Below are positions 1-64,000 of a DNA stretch of 64,000 nt, piece after piece. Position numbers and translations under genes: made by a program. Below the pieces are notes generated by a model, which saw only the letters and a list, made by a program, of their open reading frames with translations, was not told the DNA's origin and searched no databases. This DNA comes from a virus (taxonomy: Duplodnaviria > Caudoviricetes). The stretch lies in IMG/VR virus record IMGVR_UViG_3300015214_000031, positions 1 to 64,000 of that record; one strand, 5' to 3'. Numbering within the stretch: the first letter of the stretch is position 1; the number at the start of each line of letters is the position of its first letter.

Positions 1-92
1 AAAATTTGAATTTTGAAGTATTTTATTAATGTAATGACACTAGGTATTATTTTACTAAAAAAAATAAATTTAAGAGTGTGTTTGTATATTGA

Positions 93-208
93 TTCTTTTT
101 GTCATTACATTAGTGGAGTTTTTATTAAAAATTTGAATTTAAGTTATGATTGGTACTACTTTCTTTTTGTCATTACATTAGTGATTCTTTTATTAAAAAT
201 TTGAATTT
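93..208 (+). repeat. Two copies of a 48-bp imperfect direct repeat (93-140, 161-208)
   Basis: ttctttttgtcattacattagtg-N5-tttattaaaaatttgaattt occurs twice with a 68-bp period. An inverted copy of the core TAATGTAATGACA is at 27-39. Confidence 0.9.
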
Positions 209-317
209 TGGAGTACGTTACCATTTCGGAAAAAATAAAAAGTTTGGTAGGATTTAATAGATTTGGCATGTTTTTTGATTTAAATGATTTAATATGAATT
301 AATTAATAAAACAATTA

Positions 318-361
318 TTAAATCAGGTATTGAATAGAATATAAAACAATACCTGATTTAA
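318..361. terminator. 15-bp perfect inverted repeat, probable terminator for the leftward arm
   Basis: ttaaatcaggtattg (318-332) / caatacctgatttaa (347-361), just downstream of the last minus-strand ORF. Confidence 0.6.
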
Positions 362-380
362 TATCATATGGTGTAATGAG

Positions 381-554
381 TTAATCATTAATCCAGTATC
401 GAACATAATAACTTGCCATATAATACTTTCCTTTCTTACTGATCCTATACCGATCATATGTTACCCTGTAATCTCTCTTGATTGGTCGTGACATAACTAC
501 TGCAATCAAATCAGTTTCATCTTTAATACCGCAAAAGCACTTAATCATTTCCAT
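381..554 (-). CDS. Small hypothetical protein, 57 aa (MEMIKCFCG...)
   Basis: Read manually (below the ORF-track cutoff). AGGA upstream; shares IKC[F/Y]CG with 690-941. Confidence 0.45.
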   Translation of the reverse strand: MEMIKCFCGIKDETDLIAVVMSRPIKRDYRVTYDRYRISKKGKYYMASYYVRYWIND

Positions 555-689
555 TTTTATTTTCCTATTGTAATTACAATGTTTGAAATGAAATCATTAA
601 TTGATTATGTTTATCCTACACAATTGAATAGGTTTTATAACAAACGCCAAACATAACTTACACACAATCACCCATATAACGACTATAAC

Positions 690-941
690 CTATTCAGTTA
701 ACATTTGAGCAATAACCTTTTTCAACCTTACACTCCTATCATAACCACAATAACATTTGATAATTCTAACTTTATCCATTTCATGATTATCATTAAGGTA
801 CAATGAATGAACTGTGTAATACGAATACACATTGTCTTCTTTGTGTTCGATAGTTTCAATCACATACTTTCCTTTCTTTGGTTTATTGAGAACTGCATAA
901 ACTTCACCATTCTTCCTAACTTTCCAATAAAACTCTTTCAT
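690..941 (-). CDS. Hypothetical protein, 83 aa
   Basis: ORF with AAGGAG RBS 9 nt upstream of ATG. Confidence 0.7.
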   Translation of the reverse strand: MKEFYWKVRKNGEVYAVLNKPKKGKYVIETIEHKEDNVYSYYTVHSLYLNDNHEMDKVRIIKCYCGYDRSVRLKKVIAQMLTE

Positions 942-962
942 AGTTTCTTTCTCCTTTCATCA

Positions 963-1208
963 TCATTTGAATTCGACCTTAAACTTACTTTGCACTCTAT
1001 TCATTTTTACCCGATTGTTATGAATCTTTTCCTGAACTTCTCTAAACAAATCAATCTGAACTGCTAGTGCATACGGTAAAAATGAATCCATATCTCTTTT
1101 TACCGGTAATTGCTGAATACTCCTTACTGCCGAAGAAATTAAATCATTGTGAAGTGTTTGAGGTATACCTGCATTAATTAATACTTCGATCATTTCTGAT
1201 TTATCCAT
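963..1208 (-). CDS. Hypothetical protein, 81 aa
   Basis: ORF with GGGGAGG RBS. Confidence 0.7.
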   Translation of the reverse strand: MDKSEMIEVLINAGIPQTLHNDLISSAVRSIQQLPVKRDMDSFLPYALAVQIDLFREVQEKIHNNRVKMNRVQSKFKVEFK

Positions 1209-1225
1209 ACTCTTTCCTCCCCAAT

Positions 1226-1262
1226 AAAAAAGGGTACAGGTAATAAAACCCTGTACCCTTTT
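1226..1262. terminator. Bidirectional intrinsic terminator-like hairpin
   Basis: aaaagggtacagg / cctgtaccctttt stem with A/T tails, just downstream of 1272-1853. Confidence 0.75.
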
Positions 1263-1271
1263 GATTAGTAA

Positions 1272-1853
1272 TTAACGATTGTAAACCGAAATGCTTTTGA
1301 GCGTGTTGAGGATATTGCTTGTCAACTGGTCCATATTCAACAAAATTTCCTTAATCCAATCTTTGGCTGATATACTGTTGATTTTGTTTTCTTGGACCGT
1401 TGAATTCATCAATGCCAATATTTCAGCACTAATTTTTCCTTCATTTTCGGCAATCATTTCATTGATTTGATCCAATTTCGATAATGCCGAAACATTGCCG
1501 GTTAAATCGTCATAGGCAATTTCGATGAATTCATCAAAACCCTTTTCCAGGATAACCCGTTCTGTATCAGTGAAAAGGTGAGATTCGTTTCCAAGGGACA
1601 AAACGATAATCTTTTGACAATCATTTATTACAGTGCTTTTGGACCGCTTCCAGAAAAGGTAAAGCGTTCCTTCCTCCGTCAATATCGGTGGATTATCGGA
1701 ATAGATGTTAACTGGTTTTCTCAGAACAAAACCTTTATCCTTTTTGGTGTTTTCCTGTTTTACTGCCGTATTTTCTTTCATAGTTTCTTTCTCCTTATTT
1801 TGATTTTCAGTGGAAGCTTTGCGAAGTACAGTGTTTTTCTTTACGATAGCCAT
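1272..1853 (-). CDS. Hypothetical protein (start revised to MAIVKK; in-frame internal RBS/ATG at 1781)
   Basis: The GAAGGAG RBS lies inside the track's MEGVRT leader, so the likely start is 1853. Confidence 0.7.
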   Translation of the reverse strand: MAIVKKNTVLRKASTENQNKEKETMKENTAVKQENTKKDKGFVLRKPVNIYSDNPPILTEEGTLYLFWKRSKSTVINDCQKIIVLSLGNESHLFTDTERVILEKGFDEFIEIAYDDLTGNVSALSKLDQINEMIAENEGKISAEILALMNSTVQENKINSISAKDWIKEILLNMDQLTSNILNTLKSISVYNR

Positions 1854-2663
1854 AGTTCTAACTCCTTCCATGTTTTGTTGGGTTATTGAATACCTGCTTT
1901 ATTCTTTGCTTCATTTTGGATAAAGCTTTTGAATCTTGCAAATTCATTCACTGGATTCAAAGCCTTTCCGAAGCATTGCTGGTAAAGCCAATTTTCATCC
2001 GATTCAGTAAATTTACCTTTGTTACCGATGAAATCCTTATCATCGGCAACAGTTTCGATCACTTCCTTTATATCGTCGCGTTCAATGTCAAAAATCTTTG
2101 AAAAGTAATTGATGCCTTCAACTTTGGCGTTAACTGATTCAACCGTTTTGTTTTTGCTGATAGTTTCCCATACCGATTCTGCAAACCGCTTGATATTGCG
2201 GTTTGCAATTAAACTGTTGTCCCTTTTCCAAACCCGACGAAGCATTTCATAAAAATCATCATAGTTGGTGAACGAATTTCCTGTCAGTTTTTCAAGCACT
2301 TCCTTGCCATTGTGCTTGATTTCATCTTGTTTTAAATTCCGTAAACATTCTAAAACTTTACTTTCTGGAAATTGCACTTTCCCACTTGTTTTGATTGTGG
2401 GCTTTTCAGTTTCCATCGTTTTGCTTGGTTCCTGTTTTACTTGCAGCGTGGAAACCGCTTTAGACAGCAGATCAATTTTGCTGTCCATTACAATCAAGCG
2501 TTTGTTAATTTCTTCAACCTGTGACCAAGTTACGAGTTTTCCAGGGGCAAAAGCTTCCAGTATTTCTGCTTTCGCTTGATTAATCGTTTCAACCAGATTG
2601 TCACTGTCACTTGCTTGTTTCTTTACGATAGCCATAGTTCTAACTCCTTCCATGTTTTGTTGG
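1836..2663 (+). repeat. 46-bp exact direct repeat (1836-1881 and 2618-2663) covering the RBS and first codons of two adjacent genes
   Basis: tttctttacgatagccatagttctaactccttccatgttttgttgg at both positions. Confidence 0.95.
1883..2635 (-). CDS. Hypothetical protein, 250 aa (starts MAIVKK)
   Basis: Long ORF with the same RBS cassette as 1272-1853. Confidence 0.75.
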   Translation of the reverse strand: MAIVKKQASDSDNLVETINQAKAEILEAFAPGKLVTWSQVEEINKRLIVMDSKIDLLSKAVSTLQVKQEPSKTMETEKPTIKTSGKVQFPESKVLECLRNLKQDEIKHNGKEVLEKLTGNSFTNYDDFYEMLRRVWKRDNSLIANRNIKRFAESVWETISKNKTVESVNAKVEGINYFSKIFDIERDDIKEVIETVADDKDFIGNKGKFTESDENWLYQQCFGKALNPVNEFARFKSFIQNEAKNKAGIQ

Positions 2664-2767
2664 TTAGTTCTAGCAACTAAAAGATTCCAAACTTCTAAAA
2701 GTTAATTCATACCTCCTTTCAGTGAGATGTTTAAACATTGCCGATTTAAGGCACCAAATCGGCGTTT

Positions 2768-2842
2768 CTAGGCACCAAAAACTCTAATCAGTACCCATGC
2801 ATACTCAAGGCAAATAATCCCAAAAAAAGCCAATTTAAGCAT
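2768..2842 (-). CDS. 24-aa hydrophobic peptide MLKLAFFGIICLEYAWVLIRVFGA
   Basis: GAAAGGGG RBS upstream of the ATG at 2842; single TM-like stretch; 8-bp hairpin (2740-2763) downstream. Confidence 0.45.
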   Translation of the reverse strand: MLKLAFFGIICLEYAWVLIRVFGA

Positions 2843-2861
2843 AATTAATCCCCTTTCGTTG

Positions 2862-3083
2862 TTAGAGATTAAACAATTTAATTGCTTTAGCAATTGTGAG
2901 TGTACCATGGTAATCTTTATCTCTGCCCATGGTGACCAGTACAAATGGTTTCCCTTTGTCTGGACAGTCAATCCATTCATAATTGAGATTATCACCAAAT
3001 GGGTTGTAAATGGTTTTAACACCAAAAAAATTATCTAGTTTCTTTATGTTCATATGCAATTTTTCAACTTTATTCATGACCAT
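2862..3083 (-). CDS. Hypothetical protein, 73 aa
   Basis: GGAGG RBS before the ATG at 3083 (start revised from 3116). Confidence 0.65.
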   Translation of the reverse strand: MVMNKVEKLHMNIKKLDNFFGVKTIYNPFGDNLNYEWIDCPDKGKPFVLVTMGRDKDYHGTLTIAKAIKLFNL

Positions 3084-3168
3084 TTTCCTCCATTGCGTGT
3101 TTAGGTTTACTCTCAATCCCCTGTAGCTCTTGGTTGCCGTTCAAAAACTCACATATAATGTAGATATA

Positions 3169-3197
3169 GATATAATAAGGTTTTCGGATATTGTCAA
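3169..3197 (-). promoter_or_regulatory. Leftward sigma70-type promoter
   Basis: TTGACA (3197-3192), 17 bp, TATATC (3174-3169), upstream of the leftward arm. Confidence 0.55.
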
Positions 3198-3502
3198 TAA
3201 TTTTTTTATCGTTTTTTTATATCAGGAGTGATTTTTTTATTGGGGATATGGTCTAAACCAAAAAATAATCCAGCGTGGAAAGGACCATTAAAAAAGAGCT
3301 GAAAAAATGAAAAAGTTCTAAAAAATGTCATTACTGGAAAAAGTGCCCGTAAACCCGCATGGAAAGCCAAAATTGCTTAGAATCGAAAAACTATTTTTTT
3401 CCGATACAGAATACGTCTGAAATTTAAAGTAGCTTAAAACGCCTAAAAATGGCCTTAAAATCAAAGTTAACCGAAAAACTTTTTTCAAAAGTGCCTACTT
3501 TT

Positions 3503-4015
3503 TGGCATACCTTTTGATTTTTTATTTTTGCCTTATTTTCTGGCATGGAAATTAAATTGTAATTGGCATTAATTTTGTATAGAGAAAAAGTTTACCTACT
3601 TGGCATGATTTTTAAACGGTAAGCGGATAAACTTCACTTTAACCGTTAATACATTTGTGCTATGATGTATCAAGTAATAAGGGTAATACATAAGTTTTTT
3701 AATGTTCTAAAAGTTAATTCATACCTCAAAAAAGTTTCTTCCACTAAGCATTTTTCCAGAGAAAAAATCGTATTATGGCATAAAGATTAAATCGTAAAAT
3801 CGAAGTAAATGGCATGGAAATAAATTTTACTTTGGCATAATTATATATTTTTAAAAAATCGTATATTGGCATACTTTTTATCATCTAAATGGTATGAAAA
3901 TTAAAAAGAAAATTACGAGTAAATGGCATGAACTTTATCATCTAAATGGTACTAACTTTGATATTACTAAAAGTATGCCAAGTTAACCCGATTTTTACAT
4001 GCTATTTTCATGCCA
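3503..4015. repeat. Array of 11 TGGCAT hexamers plus 2 TGGTA variants, mostly TGGCAT(A/G)-N4-TT
   Basis: Plus strand: 3503, 3541, 3564, 3601, 3776, 3810, 3833, 3867, 3924. Minus strand: 3975-3980, 4010-4015. Variants: 3890, 3947. Non-coding. Confidence 0.9.
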
Positions 4016-4103
4016 ACGCTATATTTTTTTATCCCTCTATCGCCTCGATTTTTGCCTTAGTGCCTGGGTAGCCCGCCCTGAATAAAATCGCACCAATTAT
4101 ATA

Positions 4104-4165
4104 TAAACTGCCTACAAGTTCCTCACAGACTTTATTTTCTAAACTGCCTACAAGCCATTCACAGA
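4104..4165 (+). repeat. Two-copy direct repeat, 36-bp period
   Basis: taaactgcctacaag-N4-tcacaga at 4104 and 4140. Confidence 0.8.
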
Positions 4166-4225
4166 TTTTGTTTTTATAAATGGAAGTATTAAATCAATAG
4201 ATAAAATAATAAATCATTATAATAC

Positions 4226-4270
4226 TGGACGTAAATTTCTATTGACATCATTTTTACGTCCATGTATAAT
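4226..4270 (+). promoter_or_regulatory. Consensus sigma70 early promoter with a flanking operator-like inverted repeat
   Basis: TTGACA 4242-4247, 17 bp, TATAAT 4265-4270; tggacgtaaa (4226-4235) / tttacgtcca (4253-4262) brackets the -35 box. Confidence 0.85.
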
Positions 4271-4319
4271 GTACTGATAATAACAAACAACCATTTAACT
4301 TATGAAAGGAGAAATGATT

Positions 4320-4583
4320 ATGATGAACATTTACAAGGAAGCATTGGAAGTTCAAGATGCAGTAAATCTTTCCGGTGTAGTTCACACATTTAATAAGGTA
4401 TTGGATTATATTTGGGATGAAGCAAGAGAAAAAGAATTGGGAACTGATTACGTTAATAATCATCCTGTTTCAATTCTTTTTGCAGATAAAATTAATCACT
4501 TGACTAAAATGCAAGATTGGAATCCATCTCGTATTACTGGTGCATATAGACAATGTATAAAACTTTCAAAGAAAGGAGAATAA
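4320..4583 (+). CDS. Hypothetical early protein
   Basis: GAAAGGAG RBS at 4304-4311; start revised to 4320. Confidence 0.75.
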   Translation: MMNIYKEALEVQDAVNLSGVVHTFNKVLDYIWDEAREKELGTDYVNNHPVSILFADKINHLTKMQDWNPSRITGAYRQCIKLSKKGE

Positions 4584-4587
4584 GATT

Positions 4588-5034
4588 ATGAATACTTATG
4601 CATTTGTTGTGGGAAACTTTCTGGAAAAGAATAATGAAATCAAAGGAACAATGTATTTTGTAACCAAAGCAAAGAATTTCAAGTCTGCTTCGAAAAACAT
4701 ACCGTCTTACCAAGGATTATATTTTTATCTTATTTACCAACTTAATTATTTGGATGTTATTGATGATTTCTGGACAAGATATTATCTAGTCAATTTGGGT
4801 GGTAACGAGAAAACAGGGATAGTCAATGCTGACAGTGAAAAAGAGGCATTGGATTTTGCCATTGATTTTTATGAAGAAGAAAACATGAACCATGTATTCA
4901 TTGATCCTCCTGAAAATCTTGTAACTGAAAAACAATGGGAGGAATGGAATAGCACACATTTGAGTGGGGGAAATTATGGATTATTTCTTGCTGCTGATTT
5001 AAATGAAATAATTATTAAAGAGATTAAATTCTGA
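4588..5034 (+). CDS. Hypothetical early protein, 148 aa
   Basis: ORF with AAAGGAG RBS. Confidence 0.75.
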   Translation: MNTYAFVVGNFLEKNNEIKGTMYFVTKAKNFKSASKNIPSYQGLYFYLIYQLNYLDVIDDFWTRYYLVNLGGNEKTGIVNADSEKEALDFAIDFYEEENMNHVFIDPPENLVTEKQWEEWNSTHLSGGNYGLFLAADLNEIIIKEIKF

Positions 5035-5063
5035 TTGACGTAAAAATAAGAGGGGGGTATACT
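5035..5063 (+). promoter_or_regulatory. Sigma70-type promoter
   Basis: TTGACG, 17 bp, TATACT; the -35 box overlaps GACGTAAA; taagagggggg(g)tata is duplicated downstream. Confidence 0.7.
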
Positions 5064-5135
5064 CTTCATAGTTTTTAAGAGGGGGGGTATATCTCTCATG
5101 AATTTTCATTTCTAACTTATGAAAGGAGAATGATT

Positions 5136-5534
5136 ATGTTCTGGTTACGATTTGAAGAATTGTTTAATCTATCGGAAATGAGCCATCCTTATTGGTATCC
5201 CACAGAAGTTACTACTCAACTTTACAATCAAGTATTTAAAAGTGATAATTATAGTAACTTTATAAGGTATTGTTATTATGTTGATGATTTCCCTGGTTCA
5301 CCTACATATGACATTATTGATGAGAAAATAATTCAACAATGGAGAGATAGAGATGGAATATTAATCTCTGAGATTTTGTGTCATGTTGGTTGTAACAAAG
5401 TCACTCATGCCATTTCTATAATTAAAGTTTGGTATCATGAAGAAGATGAAATTTGTCATGTTGAACTTCTAAATGAAATGATAACAGGGAATTGTGATTG
5501 TATTAAACAAAAAGGCTTCTTTACTATGAAATGA
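5136..5534 (+). CDS. Hypothetical early protein
   Basis: GAAAGGAG RBS; start revised to the second ATG. Confidence 0.7.
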   Translation: MFWLRFEELFNLSEMSHPYWYPTEVTTQLYNQVFKSDNYSNFIRYCYYVDDFPGSPTYDIIDEKIIQQWRDRDGILISEILCHVGCNKVTHAISIIKVWYHEEDEICHVELLNEMITGNCDCIKQKGFFTMK

Positions 5535-5548
5535 AAGGAGAAAAGAAT

Positions 5549-5740
5549 ATGACTGACCTTTTAAAACCAACAGTTGATGAATTGATTCACCATACAATGG
5601 ATATAACTCAACCGGGAGATGTAGAAGTTGCATATTCTGATAAAACCGTATGGATCAATATTGATGATATTTGTATTCTAAGAATATGTAGAATGAGTTC
5701 TCTGACCATAACCGATTTGAGAACAAAAGAGAAGAATTAA
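5549..5740 (+). CDS. Hypothetical protein, 63 aa
   Basis: GAAAGGAG RBS at 5533-5540. Confidence 0.7.
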   Translation: MTDLLKPTVDELIHHTMDITQPGDVEVAYSDKTVWINIDDICILRICRMSSLTITDLRTKEKN

Positions 5741-5844
5741 AATGAAGTAGGTAATAGAGTAATTACGAGGATGGAGTGAAATTGATTCATTCCATTCCTT
5801 GATTACTTAATTATTAAACACATAACAAAAAAGGAGAAATAACT

Positions 5845-6579
5845 ATGTGTAAATTCTTTTCATTGATATCTGATGGAAACAGAAATGTTCGTTACTTTAA
5901 CTCTGAAATAAGAAAAAAGATTATTGACGGAGTATTAGATCATCTTGAAACAGATAGTCATGCCTCCATTTGTGAGTATTTCAAATGGAAAGAGGATAGA
6001 TGCAATAAATACGAATATAATCCCTTACTCAAAAAATTTACAATAGATCAAATCAATTCTCACAGTGATGATTCAGAATGGGTTGAAAGATTTTGTAAGA
6101 ACTTGGATTTCAGTAAAATTGTTCCTGAACTATTGATTAAACCCATTGTAAATCCATTTGAAATTGAGTCTACCCCAATAACGGAAAAAGAAATTGAGAT
6201 TTTAAAACAATGGAATTCAGTGAGGAATTCAGTGAGGAATTCAGTGAGGAATTCAGTGTGGAATTCAGTGTGGGATTCAGTGAGGGATTCGGTGGGGGAT
6301 TCAGTGAGGAATTCAGTGAGGAATTCAGTGTGGAATTCAGTGTGGAATTCAGTGTGGAATTCAGTGAGGAATTCAGTGTGGGATTCATTAGGAGCTTATA
6401 TTTCTTCATTCCTTCCTGGAATTAAGAAATGGAAATATATAGAGCATGAGGAAGGCACCAATCCATTCCAATGTGCAATTGATCTTTGGGAAAAAGGTCT
6501 AGTACCTTCTTTCGATGGTAAAGTTTGGAGACTTCACAGTAAAAATGGAATTGAATATGAAATGATAAAAGGAGAATAA
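5845..6579 (+). CDS. Phage protein with (W/R/G)(N/D)SV tetrapeptide repeats
   Basis: AAAGGAG RBS; MCKFFS N-terminus and GLVPSFDGKVWRLH C-terminus match a common uncharacterised phage family. Confidence 0.8.
   Translation: MCKFFSLISDGNRNVRYFNSEIRKKIIDGVLDHLETDSHASICEYFKWKEDRCNKYEYNPLLKKFTIDQINSHSDDSEWVERFCKNLDFSKIVPELLIKPIVNPFEIESTPITEKEIEILKQWNSVRNSVRNSVRNSVWNSVWDSVRDSVGDSVRNSVRNSVWNSVWNSVWNSVRNSVWDSLGAYISSFLPGIKKWKYIEHEEGTNPFQCAIDLWEKGLVPSFDGKVWRLHSKNGIEYEMIKGE
6211..6390 (+). repeat. 15 tandem 12-bp units, (a/t/g)gg(a/g)attcagtg
   Basis: Read directly; in frame within 5845-6579. Confidence 0.95.
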
Positions 6580-6582
6580 GAT

Positions 6583-6950
6583 ATGAAAAATACCATTTGG
6601 AATCTTAAAGCTGTCGATGCTAAGGCATTAGTTGAAACCATTAATTTCAGAGGATTAGGAAAGGTTGAAAAAAAATGATTTTGGTATTACTGGTTTTCCT
6701 AGTAAACTTTCTAAATATTTTGTACTTCCTGATTCAGACTATCCAATTAACAGTGATTATCCTGAAGTTGATTCTTGTAAATGTGAAGAAGACAACTGTA
6801 CTTGTTACTTTCCTCCTGATAAGTGACTTCACTTATCAGGAAATCGACCGTGTAATCAATGATGCAATAGATCATTTGATGGAAGCTAAGTTTGATAAGG
6901 AAACAAGAACATGGTGGTTGGGTGATAACTCTTATACATTGGGAGAATAA
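6583..6950 (+). pseudogene. Possible frameshifted gene, or tandem micro-ORFs
   Basis: RBS and ATG at 6583; frame stops at 6676 right after an A8 run. The +1 frame continues to TGA at 6824. A third frame carries a protein-like C-terminus to 6950. Confidence 0.35.
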
Positions 6951-6951
6951 A

Positions 6952-7140
6952 ATGACAGACAATATTGGATTTATCATTGCTCAGAGGATTACAACAATCC
7001 TTGAATCTAGGGGATTGTCATATGAAGAACTTTCGGAAATTATCTATGGAGAATTTAATTCAATTGCCGAAGATCTTAAAATTGGTGATTGGATAGAATT
7101 CCCTAATGGAACAAAATGCATTTGTGTATTCAAACCATAA
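6952..7140 (+). CDS. Small protein, possible HTH
   Basis: GGGAG RBS; SRGLSYEELSEII resembles XRE helices. Confidence 0.55.
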   Translation: MTDNIGFIIAQRITTILESRGLSYEELSEIIYGEFNSIAEDLKIGDWIEFPNGTKCICVFKP

Positions 7141-7148
7141 GGAGAATA

Positions 7149-7571
7149 ATGCAGACTTTTTTACCATATAAGAAATTTGGTAAATCACTTTTAATCTTAG
7201 ATAGAAACCGTTTAAATTCCCAAAGGAGGGAATCATTACTGGCTTGGAAAATATTGAATGGAATAACTGACGGAGGAAAATATAAATATCATCCAATAAT
7301 CAAAATGTGGAAAGGTTATGAAAATGCACTGGCAGTTTATTATAACCTTTCTCTTTTAGTATGGGAAATAAGGGGGTATAAGAATATCAAACTTAAATTT
7401 GTAACTACTAACAGGCCAATACAAAAACCTGATTGGTTAAATGAATCATTTTGTTCAAATCATCGAAGTATTTTACTAGGAAAGAATTTTGAATATTATA
7501 AAAGGTTTCAGTGGAAAGAGAAACCAGCACAAATGATAAATAACAAATGGCCTTATATTTGGCCTATATGA
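7149..7571 (+). CDS. Pyrimidine-dimer DNA glycosylase / endonuclease V-like (MSMEG_6728 family)
   Basis: MQTFLPY...LD..RL..QR.E...HP...MW.GY; start revised to 7149. Confidence 0.8.
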   Translation: MQTFLPYKKFGKSLLILDRNRLNSQRRESLLAWKILNGITDGGKYKYHPIIKMWKGYENALAVYYNLSLLVWEIRGYKNIKLKFVTTNRPIQKPDWLNESFCSNHRSILLGKNFEYYKRFQWKEKPAQMINNKWPYIWPI

Positions 7572-7588
7572 AAGAAGGAGGATAAAAA

Positions 7589-8050
7589 ATGAAGTCAATA
7601 AACCAATTTAGAGGTTACTATAGATTTCTATCTAATTTTTGGCCTTGTGATATTGACTTTGCTATTAATAAGAATAAACTTATCACATTCCCATCAGTAG
7701 AACATTTTTATCAAGCAATGAAGTCAAAAAGAACTGAAGATTGGATAAGAATTTGTAATCTCCCAAAAGCAGGAGATGCTAAAAGAGAGGGGCAGAAAAT
7801 AAAACTAAGAGATGATTGGGAAGAAGTTAAATTAGAAATTATGGAAATAGGTCTAAAAATAAAGTTCTCTCATAGCAATCTTAAACTCTTACGAATGCTA
7901 CTTGAAACAGGAGATTTGAAAATCATTGAAGGGAATTATTGGCATGATAATTTTTGGGGTGACTGCTTTTGTTCAAAATGTGAAAATATAAAAGGAAAAA
8001 ATAATCTTGGAAAACTTTTAATGAGGATTAGAGATTTTTGGAGGGAATAA
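7589..8050 (+). CDS. NADAR (YbiA-like) family protein
   Basis: FLSNFW, FPSVEHFYQAMK, R.DWEEVK..IM...L..KF, D.FWG, G.N.LGKLLM.IR. Confidence 0.9.
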   Translation: MKSINQFRGYYRFLSNFWPCDIDFAINKNKLITFPSVEHFYQAMKSKRTEDWIRICNLPKAGDAKREGQKIKLRDDWEEVKLEIMEIGLKIKFSHSNLKLLRMLLETGDLKIIEGNYWHDNFWGDCFCSKCENIKGKNNLGKLLMRIRDFWRE

Positions 8051-8697
8051 TGACACCAAAAGAATTTCTTGATTATTTAGAAAAAAATAAAGTCCCACCA
8101 AATGAGATTGATGAAAAAGAAAGAGGCATACTACATAAGAAATATTATAATGATTATAGTAAGCTAAAAGCTTTTTATGAAATAAAGTATAAAATACAAA
8201 GAGTCAATTGTATGTATGCTTTAATTGATTTGAAATGGACAAAAGGTCTAGCAGATTGGATCAAAAATAGAAAGTGTCTTGAAATTCAAGCAGGAGTAGG
8301 ATGGTTAGCAAAAGCATTAAAGCATCATGGTATTGATATTATTGCTACAGATAATTATTCATGGGAATCAATAAAACAAAGATCATCGTCTAAAATATTT
8401 CCAGTATTTAACATGGAAAGAACGGATGCAATAGATCACTATGAGAATTGGGCAGATATACTTATTATTTCCTGGCCTCACTTTCATGACTCAGAAATTG
8501 TGAGCATTTGTAAAAAATGGAGTAAGTTAGTTATCTATATTGGTGAAGGTAATGGAGGTTGCTGTGCTTCAGAAGAGTTCTTTGATTACTTTGAAGAATT
8601 GGAAGACAGCCCTATAATTAAAAATCCTTCATGGGAAGGTGTGTATGACAATGTTCGCATTGGTACGTTTATAAATAAAAAGGAGAATAGAAAATGA
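8050..8697 (+). CDS. SAM-dependent methyltransferase-fold protein
   Basis: LEIQAGVGWLAK motif I, IATD, SWP, YIGE...GCCA; TAATG coupling at 8050. Confidence 0.65.
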   Translation: MTPKEFLDYLEKNKVPPNEIDEKERGILHKKYYNDYSKLKAFYEIKYKIQRVNCMYALIDLKWTKGLADWIKNRKCLEIQAGVGWLAKALKHHGIDIIATDNYSWESIKQRSSSKIFPVFNMERTDAIDHYENWADILIISWPHFHDSEIVSICKKWSKLVIYIGEGNGGCCASEEFFDYFEELEDSPIIKNPSWEGVYDNVRIGTFINKKENRK

Positions 8698-8888
8698 AAA
8701 AAAGAATTATAACTACATATGGATTTCATGAACTTTCTGATTCTGTAAAAGCTAAGGTTTTGGAAATGAAAGTTGAAGAAACTATGCAAATAGCTAAATT
8801 TGCAAAGAATATTGGAATTAATTTATTTGATTATGGACCCCAAAAAAGAAAGCCTTCTATTAAAAAAGGCAGAACTAAAGCACAGTAG
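8694..8888 (+). CDS. Hypothetical protein
   Basis: ATGA overlap; AAGGAG RBS. Confidence 0.6.
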   Translation: MKKRIITTYGFHELSDSVKAKVLEMKVEETMQIAKFAKNIGINLFDYGPQKRKPSIKKGRTKAQ

Positions 8889-8947
8889 ATCAAAAGAAAA
8901 AAGAGAAAGCAAACCCATATATCTAAAAAGAAAAATAGGGGTAGAAA

Positions 8948-9223
8948 ATGAAAAGACTTCAAATTGAATTGACTGTAGATGAACAAAATATTCATTTCTC
9001 TGATGAAAAACTATTCAATGCTTTCAACAAGGCATTGGGGAGAATGATTACATATGGATTTAGATATAGTCAAAAAGAAGAAATTAAAATCAGGGCAGGT
9101 GTTTATTTAAATCCTGATGGAAGTGTTAAAGAAATACTTTTCGTATATGACACTGAAGGACACAAATTCACTGTTGGTGGCGTACCAAACAAAGAGGGAA
9201 CAGATTACACTTTCAATTCATAG
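8948..9223 (+). CDS. Hypothetical protein
   Basis: ORF with AGGGG RBS. Confidence 0.65.
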   Translation: MKRLQIELTVDEQNIHFSDEKLFNAFNKALGRMITYGFRYSQKEEIKIRAGVYLNPDGSVKEILFVYDTEGHKFTVGGVPNKEGTDYTFNS

Positions 9224-9237
9224 AAAGGAGAAAACAA

Positions 9238-9420
9238 ATGCCTAAGCATTTTCATAAACCTTGGACAAAAGAAGAGTATATCAATGATATTCTAGATCAT
9301 AATCTCAAAGTTAGAGATGAAAATGATTATACAAAGTTGGAAAAAGGATTAAGGAAGCTAACAGTAAATGAGTTGGGAATATTGAACCACTATATTCTGG
9401 AAACTCACAAAAAGAATTAG
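9238..9420 (+). CDS. Hypothetical protein
   Basis: GAAAGGAG RBS. Confidence 0.65.
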   Translation: MPKHFHKPWTKEEYINDILDHNLKVRDENDYTKLEKGLRKLTVNELGILNHYILETHKKN

Positions 9421-9481
9421 TAATTTACAACTACTAACAGGAAACCTGGCGGCCTTGATTTTTGAAAGGAGAATATATAAA

Positions 9482-9862
9482 ATGAAAGAATACAAATTCT
9501 TTACAGATTGTACTCAATGTTATGGAGAACCATTTGAATCTCTCTTGTGAGTTATGATTGAAGATGCTCAAGAAATAACTTATAGAACATTTACTAAATA
9601 TGTTTCTGTGGATCATGTTCGTTCAATTTTACCGGGTGTATTTGATAAACACCCTAAACAGGGTCTAACTCTGAAATCGGCCAGAGGAATTTCTTTTTAT
9701 AAAAGTCATTGGGAGTATGAAACCGTATACTATCTTGTTTATTCTGGAATTGAATTTATATTTAGAAAAAACTGGAAAACAAATAAATTAAGCTATATGC
9801 AACAAAGGAGTAAAATAAATGAAAATAAAAATAATCAAAAAACCATTTTACAGTTCAAATAA
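9482..9862 (+). pseudogene. Phage protein with an in-frame TGA at 9548-9550 (nonsense or readthrough)
   Basis: Strong RBS before ATG 9482; 22 codons, then TGA, then in frame with track ORF 9554-9862, whose ATG has no RBS. Confidence 0.5.
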
Positions 9863-10019
9863 GATTTGGTTTACAATTACATTATTTCAAACGGAAGAGG
9901 ATTGGATAAAAGGAAAAGGAATAAGGATTGCGAAAGCCAAGAGTGAAGGAGTAGCATCCATTATTGCTAACAGTCTACAGGAATATTACAATCATTATTA
10001 TTGTCTTTATATTTCATAA
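9819..10019 (+). CDS. Hypothetical protein
   Basis: AAAGGAG RBS. Confidence 0.65.
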   Translation: MKIKIIKKPFYSSNKIWFTITLFQTEEDWIKGKGIRIAKAKSEGVASIIANSLQEYYNHYYCLYIS

Positions 10020-10057
10020 CTACTAACAAGTAACCCACAGACTTTAAAAAAAAATTC

Positions 10058-10318
10058 ATGAAACCTAGATTAAAAATAAAAGGTCAGAGCAAAATTAAAT
10101 ATTGGGAACATAAAGAAGGCAAAGAAGATGAAGTGTTTCTTGGCTTGTGTAATGACATTCTTTATGATACAATAGCTTGGAAAACAAAACGGAAAGGAAA
10201 AATAAATAGTAAAGGTAATTACCCATTGTTCATTAAAAGAAAAGAACTTGAAGAATATGACAAAGAAAAGTTTCAATTAAAAGAGGAATTAATTAAAAAG
10301 AAAAGGAGAAAGCAATGA
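10058..10318 (+). CDS. Hypothetical basic protein (MKPRLKIK...)
   Basis: ORF with ATGA overlap to the next gene. Confidence 0.55.
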   Translation: MKPRLKIKGQSKIKYWEHKEGKEDEVFLGLCNDILYDTIAWKTKRKGKINSKGNYPLFIKRKELEEYDKEKFQLKEELIKKKRRKQ

Positions 10319-10830
10319 TTGAAAAGTTTTCCAAAATAGTCCATATGAATGATAAAAGTTTTGTGTCTATATCTGAATTACCCGATAGTATTCTCTGTAT
10401 TCAAGCAGGTACACTTGATTCAGATAAACTACATAGAGCAGAAATGAGAATTTCAATACAAGCAGCAAAAGCTATAATTGGCATTTTAAATGAATATTTT
10501 ATTTTAGAAGAAAAGGAATCAAAAATGAAAAATACCAATGAAGAAATTCTTAGAATAGAAACTAAGAATAAAATAAAAAGGATTGAAGAACTTCAAAATG
10601 ATATTATATACCTTCTAAAAAATGCTGGTGATTTAGAAGATTTACACATAAGTCTTGAAGAAAACCATGATTTATTTGATATGACTAAGTATTTTGATGA
10701 TCCTGATTTTGATGATACCAATGATATTGATTTCTTAAAAAAGGAATATACAAATTCAAAAATATTAGGAGCACAAATGCTCAATGATTTGGAAAAAGAG
10801 CTACAAAAATTAAGTGAAGAGGAATATTGA
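10315..10830 (+). CDS. Hypothetical protein
   Basis: AAAGGAG RBS. Confidence 0.65.
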   Translation: MIEKFSKIVHMNDKSFVSISELPDSILCIQAGTLDSDKLHRAEMRISIQAAKAIIGILNEYFILEEKESKMKNTNEEILRIETKNKIKRIEELQNDIIYLLKNAGDLEDLHISLEENHDLFDMTKYFDDPDFDDTNDIDFLKKEYTNSKILGAQMLNDLEKELQKLSEEEY

Positions 10831-10831
10831 A

Positions 10832-11023
10832 ATGGGATACAAGACTAAAGAAGACAATATAAGGAAAATCATTGCCGATATTCCTGAACCTCTTCATAGA
10901 AAGTTCAAGAATAAGGTAAAGAATCGTAACTTAACAATAAGGAGAGTTATTGAAAATTTAATTTATCAATATAACCAAGGAAAAATTACGCTTGACAAAA
11001 CATATGAAGACATGGTTGAATAG
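10832..11023 (+). CDS. Ribbon-helix-helix (Arc/ParG-like) DNA-binding protein
   Basis: IIADIPEPLHRKFK.....LTIRRVIENLI beta-helix-helix pattern; GAGGA RBS. Confidence 0.65.
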   Translation: MGYKTKEDNIRKIIADIPEPLHRKFKNKVKNRNLTIRRVIENLIYQYNQGKITLDKTYEDMVE

Positions 11024-11344
11024 GAACCTTGAATGGGGGTTAAACCAACAATCAAACTTCCACGATGGAAGGCTTATCTTTATGACCTGATGAATCGAAT
11101 CAGGATTTACAGACAAATCAATAATCATAAAATATCTTTCGGATTAGATTCGGGAGATGGTAAGATCATTTGGGATCTTCTTATCCGATTTGGGAAAGGA
11201 GGGATATTAAGAAAAACAAGGACATTCATTTTAAATGAATATGTAAAAACCTGTGAAGAAAACATTGCACGATTAACAAAAAAGGAGTATAAAGTTGCAG
11301 TCAAGTTGTCAGTCATAAAAAAGTTAAGAGTAGAGGAGCTTATT

Positions 11345-12364
11345 ATGGAAATAAAAGAACTAATCCCTTTTGCAGAAGAAGTGGGGATGAAAAAGGGAGA
11401 CATTAAAGCATGTGATACAGCAGAGGATTTGGTTAGAGAGATCGTAAGCAGGATTGATTACAATCGTGAATACAGTCCTGCTTTCGGTACTTTCTATAAC
11501 AATTTGGATGCTCAGAAATATTTTGTATCCAATAAAAGCAAGGAAGAAAAAACTAACACAAAAGAAGAGGAGAAAGAAATGAGCAAGGTGGATCTGGATG
11601 CATTGCGTGATGAAATTGAAGATGCCGATGACAGGGACGAACTTATTGAAATTCTGGACAATGAAGATTATGAAGATCTTTTTGAAGTAAAGAAATTGAA
11701 GAAGGAAAAGAAGTATAAGAAGCTAAAGGCTTTGATGCTTGAAGCTCTTGAAAGTGATGAAAGTGATGACAATGGTGACGAAGAGGAAGATGATGGTAAT
11801 GGAGATGAGAATGGTGAAGTAGAAGCAGCAATTGAAGAAATCAATGCTGCCGAGGATTTGGACGATTTGAAGGGAATACTCAAAGATGAAGATTATGAAG
11901 ATATTTTTGAGGATATTTCCGCAAGAGGCAAAATTAAGTTTGAAACTCTAAAGGCAAAAATGCTTGCTGCATGTGGTGTTGAATCTGAAGAGGATGAAGA
12001 GGAATTGGAAGTAACTCCAAAGCTTATTAAGGAATTGGTGAAGGCAAAAGATACTGATAAGCTTATGGAGATTGCTAAGGGTCTTGATGTAAAGATTGGT
12101 AAGTTTCAGCAGAGATCACCAAAGAAGATCGGTGAAATTTTGATTGAAAAGCTCTCTGGTGCTGAAGAGAATGAAGAAGAGGTAAAGAAGCCTAAAAAGG
12201 AAAAGAAAGAGAAACCTGCTAAGAAAGAAAAGAAAAAGGATTCCTCTGATTCATTGTATTCCGCTCTTGAAGAAATGGTAGACGAAGACATGGATGATAG
12301 TGATATCATTAAGAAGGTTAAAAAACTTCTCAAGGTCATTCATGCAGAAAAAGACGATGAATAG
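11345..12364 (+). CDS. Highly acidic protein with an internal duplicated helical unit and Lys-rich tail (frame open from 11033)
   Basis: GAGGAG RBS before ATG 11345 and again before ATG 11579. Confidence 0.7.
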   Translation: MEIKELIPFAEEVGMKKGDIKACDTAEDLVREIVSRIDYNREYSPAFGTFYNNLDAQKYFVSNKSKEEKTNTKEEEKEMSKVDLDALRDEIEDADDRDELIEILDNEDYEDLFEVKKLKKEKKYKKLKALMLEALESDESDDNGDEEEDDGNGDENGEVEAAIEEINAAEDLDDLKGILKDEDYEDIFEDISARGKIKFETLKAKMLAACGVESEEDEEELEVTPKLIKELVKAKDTDKLMEIAKGLDVKIGKFQQRSPKKIGEILIEKLSGAEENEEEVKKPKKEKKEKPAKKEKKKDSSDSLYSALEEMVDEDMDDSDIIKKVKKLLKVIHAEKDDE

Positions 12365-12386
12365 AATATGATTAACTACTAACTGT

Positions 12387-12420
12387 ATACACCCCTTTGG
12401 AGAAATCTGAAGGGGTGTAT
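12387..12420 (+). terminator. 11-bp hairpin between the acidic protein and the polymerase
   Basis: atacacccctt / aaggggtgtat. Confidence 0.6.
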
Positions 12421-12440
12421 CTTTATGAAAGGAGAATTAT

Positions 12441-15095
12441 GTGTTTTATTTTCCAGAAGAAAACAAGAGTGAGGAAAAACCAAAAAAGAATATAAAAGAA
12501 TATAATTGTCAGACCTGTGGATTATATAAAAAAGCCCATACACCTAAAATGCAAGTTACCATTGGAAAAGATTACAATGGGTTGGTTATTGTTTCTGATT
12601 ATCCAGGAAAAAATGAAGATGAAAAAGGAATACCATTCGTAGGTAAATCAGGAAACCTCCTACGAACAATTGCATTAAAAAACAAAATCAATCTTGCTAA
12701 GAAATCAGCCGTTACTTATGCACTATCCTGTAAACCAGACAGTAAGAAGCCTTCTGAGACATTATTCAAATGTTGTAAATCTTTACTTCATAAAAGAATA
12801 AAACAACTAAAACCCAAACTGATTATTTGTTTAGGTGAACACGCCGCCAATGCAATTATTCGATCAAGAAAAAAACAGGCAATATCAAAACTCAGAGGGA
12901 GATTGATTCCTAACTATGAGTTTGATTGCCTTGTATATATTTCCTTCAGTCCTTCTGAATTATTTTATAAAGATTCAGAGGATAGATTTGATAAAACCTT
13001 GGAAACAAGTTTCCGATGGGATATGGAAAAAATCTTCAAACTTTGGAATACAAAACTTTACAAAAGAAAGGTAGTAAAGAAAACCCTTGAGAAAAGAAAA
13101 ATACTAGAAGGAATTCAATTAAAGGAAATAAAAACAAAATCAGAACTGGATAAGGTTATTGAAGAACTATATAAGAATGGATCATTTGCTTTTGACTATG
13201 AAACAACTAATTTAAAACCATATGATGATGACTTTCAAATCTACTCTTGTCAATTTGGAATAAAAGATAAAGCATGGGGGGTATACTTTCCACATTTTAA
13301 AGATATCCAATATTTAAAATCAACTATCTACAGGATATTAAGTGACCCTGAAATCAAAAAGTATATCCAGCATGACAAATTTGAAGAAGTTTGTTCCAGA
13401 AGATTATTAGAAAAACCAGGAGAAAGAATACTCCAAAATTCATTCTGTACTATGGTTGCTAATCATATTGTTGAAGCAAAACAAAAATGCTCCAACTTGA
13501 ATTTCATGAACTTGGTAAGATTTGGAATTCCTGAGTATGATGAAAAAACACATAACTTTTTAAAACCAAAATCTAAAACGGATAAAGTAAATAGAATTCA
13601 TTTGGTAAAACCTGATGATTTGCTTCTTTATGGGAACCTTGATGTAATAACAACTTATAACCAAGGAATTGTTTTAGATAATAATCTTCTTAATGAAGGA
13701 AAATACAGATGGTGTTATGAATTAGTTCATGATGCCCATTTGAATTTTGCAGATGTTGAAGAAGAGGGATTTCCAGTTAATAAAAAGAAACTAGATGAAT
13801 TAGATAAATACATAACTGATTTGATGGACGATCTTATTGAACAAATAGGCAAAATTCCAGAAGTAAGAAGATTTTTAAAGAAAATAGTTAAGGAGGGCTT
13901 CAAAGAAAAGAAAGATGGTCAGGGAGGGTTACTTGGATCATTTTTAAGAAGTCCTAAAGAACTCCAAAAATTTCTTTATGAAGAATTAAAACTTACTCCT
14001 ATAAAACAGACTAAAACAGGAAACTCAACCGATCAGGATGTAATTACAGAACATGCAGAAAAAGATAGTGTTTTATTCTGTAAATTACTTGCTAATCACA
14101 GAAAACTTTTTAAGGCAAAAAGCTCATACATTGATAATATAAGAAAAAATTTGAATGATGATGGAAAAGTTCACGGGTCAATAATGGTATTAAATGAGAC
14201 GTTTAGAAGCTCAATTGCAGATCCTCCATTACAAACAGTGCCCAAGCATGGAAGTATTATTGAAAATGTTCCCTGGAAAATCATTAGGGAAATATTTGAA
14301 TTAGAGGATACTGAATATCTTCTTGGTCAAGTTGATATGTCAGGATGGGAATTGACTGTAGGAGCAGCAGTATCGGGAGATAAGGCTTTCATCGAAGATG
14401 TAAACAATATTGATATCCATGCTTATTGGGCAAAAAGATTATTTGGATTTGATAAAACACTTGAAGAAATAAAGAAACTTTATAAACCATATAGGCAAAT
14501 ATCTAAAAATGTTTTTGTATTTGCTGGAATGTATGGAGCAATATTTACAAGTATTGCAAGAGACATGAGAACATATGAAGAATATCTTGAATATTGTAAA
14601 AAGATTTACAGAAAATCAAAAACAAATATGGAATTTATGGATTGGGTTATTCCTTTTTCAGAAAATCATGTTGAAAATTGTCAGAAAGATTTCTATGGAA
14701 AGTATAAAAGACTTCGTGAATGGCAGGATGAAGAAGTTACTCTTTATTATCAAAATAAATATGTAGAACTTCCGATGGGATTTAGAAGACATTATCCATT
14801 AACAAGAAACGAAATAATTAATACTCCTATTCAGGGAACTAGCTTTTTGATTATTCTTGATTCATTCAATAAAGTCATGACTGAACTTAAAAAACGTAAA
14901 ATGAAATCAAAAGTTATTTTGGAAACACATGATGATATGACATTCAAAGTCTATAAACCTGAAACTTTGGATTTAATTGAAATGGTAGATAATATAATCT
15001 TGCACCCACCGTTTGATTTTATGAAGGATTTGAATGTAAAATCAGAGTGGACATTTGGAAGATCATTAAACAAAATGAAAGAAGTTCAATTTTAA
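12441..15095 (+). CDS. polA: Family A DNA polymerase with N-terminal family-4 UDG-like domain and 3'-5' exonuclease
   Basis: UDG: CQTC, DYPG..ED..G.PFVG.SG. ExoI: FDYETT. Motif A: DMSGWEL. Motif B: RQISKNVFVFAGMYG. NTPIQG. Motif C: ETHDD. Confidence 0.95.
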   Translation: MFYFPEENKSEEKPKKNIKEYNCQTCGLYKKAHTPKMQVTIGKDYNGLVIVSDYPGKNEDEKGIPFVGKSGNLLRTIALKNKINLAKKSAVTYALSCKPDSKKPSETLFKCCKSLLHKRIKQLKPKLIICLGEHAANAIIRSRKKQAISKLRGRLIPNYEFDCLVYISFSPSELFYKDSEDRFDKTLETSFRWDMEKIFKLWNTKLYKRKVVKKTLEKRKILEGIQLKEIKTKSELDKVIEELYKNGSFAFDYETTNLKPYDDDFQIYSCQFGIKDKAWGVYFPHFKDIQYLKSTIYRILSDPEIKKYIQHDKFEEVCSRRLLEKPGERILQNSFCTMVANHIVEAKQKCSNLNFMNLVRFGIPEYDEKTHNFLKPKSKTDKVNRIHLVKPDDLLLYGNLDVITTYNQGIVLDNNLLNEGKYRWCYELVHDAHLNFADVEEEGFPVNKKKLDELDKYITDLMDDLIEQIGKIPEVRRFLKKIVKEGFKEKKDGQGGLLGSFLRSPKELQKFLYEELKLTPIKQTKTGNSTDQDVITEHAEKDSVLFCKLLANHRKLFKAKSSYIDNIRKNLNDDGKVHGSIMVLNETFRSSIADPPLQTVPKHGSIIENVPWKIIREIFELEDTEYLLGQVDMSGWELTVGAAVSGDKAFIEDVNNIDIHAYWAKRLFGFDKTLEEIKKLYKPYRQISKNVFVFAGMYGAIFTSIARDMRTYEEYLEYCKKIYRKSKTNMEFMDWVIPFSENHVENCQKDFYGKYKRLREWQDEEVTLYYQNKYVELPMGFRRHYPLTRNEIINTPIQGTSFLIILDSFNKVMTELKKRKMKSKVILETHDDMTFKVYKPETLDLIEMVDNIILHPPFDFMKDLNVKSEWTFGRSLNKMKEVQF

Positions 15096-15108
15096 AGGAG
15101 GAATTATT

Positions 15109-15321
15109 ATGGTATTGGTAAATGATAGAGCAAAAAGAGAATATATGGAAGCTATTCAGTCTACATTAAATAAAATTTATGAAAGAGGGGGAATGAAAAC
15201 CAGAATCAAAATAAATGAAGAGAATGGTTTAACTATTGATACAAATCCAGAGGAAAAAGATGAAGCTATTCCAATCATGTTTAAAGTCATGGAAGAATTT
15301 GGATTGAAAGCAAATGGATGA
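15109..15321 (+). CDS. Hypothetical protein
   Basis: AAAGGAGG RBS. Confidence 0.7.
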   Translation: MVLVNDRAKREYMEAIQSTLNKIYERGGMKTRIKINEENGLTIDTNPEEKDEAIPIMFKVMEEFGLKANG

Positions 15322-15736
15322 AAAAATATTTGTATTTAAAATTCAAGGGAAAGAATATGCCATTTTAGAAATGACCAACGAGGTTTCCATACAAATACTA
15401 TCTCTTATAGAGGAAATAAAAAAATCTACAAGTTCTTTAGATGTTTATCTGAAATCGTTGGAAATAATTAAAATGGTTGTATTAAAAATTGAAAAGGATA
15501 ATCTTCCACCAAGTTTTTCAATGTTTTCAAATAAAAATATACTTTTAAATATTAATGAACAAGAGCTATTAAAGTGGAGTTCTAAATTAACTATCAAAAC
15601 TGTTCAAATGATTGTTCAACTTGCTTTAGGAAATGAGTTAGAGGAAAACAAAGAATTGGATCTGCTAATATTAGATAAAGAAAGTGATTTCAAAAGAGAT
15701 AAAGAAAGTGATTTCAAAAGAAGGTTACTAATATGA
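15314..15736 (+). CDS. Hypothetical protein ending FKRRLLI
   Basis: Overlapping ORF; 24-bp tandem duplication at 15673-15720. Confidence 0.6.
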   Translation: MDEKIFVFKIQGKEYAILEMTNEVSIQILSLIEEIKKSTSSLDVYLKSLEIIKMVVLKIEKDNLPPSFSMFSNKNILLNINEQELLKWSSKLTIKTVQMIVQLALGNELEENKELDLLILDKESDFKRDKESDFKRRLLI

Positions 15737-16164
15737 TAGAAGTGATGTTAAGTGAAAATGGGATACATTTTGATTTAATTGGAATTACTAATGGATATGA
15801 AATGAAGTATGAATACCCACAATCTTATTGCACAATTTTTAGTTATGCACCAAAACAATTAATCTTTTGCCTTTATATTTCAAATAATCTTTATATAGCA
15901 ATAAAAGATAAATTGCTTAATTGTTATAATAAGATTATACAACTTAAATTTAGAAGTAATTACTATGAAGGTTTTATTAAAATAATTACAATGGAAGTAC
16001 ATAATGAAGTCTTTTATTGTGACTGTATTTTAGACAATGCTAAAGAAATTGATAATAAAGATTCTGAGTTATATTTTGGAAATGTAACAGATTTCAAAAT
16101 GGACACAAAGAAAGAGAAACCAAAAAAGGAGGAAAAAGTATACAAAAAAAGATTGCTAATATAA
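15733..16164 (+). CDS. Hypothetical protein ending YKKRLLI
   Basis: ATGA overlap. Confidence 0.6.
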   Translation: MIEVMLSENGIHFDLIGITNGYEMKYEYPQSYCTIFSYAPKQLIFCLYISNNLYIAIKDKLLNCYNKIIQLKFRSNYYEGFIKIITMEVHNEVFYCDCILDNAKEIDNKDSELYFGNVTDFKMDTKKEKPKKEEKVYKKRLLI

Positions 16165-16171
16165 TTTTTGC

Positions 16172-16200
16172 TTGACTGACGTAAAGATTTGTACTAACAT
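16172..16200 (+). promoter_or_regulatory. Putative sigma70 promoter for the AAA ATPase operon
   Basis: TTGACT, 17 bp, TAACAT; GACGTAAA directly after the -35 box. Confidence 0.5.
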
Positions 16201-16244
16201 CATACCTAACACAACAAAACCCAACGAATGAAAGGAGAAAAGCA

Positions 16245-17201
16245 ATGGATGTTACAAAGTATCTACGAGCAGGATATCCAATTATCCTCATTGAAACAAT
16301 GGAAGTCAAAAGAGCAGTACAGTCTATCATTACATCACCATTCACTATCAATAATAATGGAGAACAAGTAGAAATCAATCCTAAGCTCTACAAATGGAAT
16401 ATCTATGATGGTATCTATGGAGAGGAAAACTTTCCTGATATACAAGAACCATTGGGAGCAATTCAAAAAGCTGTTGAGGATTTCAATATCTCTGTTCTTG
16501 TTCTTGAAAACTTTGATTACTTCATTCAACCTGAAAATGAGCTTGCTTTCCCAATATCACAAAGAATCCTTAATGATTTTCAAAAACTGAAATCCAATAA
16601 TGTTTTGCTTTGTATTGTAGGTACAGATCATAAATGTTTGTCCTGCTTGGATAAAGTAATTACAGTATTGGATTTTGATCTTCCTAAAAAGGAAGAGTTC
16701 AGGCAAAAAGCAAAGGAGATGGCAGAGGAAAGAAGTATTGATTACAAAGAGGATACTGCTGATGCTTGTTCTGGATTGGGATTAGAAGAAGGTGAAAATG
16801 CTCTAGCTCTTTCCATTATTGAAAATGATGGTGTAATGGATAAAAGCACTGTAATGAGAATGAAAAGAGAAATGATTAGAAAAACAGGCTTTATGGATTT
16901 TATGCAACCTGAACCACTGGAAAATATAGGAGGACTTGAAAACGCCATTGAATATATTAATCTAAGAAAAATGGCATGGTCTACACCAGGATTTCCAAAA
17001 TTGAATTCTGTATTCCTTATCGGAGTAACAGGATGCGGTAAAACTTTATTTTCCAAAGTCCTCTCTTCCATATTTGATTTTCAATTAATTCTTTGGGATG
17101 TAAACGGATGCAAGGGATCACTTGTAGGTGAAACAGAGAAAAATATGAGGGTATCTACAAAGACAATTGATGCATTTGGTCCATGTATAATTCTCGTGGA
17201 T
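16245..17201 (+). CDS. Ycf46/SpoVK-like AAA ATPase, exon 1
   Basis: Degenerate first AAA domain; IGGLE; Walker A GVTGCGKT; ends at CIILVD, halfway through Walker B. Confidence 0.85.
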
Positions 17202-17511
17202 TAAGATAAAACTTTGTTCACGTTAAACTCTTCTAATTGCTGGAAACTCCTTAGAGCCTGATAAACTACAACATAATCTGAAAAGATAATTGTGAATGTA
17301 TAAAAATTATCAGGATTGGACAATCAGCAGCCAAGCACCTAAGATCATTTGATTATGGTGAAGGTTCAGAGATCATCCCAAAAGGGAGTAGACTTCAAGT
17401 GAAGTCGAAATGGAGAGCAATTGAATACATTGTATTCAATTGAAGATATGATCCGATCTTACTAGAAATAGTAAGAGGAATAACGGAAACGGTTATTCCG
17501 TAACATAGATG
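17202..17511 (+). ncRNA. Group I self-splicing intron (IA2-like, 310 nt, no endonuclease ORF)
   Basis: P aattgctggaaa 17235; Q aatcagcagc 17322; R gttcagagatcat 17364; S aagatatgatcc 17443. P1 pairs cgtggat with gttcacg, giving U.G at the splice site. Terminal G at 17511. Removal restores ILVD|EIEK. Confidence 0.93.
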
Positions 17512-18063
17512 GAAATTGAAAAAATATTTTCTGGTGCTTCTGGAAATGTTCAAGATACAAGTGGGGTAAGTCAGGGAATTCTTGCTCATTGGTTAACTTG
17601 GATGAACGAAACTGAAGGAAAAACGGATAGAATCATTGTAGTAACTGCTAACAGTCTCACTGGAATACCTCCTGAGTTTATTGGAAGATTCGATACTGTT
17701 TTCTTTGTTGGATTTCCCAATAACCAAGAAAAAAAGCAGATCATTGAAATTATGAATAAACGATATGGGAGTACACTACCCACAAACAATGAATTTGTAA
17801 ATAGCTTGGATAGATGGACCGGAAGAGAGATTGAAAGATTGGCTAGGGAATCTCTTTTTTATAAAATAGAGGATGCAATCAAATATATTCCTCTTGTAAA
17901 AAATACAAAAGAAAAAGAAATTAGAGAAATGGAGAAATTTGCTACTCAAGTAAGACATGCAAGTAAACCAGATGAAAAAAAGGAGGGAAAAAGGTCAATA
18001 TTAACTGATTCAGATAAAGAGAAATTCAAGCAAAAACTCAAGATTAAAAAGAAGGAGGATTAA
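17512..18063 (+). CDS. Ycf46/SpoVK-like AAA ATPase, exon 2 (spliced product 502 aa)
   Basis: EIEK completes Walker B; VVTAN sensor-1; PPEFIGRFD arginine finger; WTGREIE. Confidence 0.85.
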   Translation, partial: EIEKIFSGASGNVQDTSGVSQGILAHWLTWMNETEGKTDRIIVVTANSLTGIPPEFIGRFDTVFFVGFPNNQEKKQIIEIMNKRYGSTLPTNNEFVNSLDRWTGREIERLARESLFYKIEDAIKYIPLVKNTKEKEIREMEKFATQVRHASKPDEKKEGKRSILTDSDKEKFKQKLKIKKKED

Positions 18064-18064
18064 A

Positions 18065-18463
18065 ATGGGATTCACAGAATTTGTACCGCCGGAAAGATTT
18101 ACCACAGATCCAAAAGTTTTGATTTCAAAGCAGGGAAAAATAACTTTCAATTCTGCATCCGTAAAGAAATGGGATTTGGATAAATACAACTTTGTAAAAC
18201 TTTATTTTGATAAGGAAACAGGAAATCTTGGTTTCAAGTTTTATAAAGCAAACAAAGATGAAGGAGATAAAGGAATAGTTAATTTGAATAAAAGTAATGG
18301 TGTTTATGTATATTCTAAAACATTTCTAGATGCAGCAGGAATTAGTTACAATACAAGATCAGAAATGGATTTTGAATACGACAAGAAACATGATATGTTC
18401 ATTGCTAAAAGAGAACAGAAAAAGCAAAAGAAAATAAAAATCAAGCTAAAGAAGGGAGAATAA
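18065..18463 (+). CDS. Hypothetical beta-rich protein (possibly AbrB-like)
   Basis: ISKQGKITF resembles the AbrB start; GGAGG RBS. Confidence 0.55.
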   Translation: MGFTEFVPPERFTTDPKVLISKQGKITFNSASVKKWDLDKYNFVKLYFDKETGNLGFKFYKANKDEGDKGIVNLNKSNGVYVYSKTFLDAAGISYNTRSEMDFEYDKKHDMFIAKREQKKQKKIKIKLKKGE

Positions 18464-18467
18464 ATTA

Positions 18468-18893
18468 ATGTCCCATATAGTTGAAATGGATATTGAGATT
18501 AAAGATTTAGAGTGTTTGAAGACTGCTTGTGATGAGCTTGGATTTACCTTCATTGAAGGACAAACAGAATATAAGTGGTTCGGTCAGTGGGTGGGTGATT
18601 CTCCAATGCCTGATGGATTAACTGTTGAAGATTTAGGAAAATGTGACCATGCTATTCAAATACCGGGGTGTGATTATGAAGTTGGAGTGGTTAAAAAGAA
18701 AAAAGGAGTTTATACACTTCAATACGATTATTGGAACTCAGGAGGATTGGAAAAGAAAATAGGAACCAATGCAGGACCAATTAAACAAGAATATGCAGCA
18801 CAGGTAGCAATTAAAGAGGCAAAAAGAAAAGGATATTTAGTGAATAAAACAAAAGATAAAAACAAAATAAAAATAAGGATTACTGTGCCATAA
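18468..18893 (+). CDS. DUF1257 (Ycf35-like) protein
   Basis: MSH...I.IKDLECLK.AC.ELG, YEVG, Y.LQYDYW, IKQEYA. Confidence 0.8.
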   Translation: MSHIVEMDIEIKDLECLKTACDELGFTFIEGQTEYKWFGQWVGDSPMPDGLTVEDLGKCDHAIQIPGCDYEVGVVKKKKGVYTLQYDYWNSGGLEKKIGTNAGPIKQEYAAQVAIKEAKRKGYLVNKTKDKNKIKIRITVP

Positions 18894-19072
18894 TGACAAC
18901 CAAAGAAATCATAGAGGAACGAATTAATGAAACAAAGGACACGATCTCCAACTTTGAGAAACTAATGGAAAAATACCCAAATGATTTTGTATTTCAAGAA
19001 TTACTAAATAGATTAAAACAAACATTGATTCTTTTAGAAATGGAAAAGGAAAAGTATGACAAAAATAATTGA
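18893..19072 (+). CDS. Small helical protein, 59 aa
   Basis: Read manually; TAATG coupling. Confidence 0.5.
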   Translation: MTTKEIIEERINETKDTISNFEKLMEKYPNDFVFQELLNRLKQTLILLEMEKEKYDKNN

Positions 19073-19259
19073 TGTGATAATTGATGAAAATGGGGAAGTA
19101 AAAATTGAAACCGATGGATTTACTGGAAAATCATGTATTGAAGAAAGTCAATTCATAAAAGACGTAATGGGAGTAGAAAAAGCAAGGCATTTGAAACCTG
19201 TATATTTTTCTACTGAAAAAAATAAAACAAAAAAGAAACACCTTAATATTTGTGGGTAA
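19056..19259 (+). CDS. DUF2997 family protein
   Basis: I.V.IDENGEVKIET.GFTGKSC...LG.E....LKP.YF. Confidence 0.85.
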   Translation: MTKIIDVIIDENGEVKIETDGFTGKSCIEESQFIKDVMGVEKARHLKPVYFSTEKNKTKKKHLNICG

Positions 19260-19271
19260 GGAGTTTCAAAA

Positions 19272-20030
19272 ATGGTAGAATGGAAAGAGAGAAGAGTAGG
19301 GGATTTAGAGGGGATTACAAAACATGAAGTACCAATAGAAGAAAAAATTAAGGAGGAAACAGCTAAACAAGCAAGAATTGAAGAATTTGGTGTTCGTCAC
19401 TATATCCCTAAAAATGGGAAGGTTAAATATGAACCTACCAAAATAAGAAGTGGAAAACCAAGGAGGTTAAAATTGGATGAACAATTTGATTACATTGTAA
19501 GTAAAATAAATGATAAAGAAATTCAAAATGAATATGGAACATTTTTAACACAAGAAAAAAAGAAACTAGCAAAAATGTGGAGGTTATTTAAAACGCTTCC
19601 AGGTGAGTTTGTTGATTTTACAGCTATACCAGATGAAATCAATAAATCCAAAGCAGGGAAACAAAGATATTTAAAAATGCTCCAACAAGCAGAGTTAATA
19701 AAATCATACCCTACTGCATTAGGTGATATAGTCTATGCTAAGAATACTGAACTGAAAACAGATGAAGATATTGCTTACATCCTTATTTTGAACAACAAGC
19801 AAATAAAAGGATGGGGAATGAAAGGAGAAGATAAAATAATGAGTGAAGAAGAAAAGAAACCACAAAGTATCACAAAAGAAATTGCTGATGATCTTAGAAC
19901 ATATGATGAAGTTAAACAAAACTTTGATGTTTTTGATGAAATGAGAAAAGCATGGGAAGAAAGTAAAAATCAAAGAATAGGAATTTCCTTGAAGGATTTT
20001 ATCAGAATGTATGCTATACTAAAACTGTAG
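19272..20030 (+). CDS. Hypothetical protein, 252 aa
   Basis: AAGGAG RBS. Confidence 0.7.
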   Translation: MVEWKERRVGDLEGITKHEVPIEEKIKEETAKQARIEEFGVRHYIPKNGKVKYEPTKIRSGKPRRLKLDEQFDYIVSKINDKEIQNEYGTFLTQEKKKLAKMWRLFKTLPGEFVDFTAIPDEINKSKAGKQRYLKMLQQAELIKSYPTALGDIVYAKNTELKTDEDIAYILILNNKQIKGWGMKGEDKIMSEEEKKPQSITKEIADDLRTYDEVKQNFDVFDEMRKAWEESKNQRIGISLKDFIRMYAILKL

Positions 20031-20096
20031 CTAACTACTAACAGGGACTTGGGGGGATTCATTTCCCCCCTATAAAAAATGAAAGGAGAATAAGAA

Positions 20097-20978
20097 ATGT
20101 CATATGAAAATACATTTGAAAGTGCATGTTTGGTTGTCGTTACAATTAAAAATTGGAATGCATTTAAAAAGATCCCCAAAGAAAAGCTTTCCCAATTGGT
20201 AAAAAACAAAAAACTTTCTGAAAGAGTGAGAGGAACAAAAGAACTTGTTGACAGGAAGAAACTTGCTGATATCAATAGTGTAATCAATAAAACAAGAAAC
20301 ACGGTTAAAGCTTATTCACTTCCATTCCCAATTCCTACTGTTTTTCTTGTTCCAAAACAAAAGATTGAAAAACTTGCTGAAGAAATAAACGAATTTAAAG
20401 AAGCTTTGAATGATGCAGTAGATGATTTTGCAGAAGACTATGATAAATACATTACAGAAGCAGAAGAAACATTAGGAGAAGAACTTTTTAATGAAAATGA
20501 TTTCCCAAAGAATATTAAAGAAAGATTTCAAATTGAAGTAAGATTTATAGAAATGACTGTACCTGGAAAGTTGAAAAAGTTTTCTCCTGAAGTTTATAAA
20601 GAGGAAGAAAGAAAATACAAAGAGATGATGGAGCAAGCAAGGAAGGAAGCTGTTCTATTTCTAAGAGAAGGATTTGCAGAAATCCTGAATAAAATGATTG
20701 AAACATTAACAGGAAATGATGGTGAACCAAAAAAGATAAGATCTGATGCTGTTCAAAGAATTGATAAGTTCTTTGATGAATTCCTTTCAAAGAATATCTT
20801 TAAAGATGATGAACTTCAGAACATGATTAAACAGGCAAAAGAAGTGATGATGGGAGTTAATGCAAAAGATCTGAAAAACTCTGAAAAGCTCAGGCAGTAT
20901 GTCACCAAGAATATCGAAAAAGTCCAAGAAGAATTGGATAAATCTATAACTACCTACAAGCGTTCACTGTTGATTTAA
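20097..20978 (+). CDS. DUF3150-like protein ending YKRSLLI
   Basis: V..T...W...K, SLPFP..TVFLVP, F...YD, helical C-terminus; family call tentative. Confidence 0.5.
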   Translation: MSYENTFESACLVVVTIKNWNAFKKIPKEKLSQLVKNKKLSERVRGTKELVDRKKLADINSVINKTRNTVKAYSLPFPIPTVFLVPKQKIEKLAEEINEFKEALNDAVDDFAEDYDKYITEAEETLGEELFNENDFPKNIKERFQIEVRFIEMTVPGKLKKFSPEVYKEEERKYKEMMEQARKEAVLFLREGFAEILNKMIETLTGNDGEPKKIRSDAVQRIDKFFDEFLSKNIFKDDELQNMIKQAKEVMMGVNAKDLKNSEKLRQYVTKNIEKVQEELDKSITTYKRSLLI

Positions 20979-20982
20979 GGGG

Positions 20983-21011
20983 TTTACAACTCAATGAAAC
21001 TGATGTAAGAT
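20983..21011 (+). promoter_or_regulatory. Putative sigma70 promoter for the recombination operon
   Basis: TTTACA, 17 bp, TAAGAT. Confidence 0.5.
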
Positions 21012-21058
21012 AGACCTTCATTTCTTATGGGGGTCTATCTAAAAAGGATTTTTATATC

Positions 21059-21490
21059 ATGAAACCAAAACTAAAAATCAAGGATGACTATGATGATTTT
21101 GATCCTGATGAAGCATTGATTATTGACAAAAAGAACTTGGATGAAGAAAATAGATTTCAAGCAAAATTAATGGCTAAATATTCCAGAATATTTGGAAAAA
21201 AGGTAAAAGAAAGATACAATGCTGAATTGAATCTGGACATTGTTAAAGATCAATTAGGAGATGATGTAAAAAAGAATCCTAAAAAATGGGGAATAAAGAA
21301 AGGAGAAAGAATAACAGAAGCATTGATTTCAAGAGTTATTGTTCGGTCTGAGAGATATCAACAAGCACATAAACGATATGCTAAAGCCTATTCAGAATAT
21401 AAAGAATGGGAAGGGTTATTGAAAGCCTGTGAACAACGTGCTTGGTCTTTAAAGTCGTTAGAAAATCTTTGGGAGAAAAACTATTATTAA
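21059..21490 (+). CDS. uvsY: UvsY-like recombination mediator
   Basis: ID...LD.E...Q..L...Y, ITEA.I...I, L.A.EQR...L..L; upstream of SSB and RecA. Confidence 0.7.
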   Translation: MKPKLKIKDDYDDFDPDEALIIDKKNLDEENRFQAKLMAKYSRIFGKKVKERYNAELNLDIVKDQLGDDVKKNPKKWGIKKGERITEALISRVIVRSERYQQAHKRYAKAYSEYKEWEGLLKACEQRAWSLKSLENLWEKNYY

Positions 21491-21497
21491 TTAACAT

Positions 21498-21583
21498 GGG
21501 GGCATGGTGGAACTGGCATACACAACGGTTTTAAGCACCGTTGCCTTAGTGGATTGAGGGATCGATTCCCTCTGCCCCCACCA
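21498..21583 (+). tRNA. trnL: tRNA-Leu(UAA)
   Basis: Acceptor gggggca/tgccccc plus A and encoded CCA; anticodon arm acggt-ttTAAgc-accgt; long variable arm; T-arm gaggg-atcgatt-ccctc. Confidence 0.92.
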
Positions 21584-21601
21584 AAAAGAAAGGATAAGTT
21601 T

Positions 21602-22696
21602 ATGAAAATTAAAAAGAACAAAAAAAAGGATAAGAAAAGTAGTGATGATGTAAGGGGATCTTTTAAGAAACGAAAGAAAACCACACTTGAAAAAACTTAT
21701 GAGGAAAGAGAAAAGCAATCTTCTTCTAATGGAAATGGTTTGACTATTTTCAATGAAGAAAAAATGGAGGAGTATGGTATTGAAGAAATCAAATATACTA
21801 AAAAAGGTGAATATTTCTTCAATGCCTTGCCCATTTCAGATGATCCAGATGAACCTTATCATAAGGAAGTCCCTGTTCATTATGGGGTAGGAATTGATAA
21901 CGATCAATTCATCTGTATGAATCTTTATACAAAAGGTGAGGAAAAGTGTTATCGGTGCCTTACTCAAAAGAAAGGCTGGAAATCTTGGAATAGAAAAGAT
22001 GGATCGGTAAAAAAGCAATTGGTTTCAATGTATCCAAGTGATCGTTGCTTGTATCTTGTATGGGATGAATCGGCAAGAGCAAAAGGTGAAGAACCAGAAG
22101 AGAAGATTTATATCTGGAATGCACCAAAGAAGGGTGCTCATGCAAAGATTCAAAATAAAGTAAGAAATAAAAAGACCCAGGAAACTTTGGATATTTCCGA
22201 TGTATCAGATGATGAAGATTCCGAAGGCAGAACCATTTACATGAAAGTTGGAATAAAAGAAGTTGTTGATGAAAATACAAAAGTAAAAAGTGAATTTCCT
22301 CAATATGATGATTTTGAATTGCATGAAAGAGATGAACCAATTCCAAAGAAAGTTTTAAAACAGTTGCGTCAATTGATTGATGATGCATCAGAAGAAGGAA
22401 TGAATGCAATTGAGTTTCTACTTCGTTTCCCTGAACAAGATGAATTGGAAACAGCTATGTCCACAGAAGTTGCAGTAGATACAGAAAATGAAGACGAACC
22501 GGAAACCAAGGAAGATAAACGAAGAAATAAAAAGAAGATAACCGTTGAAGATGAATTAGAGGACCTTGACACTAAAAAAGAAATAAAACTTTGGGCAAAA
22601 AAGAAAAAGATTTGGGGTGATGTAGTTGATTGGTCAATGGATGTGGATGAAATGAAGGAAGCAATCGTTGAACATTTCAATGATGAAGATGATTAA
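21602..22696 (+). CDS. T4 gp32-like single-stranded DNA-binding protein
   Basis: LP......HY.......C........C..C zinc motif and acidic tail. Start revised because the track start lies inside the tRNA. Confidence 0.75.
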   Translation: MKIKKNKKKDKKSSDDVRGSFKKRKKTTLEKTYEEREKQSSSNGNGLTIFNEEKMEEYGIEEIKYTKKGEYFFNALPISDDPDEPYHKEVPVHYGVGIDNDQFICMNLYTKGEEKCYRCLTQKKGWKSWNRKDGSVKKQLVSMYPSDRCLYLVWDESARAKGEEPEEKIYIWNAPKKGAHAKIQNKVRNKKTQETLDISDVSDDEDSEGRTIYMKVGIKEVVDENTKVKSEFPQYDDFELHERDEPIPKKVLKQLRQLIDDASEEGMNAIEFLLRFPEQDELETAMSTEVAVDTENEDEPETKEDKRRNKKKITVEDELEDLDTKKEIKLWAKKKKIWGDVVDWSMDVDEMKEAIVEHFNDEDD

Positions 22697-22777
22697 TTAA
22701 TAAGGGGGGAGAAATCCCCCCATTAATGTAATGACAGAATGAAAATTGTTTTTAAAAATTTTTGCTGGAGCAATAAT

Positions 22778-23998
22778 ATGAAAATAAAGTTAAACAGTAA
22801 AAAAACAAAAACCCCTAGAGAAAAAGTATTAAAGAAAAGAGAACAAGAGGTTGATGAAGATGATTTTGATCTTGATGATGAAAATATAAACGATTTAAGA
22901 TTCATTTCATCGGTTAGCTACAACACAAATCTTGCTTTGACAGGAGATATAAACAAAGGGCACCCGATAGGTAGAATCATTATTGTTACAGGAGATTATT
23001 CAACAGGAAAAACAGAATACTATTTAGAAATCATAGCAAAGACAATGGCAGAATATCTTGCTAAAGGTAAAAAAATAAAAGTTGTAATTGACGATGCTGA
23101 ATATGCACTTGATGATGATTTTGCAAGAAAGTTAGGTGTTCCTAAGATTATTAAAAAAGAGCCAAAGAAAAAAATACCGGATAAATATGTTGAACTTAGA
23201 AACTCTGAGTTAATAGAAGACTTTCATGGAAGCATCTATGAAGTCATGGAGGATTATGAAGATTATGATCTAATTCTTTACTGCCTGGATAGTATTGATT
23301 CATTAAGTGATAGATCTGAAAAAGATCTAATTGAAAAAAATCTTAAAAAACTTAAAAAGAGAGAAGATGGAAATGATGACAACGTAGAAAAATTAAAACA
23401 AAGTTATGGTGCTCAATTTGCTAAATACATGAGTCAATTATTTAGAAATTTAAGAGCAGATATTAAAAATACAAATACTGTTCTAATTCTTATTGCACAA
23501 TTAAGAGAGGATCTAGGAAATAAAGGTTATCAAAAGAAAACAACAAGCAGAGGAGGAAAGGCACAACGCTTTTATGCTTCACAAATTATTGAACTACTTA
23601 GAGCAGGTAAACTTTATAAAACTCAAAAAGTAAAAAACACTTCTAAAATTCCATATGGAAGCACAGTTAAAGCTCTGGTCACTAAGAATAAAGTTTACCC
23701 TGAAGGAAGACATACTTATTATGATATTATTCTAAATCCAATAGTAGGGGTAGATAATGTAGGAAGTTTGATTGATTTCTGTACTACCTACAAGGGATTA
23801 GAAAAAAGTGGTAAGGGAAAAATAGAGTGGAATGGTAAATCATTTTCAAGGGATAAATTAAGAGAGGAAATAGGTAAAAATAAAAAGCAATATAAAAAAC
23901 TTTTAAAACTAGCTCAAGACACATGGAATGAAATTGAAGAAGAGGCAAAAATAGACATTAACCCAAAATGGAAATGGCTTGATAACATGGAGGAGTAG
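22778..23998 (+). CDS. uvsX: RecA/UvsX-like recombinase
   Basis: G.P.GRII...GDYSTGKT Walker A; DAEYALD; LDSIDSL; IAQLR; GGKA..FYAS. Confidence 0.9.
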   Translation: MKIKLNSKKTKTPREKVLKKREQEVDEDDFDLDDENINDLRFISSVSYNTNLALTGDINKGHPIGRIIIVTGDYSTGKTEYYLEIIAKTMAEYLAKGKKIKVVIDDAEYALDDDFARKLGVPKIIKKEPKKKIPDKYVELRNSELIEDFHGSIYEVMEDYEDYDLILYCLDSIDSLSDRSEKDLIEKNLKKLKKREDGNDDNVEKLKQSYGAQFAKYMSQLFRNLRADIKNTNTVLILIAQLREDLGNKGYQKKTTSRGGKAQRFYASQIIELLRAGKLYKTQKVKNTSKIPYGSTVKALVTKNKVYPEGRHTYYDIILNPIVGVDNVGSLIDFCTTYKGLEKSGKGKIEWNGKSFSRDKLREEIGKNKKQYKKLLKLAQDTWNEIEEEAKIDINPKWKWLDNMEE

Positions 23999-24000
23999 AC

Positions 24001-24303
24001 ATGAATACAAAAACATTTATAAGCATGATTATTTTTATTCTTTTTAGTTTAATTATGTCCATTGCAGCTATCTTCATAGCTCAAATGATTCTTCCACCAA
24101 AAGTACATGCAGAAGAAATAACAATTTATGATCCTCAAACTGGAAATATTATGAAAGGAGAAATTGATTGTGATGGAAAGGGAAGAGTATTCAATTCTGA
24201 TAGTGGTGATTTTATAGAAATTGAAATTAAAGACGATAATACTGCCATTATCCATGATATTCAAACAGACAGCTATTATGAATCAGATATTGGAGAAGAA
24301 TAA
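24001..24303 (+). CDS. Secreted or membrane-anchored hypothetical protein
   Basis: N-terminal hydrophobic helix ending VHA-EE. Confidence 0.65.
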   Translation: MNTKTFISMIIFILFSLIMSIAAIFIAQMILPPKVHAEEITIYDPQTGNIMKGEIDCDGKGRVFNSDSGDFIEIEIKDDNTAIIHDIQTDSYYESDIGEE

Positions 24304-24908
24304 TGGCAAAAGGAAAAGGATTTGAATGGGAAATTTGCAGAGCATTGTCCTATAACTGGACTCAAGGAACTATAAATGATGATGTGTTTTGTCCTACTGA
24401 TTCTTCAGGAGGGAGAGCAACCAAACGAAGAAAAAAAGGGAAGAAAACAGAATACAAATCAGCAGATATAGGACTTGCTCATCCCATAGGTGAACTCTTA
24501 ATAAAACACTGGTCAATGGAAGCTAAATCAGGATATGTAAAAAAAAGAAAAACAAAAATTGGTGTAACTAAAGATCAATGGAGCATTCTTGATTTTTTAG
24601 ATAGTAAACAGGAAAAGCCTATATTTGAAGAGTTTTGGGATCAGTGTTTGAATGATGCTGATATAACTCAAAGAGAACCAATTTTATTCTTTAGAAGAAA
24701 CAATAGAAAAGCTTGTACTGCAATATATAAATCTCTTTTTAATAGATTAAATAATTTTTTTGGAAAACCAAAAATGCAGTATCTAATTTTTTCTTCTGAA
24801 TTTGGAGACATTATAATCATGAACTTTAATGAATTTCTTGAATGGTGTCATGATTTGAAATCATTCATAGAATATTTGGAGAAAGGAAATGGGAAAGAAA
24901 AAATATAA
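24303..24908 (+). CDS. PD-(D/E)xK Holliday junction resolvase-like nuclease
   Basis: KG.GFE.EIC..LS, SGGRAT, ADI, EAKSGY. Confidence 0.7.
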   Translation: MAKGKGFEWEICRALSYNWTQGTINDDVFCPTDSSGGRATKRRKKGKKTEYKSADIGLAHPIGELLIKHWSMEAKSGYVKKRKTKIGVTKDQWSILDFLDSKQEKPIFEEFWDQCLNDADITQREPILFFRRNNRKACTAIYKSLFNRLNNFFGKPKMQYLIFSSEFGDIIIMNFNEFLEWCHDLKSFIEYLEKGNGKEKI

Positions 24909-25389
24909 ACTAATCCCTCATTCCAAAAAGAGGTTAAGGCAACCGGATAGGGTTCAAGCGCCTATCGCACCAAAAAGAATAACACAGGCCATGTTAAATA
25001 ATGAACTAACTACAGTAAAACGAATGACCAACACAAGATCACTTCTTTATGGTGAAATAGATGAAATTCCTGTAAAGATGATAGTCAGTAAAACAACAAA
25101 AACAATAAGAACTTTTTTACCTTTAAATTATCAATATAAATATATAAATATAATCGCATATCAAGGAAATGAATACAGGATAACAATTTATCCAGATTGT
25201 TACATGGAATGTTCTGATGCAACCAAAATGACTAAGATTGAAATACGAAGAAAAGAGGGATGGGATCTATGTTGTGTAAAAGAAAGTATATTCAAATATT
25301 TATTTGGAGAAGTATGGAGGAAGTACCAAGAAGAATTTCTTAAAAGGAATACAAACCATGAAACCTCCATTGAAAATAAAGCTGGATAA
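24889..25389 (+). CDS. Hypothetical protein
   Basis: GAAAGGA RBS. Confidence 0.6.
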   Translation: MGKKKYKLIPHSKKRLRQPDRVQAPIAPKRITQAMLNNELTTVKRMTNTRSLLYGEIDEIPVKMIVSKTTKTIRTFLPLNYQYKYINIIAYQGNEYRITIYPDCYMECSDATKMTKIEIRRKEGWDLCCVKESIFKYLFGEVWRKYQEEFLKRNTNHETSIENKAG

Positions 25390-25945
25390 AGAATTTAAAG
25401 GGAATGTTTGGGATCTTGTAGGTCTTGTTAATTTAATATGTATTCCTACTAATGGCTGGTATGACAAAAGACAAGTAACAAAACTGACAGAAAAAGTGTC
25501 CAGAGAAGCAGATAAGAAATTTCCAGGACTTAAAAAAGATATAGGATTTACAGTTTCAACCTTTGGAAACTTTGCTCATTTTATAAAAGTTATTTATCCA
25601 AAAAATTTAGTTTCACACAATATAGACCAATACACAAGACTTGCAATATTCCCTACAAGATCACAATATGTAAAATGTAATAAGAAAAAAATAAATATAA
25701 TTATTAGTAAAAGAGATGAATATGAAAAAGATGATCGTGTTCCTGGTTATTATGCAAGTCCTTCTTTAAAACTGATAGAGGAATCCAGTAAGTTTTTATT
25801 AGGACAAGTAGAATGTTTAAAATTAAAAAAAGTAGTCATAGTGAAACCTGAAGACATTGATTGGGAAGATGTAAAAGAAGTGTTTAAAGAAGTAGGGATA
25901 TATAATCATCCATCTTTCTATTTTATTAAACACAGGGGGGAGTGA
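25358..25945 (+). CDS. Degenerate macro-domain-like protein
   Basis: LICIPTNG, A.KKFPGL, IFPT, LKLIEES, IDWEDVK; the Gly-rich loops are missing. Confidence 0.45.
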   Translation: MKPPLKIKLDKEFKGNVWDLVGLVNLICIPTNGWYDKRQVTKLTEKVSREADKKFPGLKKDIGFTVSTFGNFAHFIKVIYPKNLVSHNIDQYTRLAIFPTRSQYVKCNKKKINIIISKRDEYEKDDRVPGYYASPSLKLIEESSKFLLGQVECLKLKKVVIVKPEDIDWEDVKEVFKEVGIYNHPSFYFIKHRGE

Positions 25946-26235
25946 TGAAGAATTTTTTAGAATCATTATTTGGATTTTTAGTTGGAGGTAGTACAATTTG
26001 TTTTTTAATATTTTTATTCAATACAAACAAAATTGGGTTAGCTCTTTTTATGTTTATTGTCGGTAGCATTTGTGGATTTAGTATTACAGGAATTATACTT
26101 TCAATAGCTATAAATAAAATGGAAAAGAAAGGAAAACTAATTTATGTACCTAAAAGCTTTAATGTTGAAAAATTTTCAGTGCCATATGAAAAAGTTGAAG
26201 ATCAAATTTGTAGGTCCAGGTATCAATATCATTAA
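25945..26235 (+). CDS. Membrane protein (2 TM)
   Basis: Two hydrophobic segments. Confidence 0.6.
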   Translation: MKNFLESLFGFLVGGSTICFLIFLFNTNKIGLALFMFIVGSICGFSITGIILSIAINKMEKKGKLIYVPKSFNVEKFSVPYEKVEDQICRSRYQYH

Positions 26236-27214
26236 AGGAGATAGTGAAGCAGGAAAGACTGCACTATTCCGATTTATAAAACTTGTTGTATTTAACAGAC
26301 CAACCAATTCAGCAAAGAAGTTCACATCCAGTGGTAAAAAGACATATCGGGGGAAAATAGTTACCACTGAAGGATCTGTTACACGGACCACCAGAAAATA
26401 TATAGTAGAAAAAAATGAAAACAAACAAATATTAACTTCTTTTGGAAAAGATGTTCCTGATCCGGTTACAAAAACATTAAATCTAAAACCAATTAACTTT
26501 CAAAGTCAATTCAATCACAATTACATTATATTTCAAAATGAATCACAGGCAGCAAAGACACTTGAGAAAGCTTTTGGTAATGAAGATCAAGAAAAGCTAA
26601 TCAAAGAATTGAAGAAATGGATCAGTGAAGCTAAATCAGATTACAAACACCACTTAAAAAACAAAAAGGAATGTAAAGAAACTATAAAAAGATTAAGTAG
26701 AATAAAAGAATTTAAAGAAGAAATAGAAGAGATAAGAGAACTAGAAGAGAACATTGAATCCATCGAAAATGAAATGAAAGACATTAGTAAGTTATTACAA
26801 ACTTTAGAAAAGATAGAAAAAGAGAAAATAGATTTGGATTTTATTGAGTATTGTTTTTCAGAATGCAAAGCTATTGAAGAACTTGATAAGAAAGTAAATG
26901 AATGCTCAAACGAATTAAGAAATTTAGGGAATTTAATACACACACTGGAAAATACTGAATCATCCATAAAGCTAGAAAGAATTTCTAACTGGCTACAAGA
27001 ATCCCACAGACTTTATTTTCTGGATGAAAAAATAAATAAGTTAGACGATCAAATCAGTAGAATCAAACCATTGATAAAACAACTTGATGAATGTGAAGAT
27101 ATAAAAGAAATAAAAGTAATGATTGAAAAATGCGAAGAAGAAATTAAAAACACTTTGAATAGAATACCAGAATGCCCATTCATGAACATCTGTGAAAGGA
27201 GAGATAAGAAATGA
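26144..27214 (+). CDS. sbcC: SbcC/Rad50/gp46-like ATPase, N-terminal half
   Basis: LKNFQCH, GINIIKGDSEAGKT Walker A, Q-loop FQSQ, coiled coil, C-terminal CP...C. Confidence 0.85.
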   Translation: MYLKALMLKNFQCHMKKLKIKFVGPGINIIKGDSEAGKTALFRFIKLVVFNRPTNSAKKFTSSGKKTYRGKIVTTEGSVTRTTRKYIVEKNENKQILTSFGKDVPDPVTKTLNLKPINFQSQFNHNYIIFQNESQAAKTLEKAFGNEDQEKLIKELKKWISEAKSDYKHHLKNKKECKETIKRLSRIKEFKEEIEEIRELEENIESIENEMKDISKLLQTLEKIEKEKIDLDFIEYCFSECKAIEELDKKVNECSNELRNLGNLIHTLENTESSIKLERISNWLQESHRLYFLDEKINKLDDQISRIKPLIKQLDECEDIKEIKVMIEKCEEEIKNTLNRIPECPFMNICERRDKK

Positions 27215-28164
27215 AAATTATAAACATATCAGATTTGCATATTTATGGGAAAAATCCTATTTGTAGAACAGATGATTTAGTTACTGTTCAATTTGCAAAA
27301 CTAGAAGAAGTAGTAAAAGCATCGAATAAATTAGATTGTCCAATAATAATCAATGGAGATATAACAGAAAGTCCCAATGTAGGATATGGAATATTCACAA
27401 CCTTAGCTAATATATTTTTAAAGTGCATCAATGGGGTTTTTTTTGTTTATGGTCAGCATGATCTACTTTGGCACGATTTATCTACTTCTCATTTAACAGC
27501 TACAGGAGCATTAGAAGCAACACAAGCAATTAGAAATATGGATAAATTTTGGGAAGAGTTTGGTAAAAAATTTTCATATGCAAATTGGGGAGAGGATATA
27601 AACTATGTAGGAAATTATTTAATCACACATAAACCCATTGTATCTAAAAACATAATCAATCAATTTGCTTGGTTGAAGCATAATTCAAATACAGATAAAT
27701 TTTATATTTTTGAAAAACTAATATCACAATTCAAACTAATGCTCTGTGGAGATTGGCATAGAAGATACATTTATAAAAGTGGTGGAACTTTGTTGGTGAA
27801 CCCAGGAGCATTAACAAGAAGAGAAGCAAACCAAGATAGCTTGGATACCTTTCCTTCTTATGTAGTAATTGATTTAGATACCTTAGAATATAAAATAACT
27901 CCATTGAAATGTGCTAAACCAGCAGGGGAGATTATCTCTGACAGTCATTTGGAAATGGCTAAAATGAAAAAAGAAGTAGGGGTGGATGTATCACAATTTG
28001 TAAAGGCAATAGAACTTGGAGAATCGGGGGAATCCAAGCTTATCCATTTTTTACTGAGGGCGATAAAGTCTGGTGAAATAGACAAGGAAATATCAGAAGT
28101 TTTAAAAAAGTTAATCAGTAAAGTATCCGATGAAAAACTTGACTATGAACATTTGGAGAAATAA
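27211..28164 (+). CDS. sbcD: SbcD/Mre11/gp47-like metallophosphoesterase nuclease
   Basis: ISDLH, GDI, GQHD, TH, GDWH, NPGAL.R. Confidence 0.9.
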   Translation: MKIINISDLHIYGKNPICRTDDLVTVQFAKLEEVVKASNKLDCPIIINGDITESPNVGYGIFTTLANIFLKCINGVFFVYGQHDLLWHDLSTSHLTATGALEATQAIRNMDKFWEEFGKKFSYANWGEDINYVGNYLITHKPIVSKNIINQFAWLKHNSNTDKFYIFEKLISQFKLMLCGDWHRRYIYKSGGTLLVNPGALTRREANQDSLDTFPSYVVIDLDTLEYKITPLKCAKPAGEIISDSHLEMAKMKKEVGVDVSQFVKAIELGESGESKLIHFLLRAIKSGEIDKEISEVLKKLISKVSDEKLDYEHLEK

Positions 28165-28404
28165 ATGGAAAGATTACAAAGTTTAACAAAAAGATTGGAA
28201 AGGCTAAAAGAAAAAGAACAGGAACGAATAGCATTGAAAAAAGTAACTCAAGATCAGCTTAAAGAAAGATATGGATGCTCTACTAAAAAGGAAGCTGATA
28301 AATATTTTTTAAAATTAAAAAAGAAAAGAGAAAAACTAAATGATGAAAAAGAAAAGAGATTAAATAACTTAGAAAAAGAAATGAAAGATGAGGGAATTTT
28401 ATGA
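28165..28404 (+). CDS. Small coiled-coil protein
   Basis: Heptad-like, charged; lies between sbcD and the SbcC C-half. Confidence 0.65.
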   Translation: MERLQSLTKRLERLKEKEQERIALKKVTQDQLKERYGCSTKKEADKYFLKLKKKREKLNDEKEKRLNNLEKEMKDEGIL

Positions 28405-28973
28405 ACTCTGATAAACTTTACAAAATAATATGTGAAAGAGAAACTGAATATGATCTTGCTAAAAAGAAATTGAAAACAACACGAATAGAATTAGGCAAAT
28501 TAAAAAAGAAACTATCAGCATATGAAAAGACAAAAGCTACCATTCTTCTTTTTGCAGCTAGAGCTAAAGAGGAAACTAAAAAGTATATTGAGAATACAAT
28601 AACACTTGCACTTGAAATTGTATTTGGCAAGGAATACAAAGCAGTCCTTGAAGTAAAAGACCAAGAAGTCAAGTTTCTGGTTGACAAAGGTGGGATTCTG
28701 TTAGAACCTAGAGAAGAACAGACTTCCGGGGGTTTGGTTGACATATACAATTTAGCATTACAAATAACATCACATAAACTAGAACCAAATACAGAACCAG
28801 TTTTCTTTTTAGATCAACCTTGTGACAATTTAGATCACAAAAGAAAACCATTGGCAGCAAAATTTATTAAAACAATAACTAAAGATTTGAATCTCCAAAT
28901 GAACATAATAACTCATGAAGAAGAATTCATAAAAATTGGTGATAATGTAATTACATTAGGAGAAAAAGAATGA
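28401..28973 (+). CDS. SbcC/Rad50-like ATPase, C-terminal half
   Basis: Signature TSGG; Walker B FFLDQP; D-loop NLD; H-loop ITH. Confidence 0.85.
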   Translation: MNSDKLYKIICERETEYDLAKKKLKTTRIELGKLKKKLSAYEKTKATILLFAARAKEETKKYIENTITLALEIVFGKEYKAVLEVKDQEVKFLVDKGGILLEPREEQTSGGLVDIYNLALQITSHKLEPNTEPVFFLDQPCDNLDHKRKPLAAKFIKTITKDLNLQMNIITHEEEFIKIGDNVITLGEKE

Positions 28974-29569
28974 CTTGTGTTATAGGAATGATTGATAATG
29001 GAAACATTTATATGGGAGCAGATTCAGCAGGAACAAATGGTCGGTTTCAACAAAGAATAAGGGTAGATGAAAAAGTATTCATAAAAGATGAAATGATTTT
29101 TGGATTCACTTCTTCATTTAGAATGGGTCAACTTCTTAGATATCAATTAAATATTCCAGAACATTCTCAGAAAAAAAATTTAATGACTTACATGAATACT
29201 GATTTTATTGAAGCTGTTAGAAAATGTTTAAAAGATTATGGTTATGCTTCTATTGACAAAAATCAAGATTATGGTGGGACTTTTTTAGTGGGATATAAAA
29301 GTAATTTGTTTAGAATTGAAAGTGATTTTCAAGTTGGTATTTCTAAATACCCATATGAAGCATGTGGCTGTGGTGAAGATTTTGCATTAGGCTGTATTTA
29401 TGGAATAACAAGAAATCAATACAAAATGGAAAATGGTATTTTGATTAAAAAAGATATAAACTTAACCCCTAAACAAATTATAAAAATTGGATTAAGAGCA
29501 TCATATAAATTTTCAGCAGGAGTAAAACCACCTTTTAAAATTTTAACATTAAAAGGAGAAAAAGAATGA
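28970..29569 (+). CDS. HslV/proteasome-like Ntn (Thr) hydrolase
   Basis: M-T-C-V-I-G, GADS, KVF, A.GCG..FALG. Confidence 0.8.
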   Translation: MTCVIGMIDNGNIYMGADSAGTNGRFQQRIRVDEKVFIKDEMIFGFTSSFRMGQLLRYQLNIPEHSQKKNLMTYMNTDFIEAVRKCLKDYGYASIDKNQDYGGTFLVGYKSNLFRIESDFQVGISKYPYEACGCGEDFALGCIYGITRNQYKMENGILIKKDINLTPKQIIKIGLRASYKFSAGVKPPFKILTLKGEKE

Positions 29570-29745
29570 TAATGTCAAATGACAAACCTGTAATTGAATT
29601 AAAAGATTATTATTTTTGCACTGAATGCATGACTCATTACAGAAAAATACTTTATCCTAATAAAAAATGTCCTGTCGATGGTCATGATTTAAAAGAAGTT
29701 GGAACAATGGAACAAATGAAAAAGAGAGGAATTGTTAATAAGTAA
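29566..29745 (+). CDS. Zinc-ribbon microprotein, 59 aa
   Basis: Read manually; CTEC...CPVD; ATGA overlap. Confidence 0.6.
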   Translation: MIMSNDKPVIELKDYYFCTECMTHYRKILYPNKKCPVDGHDLKEVGTMEQMKKRGIVNK

Positions 29746-29760
29746 CAAGGAGAAAAATTA

Positions 29761-30543
29761 GTGGGGAAAACAAAGTATTTTTTAACAGATGAAAGAAAAG
29801 AATTAATAAAAAAGTATTATGATGAAGGAAAAAATAAATTTTGGATCTCACAGTTAAAAAAAGATTATCCTAATTTGTTCGGAGATTGGCCTAACGGTAT
29901 ATTAACAAAAAGAACTAGATCAGAAGGAATTATAAGTAAAAGAAATACAGATTGGAATAAAGACAATAGAAAAGAATTGATTATAGAAGCATACGCAACA
30001 CAAAGATTTCCAGGACAATATTTAAAAAGCTTACCACAATTTAGAGGTGTAAGTAGACGAAGTATTTTTCATCAAGCAGCAAAGTTGGGACTGCATTCTT
30101 CAGTATTGTGGAGTGAAACAGAAAAGAAAATTGTTTATAAATATGCAGGAGTAAAACCAGTAAGAGTTATATCTAACATTCTAAAAACCAAAGGATTTCA
30201 AAGATCGGAAGGGAGTGTTGCTCATTACATAAATACCATGTTAAAAACATCTACAAGACCTGATACTTATTCATTGGATATGGTAGCAATTGGATTTAAA
30301 TGTAATAAAAAAACTGTATTAAGGTGGATAAAGTCAGGACTTATCAAAGCAAAGAAACTGGAAAGTGGTCATTGGGAAGTAACACCATTGGCAATAGCAA
30401 GATTCATCATCCATCACCCATTTGAATTAAACGGAAGGAGTAAACCTGACATTCCCTGGTTGGTTTCATTAATACTGGAATTTAAGAATCAATTGGCTGA
30501 AGAAGATAGAAGACGTAAAGGTTGGAAAGACATTATAGGATAA
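29761..30543 (+). CDS. Multi-HTH DNA-binding regulator
   Basis: WSETE..I Myb-like repeat; MerR/excisionase-like KTVLRWIKSGLIKA. Confidence 0.7.
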   Translation: MGKTKYFLTDERKELIKKYYDEGKNKFWISQLKKDYPNLFGDWPNGILTKRTRSEGIISKRNTDWNKDNRKELIIEAYATQRFPGQYLKSLPQFRGVSRRSIFHQAAKLGLHSSVLWSETEKKIVYKYAGVKPVRVISNILKTKGFQRSEGSVAHYINTMLKTSTRPDTYSLDMVAIGFKCNKKTVLRWIKSGLIKAKKLESGHWEVTPLAIARFIIHHPFELNGRSKPDIPWLVSLILEFKNQLAEEDRRRKGWKDIIG

Positions 30544-30555
30544 AGGAGAATAAAA

Positions 30556-30726
30556 ATGAATATCTATAAAATAATCACATTTGATGGATACAATTCAATA
30601 CAATATATCATAGAAGGCTATGATTTAATTCAAGCAATTACTACTAATTATGTTATTATTCAAAGTCAAATAATTAAAGCTGAATTAATTGGAAGTAAAA
30701 ATATTCAAAATCTTGCATCTTATTAA
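30556..30726 (+). CDS. Hypothetical protein, 56 aa
   Basis: Read manually; AAAGGAG RBS. Confidence 0.55.
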   Translation: MNIYKIITFDGYNSIQYIIEGYDLIQAITTNYVIIQSQIIKAELIGSKNIQNLASY

Positions 30727-30740
30727 TAGGAGAATAAAAA

Positions 30741-31172
30741 ATGGAAGAAAATATTTTTAAAGCAGATAAAAAAGAAGAAAATCAACCAATCATGCTTTCT
30801 ATAGATCAAATTCCTACTGAAATGCTTTCAATGTTAATTGATTCTGCACTATCTGAATTTGCTAAAAGGGCAAAGGAGGATCTTGATAATTCACCAAATA
30901 AATATTTCAGACTATTAGGGTGGAGATTTTTTTCAGACAAAGTGGAACAGCATTATTGGGATTATGTAAGACCTCAATATGAAGATAATCCAGAAGATGA
31001 CTTTCATGAATGGTCTGTAGACGAAACTTTTTCACATCTAAAAGGATACATTCAACGATTCAAAACTAATGCAAGAGGAGAAGATGAACGTAAGTTGGAT
31101 ATTATTAAAGTTGGAATGTTTGCCAGTATGCTTTATTGGAAATTGATAAAGGAAGAAGAAAATGAGTCTTAA
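30741..31172 (+). CDS. Hypothetical all-alpha protein next to the dCMP deaminase
   Basis: AGGAG RBS; Y..R...N.R.E....LD..K pattern. Confidence 0.6.
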   Translation: MEENIFKADKKEENQPIMLSIDQIPTEMLSMLIDSALSEFAKRAKEDLDNSPNKYFRLLGWRFFSDKVEQHYWDYVRPQYEDNPEDDFHEWSVDETFSHLKGYIQRFKTNARGEDERKLDIIKVGMFASMLYWKLIKEEENES

Positions 31173-31701
31173 AGATTGGGATGACTATTTTTATAATATA
31201 GCAAAACAGGTAGCATCTAATTCAAAGTGTCTTTCCAGAAAATTTGGAGCAGTGCTTGTAAGAGATAAAAGTATCATCTCTACTGGATACAATGGACCAG
31301 CTAGAGGAGTCCCACATTGTAGTGAACGATATGAAAAAGATAGTTATCTTAAAACATATATTAAAGCAAGTGATTTAGAAATTCCAAAAGATAAAAACAT
31401 ATGCCCTAGGCACCATTTAGAATTTAAAAGTGGGGAAGGATTAAATCTTTGCATTGCCTCTCATGCAGAAGTAAATTGTATAAATAATGCTGCCAGAAAT
31501 GGACATATTACTTTAGGATGCTCTCTTTATCTGGTAGGAAAAGCACTTCCCTGTAAAAATTGTTTGAATGAAATAATCAATGCAGGAATAATTGAATTGA
31601 TTGTTGATACTGACAAATATTATGATGAACAAAGTTATTATATACTTTCAAACAGTGGATTAATTACACGAAGATATCTTTTTAACTTTGAAAAGGATTA
31701 A
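31162..31701 (+). CDS. dCMP deaminase (ComEB-like)
   Basis: S.C.SRK.GAVLV, STGYNG, HAEVN, PCKNC. Confidence 0.92.
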   Translation: MSLKDWDDYFYNIAKQVASNSKCLSRKFGAVLVRDKSIISTGYNGPARGVPHCSERYEKDSYLKTYIKASDLEIPKDKNICPRHHLEFKSGEGLNLCIASHAEVNCINNAARNGHITLGCSLYLVGKALPCKNCLNEIINAGIIELIVDTDKYYDEQSYYILSNSGLITRRYLFNFEKD

Positions 31702-31704
31702 ATT

Positions 31705-32046
31705 ATGGACGTAAGTAAACTATCATCCAAACCAGTTTCAGGTAAACATGGTGAAAAAAGAAGTATTAGAGAAATTCAATTTGATACAAAGCTCATTAAA
31801 ATTTTAGGATTGGGTTTGCATCTTTGTAGATCGGAAAGAAGAAAGGTAGCTAAAAAATATAAGGTTGATTGGAAGGTTTATCTAATGATGGATATGGAAA
31901 TCAGAAGACGAAAAGCATTAGGGCTAAATCTTGAAACTGGAAAACCAAATATAACTGAGAAAGATAAAAAAGAAATTATAGAAAAAGCAGAGGAAATAAA
32001 TAATGAGCTTCTTTTCCAGCAACAAAAAGCTGAAGGTATATTGTGA
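31705..32046 (+). CDS. Hypothetical basic protein
   Basis: AAAGGA RBS. Confidence 0.6.
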   Translation: MDVSKLSSKPVSGKHGEKRSIREIQFDTKLIKILGLGLHLCRSERRKVAKKYKVDWKVYLMMDMEIRRRKALGLNLETGKPNITEKDKKEIIEKAEEINNELLFQQQKAEGIL

Positions 32047-32461
32047 AAGATCATTTAGAGCAAATTGTGTAAATTTATTTGTATGGATAGATGATGAAAA
32101 AAGAGTATATGAAACAGGAAAAATCTCTATTGTGAAGGATGTTATAACAGAAGAAATTCCAGAGTCTACAACAATAGCAACTGAAAATTATTTTGGAATG
32201 ACAAGTGAATCAGCACAGGACTTATTAGATGAACTTTGTAGAATAGGATTCAAGCCCACTTTTGAACAAGACAGAGAGGGTCTTGTAAAAACACTCCATA
32301 AAGAAATTGAAAAAAGAGATGAAATAATTAAAAAGCTAATGGAAGAATTTGTATACAAAAAGAGAGAACCAGATCAAAAAGAAAAATTAATTGAAAAACT
32401 CATGGATCAATTTGTTATCAAAGATGAACAACTAAAATTTAAAAGGAGTATATTAGCATGA
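32003..32461 (+). CDS. Hypothetical protein ending FKRSILA
   Basis: Overlapping ORF with GAGG RBS. Confidence 0.6.
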   Translation: MSFFSSNKKLKVYCERSFRANCVNLFVWIDDEKRVYETGKISIVKDVITEEIPESTTIATENYFGMTSESAQDLLDELCRIGFKPTFEQDREGLVKTLHKEIEKRDEIIKKLMEEFVYKKREPDQKEKLIEKLMDQFVIKDEQLKFKRSILA

Positions 32462-32655
32462 GTGAAAAATTCTTATACGGTTTCCAATGCTCCAAATGTA
32501 AAGAAGTTGGTCAATTTGTTATTCAAGATCACGAACCAGATCTTTCTAAAGCTATGCCTTGTAAATATAAAAGATGTATTGGTTTTCCAATGAAAATTTA
32601 CAAAGTTCCTAATTATAAGGATAAAATAAAAAAGAAAGAAATGAATATTGATTAG
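32458..32655 (+). CDS. Zinc-finger microprotein
   Basis: CSKC...CKYKRC; ATGA overlap. Confidence 0.6.
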   Translation: MSEKFLYGFQCSKCKEVGQFVIQDHEPDLSKAMPCKYKRCIGFPMKIYKVPNYKDKIKKKEMNID

Positions 32656-32666
32656 GATTAAATAAA

Positions 32667-33518
32667 ATGAAAACCTTATTAGTAGACAGTAAGTTTCTTC
32701 TTTATAGAAGTTTAAATGCAAAAATAAATCTAACTCATAATGAAATAAAAACAAGTTGTTACTATTTGTTTTTTAATTCACTACAATCTGTAGCAAACAA
32801 AATGAAAGTTGATAATACTATTTTAATGTGGGATAGTAATTATAGTTATAGAAGAGAAATTTATCCAGAATATAAAAGAAAAGACAAACAAAAGAATAAG
32901 GTAGTTGAAGAACAAATCAAGATGATTGAATTGGAATATGCAGGGATAAAACATACCATGAAGAATCTAGGCTTTGCCTCTTTTAATAGAAGGGGGTATG
33001 AAGCTGATGATTTATTTGCACTTTACACTAGACAGCATAATGATATTTGTGTTATTCTTACCAGAGATGATGATTTATTACAACTCCTAGATGCCAAAAG
33101 GGTTATTATCTATAACCCAATGAAAAAGAAAAAGATTACAGAAAAGTGGTTCAAAAAAGAATATGGAATAGAGGTAAAAGATTGGCCTTTATTCAAAGCC
33201 ATTTGTGGTTGTAAATCAGACAATGTAAAAGGTGTTCCAGGTATTGCTAATGGAAGAACATTACAGTATCTAAAAAAAGAAGCAAGTGATAAGATCAATA
33301 AAAAGATTTCTGAGCATAAAAAACTGATTGAATTCAATTTGAAACTAGTCACACTACCATTTAAACAAGAAGATTCAAATAAAAATCTTTTTCTTAGAAA
33401 AAAGAAAACAAATTTGAAAATGGATAAATTCATATCTCTTTGTCAGATTCTTGGATTCCGTTCCTTTTTAGAAAACCTAAACCGATTTGAAGTCTTTAGG
33501 GATAAAGACCATGCGTGA
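32667..33518 (+). CDS. 5'-3' exonuclease / RNase H (FEN, T4 rnh-like)
   Basis: LLVD, YR..IYPEYK, EADD, RDDDLLQL, G..SDNVKGVPGI. Confidence 0.92.
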   Translation: MKTLLVDSKFLLYRSLNAKINLTHNEIKTSCYYLFFNSLQSVANKMKVDNTILMWDSNYSYRREIYPEYKRKDKQKNKVVEEQIKMIELEYAGIKHTMKNLGFASFNRRGYEADDLFALYTRQHNDICVILTRDDDLLQLLDAKRVIIYNPMKKKKITEKWFKKEYGIEVKDWPLFKAICGCKSDNVKGVPGIANGRTLQYLKKEASDKINKKISEHKKLIEFNLKLVTLPFKQEDSNKNLFLRKKKTNLKMDKFISLCQILGFRSFLENLNRFEVFRDKDHA

Positions 33519-34917
33519 ACTTCCTGAAGTCCTAAGTTTCAATCCTAATTTTCTAAATCATATTCTACTAAACCTTATAACCAACACGGAATTTTCCAAA
33601 ACAGTAATCTCTGTGTTGAATGAGCACATTGATATTTTTAAAACAAAAGAAAGAAAGTTTCTATTTAAATTAGTAAGAGATTATATTTTAGAATTCAAGG
33701 AAGCACCACAGGATCATTTTTATGATATTTTCAAATCAGAAGAATCAAGACTTTCCAAAAAAGAATACAAAAGAGCTATGGAAGTAATCAGGTCGTTAAA
33801 GGATCTGAATCATTCCAATCCTGAATTCATTATCAATCGTTTAAGAGATGCCATAGCCCATTTTGAATTTGAAGAATCATTAGTCAATGCTGCAAGACTC
33901 CATAAAGCAGGAAACATGGAAGAAGCAAAAGCATTAATAATGAAAGCAATGCGGAAACCGGAAGAGATAAAAAGATCATATTATAATTTTTTTGAAGATA
34001 CAAGTTATGTTGAAGACCGAATGAGAGGACCAGTATATGATGCAAAGACACTAGTTGAACCATTGGATGATTTAATAGGAGGAATGAATAAAGGATGGTT
34101 AATATTCGTACTAGGACCAACGAAAGGAGGCAAAACAAGATGGCTTATTGAATTGACCATTGCTTTTGCATTGCAAGGATTGAATGTTTTATTCATTTCT
34201 TTGGAAATGGGAAAGAAAGATATTGATAAAGCATTCGATCAGGCCATTGGCTTTCTTGGTGATAAACCAAATGAAGTTATTGAAACAATGAAATATGTAA
34301 AAGGTCAATGGTGTAAAGTTAAAATGGAAGTCCCAACCATCTATGATTTAGACAAAGTTGCAAAAGCAAGAAAAGCAATAAAGAAGATGGGAGGATTAAT
34401 TTACATATCAGATCAGACAGGAGGAAAATTCAATTGTAATGACACTGAATTTTTAATGGATAAAATTGAAGAGGAGGAGGGAATTATATTTGATGCTGTA
34501 GTGACTGATTATTTATTTGAAATGGGTCCAACTGAACCAGGACAATCAACAAAGGAAAGGTTAACTTCTAATACATCCGGTGAAAAAAGAATTGCACAGG
34601 AAAGAAATGTTATAAAAGTAAATGCTCACCAAGGAAATAGAAAGGCACTAAGAGCAAAAACATTTCAATCGGATATGATTGCTGAAGATATTAACATTAT
34701 TTTTAAATCAGATTTAATTCTAGCCATTTGTCAAACAGAAAAAGAAGAGGAATTGAATCAATATAGAATGTTTGTTGGTGAATATAGACATGGACCTAAA
34801 CATGGTTCCGTTCCTCTGGTTAGGGATTTATCAAGAGGACAAATTGCATTGGGTAGAGGAAAAGACATAAAGCTGGAAGACAACAAAAAAGATGCAGAGG
34901 AAGGAGTAGATTTCTAA
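33511..34917 (+). CDS. dnaB: DnaB-like replicative helicase
   Basis: Walker A GPTKGGKT; FISLEM; VVTDY; AED; start revised. Confidence 0.85.
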   Translation: MRELPEVLSFNPNFLNHILLNLITNTEFSKTVISVLNEHIDIFKTKERKFLFKLVRDYILEFKEAPQDHFYDIFKSEESRLSKKEYKRAMEVIRSLKDLNHSNPEFIINRLRDAIAHFEFEESLVNAARLHKAGNMEEAKALIMKAMRKPEEIKRSYYNFFEDTSYVEDRMRGPVYDAKTLVEPLDDLIGGMNKGWLIFVLGPTKGGKTRWLIELTIAFALQGLNVLFISLEMGKKDIDKAFDQAIGFLGDKPNEVIETMKYVKGQWCKVKMEVPTIYDLDKVAKARKAIKKMGGLIYISDQTGGKFNCNDTEFLMDKIEEEEGIIFDAVVTDYLFEMGPTEPGQSTKERLTSNTSGEKRIAQERNVIKVNAHQGNRKALRAKTFQSDMIAEDINIIFKSDLILAICQTEKEEELNQYRMFVGEYRHGPKHGSVPLVRDLSRGQIALGRGKDIKLEDNKKDAEEGVDF

Positions 34918-35108
34918 TGAGTGAGGGAGGATATGAGATTCCAAAAAGTTCAGTTCCTATAATGACTAAATTTTTTAATAGAGAAATCAAGTGTAGAGAT
35001 TGTGATGAAGTAGCTACATTCATTGTAGCCTCTAAAATAGATGGGTCAGATATATTTTGTTGTCCATTTCATTTTATCTCTATTTTAGAAGAAAATCAAA
35101 AGGAGTAA
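34917..35108 (+). CDS. Cys-rich microprotein
   Basis: CRDC...CCPFH; TAATG coupling. Confidence 0.55.
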   Translation: MSEGGYEIPKSSVPIMTKFFNREIKCRDCDEVATFIVASKIDGSDIFCCPFHFISILEENQKE

Positions 35109-35112
35109 ATAA

Positions 35113-35325
35113 ATGGCAGACTCCATGTTTACATTCCCATTTGGAAAACATAAAGATGAAGATATTGAAGATGTACCTACAAGTTATCTTCAATGGTTGG
35201 TTGGTGAAGATTGGTTTAGAACCCAGTATCCAAAAGGATATAAATCAGTCTTATCTGAGTTGAAGTACAGAAAAGATTTTGATTCAGAAGAGGATAACGA
35301 AGATAAAAATTGGAATAGGAGATAA
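35113..35325 (+). CDS. DUF3820 / ExoX C-terminal-like small protein
   Basis: FPFGKHK...I.DVP.SYL.WL. Confidence 0.8.
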   Translation: MADSMFTFPFGKHKDEDIEDVPTSYLQWLVGEDWFRTQYPKGYKSVLSELKYRKDFDSEEDNEDKNWNRR

Positions 35326-35330
35326 AAACT

Positions 35331-35462
35331 ATGCTCACTTTGATATTTCATTATATATCAGCAAAATATAAATATGAAAATGATATGTTATTTTGGGTTT
35401 TTATAGTAATAGACTTTACTTTAATTAACTACCTCTTTAAGTTTTTAGATAAGATAATATAA
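35331..35462 (+). CDS. Small hydrophobic protein, 43 aa
   Basis: Read manually; AGGAG RBS. Confidence 0.45.
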   Translation: MLTLIFHYISAKYKYENDMLFWVFIVIDFTLINYLFKFLDKII

Positions 35463-35471
35463 GGATTAATC

Positions 35472-36854
35472 ATGATTCAAATCATCGTTCAAGATGCATC
35501 TTGGTGCAAAGTAATGAAGCATCCCGATCATTGGGATACTGTTTGGGATATACTTTCTTATACTCAATGGGAAAAAAATAGAATCGATGGAAGAAATGAA
35601 AAGGTAAAACGATCTTTCTTTGATCGTAGAGGAGGGAAATTTGGTACAGGGTTACTTCCATATTTAAAAAAACATTTGGATATGAAAGGAGAAAAATATA
35701 AAATAAAAAACAAATCAGACCCATACAGTTTAGAAGTAAAAAAAACTGTAAAATTTAAAAATATTTCCTTTGAAGATTACCAAAAAAGAATTTTAAATAT
35801 TCTAAATAAAGAACACAGAACTGGAATTTTTCAAGCTCCAACAGGATCAGGAAAAAGTATCATCACAGCAGGTATCATTGAAAAGCTGAATAGACCTGCT
35901 ACAATCATTGTGGTTCCAAGAACCACCATTGCCAAGGGAATGCGTAATGCATTACAAAAAACATTAAACCAACCTATAGGAATGATTGGTCAGAATATAT
36001 TTGAACCTGAATATATTACAGTTGTACTTTATCAATCACTACAAAATCTTAATCTTAAATCATTAAACAAAACATTAGAAGCAGTCATTATTGATGAGGC
36101 CCATCTTGCTCCTATTAAAATAAAAGAAATACTAGAGCATCTTCCAGATGTTTATTATAGATTTGGATTGACTGCTACAGCCATAACCAAGGATGATAGA
36201 AAAAACTGGTTGGCAGTCACTTCTCAATTAGGAAAAGTTCTAACCAAAGTGGATGATGAAGAAGCCAAATCAAGAGTAACAGACGTTGATGCTTACATGG
36301 CTAAAATAAAACTAAAGCAAACTCAAGACGATTATAACGATATATTCAAACATGATATTATTTTGAATAAACAATTTAATGAATTGTTGATTCACCTAGC
36401 TGATACTGCATTGGATATAAAAGAAAATTGCCTTCTTCTTGTAGATCACTATGAACAAGCAAAATTACTTAAAAGCATTGCTAAAAAAAGGATTGCCAAA
36501 GACCTACAACCTGTTGTAGTATATAGTAAAACTCCTGGTCATGTTCAAGACAAATTAATAAAAGATTTAAGCAATTCAAAAGTTAAATTTGTTATAGCTA
36601 CACCTGTTTGGGGGGTCGGTACTGATATTCCTGGTGTTGAAAGCATTGTTCTTGGATCTGCTAGAAAGAAAAAATCTACAACATTACAAAAAATAGGTAG
36701 GGGGAGAAGACGAACCAATAAAAAGGGAAATCTATTACTTCTTGATGTTTACATTGATATGGGGTTGAAAGACAGATTTTTCCAAAAATACTCAATTAAA
36801 AGAATGGATTTATATACTAAAAATGGTTGGTTCAGGGGGTTCTTAGATGACTAA
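35472..36854 (+). CDS. uvsW: UvsW-like SF2 DEAH helicase
   Basis: APTGSGKS, IIDEAH, GLTAT, GTDIP, QKIGRG.R. Confidence 0.88.
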   Translation: MIQIIVQDASWCKVMKHPDHWDTVWDILSYTQWEKNRIDGRNEKVKRSFFDRRGGKFGTGLLPYLKKHLDMKGEKYKIKNKSDPYSLEVKKTVKFKNISFEDYQKRILNILNKEHRTGIFQAPTGSGKSIITAGIIEKLNRPATIIVVPRTTIAKGMRNALQKTLNQPIGMIGQNIFEPEYITVVLYQSLQNLNLKSLNKTLEAVIIDEAHLAPIKIKEILEHLPDVYYRFGLTATAITKDDRKNWLAVTSQLGKVLTKVDDEEAKSRVTDVDAYMAKIKLKQTQDDYNDIFKHDIILNKQFNELLIHLADTALDIKENCLLLVDHYEQAKLLKSIAKKRIAKDLQPVVVYSKTPGHVQDKLIKDLSNSKVKFVIATPVWGVGTDIPGVESIVLGSARKKKSTTLQKIGRGRRRTNKKGNLLLLDVYIDMGLKDRFFQKYSIKRMDLYTKNGWFRGFLDD

Positions 36855-36868
36855 AGGGGGCTTTTTTT

Positions 36869-37852
36869 ATGGAAATAAAAGATCCAAACAATCCACTTGT
36901 AATGCAAGCTGTAGACAACTTTGATCTTTTTGAATTTCTTGATTCAGAAGAAGTTGATTATTCAACCGATACAAAAAATGTTGGATCTGGTTGGGTTGGA
37001 ATCAGTCCTTGTCCGTCCTGTAGTGATACATCCTATCATTTTGGATTGAACATTGAAAGAAAGACAGGACATTGTTGGGTATGTGGTTTCACATGCAGTC
37101 CCATAAAATTCATTTCACTCATTAAAGGTATTTCATATAAAGATGCAATTCAATATGTACTGGATGAGGCAAACATAGGGGAAGAAGATTTAGAATATCA
37201 AATATTGAATATACTTAATTATAAAGAACCTGAAGAAAGCAAAAAAGTAGAAAAGAAAATAGTCCTACCCGATTGCACTGAAATAACTTCCAAAATGATT
37301 AAGCACAATCCAGCCATTCATAATTTTTTTAAAGCAAGAAAACTAAATAAAAATCATGTTACAGAGTATAAATTAAAAATTGCTCTGTCAGGATGGGAAA
37401 GAGGAAAATTGGTTATTCCTATTCGATATAGAAAAAGAACTGTTGCATATCAGATACGATCATTCACCAATAGATTCTTTAAGAATGAAGGACCAATTAA
37501 ACATTATCTTTACAGAATGGATAGAGTAAAGAAAAACAAAAGAGTTCTTATTGTTGAAGGATGGACAGATTATGTCATAACTTATGACTTTCTTCAAAAA
37601 TTCAACCTTACTGAATATGCTGTTACTACTGGATTCAGTAAGATTATTACGGATGAACAGATTTCTCTTTTAATGAAAAAGAATCCTAAAGAGGTTATTT
37701 CACTACTTGATTATGATGCTTGGGATCAATATCATGAATTAACACATCGGCTCCACTGTGATAGTTCTGTATTGATTCCTCCTAGAAACAAAGATCCAGG
37801 AGGGATGACAGAATGGGAGTTCTTGAAAATGTTTTCGATGGGAATGAAATGA
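36869..37852 (+). CDS. dnaG: DnaG-type DNA primase
   Basis: CPSC..H...CWVCG zinc finger; Toprim IVEG.TD; D.D; KDPG. Confidence 0.88.
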   Translation: MEIKDPNNPLVMQAVDNFDLFEFLDSEEVDYSTDTKNVGSGWVGISPCPSCSDTSYHFGLNIERKTGHCWVCGFTCSPIKFISLIKGISYKDAIQYVLDEANIGEEDLEYQILNILNYKEPEESKKVEKKIVLPDCTEITSKMIKHNPAIHNFFKARKLNKNHVTEYKLKIALSGWERGKLVIPIRYRKRTVAYQIRSFTNRFFKNEGPIKHYLYRMDRVKKNKRVLIVEGWTDYVITYDFLQKFNLTEYAVTTGFSKIITDEQISLLMKKNPKEVISLLDYDAWDQYHELTHRLHCDSSVLIPPRNKDPGGMTEWEFLKMFSMGMK

Positions 37853-38115
37853 ATAAAAAATTGTATTATCCAAAACCTTTACCTTATAAAAAAGAAGTTG
37901 TTTCAATTGAAGAAATTGAAAAATTAAGAAAAATAGATTGTGTTTTTTATTCCAACTGTTTAGATCATGCTGTTGTTTTCAATTATAAAAACTTTCATTG
38001 TAAAGAATGTAATGACTACATTAGAGATCCAGATTACATTCAAGATGCTTTTCTATCAAGTGACAGTAAAAAATGTATGCGTGTAATTCAAAAAATTCTT
38101 GCTGAAGAGGAGTAA
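37849..38115 (+). CDS. Cys-rich hypothetical protein
   Basis: C..YSNCL...F.C.EC; ATGA overlap. Confidence 0.6.
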   Translation: MNKKLYYPKPLPYKKEVVSIEEIEKLRKIDCVFYSNCLDHAVVFNYKNFHCKECNDYIRDPDYIQDAFLSSDSKKCMRVIQKILAEEE

Positions 38116-38120
38116 ATACA

Positions 38121-38696
38121 GTGGATGATTATTTTAAAAAGTATATACTAAACAATAATGATGTTTATAATCTTTTTGTTGAATTGGAAGGGAAAAAAAA
38201 TGAAGTCTATAATGATTCAGGTGGTTTTCCAACTATAGGTATAGGACACAAATTAACTCAAAGTGAATTGACTTCAGGAAAAATATACATAGGAAATGAC
38301 TCAGTAGAATATGACATTAGACTTTCTGATAATGAAATTGATAGACTATTCTGGCAAGATTTAGAAATTCATTATTATAATATAAAACAATATGTTTTTG
38401 TGAAACTGAATCCAAATGAGATGATTGCTTTAATCTCATTTTGCTATAATATTGGAATTAATGCTTTTAAAAATAGCACATTACTAAAACTCCTCAACCA
38501 ATCTCACTATAATGAAGTTCCAGACCAAATGAGAAGATGGAAATATTGTAAAGGTGAAATCATTCAAGGATTAATCAATAGAAGAGAAAAAGAAATAGCT
38601 ATTTGGAATAAAGAGTATAAAAATTATAAACTTGATAAACTTCTAAAAATTAAATCTCTCATTGAGGAATTAATCAATGAAGAAGCATCATTGTAA
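38121..38696 (+). CDS. Endolysin, GH24 lysozyme
   Basis: LEG....Y.DSGG.PTIGIGH; ALISFCYNIG; W.Y..G....GL.NRR..E. Confidence 0.92.
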   Translation: MDDYFKKYILNNNDVYNLFVELEGKKNEVYNDSGGFPTIGIGHKLTQSELTSGKIYIGNDSVEYDIRLSDNEIDRLFWQDLEIHYYNIKQYVFVKLNPNEMIALISFCYNIGINAFKNSTLLKLLNQSHYNEVPDQMRRWKYCKGEIIQGLINRREKEIAIWNKEYKNYKLDKLLKIKSLIEELINEEASL

Positions 38697-38844
38697 ATGT
38701 AAGCACTCAAAACCTTGGAAAACTTTAAAATCTGAATTTCTAGGAATAAGATTTAAAGCCTATTGGCATCAGTGCGAACTTTGTGGAAGAAGATTTATAA
38801 AAAGTATTGCTAAAGAGAAGGTGATAGACAAACATGGTATATGA
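38677..38844 (+). CDS. Cys/His-rich microprotein, 55 aa
   Basis: Read manually; GAGGA RBS; C.C.H...CELC. Confidence 0.55.
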   Translation: MKKHHCKCKHSKPWKTLKSEFLGIRFKAYWHQCELCGRRFIKSIAKEKVIDKHGI

Positions 38845-39040
38845 AAAGTCACAAGCTTGGTTTCTTCAACTTATAAAAACCCCAAAAGAAGAAAGACAAA
38901 AACAAAAAGAAGAGTTACTTAATAAAATAAAATTTTATGAGCTTCAACTTTTCAATTATGATTTGATTGATACTATAGAAACCATGAAAAATGAATTAGA
39001 AGATTGTTACAATTTAATTAAGCAATCTGAAGCTGAATAG
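38834..39040 (+). CDS. Hypothetical protein
   Basis: GAAGGTG RBS. Confidence 0.55.
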   Translation: MVYEKSQAWFLQLIKTPKEERQKQKEELLNKIKFYELQLFNYDLIDTIETMKNELEDCYNLIKQSEAE

Positions 39041-39043
39041 GTC

Positions 39044-39076
39044 AGGGGTACTCTTTTTTGGAGTACCCCTTTTTTT
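39044..39076. terminator. Intrinsic terminator where the two large blocks converge
   Basis: aggggtactc / gagtacccct stem followed by T7. Confidence 0.85.
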
Positions 39077-39440
39077 ATGGTGTGATATTTAAATTGTTTC
39101 CTAGTAAAAGTTTTACAAATGATGTTGCTACTGCCGCTGTGATTGCCCCACCAATTATCTGCAACAAGACAGCCGCAAGTAAAAAAATTCCAGCCCATTT
39201 CATTATCTTATTTTCAATAGTTCTAATTCTTATTTCATGATCGTACAATGTTTTATTTAAATTATCAATCACATCTTTTCTAAACTCTTTTTTAAAATCT
39301 ACAAAACATTCTTTTAACTCTTCAAGCAAAACATTCTTTACTTCCGCTACTTGAGATTTAAATTCTAACTGAATCATTTCCACAGTTATATCATGGATAA
39401 AACATTTCTTTTCATCTTTATCTTTATGTTCATTTGCCAC
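39075..39440 (-). CDS. Coiled-coil protein with a C-terminal TM (lysis-associated, XhlA-like)
   Basis: Coiled coil followed by a hydrophobic C-terminus. Confidence 0.55.
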   Translation of the reverse strand: MANEHKDKDEKKCFIHDITVEMIQLEFKSQVAEVKNVLLEELKECFVDFKKEFRKDVIDNLNKTLYDHEIRIRTIENKIMKWAGIFLLAAVLLQIIGGAITAAVATSFVKLLLGNNLNITP

Positions 39441-39477
39441 CAGTTATCTCCCCCATCAAAATCAGAAAATTTAACTT

Positions 39478-39669
39478 TTATTTTTCAGGAAGGTCGGGAA
39501 GAGAAAGTAACTTTTCAGCATCTCTAAGCATTTCATCTGGAAGTATAGGCTTATATTCTGGATTATTCCAATTCTCTGCCATATCCTTAACTAGAAAGTA
39601 TAATCCAGAAACTAAACTAAGAGATAATCTAACCATATCTACATCATTTTCATTCACTCCCATTTTCAA
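39478..39669 (-). CDS. Small hypothetical protein
   Basis: AGGAG RBS; overlaps the lipoprotein stop. Confidence 0.6.
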   Translation of the reverse strand: MKMGVNENDVDMVRLSLSLVSGLYFLVKDMAENWNNPEYKPILPDEMLRDAEKLLSLPDLPEK

Positions 39670-40084
39670 CTCCTCCTAAGCCATATTGAATAAAAAGATC
39701 GGTAGCATCATAAATCAATTTATTTACCTGTTCTTCAGTAAGTTTAAATTTAATGGGCATAACACCTGTATTTACCCATTCATTAACCAATTTATTATAG
39801 TCAACCAACTTGTATTTCAAATCATTCAAAACAGGATTAACCTTAGTAATTACAAATTCTTTTTCATCAGGTGTTCCATAATCTGTATAAAACTTTGCTT
39901 TATTATAAAGTCTAATATAAGCCTTAGTTAAATCTTTACCAACGTAACCTGCTTTGTCTGCTTGAGACAGATTGGGATCATTCATATAACCAGGATTCAT
40001 TGAAGCACAACTTGTAAAAAAGCACAGCACAGTTAAGATAAACAAAAGTGATACAGTTCCTTTTAATTGCGCCTTTGTCACCAT
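39650..40084 (-). CDS. Lipoprotein (possible spanin component)
   Basis: Signal peptide with lipobox FTS-C. Confidence 0.7.
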   Translation of the reverse strand: MVTKAQLKGTVSLLFILTVLCFFTSCASMNPGYMNDPNLSQADKAGYVGKDLTKAYIRLYNKAKFYTDYGTPDEKEFVITKVNPVLNDLKYKLVDYNKLVNEWVNTGVMPIKFKLTEEQVNKLIYDATDLFIQYGLGGVENGSE

Positions 40085-40144
40085 ACTTTCCTCCTGTTTA
40101 AACTAGCTACAAGCATCCCACACGACTTGGTTTTCTAATTGAAC

Positions 40145-40366
40145 TTATGATTTGTCGTTTTTATTTTCCAAACTTTTTCTTGTAGCATCCACTTTTCTTC
40201 CTAAACCAACAAGACCCATACCGGCAGAAATAAGAAGCCATCCAAATTCCTGCTGCCCCTGATACATTTTAAGACAACCCATAACTACCAACATACATGC
40301 CGCAAGCCAAGTAACAAATCCCTGCATTCCAACTTTGTCTCTAATAAAGTTAATAATACTACCCAT
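40145..40366 (-). CDS. Putative holin (2 TM)
   Basis: Two hydrophobic helices; basic C-terminus. Confidence 0.6.
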   Translation of the reverse strand: MGSIINFIRDKVGMQGFVTWLAACMLVVMGCLKMYQGQQEFGWLLISAGMGLVGLGRKVDATRKSLENKNDKS

Positions 40367-41192
40367 AAATTTCCTCCAAGTATTTTTTCAAATCATCAGG
40401 ATTAAAATTATTAATATCTACTTTTTTAATTTCCATTGGAATATATCTTTCAAAATCCCAAACTTTCTTCAACCCAATACATCTATCATAACCTAAAATA
40501 GAACCTGCAAGATAAAATGGTCCAGAATCAATACCAATAAAAGAACTACATTCTGTAATTTTTTCTATTATTCTTTCAAGATTTGGATCTTCAAATCGTA
40601 AAGATGCACCAAACTTTAAAAATTTCATCCCATTTTCATCATACTGATTAAAAGATGTATTATGAATTTCAAATGGATCTAAACCAAAATCTTCAATTGT
40701 ATTCCATATATTTTCAGCAAGTTCTAAATCAGGACTTTTGTTTTTCTGATTGGTATTACCGAAAAAATGAACTCCCACTTCATTAGAAGCATAATCTATT
40801 GAATCATATCTTTGAAATGGTTTCCATTCAAAATCTTTCAATCCAACAACCAATTCATTACAAAGATAGGGTTTGCTTCTATTCATATACTTACCAAATG
40901 GCTCTACATACCTTATTCTAAAAATAAAAGTATAAAGATCAATTAAAGGTCTAAAATTTTGAGGAAGACTAAATATTTTCTCAGGCCAAATTGCATTTAA
41001 TTTTCTATGAGCATTCGTTCCAATACAAAATTTCCAATGGGGGTATGTCTCCATCAATTTTTGAAATATAGGTAGAAAATTAATTAAATCCCCCAATCCA
41101 TGATTAAAAATCAACATAACATTTCCAGGTTCACCCTCATAGGAATCAAGATAATCACATATTTTCTTATCAGGAAATTCAACAACGTACAT
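40359..41192 (-). CDS. GT9-like (GT-B) glycosyltransferase
   Basis: HGLGD...FLP; FIGIDSGPFYLA. Confidence 0.75.
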   Translation of the reverse strand: MYVVEFPDKKICDYLDSYEGEPGNVMLIFNHGLGDLINFLPIFQKLMETYPHWKFCIGTNAHRKLNAIWPEKIFSLPQNFRPLIDLYTFIFRIRYVEPFGKYMNRSKPYLCNELVVGLKDFEWKPFQRYDSIDYASNEVGVHFFGNTNQKNKSPDLELAENIWNTIEDFGLDPFEIHNTSFNQYDENGMKFLKFGASLRFEDPNLERIIEKITECSSFIGIDSGPFYLAGSILGYDRCIGLKKVWDFERYIPMEIKKVDINNFNPDDLKKYLEEIYG

Positions 41193-41195
41193 TTT

Positions 41196-41915
41196 TTATT
41201 CCTTATCAGCAGAAAGAAAAGATTTAATAACACTTTTAGCTTTTTTCAATGAATGACCAGCAATGCAAAATCTATTATCAACACAAACTTGATCTTCAGC
41301 CACTATACAAAAATCAGCTTTACTTAGAATATCGTCAACAAGAAAAACATTATTGTAAATAACTACTGGATTATTTTTAGTAAGATTCACAATCTCAGCA
41401 CAGATTATTTTATTCCCAAATAAGCAGCATTTATAATTTAAAGAATAAATATAATCGACAAGGGAGGCAGAACCTTTTACATCATTTGATTCTGTTATTT
41501 GAAATGCCACAAAAGGATGTAAAGCATAATAACGAACAGGAGCACTAACATTGGCAATAGGTCTGTTTTGTAAGACCAAGTTAGGAAATCCCACAACTTG
41601 CTCGTTACATTCTTCAGTATTATAGACCTCTCCAACATCAAAGACATAATCATATTTTTTTAATGTTTCTCTATTCAAACTAGAAAAAAGAATAGAGTTT
41701 CCAGAGACTAAATGTTTGTCATAGACAATATACAGTGATACAATCTTTACATTTTTATAAACTTTTTGTAATGGTTCAATTAATGGGTTAAATGTTTCCA
41801 AGCTAACATCATTTGGAAATAGAAACAGAACAGAAGAACCACTTTTAGCTTCCATCAAATGATGATAAATTTTTTTGTTTTTAAATTGATTAATTCTTAT
41901 CATTTCCAACCTCAA
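41196..41915 (-). CDS. Degenerate GT9-like protein
   Basis: Same overall layout as its neighbours but lacks the GD and DSG motifs. Confidence 0.4.
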   Translation of the reverse strand: MRLEMIRINQFKNKKIYHHLMEAKSGSSVLFLFPNDVSLETFNPLIEPLQKVYKNVKIVSLYIVYDKHLVSGNSILFSSLNRETLKKYDYVFDVGEVYNTEECNEQVVGFPNLVLQNRPIANVSAPVRYYALHPFVAFQITESNDVKGSASLVDYIYSLNYKCCLFGNKIICAEIVNLTKNNPVVIYNNVFLVDDILSKADFCIVAEDQVCVDNRFCIAGHSLKKAKSVIKSFLSADKE

Positions 41916-43479
41916 TTATTTTATTTAGAATTTCACCAGAATTGATTTCAACACATACTACACCATGAGGAAGGACTTTATCAAATTTTCGCAACCCCTC
42001 CAATCCAATGCATTTTTCAGGTCCAAGAATAGACATTGCAAGGTACAAAGGACCGGAATCGACACCAACAAACAAAGAGCAAGTTGCTATTTCTTCACAC
42101 ATTTTCTTTAAATTTGGAAATTCAAATCGTAATGTTTCTTCTTTAGAAATAAAAGAGGGTTGTTCTATAACATTTAAGTGTTCAATAGGAATCATTTGTA
42201 TCTCAAATGGAATAAAGCCATTCATTTTCAATGAATCCCATAATTTTTCTGCTATGTCCATCGGAACATTTTTTTCTTTTCCTTTTGAATACCCAAAAAA
42301 GTGCACTCCTACTTTTTTTTCTACTTTATTACCTTTTACATTTAATTTGTAAGGTTTCCATTCAAAACTATCCAAACCAATTTCCATCTTATTACAAAGA
42401 TGGGGTTTTGAAATAGTATCAGCATCTTCAATGCCTAATTTTTTGTAATATTCAATTGTAGTTAGGTTTCTTGGGGCATCTGGATACTGAATATTACACA
42501 TTATATCAAATTCATCACCATACTTTCCGTATGGTGCATCTATAATCCTAACTTTTGGATGTAGATACTTAAAATTTCTATCGGGGGTACATCCAATATA
42601 CAAATCCCATTTTTCAAATCGCTTAACCAGTTCTTCAAATATAGGAAGAAACAATATAAAATCACCCAATCCATGATTAAACAAGATACAACATTTACCT
42701 GATTCATACTTTGTTAAAAAATCACATACCTTCTCTTCATAACAACTATGAACTATTCTCATCATTTTATTTTTCTCCCATTCAAATTTATCAACTTTTC
42801 CTTTAAAATAATCTCTTCCACCAAACAGTTTTCGATGATCTGAGGGTTTACAGTAAGTACCCACAACTCCAATATGCATACTTCTTGGAATAACAGGACT
42901 CATAACTTTTAAATTGTACTTCTTAATAACAGACCGTATTGACCAATCCCAACCAATTCCACCTATTTTCATTTCTTTAGAAATCAAATCATTAAACCAA
43001 TAAGGCTTTAACCATTTTTCCCATGATTCTTTTGTAAAAGCCATTCCAATAGCTACAAAATTATCCCATTCTAACACTGAATATATTTTAGAAAAATCAA
43101 TGTTGAGGTAGTGATAAAAGCTACAATGAATGTGCCTGACAGGATCATGATTAAGTAAAAAGAAATCAGCAAATCTAAGAGCGTCATTTGACAAAATAGA
43201 ATCGTCTTCCAAATAAACATTAAATTGGCTGTCATCTTTGAAAAGTCTATCCAAAACTTCATAAGGATTTCTCCTTACACCAAGTTTTCTAGGATTAACC
43301 ATTATCTCGGTATCTATAAAATCAATGGATTCACACAAGTAAACATTTTTATCATTCCCAGGTTCCAATGCACAATATAGCTTATCATATCCATAAATAT
43401 CATTTTTTGATAAGCTATCTATTACTTTTTCAAGATAGTGGGGTCTATTATTGGCAGTTATTGAGATTGTCTTTTTCAT
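41890..43479 (-). CDS. Fusion of a GT-A (GT2/GT13-like) and a GT9-like glycosyltransferase
   Basis: N-terminal NRP.YL...L, YLEDD; C-terminal HGLGD, FVGVDSGPLYLA; internal GGGAG-ATG at 42765. Confidence 0.75.
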   Translation of the reverse strand: MKKTISITANNRPHYLEKVIDSLSKNDIYGYDKLYCALEPGNDKNVYLCESIDFIDTEIMVNPRKLGVRRNPYEVLDRLFKDDSQFNVYLEDDSILSNDALRFADFFLLNHDPVRHIHCSFYHYLNIDFSKIYSVLEWDNFVAIGMAFTKESWEKWLKPYWFNDLISKEMKIGGIGWDWSIRSVIKKYNLKVMSPVIPRSMHIGVVGTYCKPSDHRKLFGGRDYFKGKVDKFEWEKNKMMRIVHSCYEEKVCDFLTKYESGKCCILFNHGLGDFILFLPIFEELVKRFEKWDLYIGCTPDRNFKYLHPKVRIIDAPYGKYGDEFDIMCNIQYPDAPRNLTTIEYYKKLGIEDADTISKPHLCNKMEIGLDSFEWKPYKLNVKGNKVEKKVGVHFFGYSKGKEKNVPMDIAEKLWDSLKMNGFIPFEIQMIPIEHLNVIEQPSFISKEETLRFEFPNLKKMCEEIATCSLFVGVDSGPLYLAMSILGPEKCIGLEGLRKFDKVLPHGVVCVEINSGEILNKIIEVGNDKN

Positions 43480-44042
43480 TTTAAAGTAGCAACCAATACA
43501 TCATCTTTAAAAATTACATTCTCATCAGAACCAGTTTCATAAAAAATGTTATACTCTGGATTAATAGCTAAAAGTAATCTTCTTACTTCTTTTTCTGTAA
43601 TATAATCCATATTAATTTTACCAAAATCTCTTTTATCATCTATCAATATTGTATGTGTTTTGATTGAATGATTTTTAATTGTTAACAACTCACTTATCAA
43701 CGAAGTAAAGCTTCTTCCTTTTGCTGTTTTATATTCACCAATGGAAGGATCGTTTCCACTTCCAGAATAATGTGCATCCAACCAAAATGTAATAGGTTCT
43801 TTTATATATTTTATCATTTCCCAAAGAACAACTTCTGATTCTCCATGATAAAGAAAAATATTTTTAACATTATGGAATCTACTGCATACCTTTCTATAAT
43901 TATCAATATCAAGTTCTACACTAGAAATATTTTTAAATCCTGCTTTTAAAGCATAATTCACACCGTCACCTGCAAAAGTTCCAGTTTCTACAAACCAATT
44001 ATTCATATATTTTTTAAATAGCATTTCTGAATTAACAGGCAT
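43476..44042 (-). CDS. SAM methyltransferase-like protein
   Basis: FVETGT..GDG, SVELD, FWLDAH, ILIDD. Confidence 0.7.
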   Translation of the reverse strand: MPVNSEMLFKKYMNNWFVETGTFAGDGVNYALKAGFKNISSVELDIDNYRKVCSRFHNVKNIFLYHGESEVVLWEMIKYIKEPITFWLDAHYSGSGNDPSIGEYKTAKGRSFTSLISELLTIKNHSIKTHTILIDDKRDFGKINMDYITEKEVRRLLLAINPEYNIFYETGSDENVIFKDDVLVATLK

Positions 44043-44051
44043 TATTATCTC

Positions 44052-44741
44052 CTAGAAAAGATGTTTGATCTCTGTACTTATTAATTTATCTTTTATGTAT
44101 AAACCATATTTAAACTTAAAGTTGTTTCTCCTTTCAGCATATTGATTGGTAAACATATGCTCACCAAAATAAGGATTGTTTTCAAATTTACCTGATTTTG
44201 CTTCATGACATTTTTTTATATGATTAAACATATTTTCTTTCGTTAAAGTATTGAACACTTTGAACATTCTATTTATATCCGGTTCCAAATCAAACTCATA
44301 AATCACTTTTCCAAATTCAGAAATAAAATTTGTTTTTAATCTTTCATATTTAATTGGAACAATGTCCATATGAAAATATTTATTATAGTGCTTCTTTAAA
44401 TAACCAATATATAAATCAATGAAATTTTTTATTTCCTTTCCATATTTGAATTTCATTCTTTTCATTTCACTTGAGTAATATGAATATATAACATCAACTG
44501 GATCTCTATAAAGATAAATTATTGTTTTTTTTCCTTTTACAGTTAAATCAGAATAAACATCATGATCCCCTTCCCACATGGGAATATCACTTATTTTATC
44601 ATGAAAATAATTATGAAAAGGATATAAATAACTATTGAATCTTGGTTGTCTAAAATAAGCTTCCATTAACGCATTTAACCAATGATTTCCACTTCTAGGA
44701 AATCCAATAACTAATGGTAATTCACTTCTACTTTTTCTCAT
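44052..44741 (-). CDS. Sulfotransferase
   Basis: GFPRSGNHW 5'-PSB loop; YLYRDP.DVIYS 3'-PB motif; YE.L. Confidence 0.8.
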   Translation of the reverse strand: MRKSRSELPLVIGFPRSGNHWLNALMEAYFRQPRFNSYLYPFHNYFHDKISDIPMWEGDHDVYSDLTVKGKKTIIYLYRDPVDVIYSYYSSEMKRMKFKYGKEIKNFIDLYIGYLKKHYNKYFHMDIVPIKYERLKTNFISEFGKVIYEFDLEPDINRMFKVFNTLTKENMFNHIKKCHEAKSGKFENNPYFGEHMFTNQYAERRNNFKFKYGLYIKDKLISTEIKHLF

Positions 44742-45565
44742 TATACCTTTCCATCAAGATGTTCCATTATAGCTTCATATACCCTTTCAGAAAAATCTCT
44801 ACAATATTCCTGGGAAAGTACATAATTTTCCTCAGCATACTTTAATTTTCTATAATAATCATTTTCAGTAAGACAATTACAAAGTCCAATAATATGCTTT
44901 ACATCCTCTACAATGAACATCCCTTTTATATTAAAAAATTTATCTATATTCGGAGCACCCACATAAATAGGTATCGTTTTAGTTTGAAAGCAGTCCATTA
45001 ACTTTTCTGTAAAATAATTATTGTAACATGAATTTTCTATTGCAATATGAAACATGGAATCAAACATCACAATCTTTTCATGTGGTTCTGGTCCCAACTC
45101 AGGGTTATCAAAAATATTTGCCATTGGATTATGTGAGCTGTTCCAAAATTCAATGGGTACTTCTGTTATTTCTTTTTGTCTATTCCAAAGTTTTTGCCTC
45201 ATATAATGATTTGCAGTCATATTTTTAGAAGTACAAAACGTACTCACTTTAAATTTTTTATTTTCAACTTTTGAAATATCAGATTCTCTTATCCAAGTCA
45301 TACCACACAAAAACATTTTTCCATTATCTACTACTTTTAGAATATTTTCATCCCATGTAAGAATCAAATCAAAATAAGGAGCAAGCTCTACTACTTTCTT
45401 ATTGCTCATTCTAGTATTTTCAGGTTCGTTAGAAATATTAAGTACATTAACAACATAGGGATTTTTAGGTCTATCAGCATGAACATTATAAATATCAACC
45501 TGAACAGGAAATTGAAGAATATCTTGTCTTAACCAATGGGCAAAATAAATATTTGCAGTAATCAT
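44741..45565 (-). CDS. GT10 fucosyltransferase-like
   Basis: EP...F.IAIENS...YFTEKL.DCF...TIPIY.G. Confidence 0.85.
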   Translation of the reverse strand: MITANIYFAHWLRQDILQFPVQVDIYNVHADRPKNPYVVNVLNISNEPENTRMSNKKVVELAPYFDLILTWDENILKVVDNGKMFLCGMTWIRESDISKVENKKFKVSTFCTSKNMTANHYMRQKLWNRQKEITEVPIEFWNSSHNPMANIFDNPELGPEPHEKIVMFDSMFHIAIENSCYNNYFTEKLMDCFQTKTIPIYVGAPNIDKFFNIKGMFIVEDVKHIIGLCNCLTENDYYRKLKYAEENYVLSQEYCRDFSERVYEAIMEHLDGKV

Positions 45566-46488
45566 CTTAGTTTCCCCATAAAAGAATCATAATAATCATT
45601 GATCCAAATGAGTTCCATAGGATTTAAAACATACTCTAAAACTTTATAAATATAATTCCAATTATTTATCTCATATCCCGGCCTCATACAATGAGCTTCA
45701 ACATATTTGGATAGATCTCTATCATCCCAATATGATCTATCCAAACGATCTATAGGAAGATATTCAGGAATCCCTTTGCACTTAGGATAAAATGCAGGAT
45801 TATTGAATATTTCCCTATCAATCATTTGACAATCACTATAATTGGAGTACCTTATTATTTTATTATAAAACAAAACTTCATCATAACCCCACTGAACTTC
45901 TTTTCTTGAATTTCTTCTTAATCCAAATTTAAGTAATCTATTGATTGCTAAATAAATATTTTCTTTATCCCATATTCCCATTACCTTTCGCCATGTACTA
46001 ATATTCATTCCAATATAGCAAACGGGATATCTTTTATGATTATATCCATTAGCATAAAAAAGATGAATAGGCTTTTCCATATCCTGCTGAAAAAACCAAT
46101 CTCTTTTCATTGGGATCATATCAACATCACTTGTAAGACAATAAGTTTTATCATCTGAAATAATACAAGGAGAGCAAAACCTTGAAACTTGTGCAACAAC
46201 TCCTAAGTTATAGCCATCAAAAGCTGGATTACTATGAATTCTATCTGAATTCAAAAAAACCACATCAGCACCAGCTTCCAATGTTTTCTTTAAAATAAAT
46301 GAATTAACCTTATTTGAATACCAACCACTATCACCAACTATAAAAACAATAGGATGATAATTAAATTTAGACCAAACATATGAAGCTATAGGAGAGAAAA
46401 AAGAATAAAAAAGGTTATTGTCAGTAGAAAAAATAACTTTTCTATCAAAAATCATGCCTCTGGTATTTTCGATATAATCATATACCAT
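45562..46488 (-). CDS. Putative GT-A fold glycosyltransferase
   Basis: TSDVDMIP DxD; YP.CYI; W..DE. Confidence 0.55.
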   Translation of the reverse strand: MVYDYIENTRGMIFDRKVIFSTDNNLFYSFFSPIASYVWSKFNYHPIVFIVGDSGWYSNKVNSFILKKTLEAGADVVFLNSDRIHSNPAFDGYNLGVVAQVSRFCSPCIISDDKTYCLTSDVDMIPMKRDWFFQQDMEKPIHLFYANGYNHKRYPVCYIGMNISTWRKVMGIWDKENIYLAINRLLKFGLRRNSRKEVQWGYDEVLFYNKIIRYSNYSDCQMIDREIFNNPAFYPKCKGIPEYLPIDRLDRSYWDDRDLSKYVEAHCMRPGYEINNWNYIYKVLEYVLNPMELIWINDYYDSFMGKLR

Positions 46489-47088
46489 TTATTTACACCT
46501 TTTCCAATTTTCCCATACCCAAGAATATTGATATGTAAGTTCATGAGTTTGTGAAAGTCTTTCTTGAATCTTATTTCTTCTTTCGTATGCCCTATTAACA
46601 AATCTATGAAATTGGACTTGAATATTTTTAAACATCCTCTGAAGATCATTATCCAAAATAGCTTCAAGTATTTCAAATTCACATCCCTCTACGTTTATTT
46701 TAATTAGATCTACCGTTACAATATTTAGACTAACTACAACATCTACAATGGATTTAATTTCAATTTGTTCAGCTTTACTTCCTGTCAAATAAATACTGGA
46801 CGAATCGTCATTTATAAAAATCAAATCCTGTCTGTTATTACATCCAAGACCAAAGTTGAAAATATTAATATTATCATAATCACATAATTCATTTGTTACA
46901 TTACAAAAATACTTTTTTACAGGCTCAAAGCCAAATATTCTGCATCCATATTCTTTATGTATTTTTTTGGTAAATTCCCCATTGTAAACTCCAAGATCCA
47001 TAACTACTGAATTTGCATTTAAATCATAATCATACCTCAGTTTTTCTGCTTTATCCTGAAACCATTTATTGAATTCCGGCTTTTCCAT
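46489..47088 (-). CDS. FkbM-family methyltransferase
   Basis: VMDLGVYNG.F, FEP, DLIKINVEGCEFEIL, QVQFH. Confidence 0.88.
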   Translation of the reverse strand: MEKPEFNKWFQDKAEKLRYDYDLNANSVVMDLGVYNGEFTKKIHKEYGCRIFGFEPVKKYFCNVTNELCDYDNINIFNFGLGCNNRQDLIFINDDSSSIYLTGSKAEQIEIKSIVDVVVSLNIVTVDLIKINVEGCEFEILEAILDNDLQRMFKNIQVQFHRFVNRAYERRNKIQERLSQTHELTYQYSWVWENWKRCK

Positions 47089-47090
47089 TT

Positions 47091-47843
47091 TTATACCCTA
47101 AAAATAAATTCACACGGTTGTTGCGGTGATGCCCCTTTGTAACTATTTAATATTTTATAGTGATTTCCAGGCATAAAATTAACATCTTGAAAACCTGTCT
47201 TTCCATTAATGACAGGACTATATGTTATAGGATTTCCTAAAATGCTTGCCCATAAAGAAAATGTAGAATTTGCCCTAAAAAGAATATCAGCATTCATCAA
47301 TGTAAAAAAATCAGGAAGGAAATCAAACTTGCAATCCTGTGCTATATACGGATTATCATCCGATACCCAAATAACATTATCAATATCAAATCCATAATAT
47401 TCTATTGCTCTTATATAAGATCTTTGAGTAATGCAGCAGTAAATATCAATGTACTTGGATACATAGTCTCCTCTTCTAATATGAGCAGCAACATAAAAAG
47501 GTTTTAATTTAGGAAACATATCTATCCATTCATCTTTAAACTGTAACCACTTTTTTATCTTGGACATAGAAAGAATATCAAAACAATCTTGAAATTGAAA
47601 GTATCCAAACAGATCTATATTCACTTCCCCCCAAGGAACAATATCTAACTCAGTTTTTCTTTTTAAAAATTTAATAGGGGGGTGGTCTATATTTTTAAAA
47701 ATTTTTCTACCTATCCAATCAGCAGGGATTTCCAAAACAGCATCATGAGTCTCAGCATAAGCTCTAGCAAAGCAATATTGAAAAAGTTGATTAGCCCACC
47801 TTCCAAACTTTCCTAAGCAACTGCATTGTATTATTCTGCTCAT
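47091..47843 (-). CDS. GT11 alpha-1,2-fucosyltransferase-like
   Basis: GR.ANQLFQY, GYFQ, HIRRGDY, NSTFS.WA. Confidence 0.88.
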   Translation of the reverse strand: MSRIIQCSCLGKFGRWANQLFQYCFARAYAETHDAVLEIPADWIGRKIFKNIDHPPIKFLKRKTELDIVPWGEVNIDLFGYFQFQDCFDILSMSKIKKWLQFKDEWIDMFPKLKPFYVAAHIRRGDYVSKYIDIYCCITQRSYIRAIEYYGFDIDNVIWVSDDNPYIAQDCKFDFLPDFFTLMNADILFRANSTFSLWASILGNPITYSPVINGKTGFQDVNFMPGNHYKILNSYKGASPQQPCEFIFRV

Positions 47844-47847
47844 AGTT

Positions 47848-48426
47848 TCACATCCTAGCTATCCAAATGTTTCCTTCTCTAATTTCAAAACCATTGGGAA
47901 AAAATCCATTTTTATCTAATTCATCTACTGCTGCTTTTACATCATTCCCATTACTATCATTTAAATAATAATCATGTCCTGCCAATACCATTCCTTTTTT
48001 TACTTTAGATGCCCAAGAAACTATATCCCTATTTACATTAAAAGCATCATGGTCAGCATCAATAAAAACAAAATCCAGTGAATTATCATTGAACATTTTT
48101 GCTGCCAAATGTGATTCTCTTTTTATATCTACTATATAGTCCCTAACTCCATTCCTGTTTAAAATAAAATTATAAATCTCATAAATATATGGTTGCTCTG
48201 GAAGAGTTGAAGATTTCCAATCCTCCCAAACATCTACAGCCCATACCCTAAAATCTTTTTTCCCTGCTTTAATCATCTCTCTTACTAAATATGAAATAGA
48301 AAATCCCTTAAAAACCCCAACCTCTACAGCAGTAAAAATATTTGGATCATATGCCACTTCTTTATAAAATTTCTCAAATGTAAACCAATTATTAGTATAA
48401 AGATGTGATTTTATATTAAATTTCAT
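47848..48426 (-). CDS. Class I SAM methyltransferase (Methyltransf_24-like)
   Basis: VEVGVFKG.S, AVD.W, DFVFIDADH, GG-like GMVLAGHDY. Confidence 0.88.
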   Translation of the reverse strand: MKFNIKSHLYTNNWFTFEKFYKEVAYDPNIFTAVEVGVFKGFSISYLVREMIKAGKKDFRVWAVDVWEDWKSSTLPEQPYIYEIYNFILNRNGVRDYIVDIKRESHLAAKMFNDNSLDFVFIDADHDAFNVNRDIVSWASKVKKGMVLAGHDYYLNDSNGNDVKAAVDELDKNGFFPNGFEIREGNIWIARM

Positions 48427-49493
48427 TTAATCTCCATCAACTCCAATGTCTGTCTCAACTCATTAATATCAATGTTCATATTTTTTTCTCCATCAGAGTA
48501 CCAGTAATCGCCTTCTTCAATACAATCCCCCTTGCCTATCAAATAATAAAGATCCAACTCACAAGAATCACCAAGCAACCAATAACAAAGTCCTAAATAA
48601 GTGGGGGAGAACAACTCAAGAATTTTTGTTCCTTTTTTACAAAAAACAATATTGGAAAGTCCAGCACCATGAGGAGCAATAACAACTTCAGCCTCAGAAA
48701 AGTATTTAATCTGATCTTTAACTGTCATCTCTTCACATTTAAGAATTTCAAACTTATAATCCTTTAAACAGGAAATTACTTCCTCTTCGTTTTCAATTGA
48801 TCTACTTCCTGATCTTGAAACGTAAAGTCTTCTTCCTTTATCATTTGACAAATAATCTTTAAATAATTTTTTAAGGTAAAAAGATGAAATTTTATTTGGA
48901 TTGACACCATACCCAATAGGAGAAATAACATGAAGATCATGAATCATTAATTCATGATATCGTGTCATTGGAAGAATAGAAGAAGAATGAACATTCAAAA
49001 GATCAAATATTTCTCGTATAAATCTTTTGTTATAATCATTACAAACAATTCTCTGAAAAGAGATTCCCAAATCAATCGCCAAAGCAAGTTTAGGAAGAGA
49101 TGTATGAAGAAAATGAAAATAATTCCAACCTCCCCATTTCTGACAAATATACAAACAGGGTTCTTCTACAGGATAATAACTATCTCTAAAACCAAGGGAT
49201 TCATTCCAAAAAGGAGAAATATCAGTAAGAATTATGTTATTTTCAGTTCTTATACAGGCACCATCCACACCATTTCTATCAAAGCAAGAAATATTAATAT
49301 CTTGTAATCTTGCAGTAAATACTTTATTAGATTCTTGTAATCTCTTTGATTCATAAATATTTTTATACTTATTATTTATTGATTTGGGAATTTCAAGAGA
49401 ATAATCATAACCAGTAAAAATTACTTTGTAATCTTGAACTTGTTTTCTTGATGAAAGAATGTATTCATAGGTTTCCATCTGTTTCATATCCAC
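48423..49493 (-). CDS. GT61 (DUF563) glycosyltransferase
   Basis: NYFHF, LYVSR...R.I.NE.EV, QI..F..A..VIAPHGAGL.N. Confidence 0.9.
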   Translation of the reverse strand: MDMKQMETYEYILSSRKQVQDYKVIFTGYDYSLEIPKSINNKYKNIYESKRLQESNKVFTARLQDINISCFDRNGVDGACIRTENNIILTDISPFWNESLGFRDSYYPVEEPCLYICQKWGGWNYFHFLHTSLPKLALAIDLGISFQRIVCNDYNKRFIREIFDLLNVHSSSILPMTRYHELMIHDLHVISPIGYGVNPNKISSFYLKKLFKDYLSNDKGRRLYVSRSGSRSIENEEEVISCLKDYKFEILKCEEMTVKDQIKYFSEAEVVIAPHGAGLSNIVFCKKGTKILELFSPTYLGLCYWLLGDSCELDLYYLIGKGDCIEEGDYWYSDGEKNMNIDINELRQTLELMEIK

Positions 49494-50134
49494 CCCTTTT
49501 TAGCCAATTCACCCAATGCAAGAGGCATAGCTTTTTGATTTAAATGAATATTATCCATGTAATAGCTTAAATCCGTTCCCATGTAACTATCAACAAGATC
49601 ATAAAAAAGAGTAAAAAATTTAAACCCAAACTCTTTACTCTTTTGTTCTAGGAAAACATTAAAAGTTAATGTTATTTGATTTCTTTCCAACATATCACCA
49701 GTAATAGGACAATCTCTTGAAGAACACGATTGGGGAAGTTTCGTACTTGGAATTGGACCCCAAACACCAAAACTAATATTTGAAAAATTATACATTAAAT
49801 CAAGTAGACCATCTACATATCTTTCTACACATTTATATACATTATGAGCTTGAGAATAACCTCTTCTTACATTTTTACCAATATGATAACGACAATCAAT
49901 TTCACCAAAAGAAAATAAAACTTTATCTTCAGGCAAAATTAAAGGGAGAATATATAAAATCTTCTCCCTTGCCTTATATGTTGTATTTTCTTTCAAAAGA
50001 TTGAAAGCAATTGGTGCTCCAATTCTATAAACACTAAATTGATTATTGATCCCACAATAAGGAGGGTATTCTGGTACTATTTCATTTTTGCCTATAAAAA
50101 AAGAAACATGAGAATCACCTATTACATGAATCAT
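49484..50134 (-). CDS. SGNH/GDSL hydrolase or acyltransferase-like
   Basis: IGDSH, GEIDCR, D.IHL. Confidence 0.8.
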   Translation of the reverse strand: MIHVIGDSHVSFFIGKNEIVPEYPPYCGINNQFSVYRIGAPIAFNLLKENTTYKAREKILYILPLILPEDKVLFSFGEIDCRYHIGKNVRRGYSQAHNVYKCVERYVDGLLDLMYNFSNISFGVWGPIPSTKLPQSCSSRDCPITGDMLERNQITLTFNVFLEQKSKEFGFKFFTLFYDLVDSYMGTDLSYYMDNIHLNQKAMPLALGELAKKGWI

Positions 50135-50145
50135 CTCTTTTTACC

Positions 50146-50766
50146 TTACAAATCAATTAAACTTCCTTGGCTTCTATTATGATTAAAAGGACTAGGTTCT
50201 ACAAAACAGAAATTAAAACAGTTACAAAGAAACAAATCAATGGGAAGACCATTATAATTATGATCCTGTAACCTTGAAATATTTTCTTTACCTATAAAAT
50301 AAGCCAATGTTCCCAAACATCTTCTTGGACTAGTATTATCTTTAGCAAAAAAAGCATTTAATTTATTTTCTTCATCAAAAAGTTCTTTATTGAATATTTT
50401 ATAATTTGGTTCTCTAGAATGAACAGAAACAATTTCATATGAAGAAAGAAGTGAAGAAGCCGATATACAAATATCCAACCAATCAGGACGATTAGGTTCC
50501 GCATCATCCTCTAAAACTAGAATATTTTTTTTCTTTGCAAGGTTCAATGCGTTTTTATGTCCTTCAAGACAACGGTGCTGCCCAATGTGTTGATGCATAT
50601 GCACCACTAAACCTTTATAAATTGGATTCGGTTGCCATCTAGGAGGAAGATCAAAATCAGGAGTATAATATATTTTATAAGGAACATCCTCAAGATAAGG
50701 AAGAATAATAGGTTTCCTATGCTTATTTGCTATAACTACAATATCAAAATCAAGCTTTTTCTTCAT
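50146..50766 (-). CDS. GT25-like glycosyltransferase
   Basis: C...H..A, ILVLEDDA, GT.AY.I, PID. Confidence 0.75.
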   Translation of the reverse strand: MKKKLDFDIVVIANKHRKPIILPYLEDVPYKIYYTPDFDLPPRWQPNPIYKGLVVHMHQHIGQHRCLEGHKNALNLAKKKNILVLEDDAEPNRPDWLDICISASSLLSSYEIVSVHSREPNYKIFNKELFDEENKLNAFFAKDNTSPRRCLGTLAYFIGKENISRLQDHNYNGLPIDLFLCNCFNFCFVEPSPFNHNRSQGSLIDL

Positions 50767-50870
50767 TCAAATATACCTCCTCTTTTGTTATATTTTTAAT
50801 TAAATAAGATCTTAACTTTCTACATCCAAGAATAAATTCACAAAATAAACAAGTTTCTTTAATCCCACTC

Positions 50871-51731
50871 TCATTGTTCATATTTAAGCACACTCTTTAC
50901 TACCTCCATCGGTTGAATCATTAGCATACATTTAGGATATTGAATATTTCCCCCAATTAAATTAGTACAATCTTTTCTTTGTTTTTTCCAACAACCATTT
51001 AACTTGCAACACTCAATCATTCCTATTGTATGAAGATATTGGTGAATTGGATAATGCTCATACCTTGGATCTTCCCTACCACCCCCAATCACAACACAAG
51101 GTTTTTTAAATGCTGCCATTACATGCATTAAAAAAGAAACAGGAGAAATAGCACCATCTGCATGATAACACAAAGACAAAAAATCCCTTAAATTCTCTGT
51201 CTTTCCTACTAAATTTTTAATACTTGTAAATTTTGGATGTATATGTCTGTCACTTCCAACCTGAATTAACTGAATCCCCCTTTTATTTAATTCTTTAAAT
51301 ATTTCTTCCCAATAAAAAACAGGATATGCTTTAAGCGGTATATCAATTTTAATCCCACAATTCACAATCCAGAATCTACCAGATATATCATACTTTTGCA
51401 AGCATTTTTCCCTATCTTTTTCCTCTTCAGTAAGAAAAATTTCAGGATAAATATCATGCTGTAAAAAATCAGTATTTAAATTATCATTTAATATATTAAA
51501 CAAAACTTGAGAATAATGACTAATACCATCTCTATAAGAAATAATATTGTCATGTGTTATTCTAATTACACTGTTACTTTGAACTGAATTATTAATATTT
51601 GGATTATTTTCCAAAATTTCAGGGTAAAAACTTTTAACATTAAACTTAAAATCAGAAAAATATTTTATAACAGATGTAAGTACAACCAAATCACCAGGAG
51701 CAAATAAAAATTTAATAACAAAATCATCCAT
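50871..51731 (-). CDS. GT9 (heptosyltransferase-like) glycosyltransferase
   Basis: APGD.VVLT, VGKT..LR..L....A, S..MH..AAF.KP.VVI.GGRE. Confidence 0.85.
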   Translation of the reverse strand: MDDFVIKFLFAPGDLVVLTSVIKYFSDFKFNVKSFYPEILENNPNINNSVQSNSVIRITHDNIISYRDGISHYSQVLFNILNDNLNTDFLQHDIYPEIFLTEEEKDREKCLQKYDISGRFWIVNCGIKIDIPLKAYPVFYWEEIFKELNKRGIQLIQVGSDRHIHPKFTSIKNLVGKTENLRDFLSLCYHADGAISPVSFLMHVMAAFKKPCVVIGGGREDPRYEHYPIHQYLHTIGMIECCKLNGCWKKQRKDCTNLIGGNIQYPKCMLMIQPMEVVKSVLKYEQ

Positions 51732-51741
51732 AATTTATTTC

Positions 51742-52242
51742 CTATACTGCCGCCATCAATCCGTTGTTAATCAAAAGATTTCTAATAGCATCCACAGCCG
51801 TCTTTAATTCAGTCACGTCAGCAGCAGGACTTGCAATCAATGACTGTTGATACAATTTAACTATAGAACCATTTTCTGTTTTAAAATGAGGACAACAATT
51901 TCCTGCCGCTTGATCGTTTGCATATTGCACATAAGAATCAGCACTAGGAGTAGCAGGAGCAGCAACATTGGATTGATAATTAGCTTTCACATTGGTATGA
52001 ATAGTTTCCCATGCAGCAGCACCACGAACCTTCAAAACATGATTAGTCAAATCCCTCCACAGACAACCCTCTGTCAATGTAATATCAGGATAATCATGAA
52101 AAACATCACCCGGTTCAACCGTATTTGCCCAACATCTAAAGCCATCATCAATCATATCAAAATTAGCATTCAATGGAGTATCAAAACGAAGAGTTTGGTA
52201 CGCGGGTTTTTCAATATTAAAATAAGTTGTATAGTCAGCCAT
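51742..52242 (-). CDS. Short tail/head fibre-like virion protein
   Basis: LN.NFD.ID N-terminus; C-terminal V.AI..LL...GLMA typical of fibre proteins. Confidence 0.55.
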   Translation of the reverse strand: MADYTTYFNIEKPAYQTLRFDTPLNANFDMIDDGFRCWANTVEPGDVFHDYPDITLTEGCLWRDLTNHVLKVRGAAAWETIHTNVKANYQSNVAAPATPSADSYVQYANDQAAGNCCPHFKTENGSIVKLYQQSLIASPAADVTELKTAVDAIRNLLINNGLMAAV

Positions 52243-52253
52243 TTTTATTCTCC

Positions 52254-52769
52254 TTATACATCTTGACCAGTAATAGTATAAGTTACATTAATCACATCGT
52301 CATCTACCACAACCCTAGCAACAGCAACATTTGAAACACACCACAAAATTCCAGTTTGACCTCCTTTAGTTGCAATGGAAACCAAAAAAGCACCATAAAC
52401 TGAACCACTACTATTTATAGTAAATTCGGCAGGATTTGCAGAATTAGTAATTATTTTAGATGATGCTCCTGCTTCTTGCCATTGAACCCTTGTCGCCTCA
52501 TCATAGTCAGTAAACTCTGTAAATCCATTATTAATATTAGCTGAAGTCCAAGCTTTATTTACCGCTTCATTCGATCCTTTTAATCCTATATACCAATTTA
52601 GATTTACAGAATCACCTGAAAAATACACCCCAAGCATATCAGTAATTGCTTCATCCATAATATCATTAAATACAAAATCACACCATTTAAGCCTTCCTTT
52701 TGAATCATAACATTTAAATTGAAACAAACCTTTTAAATTCTTTAAAGAATTAATACTTTTAAAATTCAT
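52254..52769 (-). CDS. Tail-associated structural protein
   Basis: WYIGL, Y....R.QW, F.I.....VYGAFL, D..NVTYT; common virion family. Confidence 0.6.
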   Translation of the reverse strand: MNFKSINSLKNLKGLFQFKCYDSKGRLKWCDFVFNDIMDEAITDMLGVYFSGDSVNLNWYIGLKGSNEAVNKAWTSANINNGFTEFTDYDEATRVQWQEAGASSKIITNSANPAEFTINSSGSVYGAFLVSIATKGGQTGILWCVSNVAVARVVVDDDVINVTYTITGQDV

Positions 52770-52788
52770 TCAAATACTCCTCCTTTTA

Positions 52789-53847
52789 TCAAACATCCAG
52801 TATAAATGGTAATGATAAATTTCCATTTATATCCACTTGATAAATAAAAAATGCTAAATGTTCTTGAAAAACACCATTATCAGAAATATTTTGGTTATAT
52901 GAGTAAATCCATTGAATTATATCTGGATCTTCTTTATCAGGTATATCTATATATTCTGAATAAACAGGATCACCATAATCTGAACCAGACATCATTTCTA
53001 TTTCAGTAATAATTAAATAAATTGCATCTCCTCCATTTTGAGTTACGTTAATTCTATAATAACGATATGAATTCCCATTAACAAAATAATATTCATACCA
53101 TGTATTAACTCCTAAAGAAGCATTATTAACTGTATGAAGAATAAACCAATCAGTTCCATTATAAGAGCCTTCAAATGTCCATGTTTTAGGATTATATCTG
53201 GTACTTCCAGAAGTATAAATTCTGTATCTATTAATTATTTTTTCATTTCCCTCACCAAAATCTTGTCCTATCCAACCATGATTTATATATCCCCCATCCC
53301 AACAATACCAAGATTGAGTAGCGTTACCACCAAATAAATTATCAAAAGCAGATTTATAAAGAGGGTTTTCATTTCCAATACTATATATTGGATTAGTTAA
53401 ATCTGCTAAACCATCACCCCTAATTAATGGATGGACTTTAACAAGATACTTATCAATATCTGATAAACTACCTCCTCCGTAACCCAAACCCCCACCATAT
53501 TGTTCCCCACCATAGGCACAAAAAGGGATTTTAGTCCTTCCTCTCCATGAGAAAACAAAATCACCTAATAAAATATTTTCATTAACTGATACTTTTTCTT
53601 CAAAAGAAAAATTTATATATACTTTACAACCTAAAGTTTCCTCCAATCCAACCAATTCAGCAAATAAAGTATCAAATTCAAAAGTTGTAGCTAATATACC
53701 ACTAAAAAGAATAGATTCTGAAAAAATCAAATCATTAGAAGAAGCATCAGAAAAATCAAAACTAATTGAATCTCCTGATACTGGAACATATCCAGAAGTT
53801 TGAAAATTAAAATTTATTGCATCTGAACTAGGTGGAATATAAGCCAT
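52789..53847 (-). CDS. Tail protein with an F5/8 type C (discoidin) domain inside a module homologous to the hub-1 C-terminus
   Basis: AFD, WIGQDFG, P.TWTFEGS.NGTDW, YRYYRIN, ITEIE; YGGG.GYGGG and NISDNG shared with 58249-60813. Confidence 0.75.
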   Translation of the reverse strand: MAYIPPSSDAINFNFQTSGYVPVSGDSISFDFSDASSNDLIFSESILFSGILATTFEFDTLFAELVGLEETLGCKVYINFSFEEKVSVNENILLGDFVFSWRGRTKIPFCAYGGEQYGGGLGYGGGSLSDIDKYLVKVHPLIRGDGLADLTNPIYSIGNENPLYKSAFDNLFGGNATQSWYCWDGGYINHGWIGQDFGEGNEKIINRYRIYTSGSTRYNPKTWTFEGSYNGTDWFILHTVNNASLGVNTWYEYYFVNGNSYRYYRINVTQNGGDAIYLIITEIEMMSGSDYGDPVYSEYIDIPDKEDPDIIQWIYSYNQNISDNGVFQEHLAFFIYQVDINGNLSLPFILDV

Positions 53848-53862
53848 TTTAAACTTCCCATT

Positions 53863-54765
53863 TTACAATACTGATAATCTATCATAAATTAAAGCATTGT
53901 AATCGTTAGCATCACCCTCATCATCCAATGCTACAACATAATACTCAATAGTATTGTCCGGAACTTGTAAAGAAAATGCTCCTGTTAACACATCCGAAGT
54001 GGTAGAAGCTATTAATTCTCCCGTTGATCTAGCATATACTCTTACCGTTCTTGAAACAGGAAGTCCTTCTTCATAAACATAACCAGACAAATAATAAATA
54101 TCACTAGAAACAACTAAATTACGAAAATGCTCAGTGGCAATTGCATTATAATTACTAGTATGAAACTCAACAATTAAATAATCATCAAGTACATCAAATA
54201 CCGTAGAGGTCACCAACCAATTCACGGTTGCAATTGTTGTTACTTCATCTAATGTTTTTAAAGTTGCTTCCAATACCATTGTAGAAGGATCAAAATCAAT
54301 AAAACATTTATAATAAAGTGTTTCATCCACATCCATTGAAACACTTGCTCTTGTAGTACAATAATAAGACCCACCCGCAGTAGTACCATCACCAATTATT
54401 TCTAACTTTGTTCTATCTGTTGTATTTCCCCCACTATGATCTCCAAAACTCACACCCAAACATAAATTTGTAACTCCGCCATAATAAGTTGTATCCCTAA
54501 GTGCTGTCGCACTTCTAAATCTTATAGAACCGGGAGGAGGGGATGAATTTTTGTTTTTATGTCCCATCCATTCTAAAACAATAGAAAATGGTGCATTTTT
54601 ATTAATCAACCCACTATCGGTATAAGCAGCGGCACCTGTCCAACTTGTGTCAGTATTCAATTGAAGTTCATTATTTACAGAAACCGTAGCCCCCCTCACC
54701 ACAACAGAACTCCAACCAGAAGGTAAAGTAATTCCAGTAAAACTCTCATTTAATATTACAGCCAT
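53863..54765 (-). CDS. Lectin-like tail/receptor-binding protein
   Basis: Beta-rich N-terminal domain; C-terminal SG.V..EG.PV.RTVRVY.R.TGELI adaptor. Confidence 0.6.
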   Translation of the reverse strand: MAVILNESFTGITLPSGWSSVVVRGATVSVNNELQLNTDTSWTGAAAYTDSGLINKNAPFSIVLEWMGHKNKNSSPPPGSIRFRSATALRDTTYYGGVTNLCLGVSFGDHSGGNTTDRTKLEIIGDGTTAGGSYYCTTRASVSMDVDETLYYKCFIDFDPSTMVLEATLKTLDEVTTIATVNWLVTSTVFDVLDDYLIVEFHTSNYNAIATEHFRNLVVSSDIYYLSGYVYEEGLPVSRTVRVYARSTGELIASTTSDVLTGAFSLQVPDNTIEYYVVALDDEGDANDYNALIYDRLSVL

Positions 54766-54775
54766 TTAAAATCCT

Positions 54776-57700
54776 TTATATTAAATTCCATTTAACTGAC
54801 CCAGGTTTTAGTGGTAAATATTTATATCCAACAATCTGCAAGCTTGCTGTTGGAGAAGAAGATCCATCTGCATAAACTTTATATGAATTCACCGACACAG
54901 CTTTTATATATAATGTTTTACCTACATCTACTTTCTCAAATGAAATATAGTATAATTCAGAATTATGAAAAACACAAAATTTATCATTAGAATGAGCAGA
55001 TTCTTGAGTGTCATTATATCCTCTTTCACAATTCAAAAATTTATGATTAATTACATCAATTCCAGAATAATATATTTCCTCACTTTCAATCCAAAATGTT
55101 CCAGAAGAAGGAAAAGAATCGTATAAAGTAGAATCATCATAACTAATTTCTGTTTCATCAATAGATATATCTGTAACAAGTTGAACACTTGCTGTTGGCA
55201 CATGAGATTGACCACTTGTTTCCCATACATCATTTTCATTCCAACGATAATAAATTTCTGCACCAACCCAAAATTGGGCATCTTCATCAGGTTTTTTAAA
55301 AGTAATATAAACTTTATTTAAATACGAATCTTCAAATAATTCAAGTCGTTCTACTTGACCTGGATTATTAAATTTATATTCATCTTTAAAAAAATATGAT
55401 ACTTGCTTATCAACTGAATAATCATGAAAAACATGTGGATTATACTCTACAAAATCTAACTTTGTTTCATAATCTTCCAACTCTTCCATTGTAACCACAC
55501 GAAATAGTTTAGCTTGCCAATTCATAATTGGATTTGTTATTCCAACTATATCGCCCTCACATAATGCTAAACCCAATATATCCGTCATATATGAACACTG
55601 ATATTCAGTGTAAGTATCATAATCACTTAAAAATTGACACATTCGTCTAGCCTGAGAATTTCTTTTTATTCCTGTCATAGAAAAAAACAGTTCTCTAATT
55701 TCATCTGTCTGCATAATATCAAAATGATCTTCATATTCAATAACATCTGTTCGATAACCATCTTCACGATTAATATATTCAACTCTTATTTTATTATGTT
55801 TTTCCTGAGCACTTCTTTTTGAATATTGAAAACTATTTTTCTTAACATTGTCTTTAGTTAAAACAACATTTGATCCTTGAGGAATTACCTGTGAAAAATC
55901 TTCATAAACTTCCAAATAAGTGGAAGTTTGATTTATTATTATAAACTCTATAGGATCATCTGGATTATCATCCTCTGAACCATAACCCCAATCCCCATAG
56001 GGTTTAGATCCATAAGTACCCATAATTTGTACCGTACCAGTATCACCATTCCAATAATCATCAGGATAGGAACTAAAATCAATATAAATTCTATTTAAAT
56101 AATCAGAATCATAATCATTAGTAACAAAATTAGCTGTATCATATCCTAAATAGATTACTGGTGTTTCATTATTTTTTTGAATTTTTACTTTTATCTTTCC
56201 ATCACAATAATAAAGAAATCCTCTACAAGTTTGTAAAATTTCATTAACTATGTCATAACCTTTTTTTCTCTGATCGAAAGCTTCTGAATAAGCAAAACGA
56301 GCTTCTAGTTCTTCAGTTTCAAAAATTTTCACTTCTTCCTGACAATAAAGATATTCAGTTCTCCATGTTCCAGTGGTATAAGGTGATCCATCAAATAAAT
56401 CAGTTGAAATTCCCATTCCATAACGATCATTTGTCATAAAATCATAACAAACCTCTATTGGATTTGCATCTGCACCCAATCCATTAAAATAATTCAAATA
56501 TTCAAACCAAGTGCTTGATGGATGGTATAATTCTACATCCATTACACAGCCACATAATCTATTTTTATATATTTCGTATGTATTAGATCCCCAATAACCT
56601 TGACCTGGAACTGGTAATAACTCAAGATCATCAGTAGAACCTACCCTCCATTTATAAACATACCTAGAATAAGTATTTGGACTTGCACCACCAGGATTAA
56701 CCACTGTAGTACATACAAATAAAACACCAGATTCATAACGACAGCAAACGCTGCTTACTTCAGATAATGTAAAGGAATGATTTGCTTTTGTAACCAATTC
56801 AATGCTACTAAAAGCCTCATCTATTTTATAAATATTGATATCTCTATAACTATTAGATCTTGTAACAACATAATAAAAATTATCTATTTTTATTGCTTCC
56901 ATCGGCGCTTCATTTGAAAAATCAAATGACAATTCTGCTATTTTTCCCGTTGCACCAGAATAACCCAATTTATAAGTAGAAACATGAGATACAGCATCAT
57001 AATAAGTAATACGCCACATTTTGGTGTAATAAAAATTATTATCTCCTGAATTAAAATTTCCTAAAGGACAATAATCATACCAATCCTCATCTATATAATC
57101 TTCATAACTTGGTGATCCTAACATATTTATAGGAATAGTATATAACCTATCCCAAGTACCATTATAAGCTCTTAATCTCAATAGAAAATTAAAACCATCA
57201 CATCTTAACCATTTGTATATATTTCCAGTAGAAACATGCCATTCCTCCATATCCAAACCATGATGTTCTACATGAACACCATTAATATGAAATACAACAG
57301 AATTTGGATATGTATAAGTTCCGGTAGTAAAATATAATATTGCAAAATAACCCAAATCAGGGGCCATTGTAACTACATTTCCATATGGAGTATAATTCCA
57401 AGAAGTATCTATATTCCATGTCTCTTCAATAGGATCTACATCATAAAGATAAATGACACCACTTTTAGTTAAAATCCATTTCAATTTTTGAACAGTTAAT
57501 GTATCATCTATAAAACCCTTAATTGGAATGTAATTAGAATAATTAACAATATCGAGTAGTTCTCCTATTTGAACCCAATCATCATATATCTCCTGACCAT
57601 AAGCCAATATTCCAGCTACTTCAGCAGAAACAGTTGGAACTTGATTTATTCTTCCTAATGAACCAGAAAAAAACAAATATGCTGTATTTCTCCAAGGTAT

Positions 57701-58237
57701 AGCACTTGCACTTCCTAATTCAGATAACACACTTACATCAATAGACTGATCTGAAGAACCTAAATATTGCTCATATGAAAAAAAATTTATTTTATCAATA
57801 ATGGAATTATCATCTTCAAAAATATCTAAAAATCCTAAAATTTCACCTTCAGAAAATCCAATAGCAAAATCTGCATTATAACTATAGCTTTCAAATTGAT
57901 CTCCTCCCATTCCTTTTCCACCAGTATAATTTTCACTAACAGAAACATTTCCAATATAAATTAAAGTTCCTGCATATTTATTTGTTCCATAACAAATGGG
58001 AACAGGAGCATTTCTTGTAAAATTATTATATTGAAGTTCTTCTGGCTCAGGTTTAGGTGCTTTTTTAGGATTAAAAAGAGAATAAAGCCAAAAACCAAAA
58101 GAAACAACAGCCATAAATGCTTGAGCGTAACCACCATATCCACCACCAGAACTTCCACCATAAGTATTGATTCCAATACCGGCATCCATTCCATAGCCAC
58201 CAGCATAACCTCCCCCACCACCAGAACCACCTGCCAT
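54776..58237 (-). CDS. Tail-tip hub / central fibre protein, paralog 2 (with ~370-aa insertion)
   Basis: Gly-rich N-terminus; PVP.CYG; ANP....DF.TN.RYG; RVEY.NR. Confidence 0.8.
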   Translation of the reverse strand: MAGGSGGGGGYAGGYGMDAGIGINTYGGSSGGGYGGYAQAFMAVVSFGFWLYSLFNPKKAPKPEPEELQYNNFTRNAPVPICYGTNKYAGTLIYIGNVSVSENYTGGKGMGGDQFESYSYNADFAIGFSEGEILGFLDIFEDDNSIIDKINFFSYEQYLGSSDQSIDVSVLSELGSASAIPWRNTAYLFFSGSLGRINQVPTVSAEVAGILAYGQEIYDDWVQIGELLDIVNYSNYIPIKGFIDDTLTVQKLKWILTKSGVIYLYDVDPIEETWNIDTSWNYTPYGNVVTMAPDLGYFAILYFTTGTYTYPNSVVFHINGVHVEHHGLDMEEWHVSTGNIYKWLRCDGFNFLLRLRAYNGTWDRLYTIPINMLGSPSYEDYIDEDWYDYCPLGNFNSGDNNFYYTKMWRITYYDAVSHVSTYKLGYSGATGKIAELSFDFSNEAPMEAIKIDNFYYVVTRSNSYRDINIYKIDEAFSSIELVTKANHSFTLSEVSSVCCRYESGVLFVCTTVVNPGGASPNTYSRYVYKWRVGSTDDLELLPVPGQGYWGSNTYEIYKNRLCGCVMDVELYHPSSTWFEYLNYFNGLGADANPIEVCYDFMTNDRYGMGISTDLFDGSPYTTGTWRTEYLYCQEEVKIFETEELEARFAYSEAFDQRKKGYDIVNEILQTCRGFLYYCDGKIKVKIQKNNETPVIYLGYDTANFVTNDYDSDYLNRIYIDFSSYPDDYWNGDTGTVQIMGTYGSKPYGDWGYGSEDDNPDDPIEFIIINQTSTYLEVYEDFSQVIPQGSNVVLTKDNVKKNSFQYSKRSAQEKHNKIRVEYINREDGYRTDVIEYEDHFDIMQTDEIRELFFSMTGIKRNSQARRMCQFLSDYDTYTEYQCSYMTDILGLALCEGDIVGITNPIMNWQAKLFRVVTMEELEDYETKLDFVEYNPHVFHDYSVDKQVSYFFKDEYKFNNPGQVERLELFEDSYLNKVYITFKKPDEDAQFWVGAEIYYRWNENDVWETSGQSHVPTASVQLVTDISIDETEISYDDSTLYDSFPSSGTFWIESEEIYYSGIDVINHKFLNCERGYNDTQESAHSNDKFCVFHNSELYYISFEKVDVGKTLYIKAVSVNSYKVYADGSSSPTASLQIVGYKYLPLKPGSVKWNLI

Positions 58238-58248
58238 TTTAAACTTCC

Positions 58249-60813
58249 TTATAAATTAGTTATTAAAGTTGCAGGAAGAGACTCAATAGACCATGAGTTT
58301 TTCTGATAAATTTTAAAAATTAAATCCTCATTATATGAGCCATTATCAGAAATATTATTAGCAGAAGTATACGTGTACGTTTCTGTAGAAGTATCAGTTA
58401 TTTCATATTCTCTCAATAATGATTCTGTTGCTTGGTCATAAATTCTTACTACATAACTTTCAACTCCCTCTAATACACCACCACCATAGCCTGAACCACC
58501 ACCATAAATATATCCATAACCTTTATTTATTCCATCCGTTGTTTTTCTCCATGTTAAAACGGCATCTTCACTTGCACTTAAAGAAGTTCCACTTTTTTGA
58601 CTATTCAACTCTAAAGTAGAAACCCTATTTGGACGATAATACAACCCATTAACAACAATTGAATCACTAGGAGCAAGGCTATGATCTGATTGCATATTAT
58701 AAATATTAACTGAATAAGCTTTAAAAGAAAGAGTCATTCCTATTTCTTCATCCAAATAATTATAAGATGGGGTATAAGTTTGTCTCAATACACAATACTG
58801 TGTAGCTAAATGGGAAGAAGGTAAAGTATCATTGTAACCTCTAATACATCCTGTAAATTGGCAAGCAACATCATCAATTCCAGAATAATATATTTCTTCA
58901 TCTTCTAACCAAAAAGATCCTACCGATGGAAACGAATCATACAAAGTGGAATCATCATATCCAATTACAGTATCAGAATTAGTTATTGCTCCACTCAGCT
59001 TCACACTAGGAGAAATTGTGTTAAATCTATCTAAATATTCCCAATCAGAGCCAATCCCTTTTTGAATATAAATTAAAGCACCGATCCAATAAGGATTATC
59101 ATCAGGACGTTTAAAAGTAATCATTATTTTTTTATTTAAACTGTCTTCAAAAACCATCAATCTTTCAGTAGAATCTGGTTTAGCATAAGGATTGGGCACA
59201 CTGAAACTTTCGGTAGGAATAATAGGATTTGCATTATCATGATAAACTGAAGGAACATATTCTATACAGGAAACTTTTACTTCATAATTTTCCATTTCTT
59301 CTAATGAAATAACTCTAAACAATTTTGCTGCCCAAGCAGGTCTAGCATGAGTTATTCCAATAATATCTCCAACAGTAAGAAAATAACCTAGAATATCCGT
59401 TTGAAAATCACATAAATAATTAATATTAATAGAGCTATCTAAAAAGAAACAAGCCATTCGTGCAGCTTGGGATTTTCTTTTTATTCCTGTCATACTAATT
59501 GTTTGTTCTCTAATCTCTTCCGTATCATTTATATCAAATGTATCATCTATTTCTACAAAATCTTGCCTATAAGAATCATCACGATTCAAAAATTCAACAC
59601 GAATCCTATTGCTTCTATCTCTTACAGAACGATATGAGTAATTAAATGTTCCTTTTGCAATATTTTCCTTTTTTATAAAAAATGAATCACCTATGTTTGG
59701 AGCAAAAGAAAGATTTTCATCCAAATCAATATATGTTGAGGTTTGATCTGTAACTACAAACATATAAGAAACAGATCCAATAGTTATCCATCCAATATCA
59801 CCAATCCAATAATCATCCACATAGGATGAAAAATCTGCATAAATTCTACTCACTGTTGAATTACTATTTACAGTAAAATCAATTTTATGGCTATCTGCAA
59901 AATAAAGAACAGGTGATTCAGAATTATTTCCTATTCTTATTTTTAATTTTCCTTCAGAAAGATAAATAAAACCTCTACAAGTTTGTAAAACATCTGTTAT
60001 AAGATCATAACCTTTTAATCTGTTGGTGAACGAATTTGAATATCTAAATCTTGGTTCAGTACCACCATTCCCATCACTCACCGTTACATCACAATAATCT
60101 GCTGCTGTTTTCCAAGATCCTGTAGTGGTAGGAGAACCATCAATTAAATCCGTTGAAACCCCTATTCCGTACCTTTTATTGGTTAAAAAATCATAAACTA
60201 CCTTTATTGGATTTGCATCATACTCACCTGTTTCAGTAAGTAAACCATTTAACTCACATGAATAAGTCGGTAATGAATTTGTTGTTCCTATTTTACCACT
60301 AACATATGCATATGCAGTATATATCCAAGGAATTGCAGGAGCATCGGAACCTGATAAATTTTCTAGAACATTTGAATTTATAGTTTGTATAGAAGTCCCA
60401 AGATAAGTAGTAATATCAATTTCCATTGTGTCATCATCATCTATTTCATCCAATGTTTTATCATTTATAAAATGTTTAACAAAAGCTTTTACTTCTCCTT
60501 CTGATAATGCACAGCAAAACTCAGCATAATACATTGCTGAATAAGAAGGATTTTTCTTATCTCCTACATTTTCCATTTCTACACTATTATCACCAATCCA
60601 AATTACACCACCATAAACTTTACACTGACCATAAACAATTGGAACAGGATAATTTCTAACATAGGAATTACATCCTAAATCTCCTAAAGGTGGAGGATCA
60701 GGAGGATCAGGAGGATCTAACCAAAGACCAATCATTCCTCCAATGGAAGCTCCAGCCGCACCACCAACCACATAACCAATAACTGAACCAATTGCCATGC
60801 CAGGACTAGCCAT
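58249..60813 (-). CDS. Tail-tip hub / central fibre protein, paralog 1 (GTA/lambda J-like)
   Basis: PVPIVYG; ANP..V.YDFLTN.RYG.G; RIRVEF.NR; follows NlpC/P60. Confidence 0.82.
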   Translation of the reverse strand: MASPGMAIGSVIGYVVGGAAGASIGGMIGLWLDPPDPPDPPPLGDLGCNSYVRNYPVPIVYGQCKVYGGVIWIGDNSVEMENVGDKKNPSYSAMYYAEFCCALSEGEVKAFVKHFINDKTLDEIDDDDTMEIDITTYLGTSIQTINSNVLENLSGSDAPAIPWIYTAYAYVSGKIGTTNSLPTYSCELNGLLTETGEYDANPIKVVYDFLTNKRYGIGVSTDLIDGSPTTTGSWKTAADYCDVTVSDGNGGTEPRFRYSNSFTNRLKGYDLITDVLQTCRGFIYLSEGKLKIRIGNNSESPVLYFADSHKIDFTVNSNSTVSRIYADFSSYVDDYWIGDIGWITIGSVSYMFVVTDQTSTYIDLDENLSFAPNIGDSFFIKKENIAKGTFNYSYRSVRDRSNRIRVEFLNRDDSYRQDFVEIDDTFDINDTEEIREQTISMTGIKRKSQAARMACFFLDSSININYLCDFQTDILGYFLTVGDIIGITHARPAWAAKLFRVISLEEMENYEVKVSCIEYVPSVYHDNANPIIPTESFSVPNPYAKPDSTERLMVFEDSLNKKIMITFKRPDDNPYWIGALIYIQKGIGSDWEYLDRFNTISPSVKLSGAITNSDTVIGYDDSTLYDSFPSVGSFWLEDEEIYYSGIDDVACQFTGCIRGYNDTLPSSHLATQYCVLRQTYTPSYNYLDEEIGMTLSFKAYSVNIYNMQSDHSLAPSDSIVVNGLYYRPNRVSTLELNSQKSGTSLSASEDAVLTWRKTTDGINKGYGYIYGGGSGYGGGVLEGVESYVVRIYDQATESLLREYEITDTSTETYTYTSANNISDNGSYNEDLIFKIYQKNSWSIESLPATLITNL

Positions 60814-61253
60814 TATGATTTAAATCCTTTATAAACTAAAAATTTATAAAATTTCTTATTCCAATATCTATGATCTAAACTGTCCGGTCTTACTTTCTTT
60901 CCAGATGGTGCGTGAATGAAACTTCTATTTCCTATGTAAATGCCGCCATGAGTAATCATTTCTTCATCAAAGCATTTAAAAACAACTAAATCACCCTTTT
61001 TAGGATTATCTGTAAAATCAAAATATTTTAATAATCCATCCAAATATCTCTGTTTATCAGCAAACCAGAACCAATTCACTTCATACTTTTTACCATCACC
61101 TTGAGGAAGATTTATTCCAGCACGATAATAAGCAAGCCAGCAGCAACCTTTACAATCCAATCCCCCTCTGGTCACTCCCATATGTCTAAACGGAATACCT
61201 ATTAATTTTTTAGCTTCCGTTACAATTCTTTCTCTTTGTTCTTCCTCACTCAT
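60813..61253 (-). CDS. NlpC/P60 tail-tip peptidase (gpK-like)
   Basis: G.PF.H.G....GLDC, GDLVVF, H.GIY.G...FIHA. Confidence 0.9.
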   Translation of the reverse strand: MSEEEQRERIVTEAKKLIGIPFRHMGVTRGGLDCKGCCWLAYYRAGINLPQGDGKKYEVNWFWFADKQRYLDGLLKYFDFTDNPKKGDLVVFKCFDEEMITHGGIYIGNRSFIHAPSGKKVRPDSLDHRYWNKKFYKFLVYKGFKS

Positions 61254-61321
61254 TTAATTAAAACTCCAAAAAACACAATCGAATAAAGATGTAAAATAAA
61301 AACCAACATAAGTACCTAAAA

Positions 61322-62155
61322 TCATATGACAGGTTGGATCGGAACATGAGGAAATCCACCATATGATAAGTAATTATCAAAATCATCCTGACAAGCAGTG
61401 GGATTCTTCTTACAAATCTTTTGAACAGTAAAAGTAGTACCTTCATCTGGTGTATTAGAAAGAGGAATCCGTAAAGTCACAGAAGAACTTGTAGAACTTA
61501 TTATTGGTCGTACTTCCCCCTCTAAAGTTCCAGAAGTTATTTCTACATAACCAGGAACAAAATAATCTGAATCATAACCACCATCCGTAAAATTTAATAC
61601 AGTTGTAGAAGATCCAGCCAAAGTAGTTAAAGATGCATCATAATCTCCCAATATCATCCCACAATAAGCATCACCAAATGTCCAATTACAACCTACTTGA
61701 AATATTCTTCTTGGATACTCTCTTTCAAATATTGGAAATGGTTTAACCTGAATATTTACCCAATGATCGTCACCACTAGGAGCATCCATGTAACCGTCAA
61801 AAACAGTAATCATATTTGAAGCATTTGTTAAAAACCCATGAAAAACAATTCCTAAAATGCATCTTTTTCTATTAAATGCACCTGAAGCAATTAATGTTCT
61901 AAAAGATAAATCAACATTGTCAAGAGAAATGGTCAATTCTTGAAGAATAGTCCCTTCCTCTGATTTTATTCCTGTTCGTTTAACTGCTAAAGCTGTATAA
62001 ACTTGACCTGCAAAAGTTATATCTTGAGTATTGGCTACATAAAAATGAGAAGGATCTGTATAAGGAGATTCTAAATATAACTTTGCTATTTGATAAGGTC
62101 TTGTATATAATTTATACAATTCTGGCTTAATAGCATCAGCAATGTTTCGTGACAT
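61322..62155 (-). CDS. DUF2163/BR0599-like tail-tip protein (gpL-like)
   Basis: CNW..GD..CG, GD.F....C.K....C..FDN...GGFPHVP. Confidence 0.85.
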   Translation of the reverse strand: MSRNIADAIKPELYKLYTRPYQIAKLYLESPYTDPSHFYVANTQDITFAGQVYTALAVKRTGIKSEEGTILQELTISLDNVDLSFRTLIASGAFNRKRCILGIVFHGFLTNASNMITVFDGYMDAPSGDDHWVNIQVKPFPIFEREYPRRIFQVGCNWTFGDAYCGMILGDYDASLTTLAGSSTTVLNFTDGGYDSDYFVPGYVEITSGTLEGEVRPIISSTSSSVTLRIPLSNTPDEGTTFTVQKICKKNPTACQDDFDNYLSYGGFPHVPIQPVI

Positions 62156-62167
62156 TCTATCAATTCC

Positions 62168-62515
62168 TTATGCAAATTGTTCTTCAAAAACAATGGTGAT
62201 TTCCCAAATATTGTTCATAATGCACACTTCAGAATAAGACTCATAAGCAACATAATATGAAGAATCATCACTTATATAACTAGGAACACTTGTCCAATTG
62301 AAGGGAGTTCCTTGACCATATTGACCTTTATAATGAGCAAGGAGTAAATCCCTTTCTGTTTTACTTTGTCCTCTAAAATAAAGTGTCCAAGTTCGTTTAG
62401 GATCTGTAGTTACAATTCTTCTTTTCTTTTTAAAACCCTCCATCTCAGTTGTCAGTACATTATACTGAGGAGTTCCAGGTTCTACTCTATGAGGAACATA
62501 AGCAAAATCTGCCAT
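62168..62515 (-). CDS. Distal tail protein (gpM-like)
   Basis: R.W.L.F, G....FNW; position right after the tape measure. Confidence 0.7.
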   Translation of the reverse strand: MADFAYVPHRVEPGTPQYNVLTTEMEGFKKKRRIVTTDPKRTWTLYFRGQSKTERDLLLAHYKGQYGQGTPFNWTSVPSYISDDSSYYVAYESYSEVCIMNNIWEITIVFEEQFA

Positions 62516-62526
62516 TTTTTATTCCT

Positions 62527-64000
62527 TTAATAAGCATTGCGGATATCTCTTCTAATTGCCTTATTATTTTTTAATGCCTTTCCAATCATTCCTTCTAAAA
62601 CATTTGAATTTTTCATAAGAAATTGAGTACCAGATTGAGTATCTATTGCCTGAAGATTAACATTTAAATGAATATTTGTTTGAGGCTCAACTTGTCCATT
62701 GTTTTTTCCATATTTAGATTTTGGCATGAACATCTCATCTTCTTTTTCCGCAAAGGAATAAGATGTTCCTGATTTCAAACCAACACCAAAAACAGGTTCT
62801 TTTAAAACACCACCCTCAGCAAAGCCTTTTCCTCCACTACCACCACTACTACCAAACATACTAAAAAGAGATCCTAGTATTCCCATTCCACCGCCCCCAC
62901 CACTACTACCGGAAAACATTCCAGAAAGACTAGAAAGAATGGTATCTAATCCAGTAGTGAGTGAAGAAAGGACGGTACTAAATCCTGTTTTTAAATGACC
63001 AAAAACCCCTGTAAATCCAGTTGAAAGTTTATCCCAAACCCCTCTTACTCCATTATTAAGATTAGCTGTAACTTTATCTGTCATTTGATTAATAGGTTCG
63101 GTTAATGCTCCTTGAGACATCAAACTTCGAATATTTGTAACAGTAACAGGAAGAGGACTGGTACTGGATATTCCAGAAAGAGATCCTTGATCTAAACCAC
63201 CATTTCCAAATATCTTCTGTGAAAGATCTGTCCCAATTTTCAAAGGATTCAATCTTCCACCCATAATTCCCTGAAATCCAAATATGCTATTCTGATTTCC
63301 TCCTGCACCATTCATCTGATCGAAAAGAGGCTGAATCAAGTTTCTTTTAATAAATGCTTCCATAACTTGTTTTGAAATAGATTCAAACAGATCTATTACT
63401 TTCTGCTTCCAACCCTTCATTTCAAAAAGAATGTCAGTAAGAGAAGATGAAATTGAATCAACCCATCCATCAGACATATCTTTCAAATCTTTAAAGAAAG
63501 GTTGCATTACTTCCTGTTTATGCTTTTCAGTCATTATTTCAAATAATTTTAATTGCCTCTCCCAATTAGCAATCATTGGTTTGTAATATTCTTCAGTTCT
63601 TGAATCTGCTGCCATTGCTAATTTAGCTTCTTCAATCTTTTTCTTAATCTCAGTAGCAAAATTATCATATGCAGCTTGTAGTCTTATCAACTCTGCTTGT
63701 TGCCTATCAGAAAAAACAATTGATTCACTAAGATAATCAGCTTCAATATCTCTTAATTGTGTGTATGCTTCAGATACTTTTTTAGTATAATTTAATTTTA
63801 CCTTTTCCAATTCAGTCTGTTTTGCTTTAGGAATCAAACCAGAAAGTTCTTTTGCCTTACCCTTACTGATTTCCCCACTTTGAGCCATCTTATCTATTTT
63901 TCTTTTTAAATCATCAAATCTTTCTTCAACTTTTTGAATATCTGAAAGTTCAAGACCAAGAATCTGTCTTCTCAAATCCAATTCATTATCTGCAATTTTC
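62527..64000 (-). CDS. Tape measure protein, C-terminal part (5' truncated by the window)
   Basis: Helical, then Gly-rich; FAEGG...PV; E..E...P; frame stays open to the window edge. Confidence 0.85.
   Translation of the reverse strand, partial: KIADNELDLRRQILGLELSDIQKVEERFDDLKRKIDKMAQSGEISKGKAKELSGLIPKAKQTELEKVKLNYTKKVSEAYTQLRDIEADYLSESIVFSDRQQAELIRLQAAYDNFATEIKKKIEEAKLAMAADSRTEEYYKPMIANWERQLKLFEIMTEKHKQEVMQPFFKDLKDMSDGWVDSISSSLTDILFEMKGWKQKVIDLFESISKQVMEAFIKRNLIQPLFDQMNGAGGNQNSIFGFQGIMGGRLNPLKIGTDLSQKIFGNGGLDQGSLSGISSTSPLPVTVTNIRSLMSQGALTEPINQMTDKVTANLNNGVRGVWDKLSTGFTGVFGHLKTGFSTVLSSLTTGLDTILSSLSGMFSGSSGGGGGMGILGSLFSMFGSSGGSGGKGFAEGGVLKEPVFGVGLKSGTSYSFAEKEDEMFMPKSKYGKNNGQVEPQTNIHLNVNLQAIDTQSGTQFLMKNSNVLEGMIGKALKNNKAIRRDIRNAY

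Follow-up and report, generated by a model that had tools for sequence, protein, structure and literature searches.

How does a phage make an AAA ATPase from a gene that is cut in two between the Asp and Glu codons of its Walker B motif? The question is raised by a 64-kb stretch of viral DNA, here called the window, which is the first part of a 74.7-kb IMG/VR viral contig with an estimated completeness of about 69%. An initial annotation, made from the letters of the window, had proposed that a group I intron lies between those two codons. The proposal is upheld by the score of the region against the Rfam group I model, by the exact restoration of the AAA domain when the segment is removed, and by covariation in two sister introns that were found independently. 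On these grounds, we consider it very probable that positions 17202 to 17511 are a functional, ORF-less group I intron of the subgroup IA type, residing in the gene for a phage AAA ATPase of the classical clade.

Results

An ATPase gene divided within Walker B

The upstream reading frame (positions 16245 to 17204) encodes 319 amino acids that end in ...CIILVD and are followed directly by a TAA stop codon, and the downstream frame (17509 to 18063) encodes 184 amino acids reading M-EIEKIFSGAS.... The last codon of exon 1 is GAT (Asp) at 17199 to 17201, the TAA at 17202 to 17204 is in frame with it and is formed by the opening three bases of the intron, and exon 2 opens with GAA ATT GAA AAA (EIEK) at 17512 (Table 1). 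The Pfam AAA profile (PF00004) is divided at exactly this point, with profile positions 1 to 64 matching residues 256 to 319 of exon 1 and positions 65 to 130 matching residues 1 to 67 of exon 2. PHROG 8638 is likewise matched by exon 1 over positions 24 to 371 and by exon 2 over positions 372 to 546, giving a seam at 371/372. When the two parts were aligned with 11 uninterrupted homologs of 490 to 530 amino acids, exon 1 extended to column 390, the Walker B Asp, and exon 2 resumed at column 391, the Glu, with neither gap nor overlap at the seam. In the same alignment, both exons keep an open frame and every near-invariant residue of the family. Removal of the intron gives a protein of 502 amino acids (319 + 183) that is collinear with its uninterrupted relatives, and the exact profile seams bear out the earlier joining of ILVD to EIEK in a product of that length. 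The full-length relatives in the databases are all 470 to 530 amino acids long and all uninterrupted.

The protein has one AAA domain, with Walker A (GxxGxGK[ST], here GVTGCGKT) in exon 1 and Walker B (hhhhDE) running across the splice junction (IILVD/E), and the domain is preceded by a private N-terminal domain of about 210 amino acids. A profile of the ATPase homologs matches the D-domains of VCP-like/Cdc48/p97 proteins with E values of 1e-50 to 1e-44, and the AAA domain is of the classical clade. Some of the homologs are named SpoVK/Ycf46/Vps4-type by JGI (COG0464). Genes with DUF1257 and DUF2997 domains lie downstream, and the ATPase gene is the first of a Ycf46-like/DUF1257/DUF2997 module. 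Elsewhere in the window, an 884-aa ORF (12441 to 15095) combines a UDG-superfamily N-terminal domain (Pfam UDG, 1.1e-20) with a 3'-5' exonuclease and a family A DNA polymerase, and the sole tRNA gene (21498 to 21583) encodes a tRNA-Leu(UAA) whose variable arm is long (Rfam, 51.9 bits; ARAGORN).

The insertion point falls inside the most conserved peptide of the ATPase family, [ILV][DE]E[IVL][ED]Kx[FL][AGS]G, which was chosen automatically by the locus search. By an established rule, homing elements last where the site is unable to drift, and an insertion into the best conserved part of the gene agrees with this rule. The initial annotation had also expected that gene callers would report a broken gene. 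Indeed, for the exon 1 part, the 319-aa product forms a protein cluster of its own in the databases and is found on three contigs. Four short database proteins (P0014, P0020, P0022, and P0024) were considered as further calls truncated by an intron and were rejected, being N-terminally cut fragments with Walker B intact.

Boundaries and fold of the intron

A search with Infernal and the Rfam models had been suggested at the outset. Scanned alone, the region matches RF00028 over the full model (1 to 253) with 82.1 bits against a gathering threshold of 50 (E = 2e-21), and a second search returned the same match. When the entire 64-kb window was scanned with Rfam, whether at the gathering threshold or at E <= 0.01, the intron was missed; a scan of a region of about 500 nt finds it. 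A joint scan of two related loci discussed below, L016 and L026, gave no intron match, while scans of short regions were positive. These blank scans are losses in the speed filters of Infernal and not evidence against the intron. The length of the intron is not divisible by three, and the ORF list of the window places no ORF within it. Its RNA folds with a stability 5.5 standard deviations greater than that of dinucleotide shuffles (z-score, -5.5).

The predicted structure is given in Table 1. The wobble pair of P1 at the 5' splice site and the G that ends the intron are both as the initial annotation described them. The loop of P1 (17202 to 17215) has a small AAG/CUU stem, and there is no P2 in the window intron, where UUAAA alone stands between P1 and P3; like its short P10, this counts against a functional intron. 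The core helices P3, P4, P7, P7.1, P7.2, and P8 are also where they had been placed; however, U17376 can belong to P7 or to P7.1 but not to both. P7 keeps a G-C pair that aligns with the guanosine-binding pair of the family. P7.1 and P7.2, two hairpins inserted after the 5' strand of P7 and ahead of the 3' strand of P3, are the signature of subgroup IA. From this architecture we infer that the intron, which also has a long P5 extension, belongs to subgroup IA, and the label "IA2-like" that it had been given fits.

Table 1. Coordinates of the ATPase gene, its neighbors, and the predicted elements of the intron, with the guide pairings of the two sister introns
Feature	Position in window	Strand	Description
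Exon 1 of AAA ATPase gene	16245..17201	+	319 codons; private N-terminal domain, Walker A GVTGCGKT, Walker B to Asp (IILVD)
Group I intron	17202..17511	+	310 nt, no ORF; opens with in-frame TAA, ends with G17511 (omega-G)
Exon 2 of AAA ATPase gene	17512..18063	+	183 codons + stop; from Walker B Glu (EIEK), remaining AAA domain, basic tail
DUF1257 gene	18468-18893		DUF1257 match 9.5e-06
DUF2997 gene	19056-19259		DUF2997 match 5.7e-09
P1	17195..17222	+	Exon CGUGGAU 17195-17201 / guide GUUCACG 17216-17222; U17201.G17216 wobble at 5' splice site; MFE and centroid fold
P10, guide part	17213..17215	+	UUU; can pair with GAA 17512-17514 of exon 2, 3 bp
P3	17228-17233 / 17412-17417	+	CUCUUC / GGAGAG; Rfam alignment, fold, three-allele comparison
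P4-P5 domain	17238..17329	+	P4 UGCUGG 17238-17243 / UCAGCA 17324-17329
P5	17248-17250 / 17318-17320	+	UCC / GGA
P5a, long extension	17257-17264 / 17307-17314	+	CCUGAUAA / UUAUCAGG; inner hairpin; compensatory changes in both sister introns
P6 domain	17331..17364	+	P6 CC 17331-17332 / GG 17363-17364; Rfam alignment and three-way alignment
P6a	17336-17339 / 17357-17360	+	CACC / GGUG
P6b	17343-17347 / 17350-17354	+	GAUCA / UGAUU; missing from both sister introns
P7	17371-17375(6) / 17448(9)-17453	+	GAUCA(U) / (A)UGAUC; Rfam alignment
P7.1	17376-17379 / 17384-17387	+	UCCC / GGGA; fold, three-allele comparison
P7.2	17391-17396 / 17401-17406	+	GACUUC / GAAGUC; compensatory changes (GGAUUC/GAAUCC in both sisters)
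P8 hairpin	17418..17442	+	17418-17428 / 17432-17442; 11 bp, 3-nt loop
J8/7 and P7 3' strand	17443..17453	+	J8/7 GAAGAUA = family consensus; Rfam consensus UgAAGAUAUAGUC vs UGAAGAUAUGAUC
P9	17458-17464 / 17469-17475	+	CUUACUA / UAGUAAG; fold, three-allele comparison
P9.1, lineage-specific hairpin	17477-17484 / 17492-17499	+	GGAAUAAC / GUUAUUCC; P9 and P9.1 span 17458..17499
Guide of L016 intron			P1 AUACUGGAU / GUUCAGUAU; P10 GAGAUUG / UAAUCUU (7 bp)
Guide of L083 intron			P1 GAUCGAU / GUCGAUC; P10 GAGGU / ACCUU (5 bp)

Sister introns at the same codon boundary

Loci of the ATPase family were collected from viral contigs by an alignment-based profile search, and the best 80 of 397 relatives were inspected. 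Intron-less alleles, which the initial annotation had proposed to look for, make up nearly all of this set, with 78 of the best 80 loci uninterrupted and 2 interrupted by tblastn comparison; one of the two search patterns spans the insertion site, so that interrupted alleles are undersampled in these counts. The nearest intron-less alleles known are at about 50% protein identity or below, and an "empty site" in a closer relative was not found. A search for related loci with exon 1 alone found nothing.

The proposal that the same insertion site might be occupied in homologs was also fruitful, as homologous introns occur in two other phages. At locus L016, on a 74.9-kb contig, 935 nt separate query residues 308 and 309, which is the same D/E boundary, and the 5' part and the 3' end of this insertion align with the window intron. 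Where the window has a bare P8 hairpin, the P8 region of L016 (4167 to 4819, 653 nt) includes most of a 195-aa ORF (4265 to 4849) that matches Pfam HNH (2.8e-07) and 14 PHROG HNH families. The RF00028 match of the L016 intron is split by this ORF into parts of 48.4 and 20.4 bits. About 11 codons at the end of the HNH ORF (L016, 4819 to 4852) overlap J8/7, the 3' strand of P7, and P9, so that protein-coding and catalytic-core constraints fall on the same bases. The second sister, L083, was found through the P9.1 hairpin and lies on a 96-kb contig. It has an ORF-less intron of 297 nt at the same boundary (ILID/EVDKALAG), with an RF00028 score of 89.2 bits. The statement that the intron has no homing endonuclease is right for the window allele, and the L016 intron at the same site has an HNH gene in P8. 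The sister introns end in AAAAAG and CAUUUG, and the terminal G is kept in all three alleles.

L016 and L083 come from the same IMG sample (3300025012) and are on different phage contigs of about 75 to 100 kb; their exon 2 proteins are 74% identical. Besides the window's own record, which such scans may omit, scans of IMG/VR and the JGI metagenomes with the P9.1 sequence found only the L016 and L083 alleles, and the metagenome scan found both of these again in other assemblies. The scans with P9.1 (viral and metagenome contigs) and with P7.2-P3' (viral contigs) gave no ATPase-borne member beyond L016/L087 and L083/L086. Locus L026 (IMGVR_UViG_3300031965_000030, 1405 to 3726) was considered as a second intron site, near Walker A, and was rejected. 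The ATPase ortholog there is one continuous ORF of 773 amino acids with an HNH intein in the P-loop of Walker A (GVPG/CLTGD...IVHN/SGKS; Pfam Intein_splicing, 2.5e-12; HNH_3, 2.7e-06).

Covariation of helices and guides

The window and L016 alleles are 45% identical in ATPase protein, 56% identical in exon DNA, and 76% identical in intron DNA, and L016 and L083 are 78% identical in exon 2 DNA and 84% identical in the intron. Across the three alleles, the introns are thus 75 to 84% identical against 56 to 78% for exon DNA. Structural constraint alone could explain this conservation of the intron above the exons. The flanks of the junction are, by eye, no more similar between alleles than the rest, and so there is no sign of recent homing among the window, L016, and L083 alleles.

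The 66 base pairs that can be aligned in the three alleles gave 197 testable cells, all of which are standard pairs. When the 3' partners were slid by 1 to 3 columns as a control, 25 to 44% of cells paired, a comparison that favors the true partners because the structure was drawn from the window sequence. Compensatory double changes, the counts of which rest on L016 and L083, occur in 20 of the 66 pairs, against 0 or 1 with slid partners. Several of the compensatory changes are in P3 (UCCCCU/GGGGGA in L016). The initial annotation had read P7 as a compensatory variant of GACUA/UAGUC, and both sisters have exactly GACUA/UAGUC at the aligned columns, making the GAUCA/UGAUC of the window a double-compensated form with two compensatory pairs. 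The guide bases of P1 and P10 track synonymous and nonsynonymous exon differences in each host, and the U.G pair at the splice site is always kept. A guide that keeps rematching drifting codons makes a dead intron unlikely and argues for splicing that has been long maintained in three phages. We take this as strong indirect evidence that splicing is active in all three.

The endonuclease gene is absent from the window intron and its P10 is short, with 3 bp against 5 to 7 bp in the sisters, as might be expected of a decayed remnant that no longer splices, in a phage whose ATPase gene has become a pseudogene. We judge such decay to be very improbable. Both exon frames are open with their near-invariant residues intact, the core scores well above the RF00028 threshold, and the allele can be followed through samples dating from 2018 to 2024. 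Moreover, helices preserved through compensatory changes across three lineages, together with a guide that tracks the exons, require continued selection for splicing.

Another way to read the two frames is that no RNA is spliced and that a 319-aa polypeptide with Walker A and a 184-aa polypeptide form a split ATPase, the RNA between them being a mere spacer. This is suggested by an in-frame ATG, formed by the last three bases of the intron (17509 to 17511), that opens the 184-aa ORF. However, the ATG is not conserved, and given the AAAAAG and CAUUUG ends of the sister introns, it looks like a coincidence. No ribosome-binding motif is visible upstream of it, a single catalytic motif would have its Asp and its Glu on different chains, and a covarying ribozyme fold with an exon-matched guide would be left without a role. 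A split enzyme is thus, in our view, even less probable than decay, and an intron that is removed by splicing is the reading we retain.

Related introns and evidence from sequencing runs

The P4-P5 stretch of the three alleles matched more than 117 viral contigs among the matches listed, and when the gene region was compared with GenBank phages by blastn, 241 records matched, each of them by way of the intron core. Of the 79 further loci with the core stretch, among the matches listed, none lies in this ATPase gene. The nearest relatives outside the ATPase alleles, again among the matches listed, are introns in capsid genes, at locus L138 and in Bajarodcaudo virus 1 (PQ006092.1). One of the L138 copies is 70% identical to the window intron over 289 of 310 nt and is the closest full-length relative among the matches listed. 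PQ006092.1 is the best GenBank match, with 77% identity over the core, and the match lies amid fragments of a capsid gene, next to a gene annotated as "intron associated endonuclease". These introns have the same P4-P5 core stretch, and some copies are ORF-less while others stand beside endonuclease genes. They differ from the window intron in host gene, which encodes a capsid protein (Pfam Phage_capsid_3), in their guide sequences, and in the P9.1 hairpin. The window intron thus belongs to a phage intron family that is very common and has here colonized a further gene.

At L138 (IMGVR_UViG_3300035670_002820, 340 to 3000), the major capsid gene is cut by four introns of this family within 2.5 kb, leaving pieces that match positions 2 to 74, 76 to 123, 124 to 236, and 243 to 340 of the Phage_capsid_3 profile, and one of the introns adjoins an HNH-like ORF. 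L099 (1350 to 5460) likewise has four core copies in 7 kb.

The intron-bearing allele is present in DNA contigs of landfill and soil metagenome runs from several studies, dating from 2018 to 2024. Its recurrence in these contigs, and that of the exon 1 product on three contigs, argues that the insertion is not an assembly artifact. None of the runs found to contain this phage is on record as RNA, and three wastewater runs labeled cDNA share small parts of its sequence. In two of these three, X8 and X10, which are probably DNA and so bear neither way on splicing, positions 17244 to 17354 are deeply covered by the intron cores of other organisms, and no 17201-to-17512 joint was seen; the joints in wastewater runs that replace the P5 extension are other introns. 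A widespread core might have been wrongly joined into the contig, given that 17244 to 17354 is shared with very many phage introns and that, in wastewater runs, other organisms cover it thousands of times over. This idea can be given almost no credence, since contigs of separate studies bridge the 5' junction (X4, 17098 to 17348) and the 3' junction (X8, 17422 to 17572) with 0 differences, the guide matches the exon ends of its own ATPase gene, and the homologous introns of two further phages occupy this codon boundary as well.

Discussion

Proposed splicing and homing

We infer actual splicing of the window intron, and its dependence on guanosine, from the established chemistry of the group I family. 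The primary transcript would fold into the P3-P8 and P4-P6 core, and the internal guide (17213 to 17222) would pair with the last seven bases of exon 1 to form P1, with the U.G pair of 17201 and 17216 marking the splice site. A free guanosine bound at P7 would then attack after U17201. The guide would next hold exon 2 through P10, and G17511 would enter the G site, leading to ligation of the exons as GTGGAT/GAAATT. The outcome would be a restored Walker B Asp-Glu pair and the 502-aa ATPase, whereas unspliced RNA would be translated only as far as the TAA at 17202. That splicing "gates" ATPase production, as the initial annotation put it, holds only trivially, in that unspliced RNA is not read past this stop codon, and nothing indicates that splicing is regulated.

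We regard the intron as a selfish element that has taken up residence where the gene is best conserved, and the window copy would be inherited with the phage. The HNH gene in P8 of the L016 intron indicates that the intron lineage is or was mobile, and we propose that it once moved, or still moves, with the HNH homing endonuclease kept there. The endonuclease gene would either have been lost from the window copy or have been missing from the start. The interrupted target site should make the ATPase gene of this phage immune to the HNH endonuclease.

Comparison with known elements

Bacillus phages SPO1 and SP82 have group I introns in their DNA polymerase genes that encode the HNH endonucleases I-HmuI and I-HmuII. 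The present case is similar by description in that a phage intron of the IA type interrupts an essential enzyme at a strongly conserved catalytic segment, with an HNH gene inside the intron in the sister L016. It differs in its host site, Walker B of an AAA ATPase, and in that the window copy is without an endonuclease gene. Small ORF-less IA2 introns are found in orf142 of Staphylococcus phage Twort, and the td, nrdB, and nrdD introns of T4 have GIY-YIG or HNH-type genes in other peripheral loops. With these the window intron shares, again as judged by description, a compact self-splicing core with a P7.1/P7.2 insert, an in-frame stop codon shortly after the 5' splice site such that the full-length protein comes from spliced RNA only, and, in the case of Twort, the ORF-less state; the host genes are different.

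Novikova et al. 2016 (PMC4760082) describe selfish elements that bring an HNH nuclease, or a homing nuclease of another type, into the nucleotide-binding catalytic motifs of ATPases. The L026 intein in Walker A matches the pattern of inteins in ATPases described there. An intein is removed at the protein level, whereas the window intron would be removed at the RNA level, and the latter lies at the D/E boundary of Walker B. With an intein in Walker A and an intron in Walker B, both catalytic motifs of this ATPase family are targeted by homing elements. It is tempting, though we think it rather unlikely on present evidence, to see these motifs as a standing battleground of homing elements, in which an ORF-less intron is kept as protection from the endonuclease of coinfecting relatives, itself an agent of interference competition between phages, and is not a passive passenger. 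The HNH-bearing L016 and the ORF-less L083 alleles were in the same sample, which is the setting that such competition would need.

The initial annotation named no precedent for an intron in a Ycf46-like ATPase, and a full-text literature search likewise turned up no published group I intron for this ATPase family or for Walker B of a phage AAA ATPase. Precedents exist for the element, its mechanism, the type of endonuclease, and insertion into a catalytic motif. The novelty lies in the host gene and site and in the series of three alleles.

Implications

Gene callers split this ATPase, and the truncated 319-aa product of exon 1 is already in protein databases. The blank cmscan of the whole window, in which an 82-bit RF00028 match was missed, would have looked like a refutation of the intron and is a warning for annotation pipelines. 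Where a standard Rfam pass over a contig misses such an intron, pipelines undercount introns and misstate the gene content of the Ycf46-like/DUF1257/DUF2997 module. It is likely that group I introns in AT-rich phage contigs are undercalled by default pipelines. The three alleles form a compact natural series of the life cycle of a homing element, with the endonuclease present in one and absent from two, and with guide sequences retuned to the codons of each host. Without any change in principle, they add one more host gene to the phage genes that group I introns have colonized.
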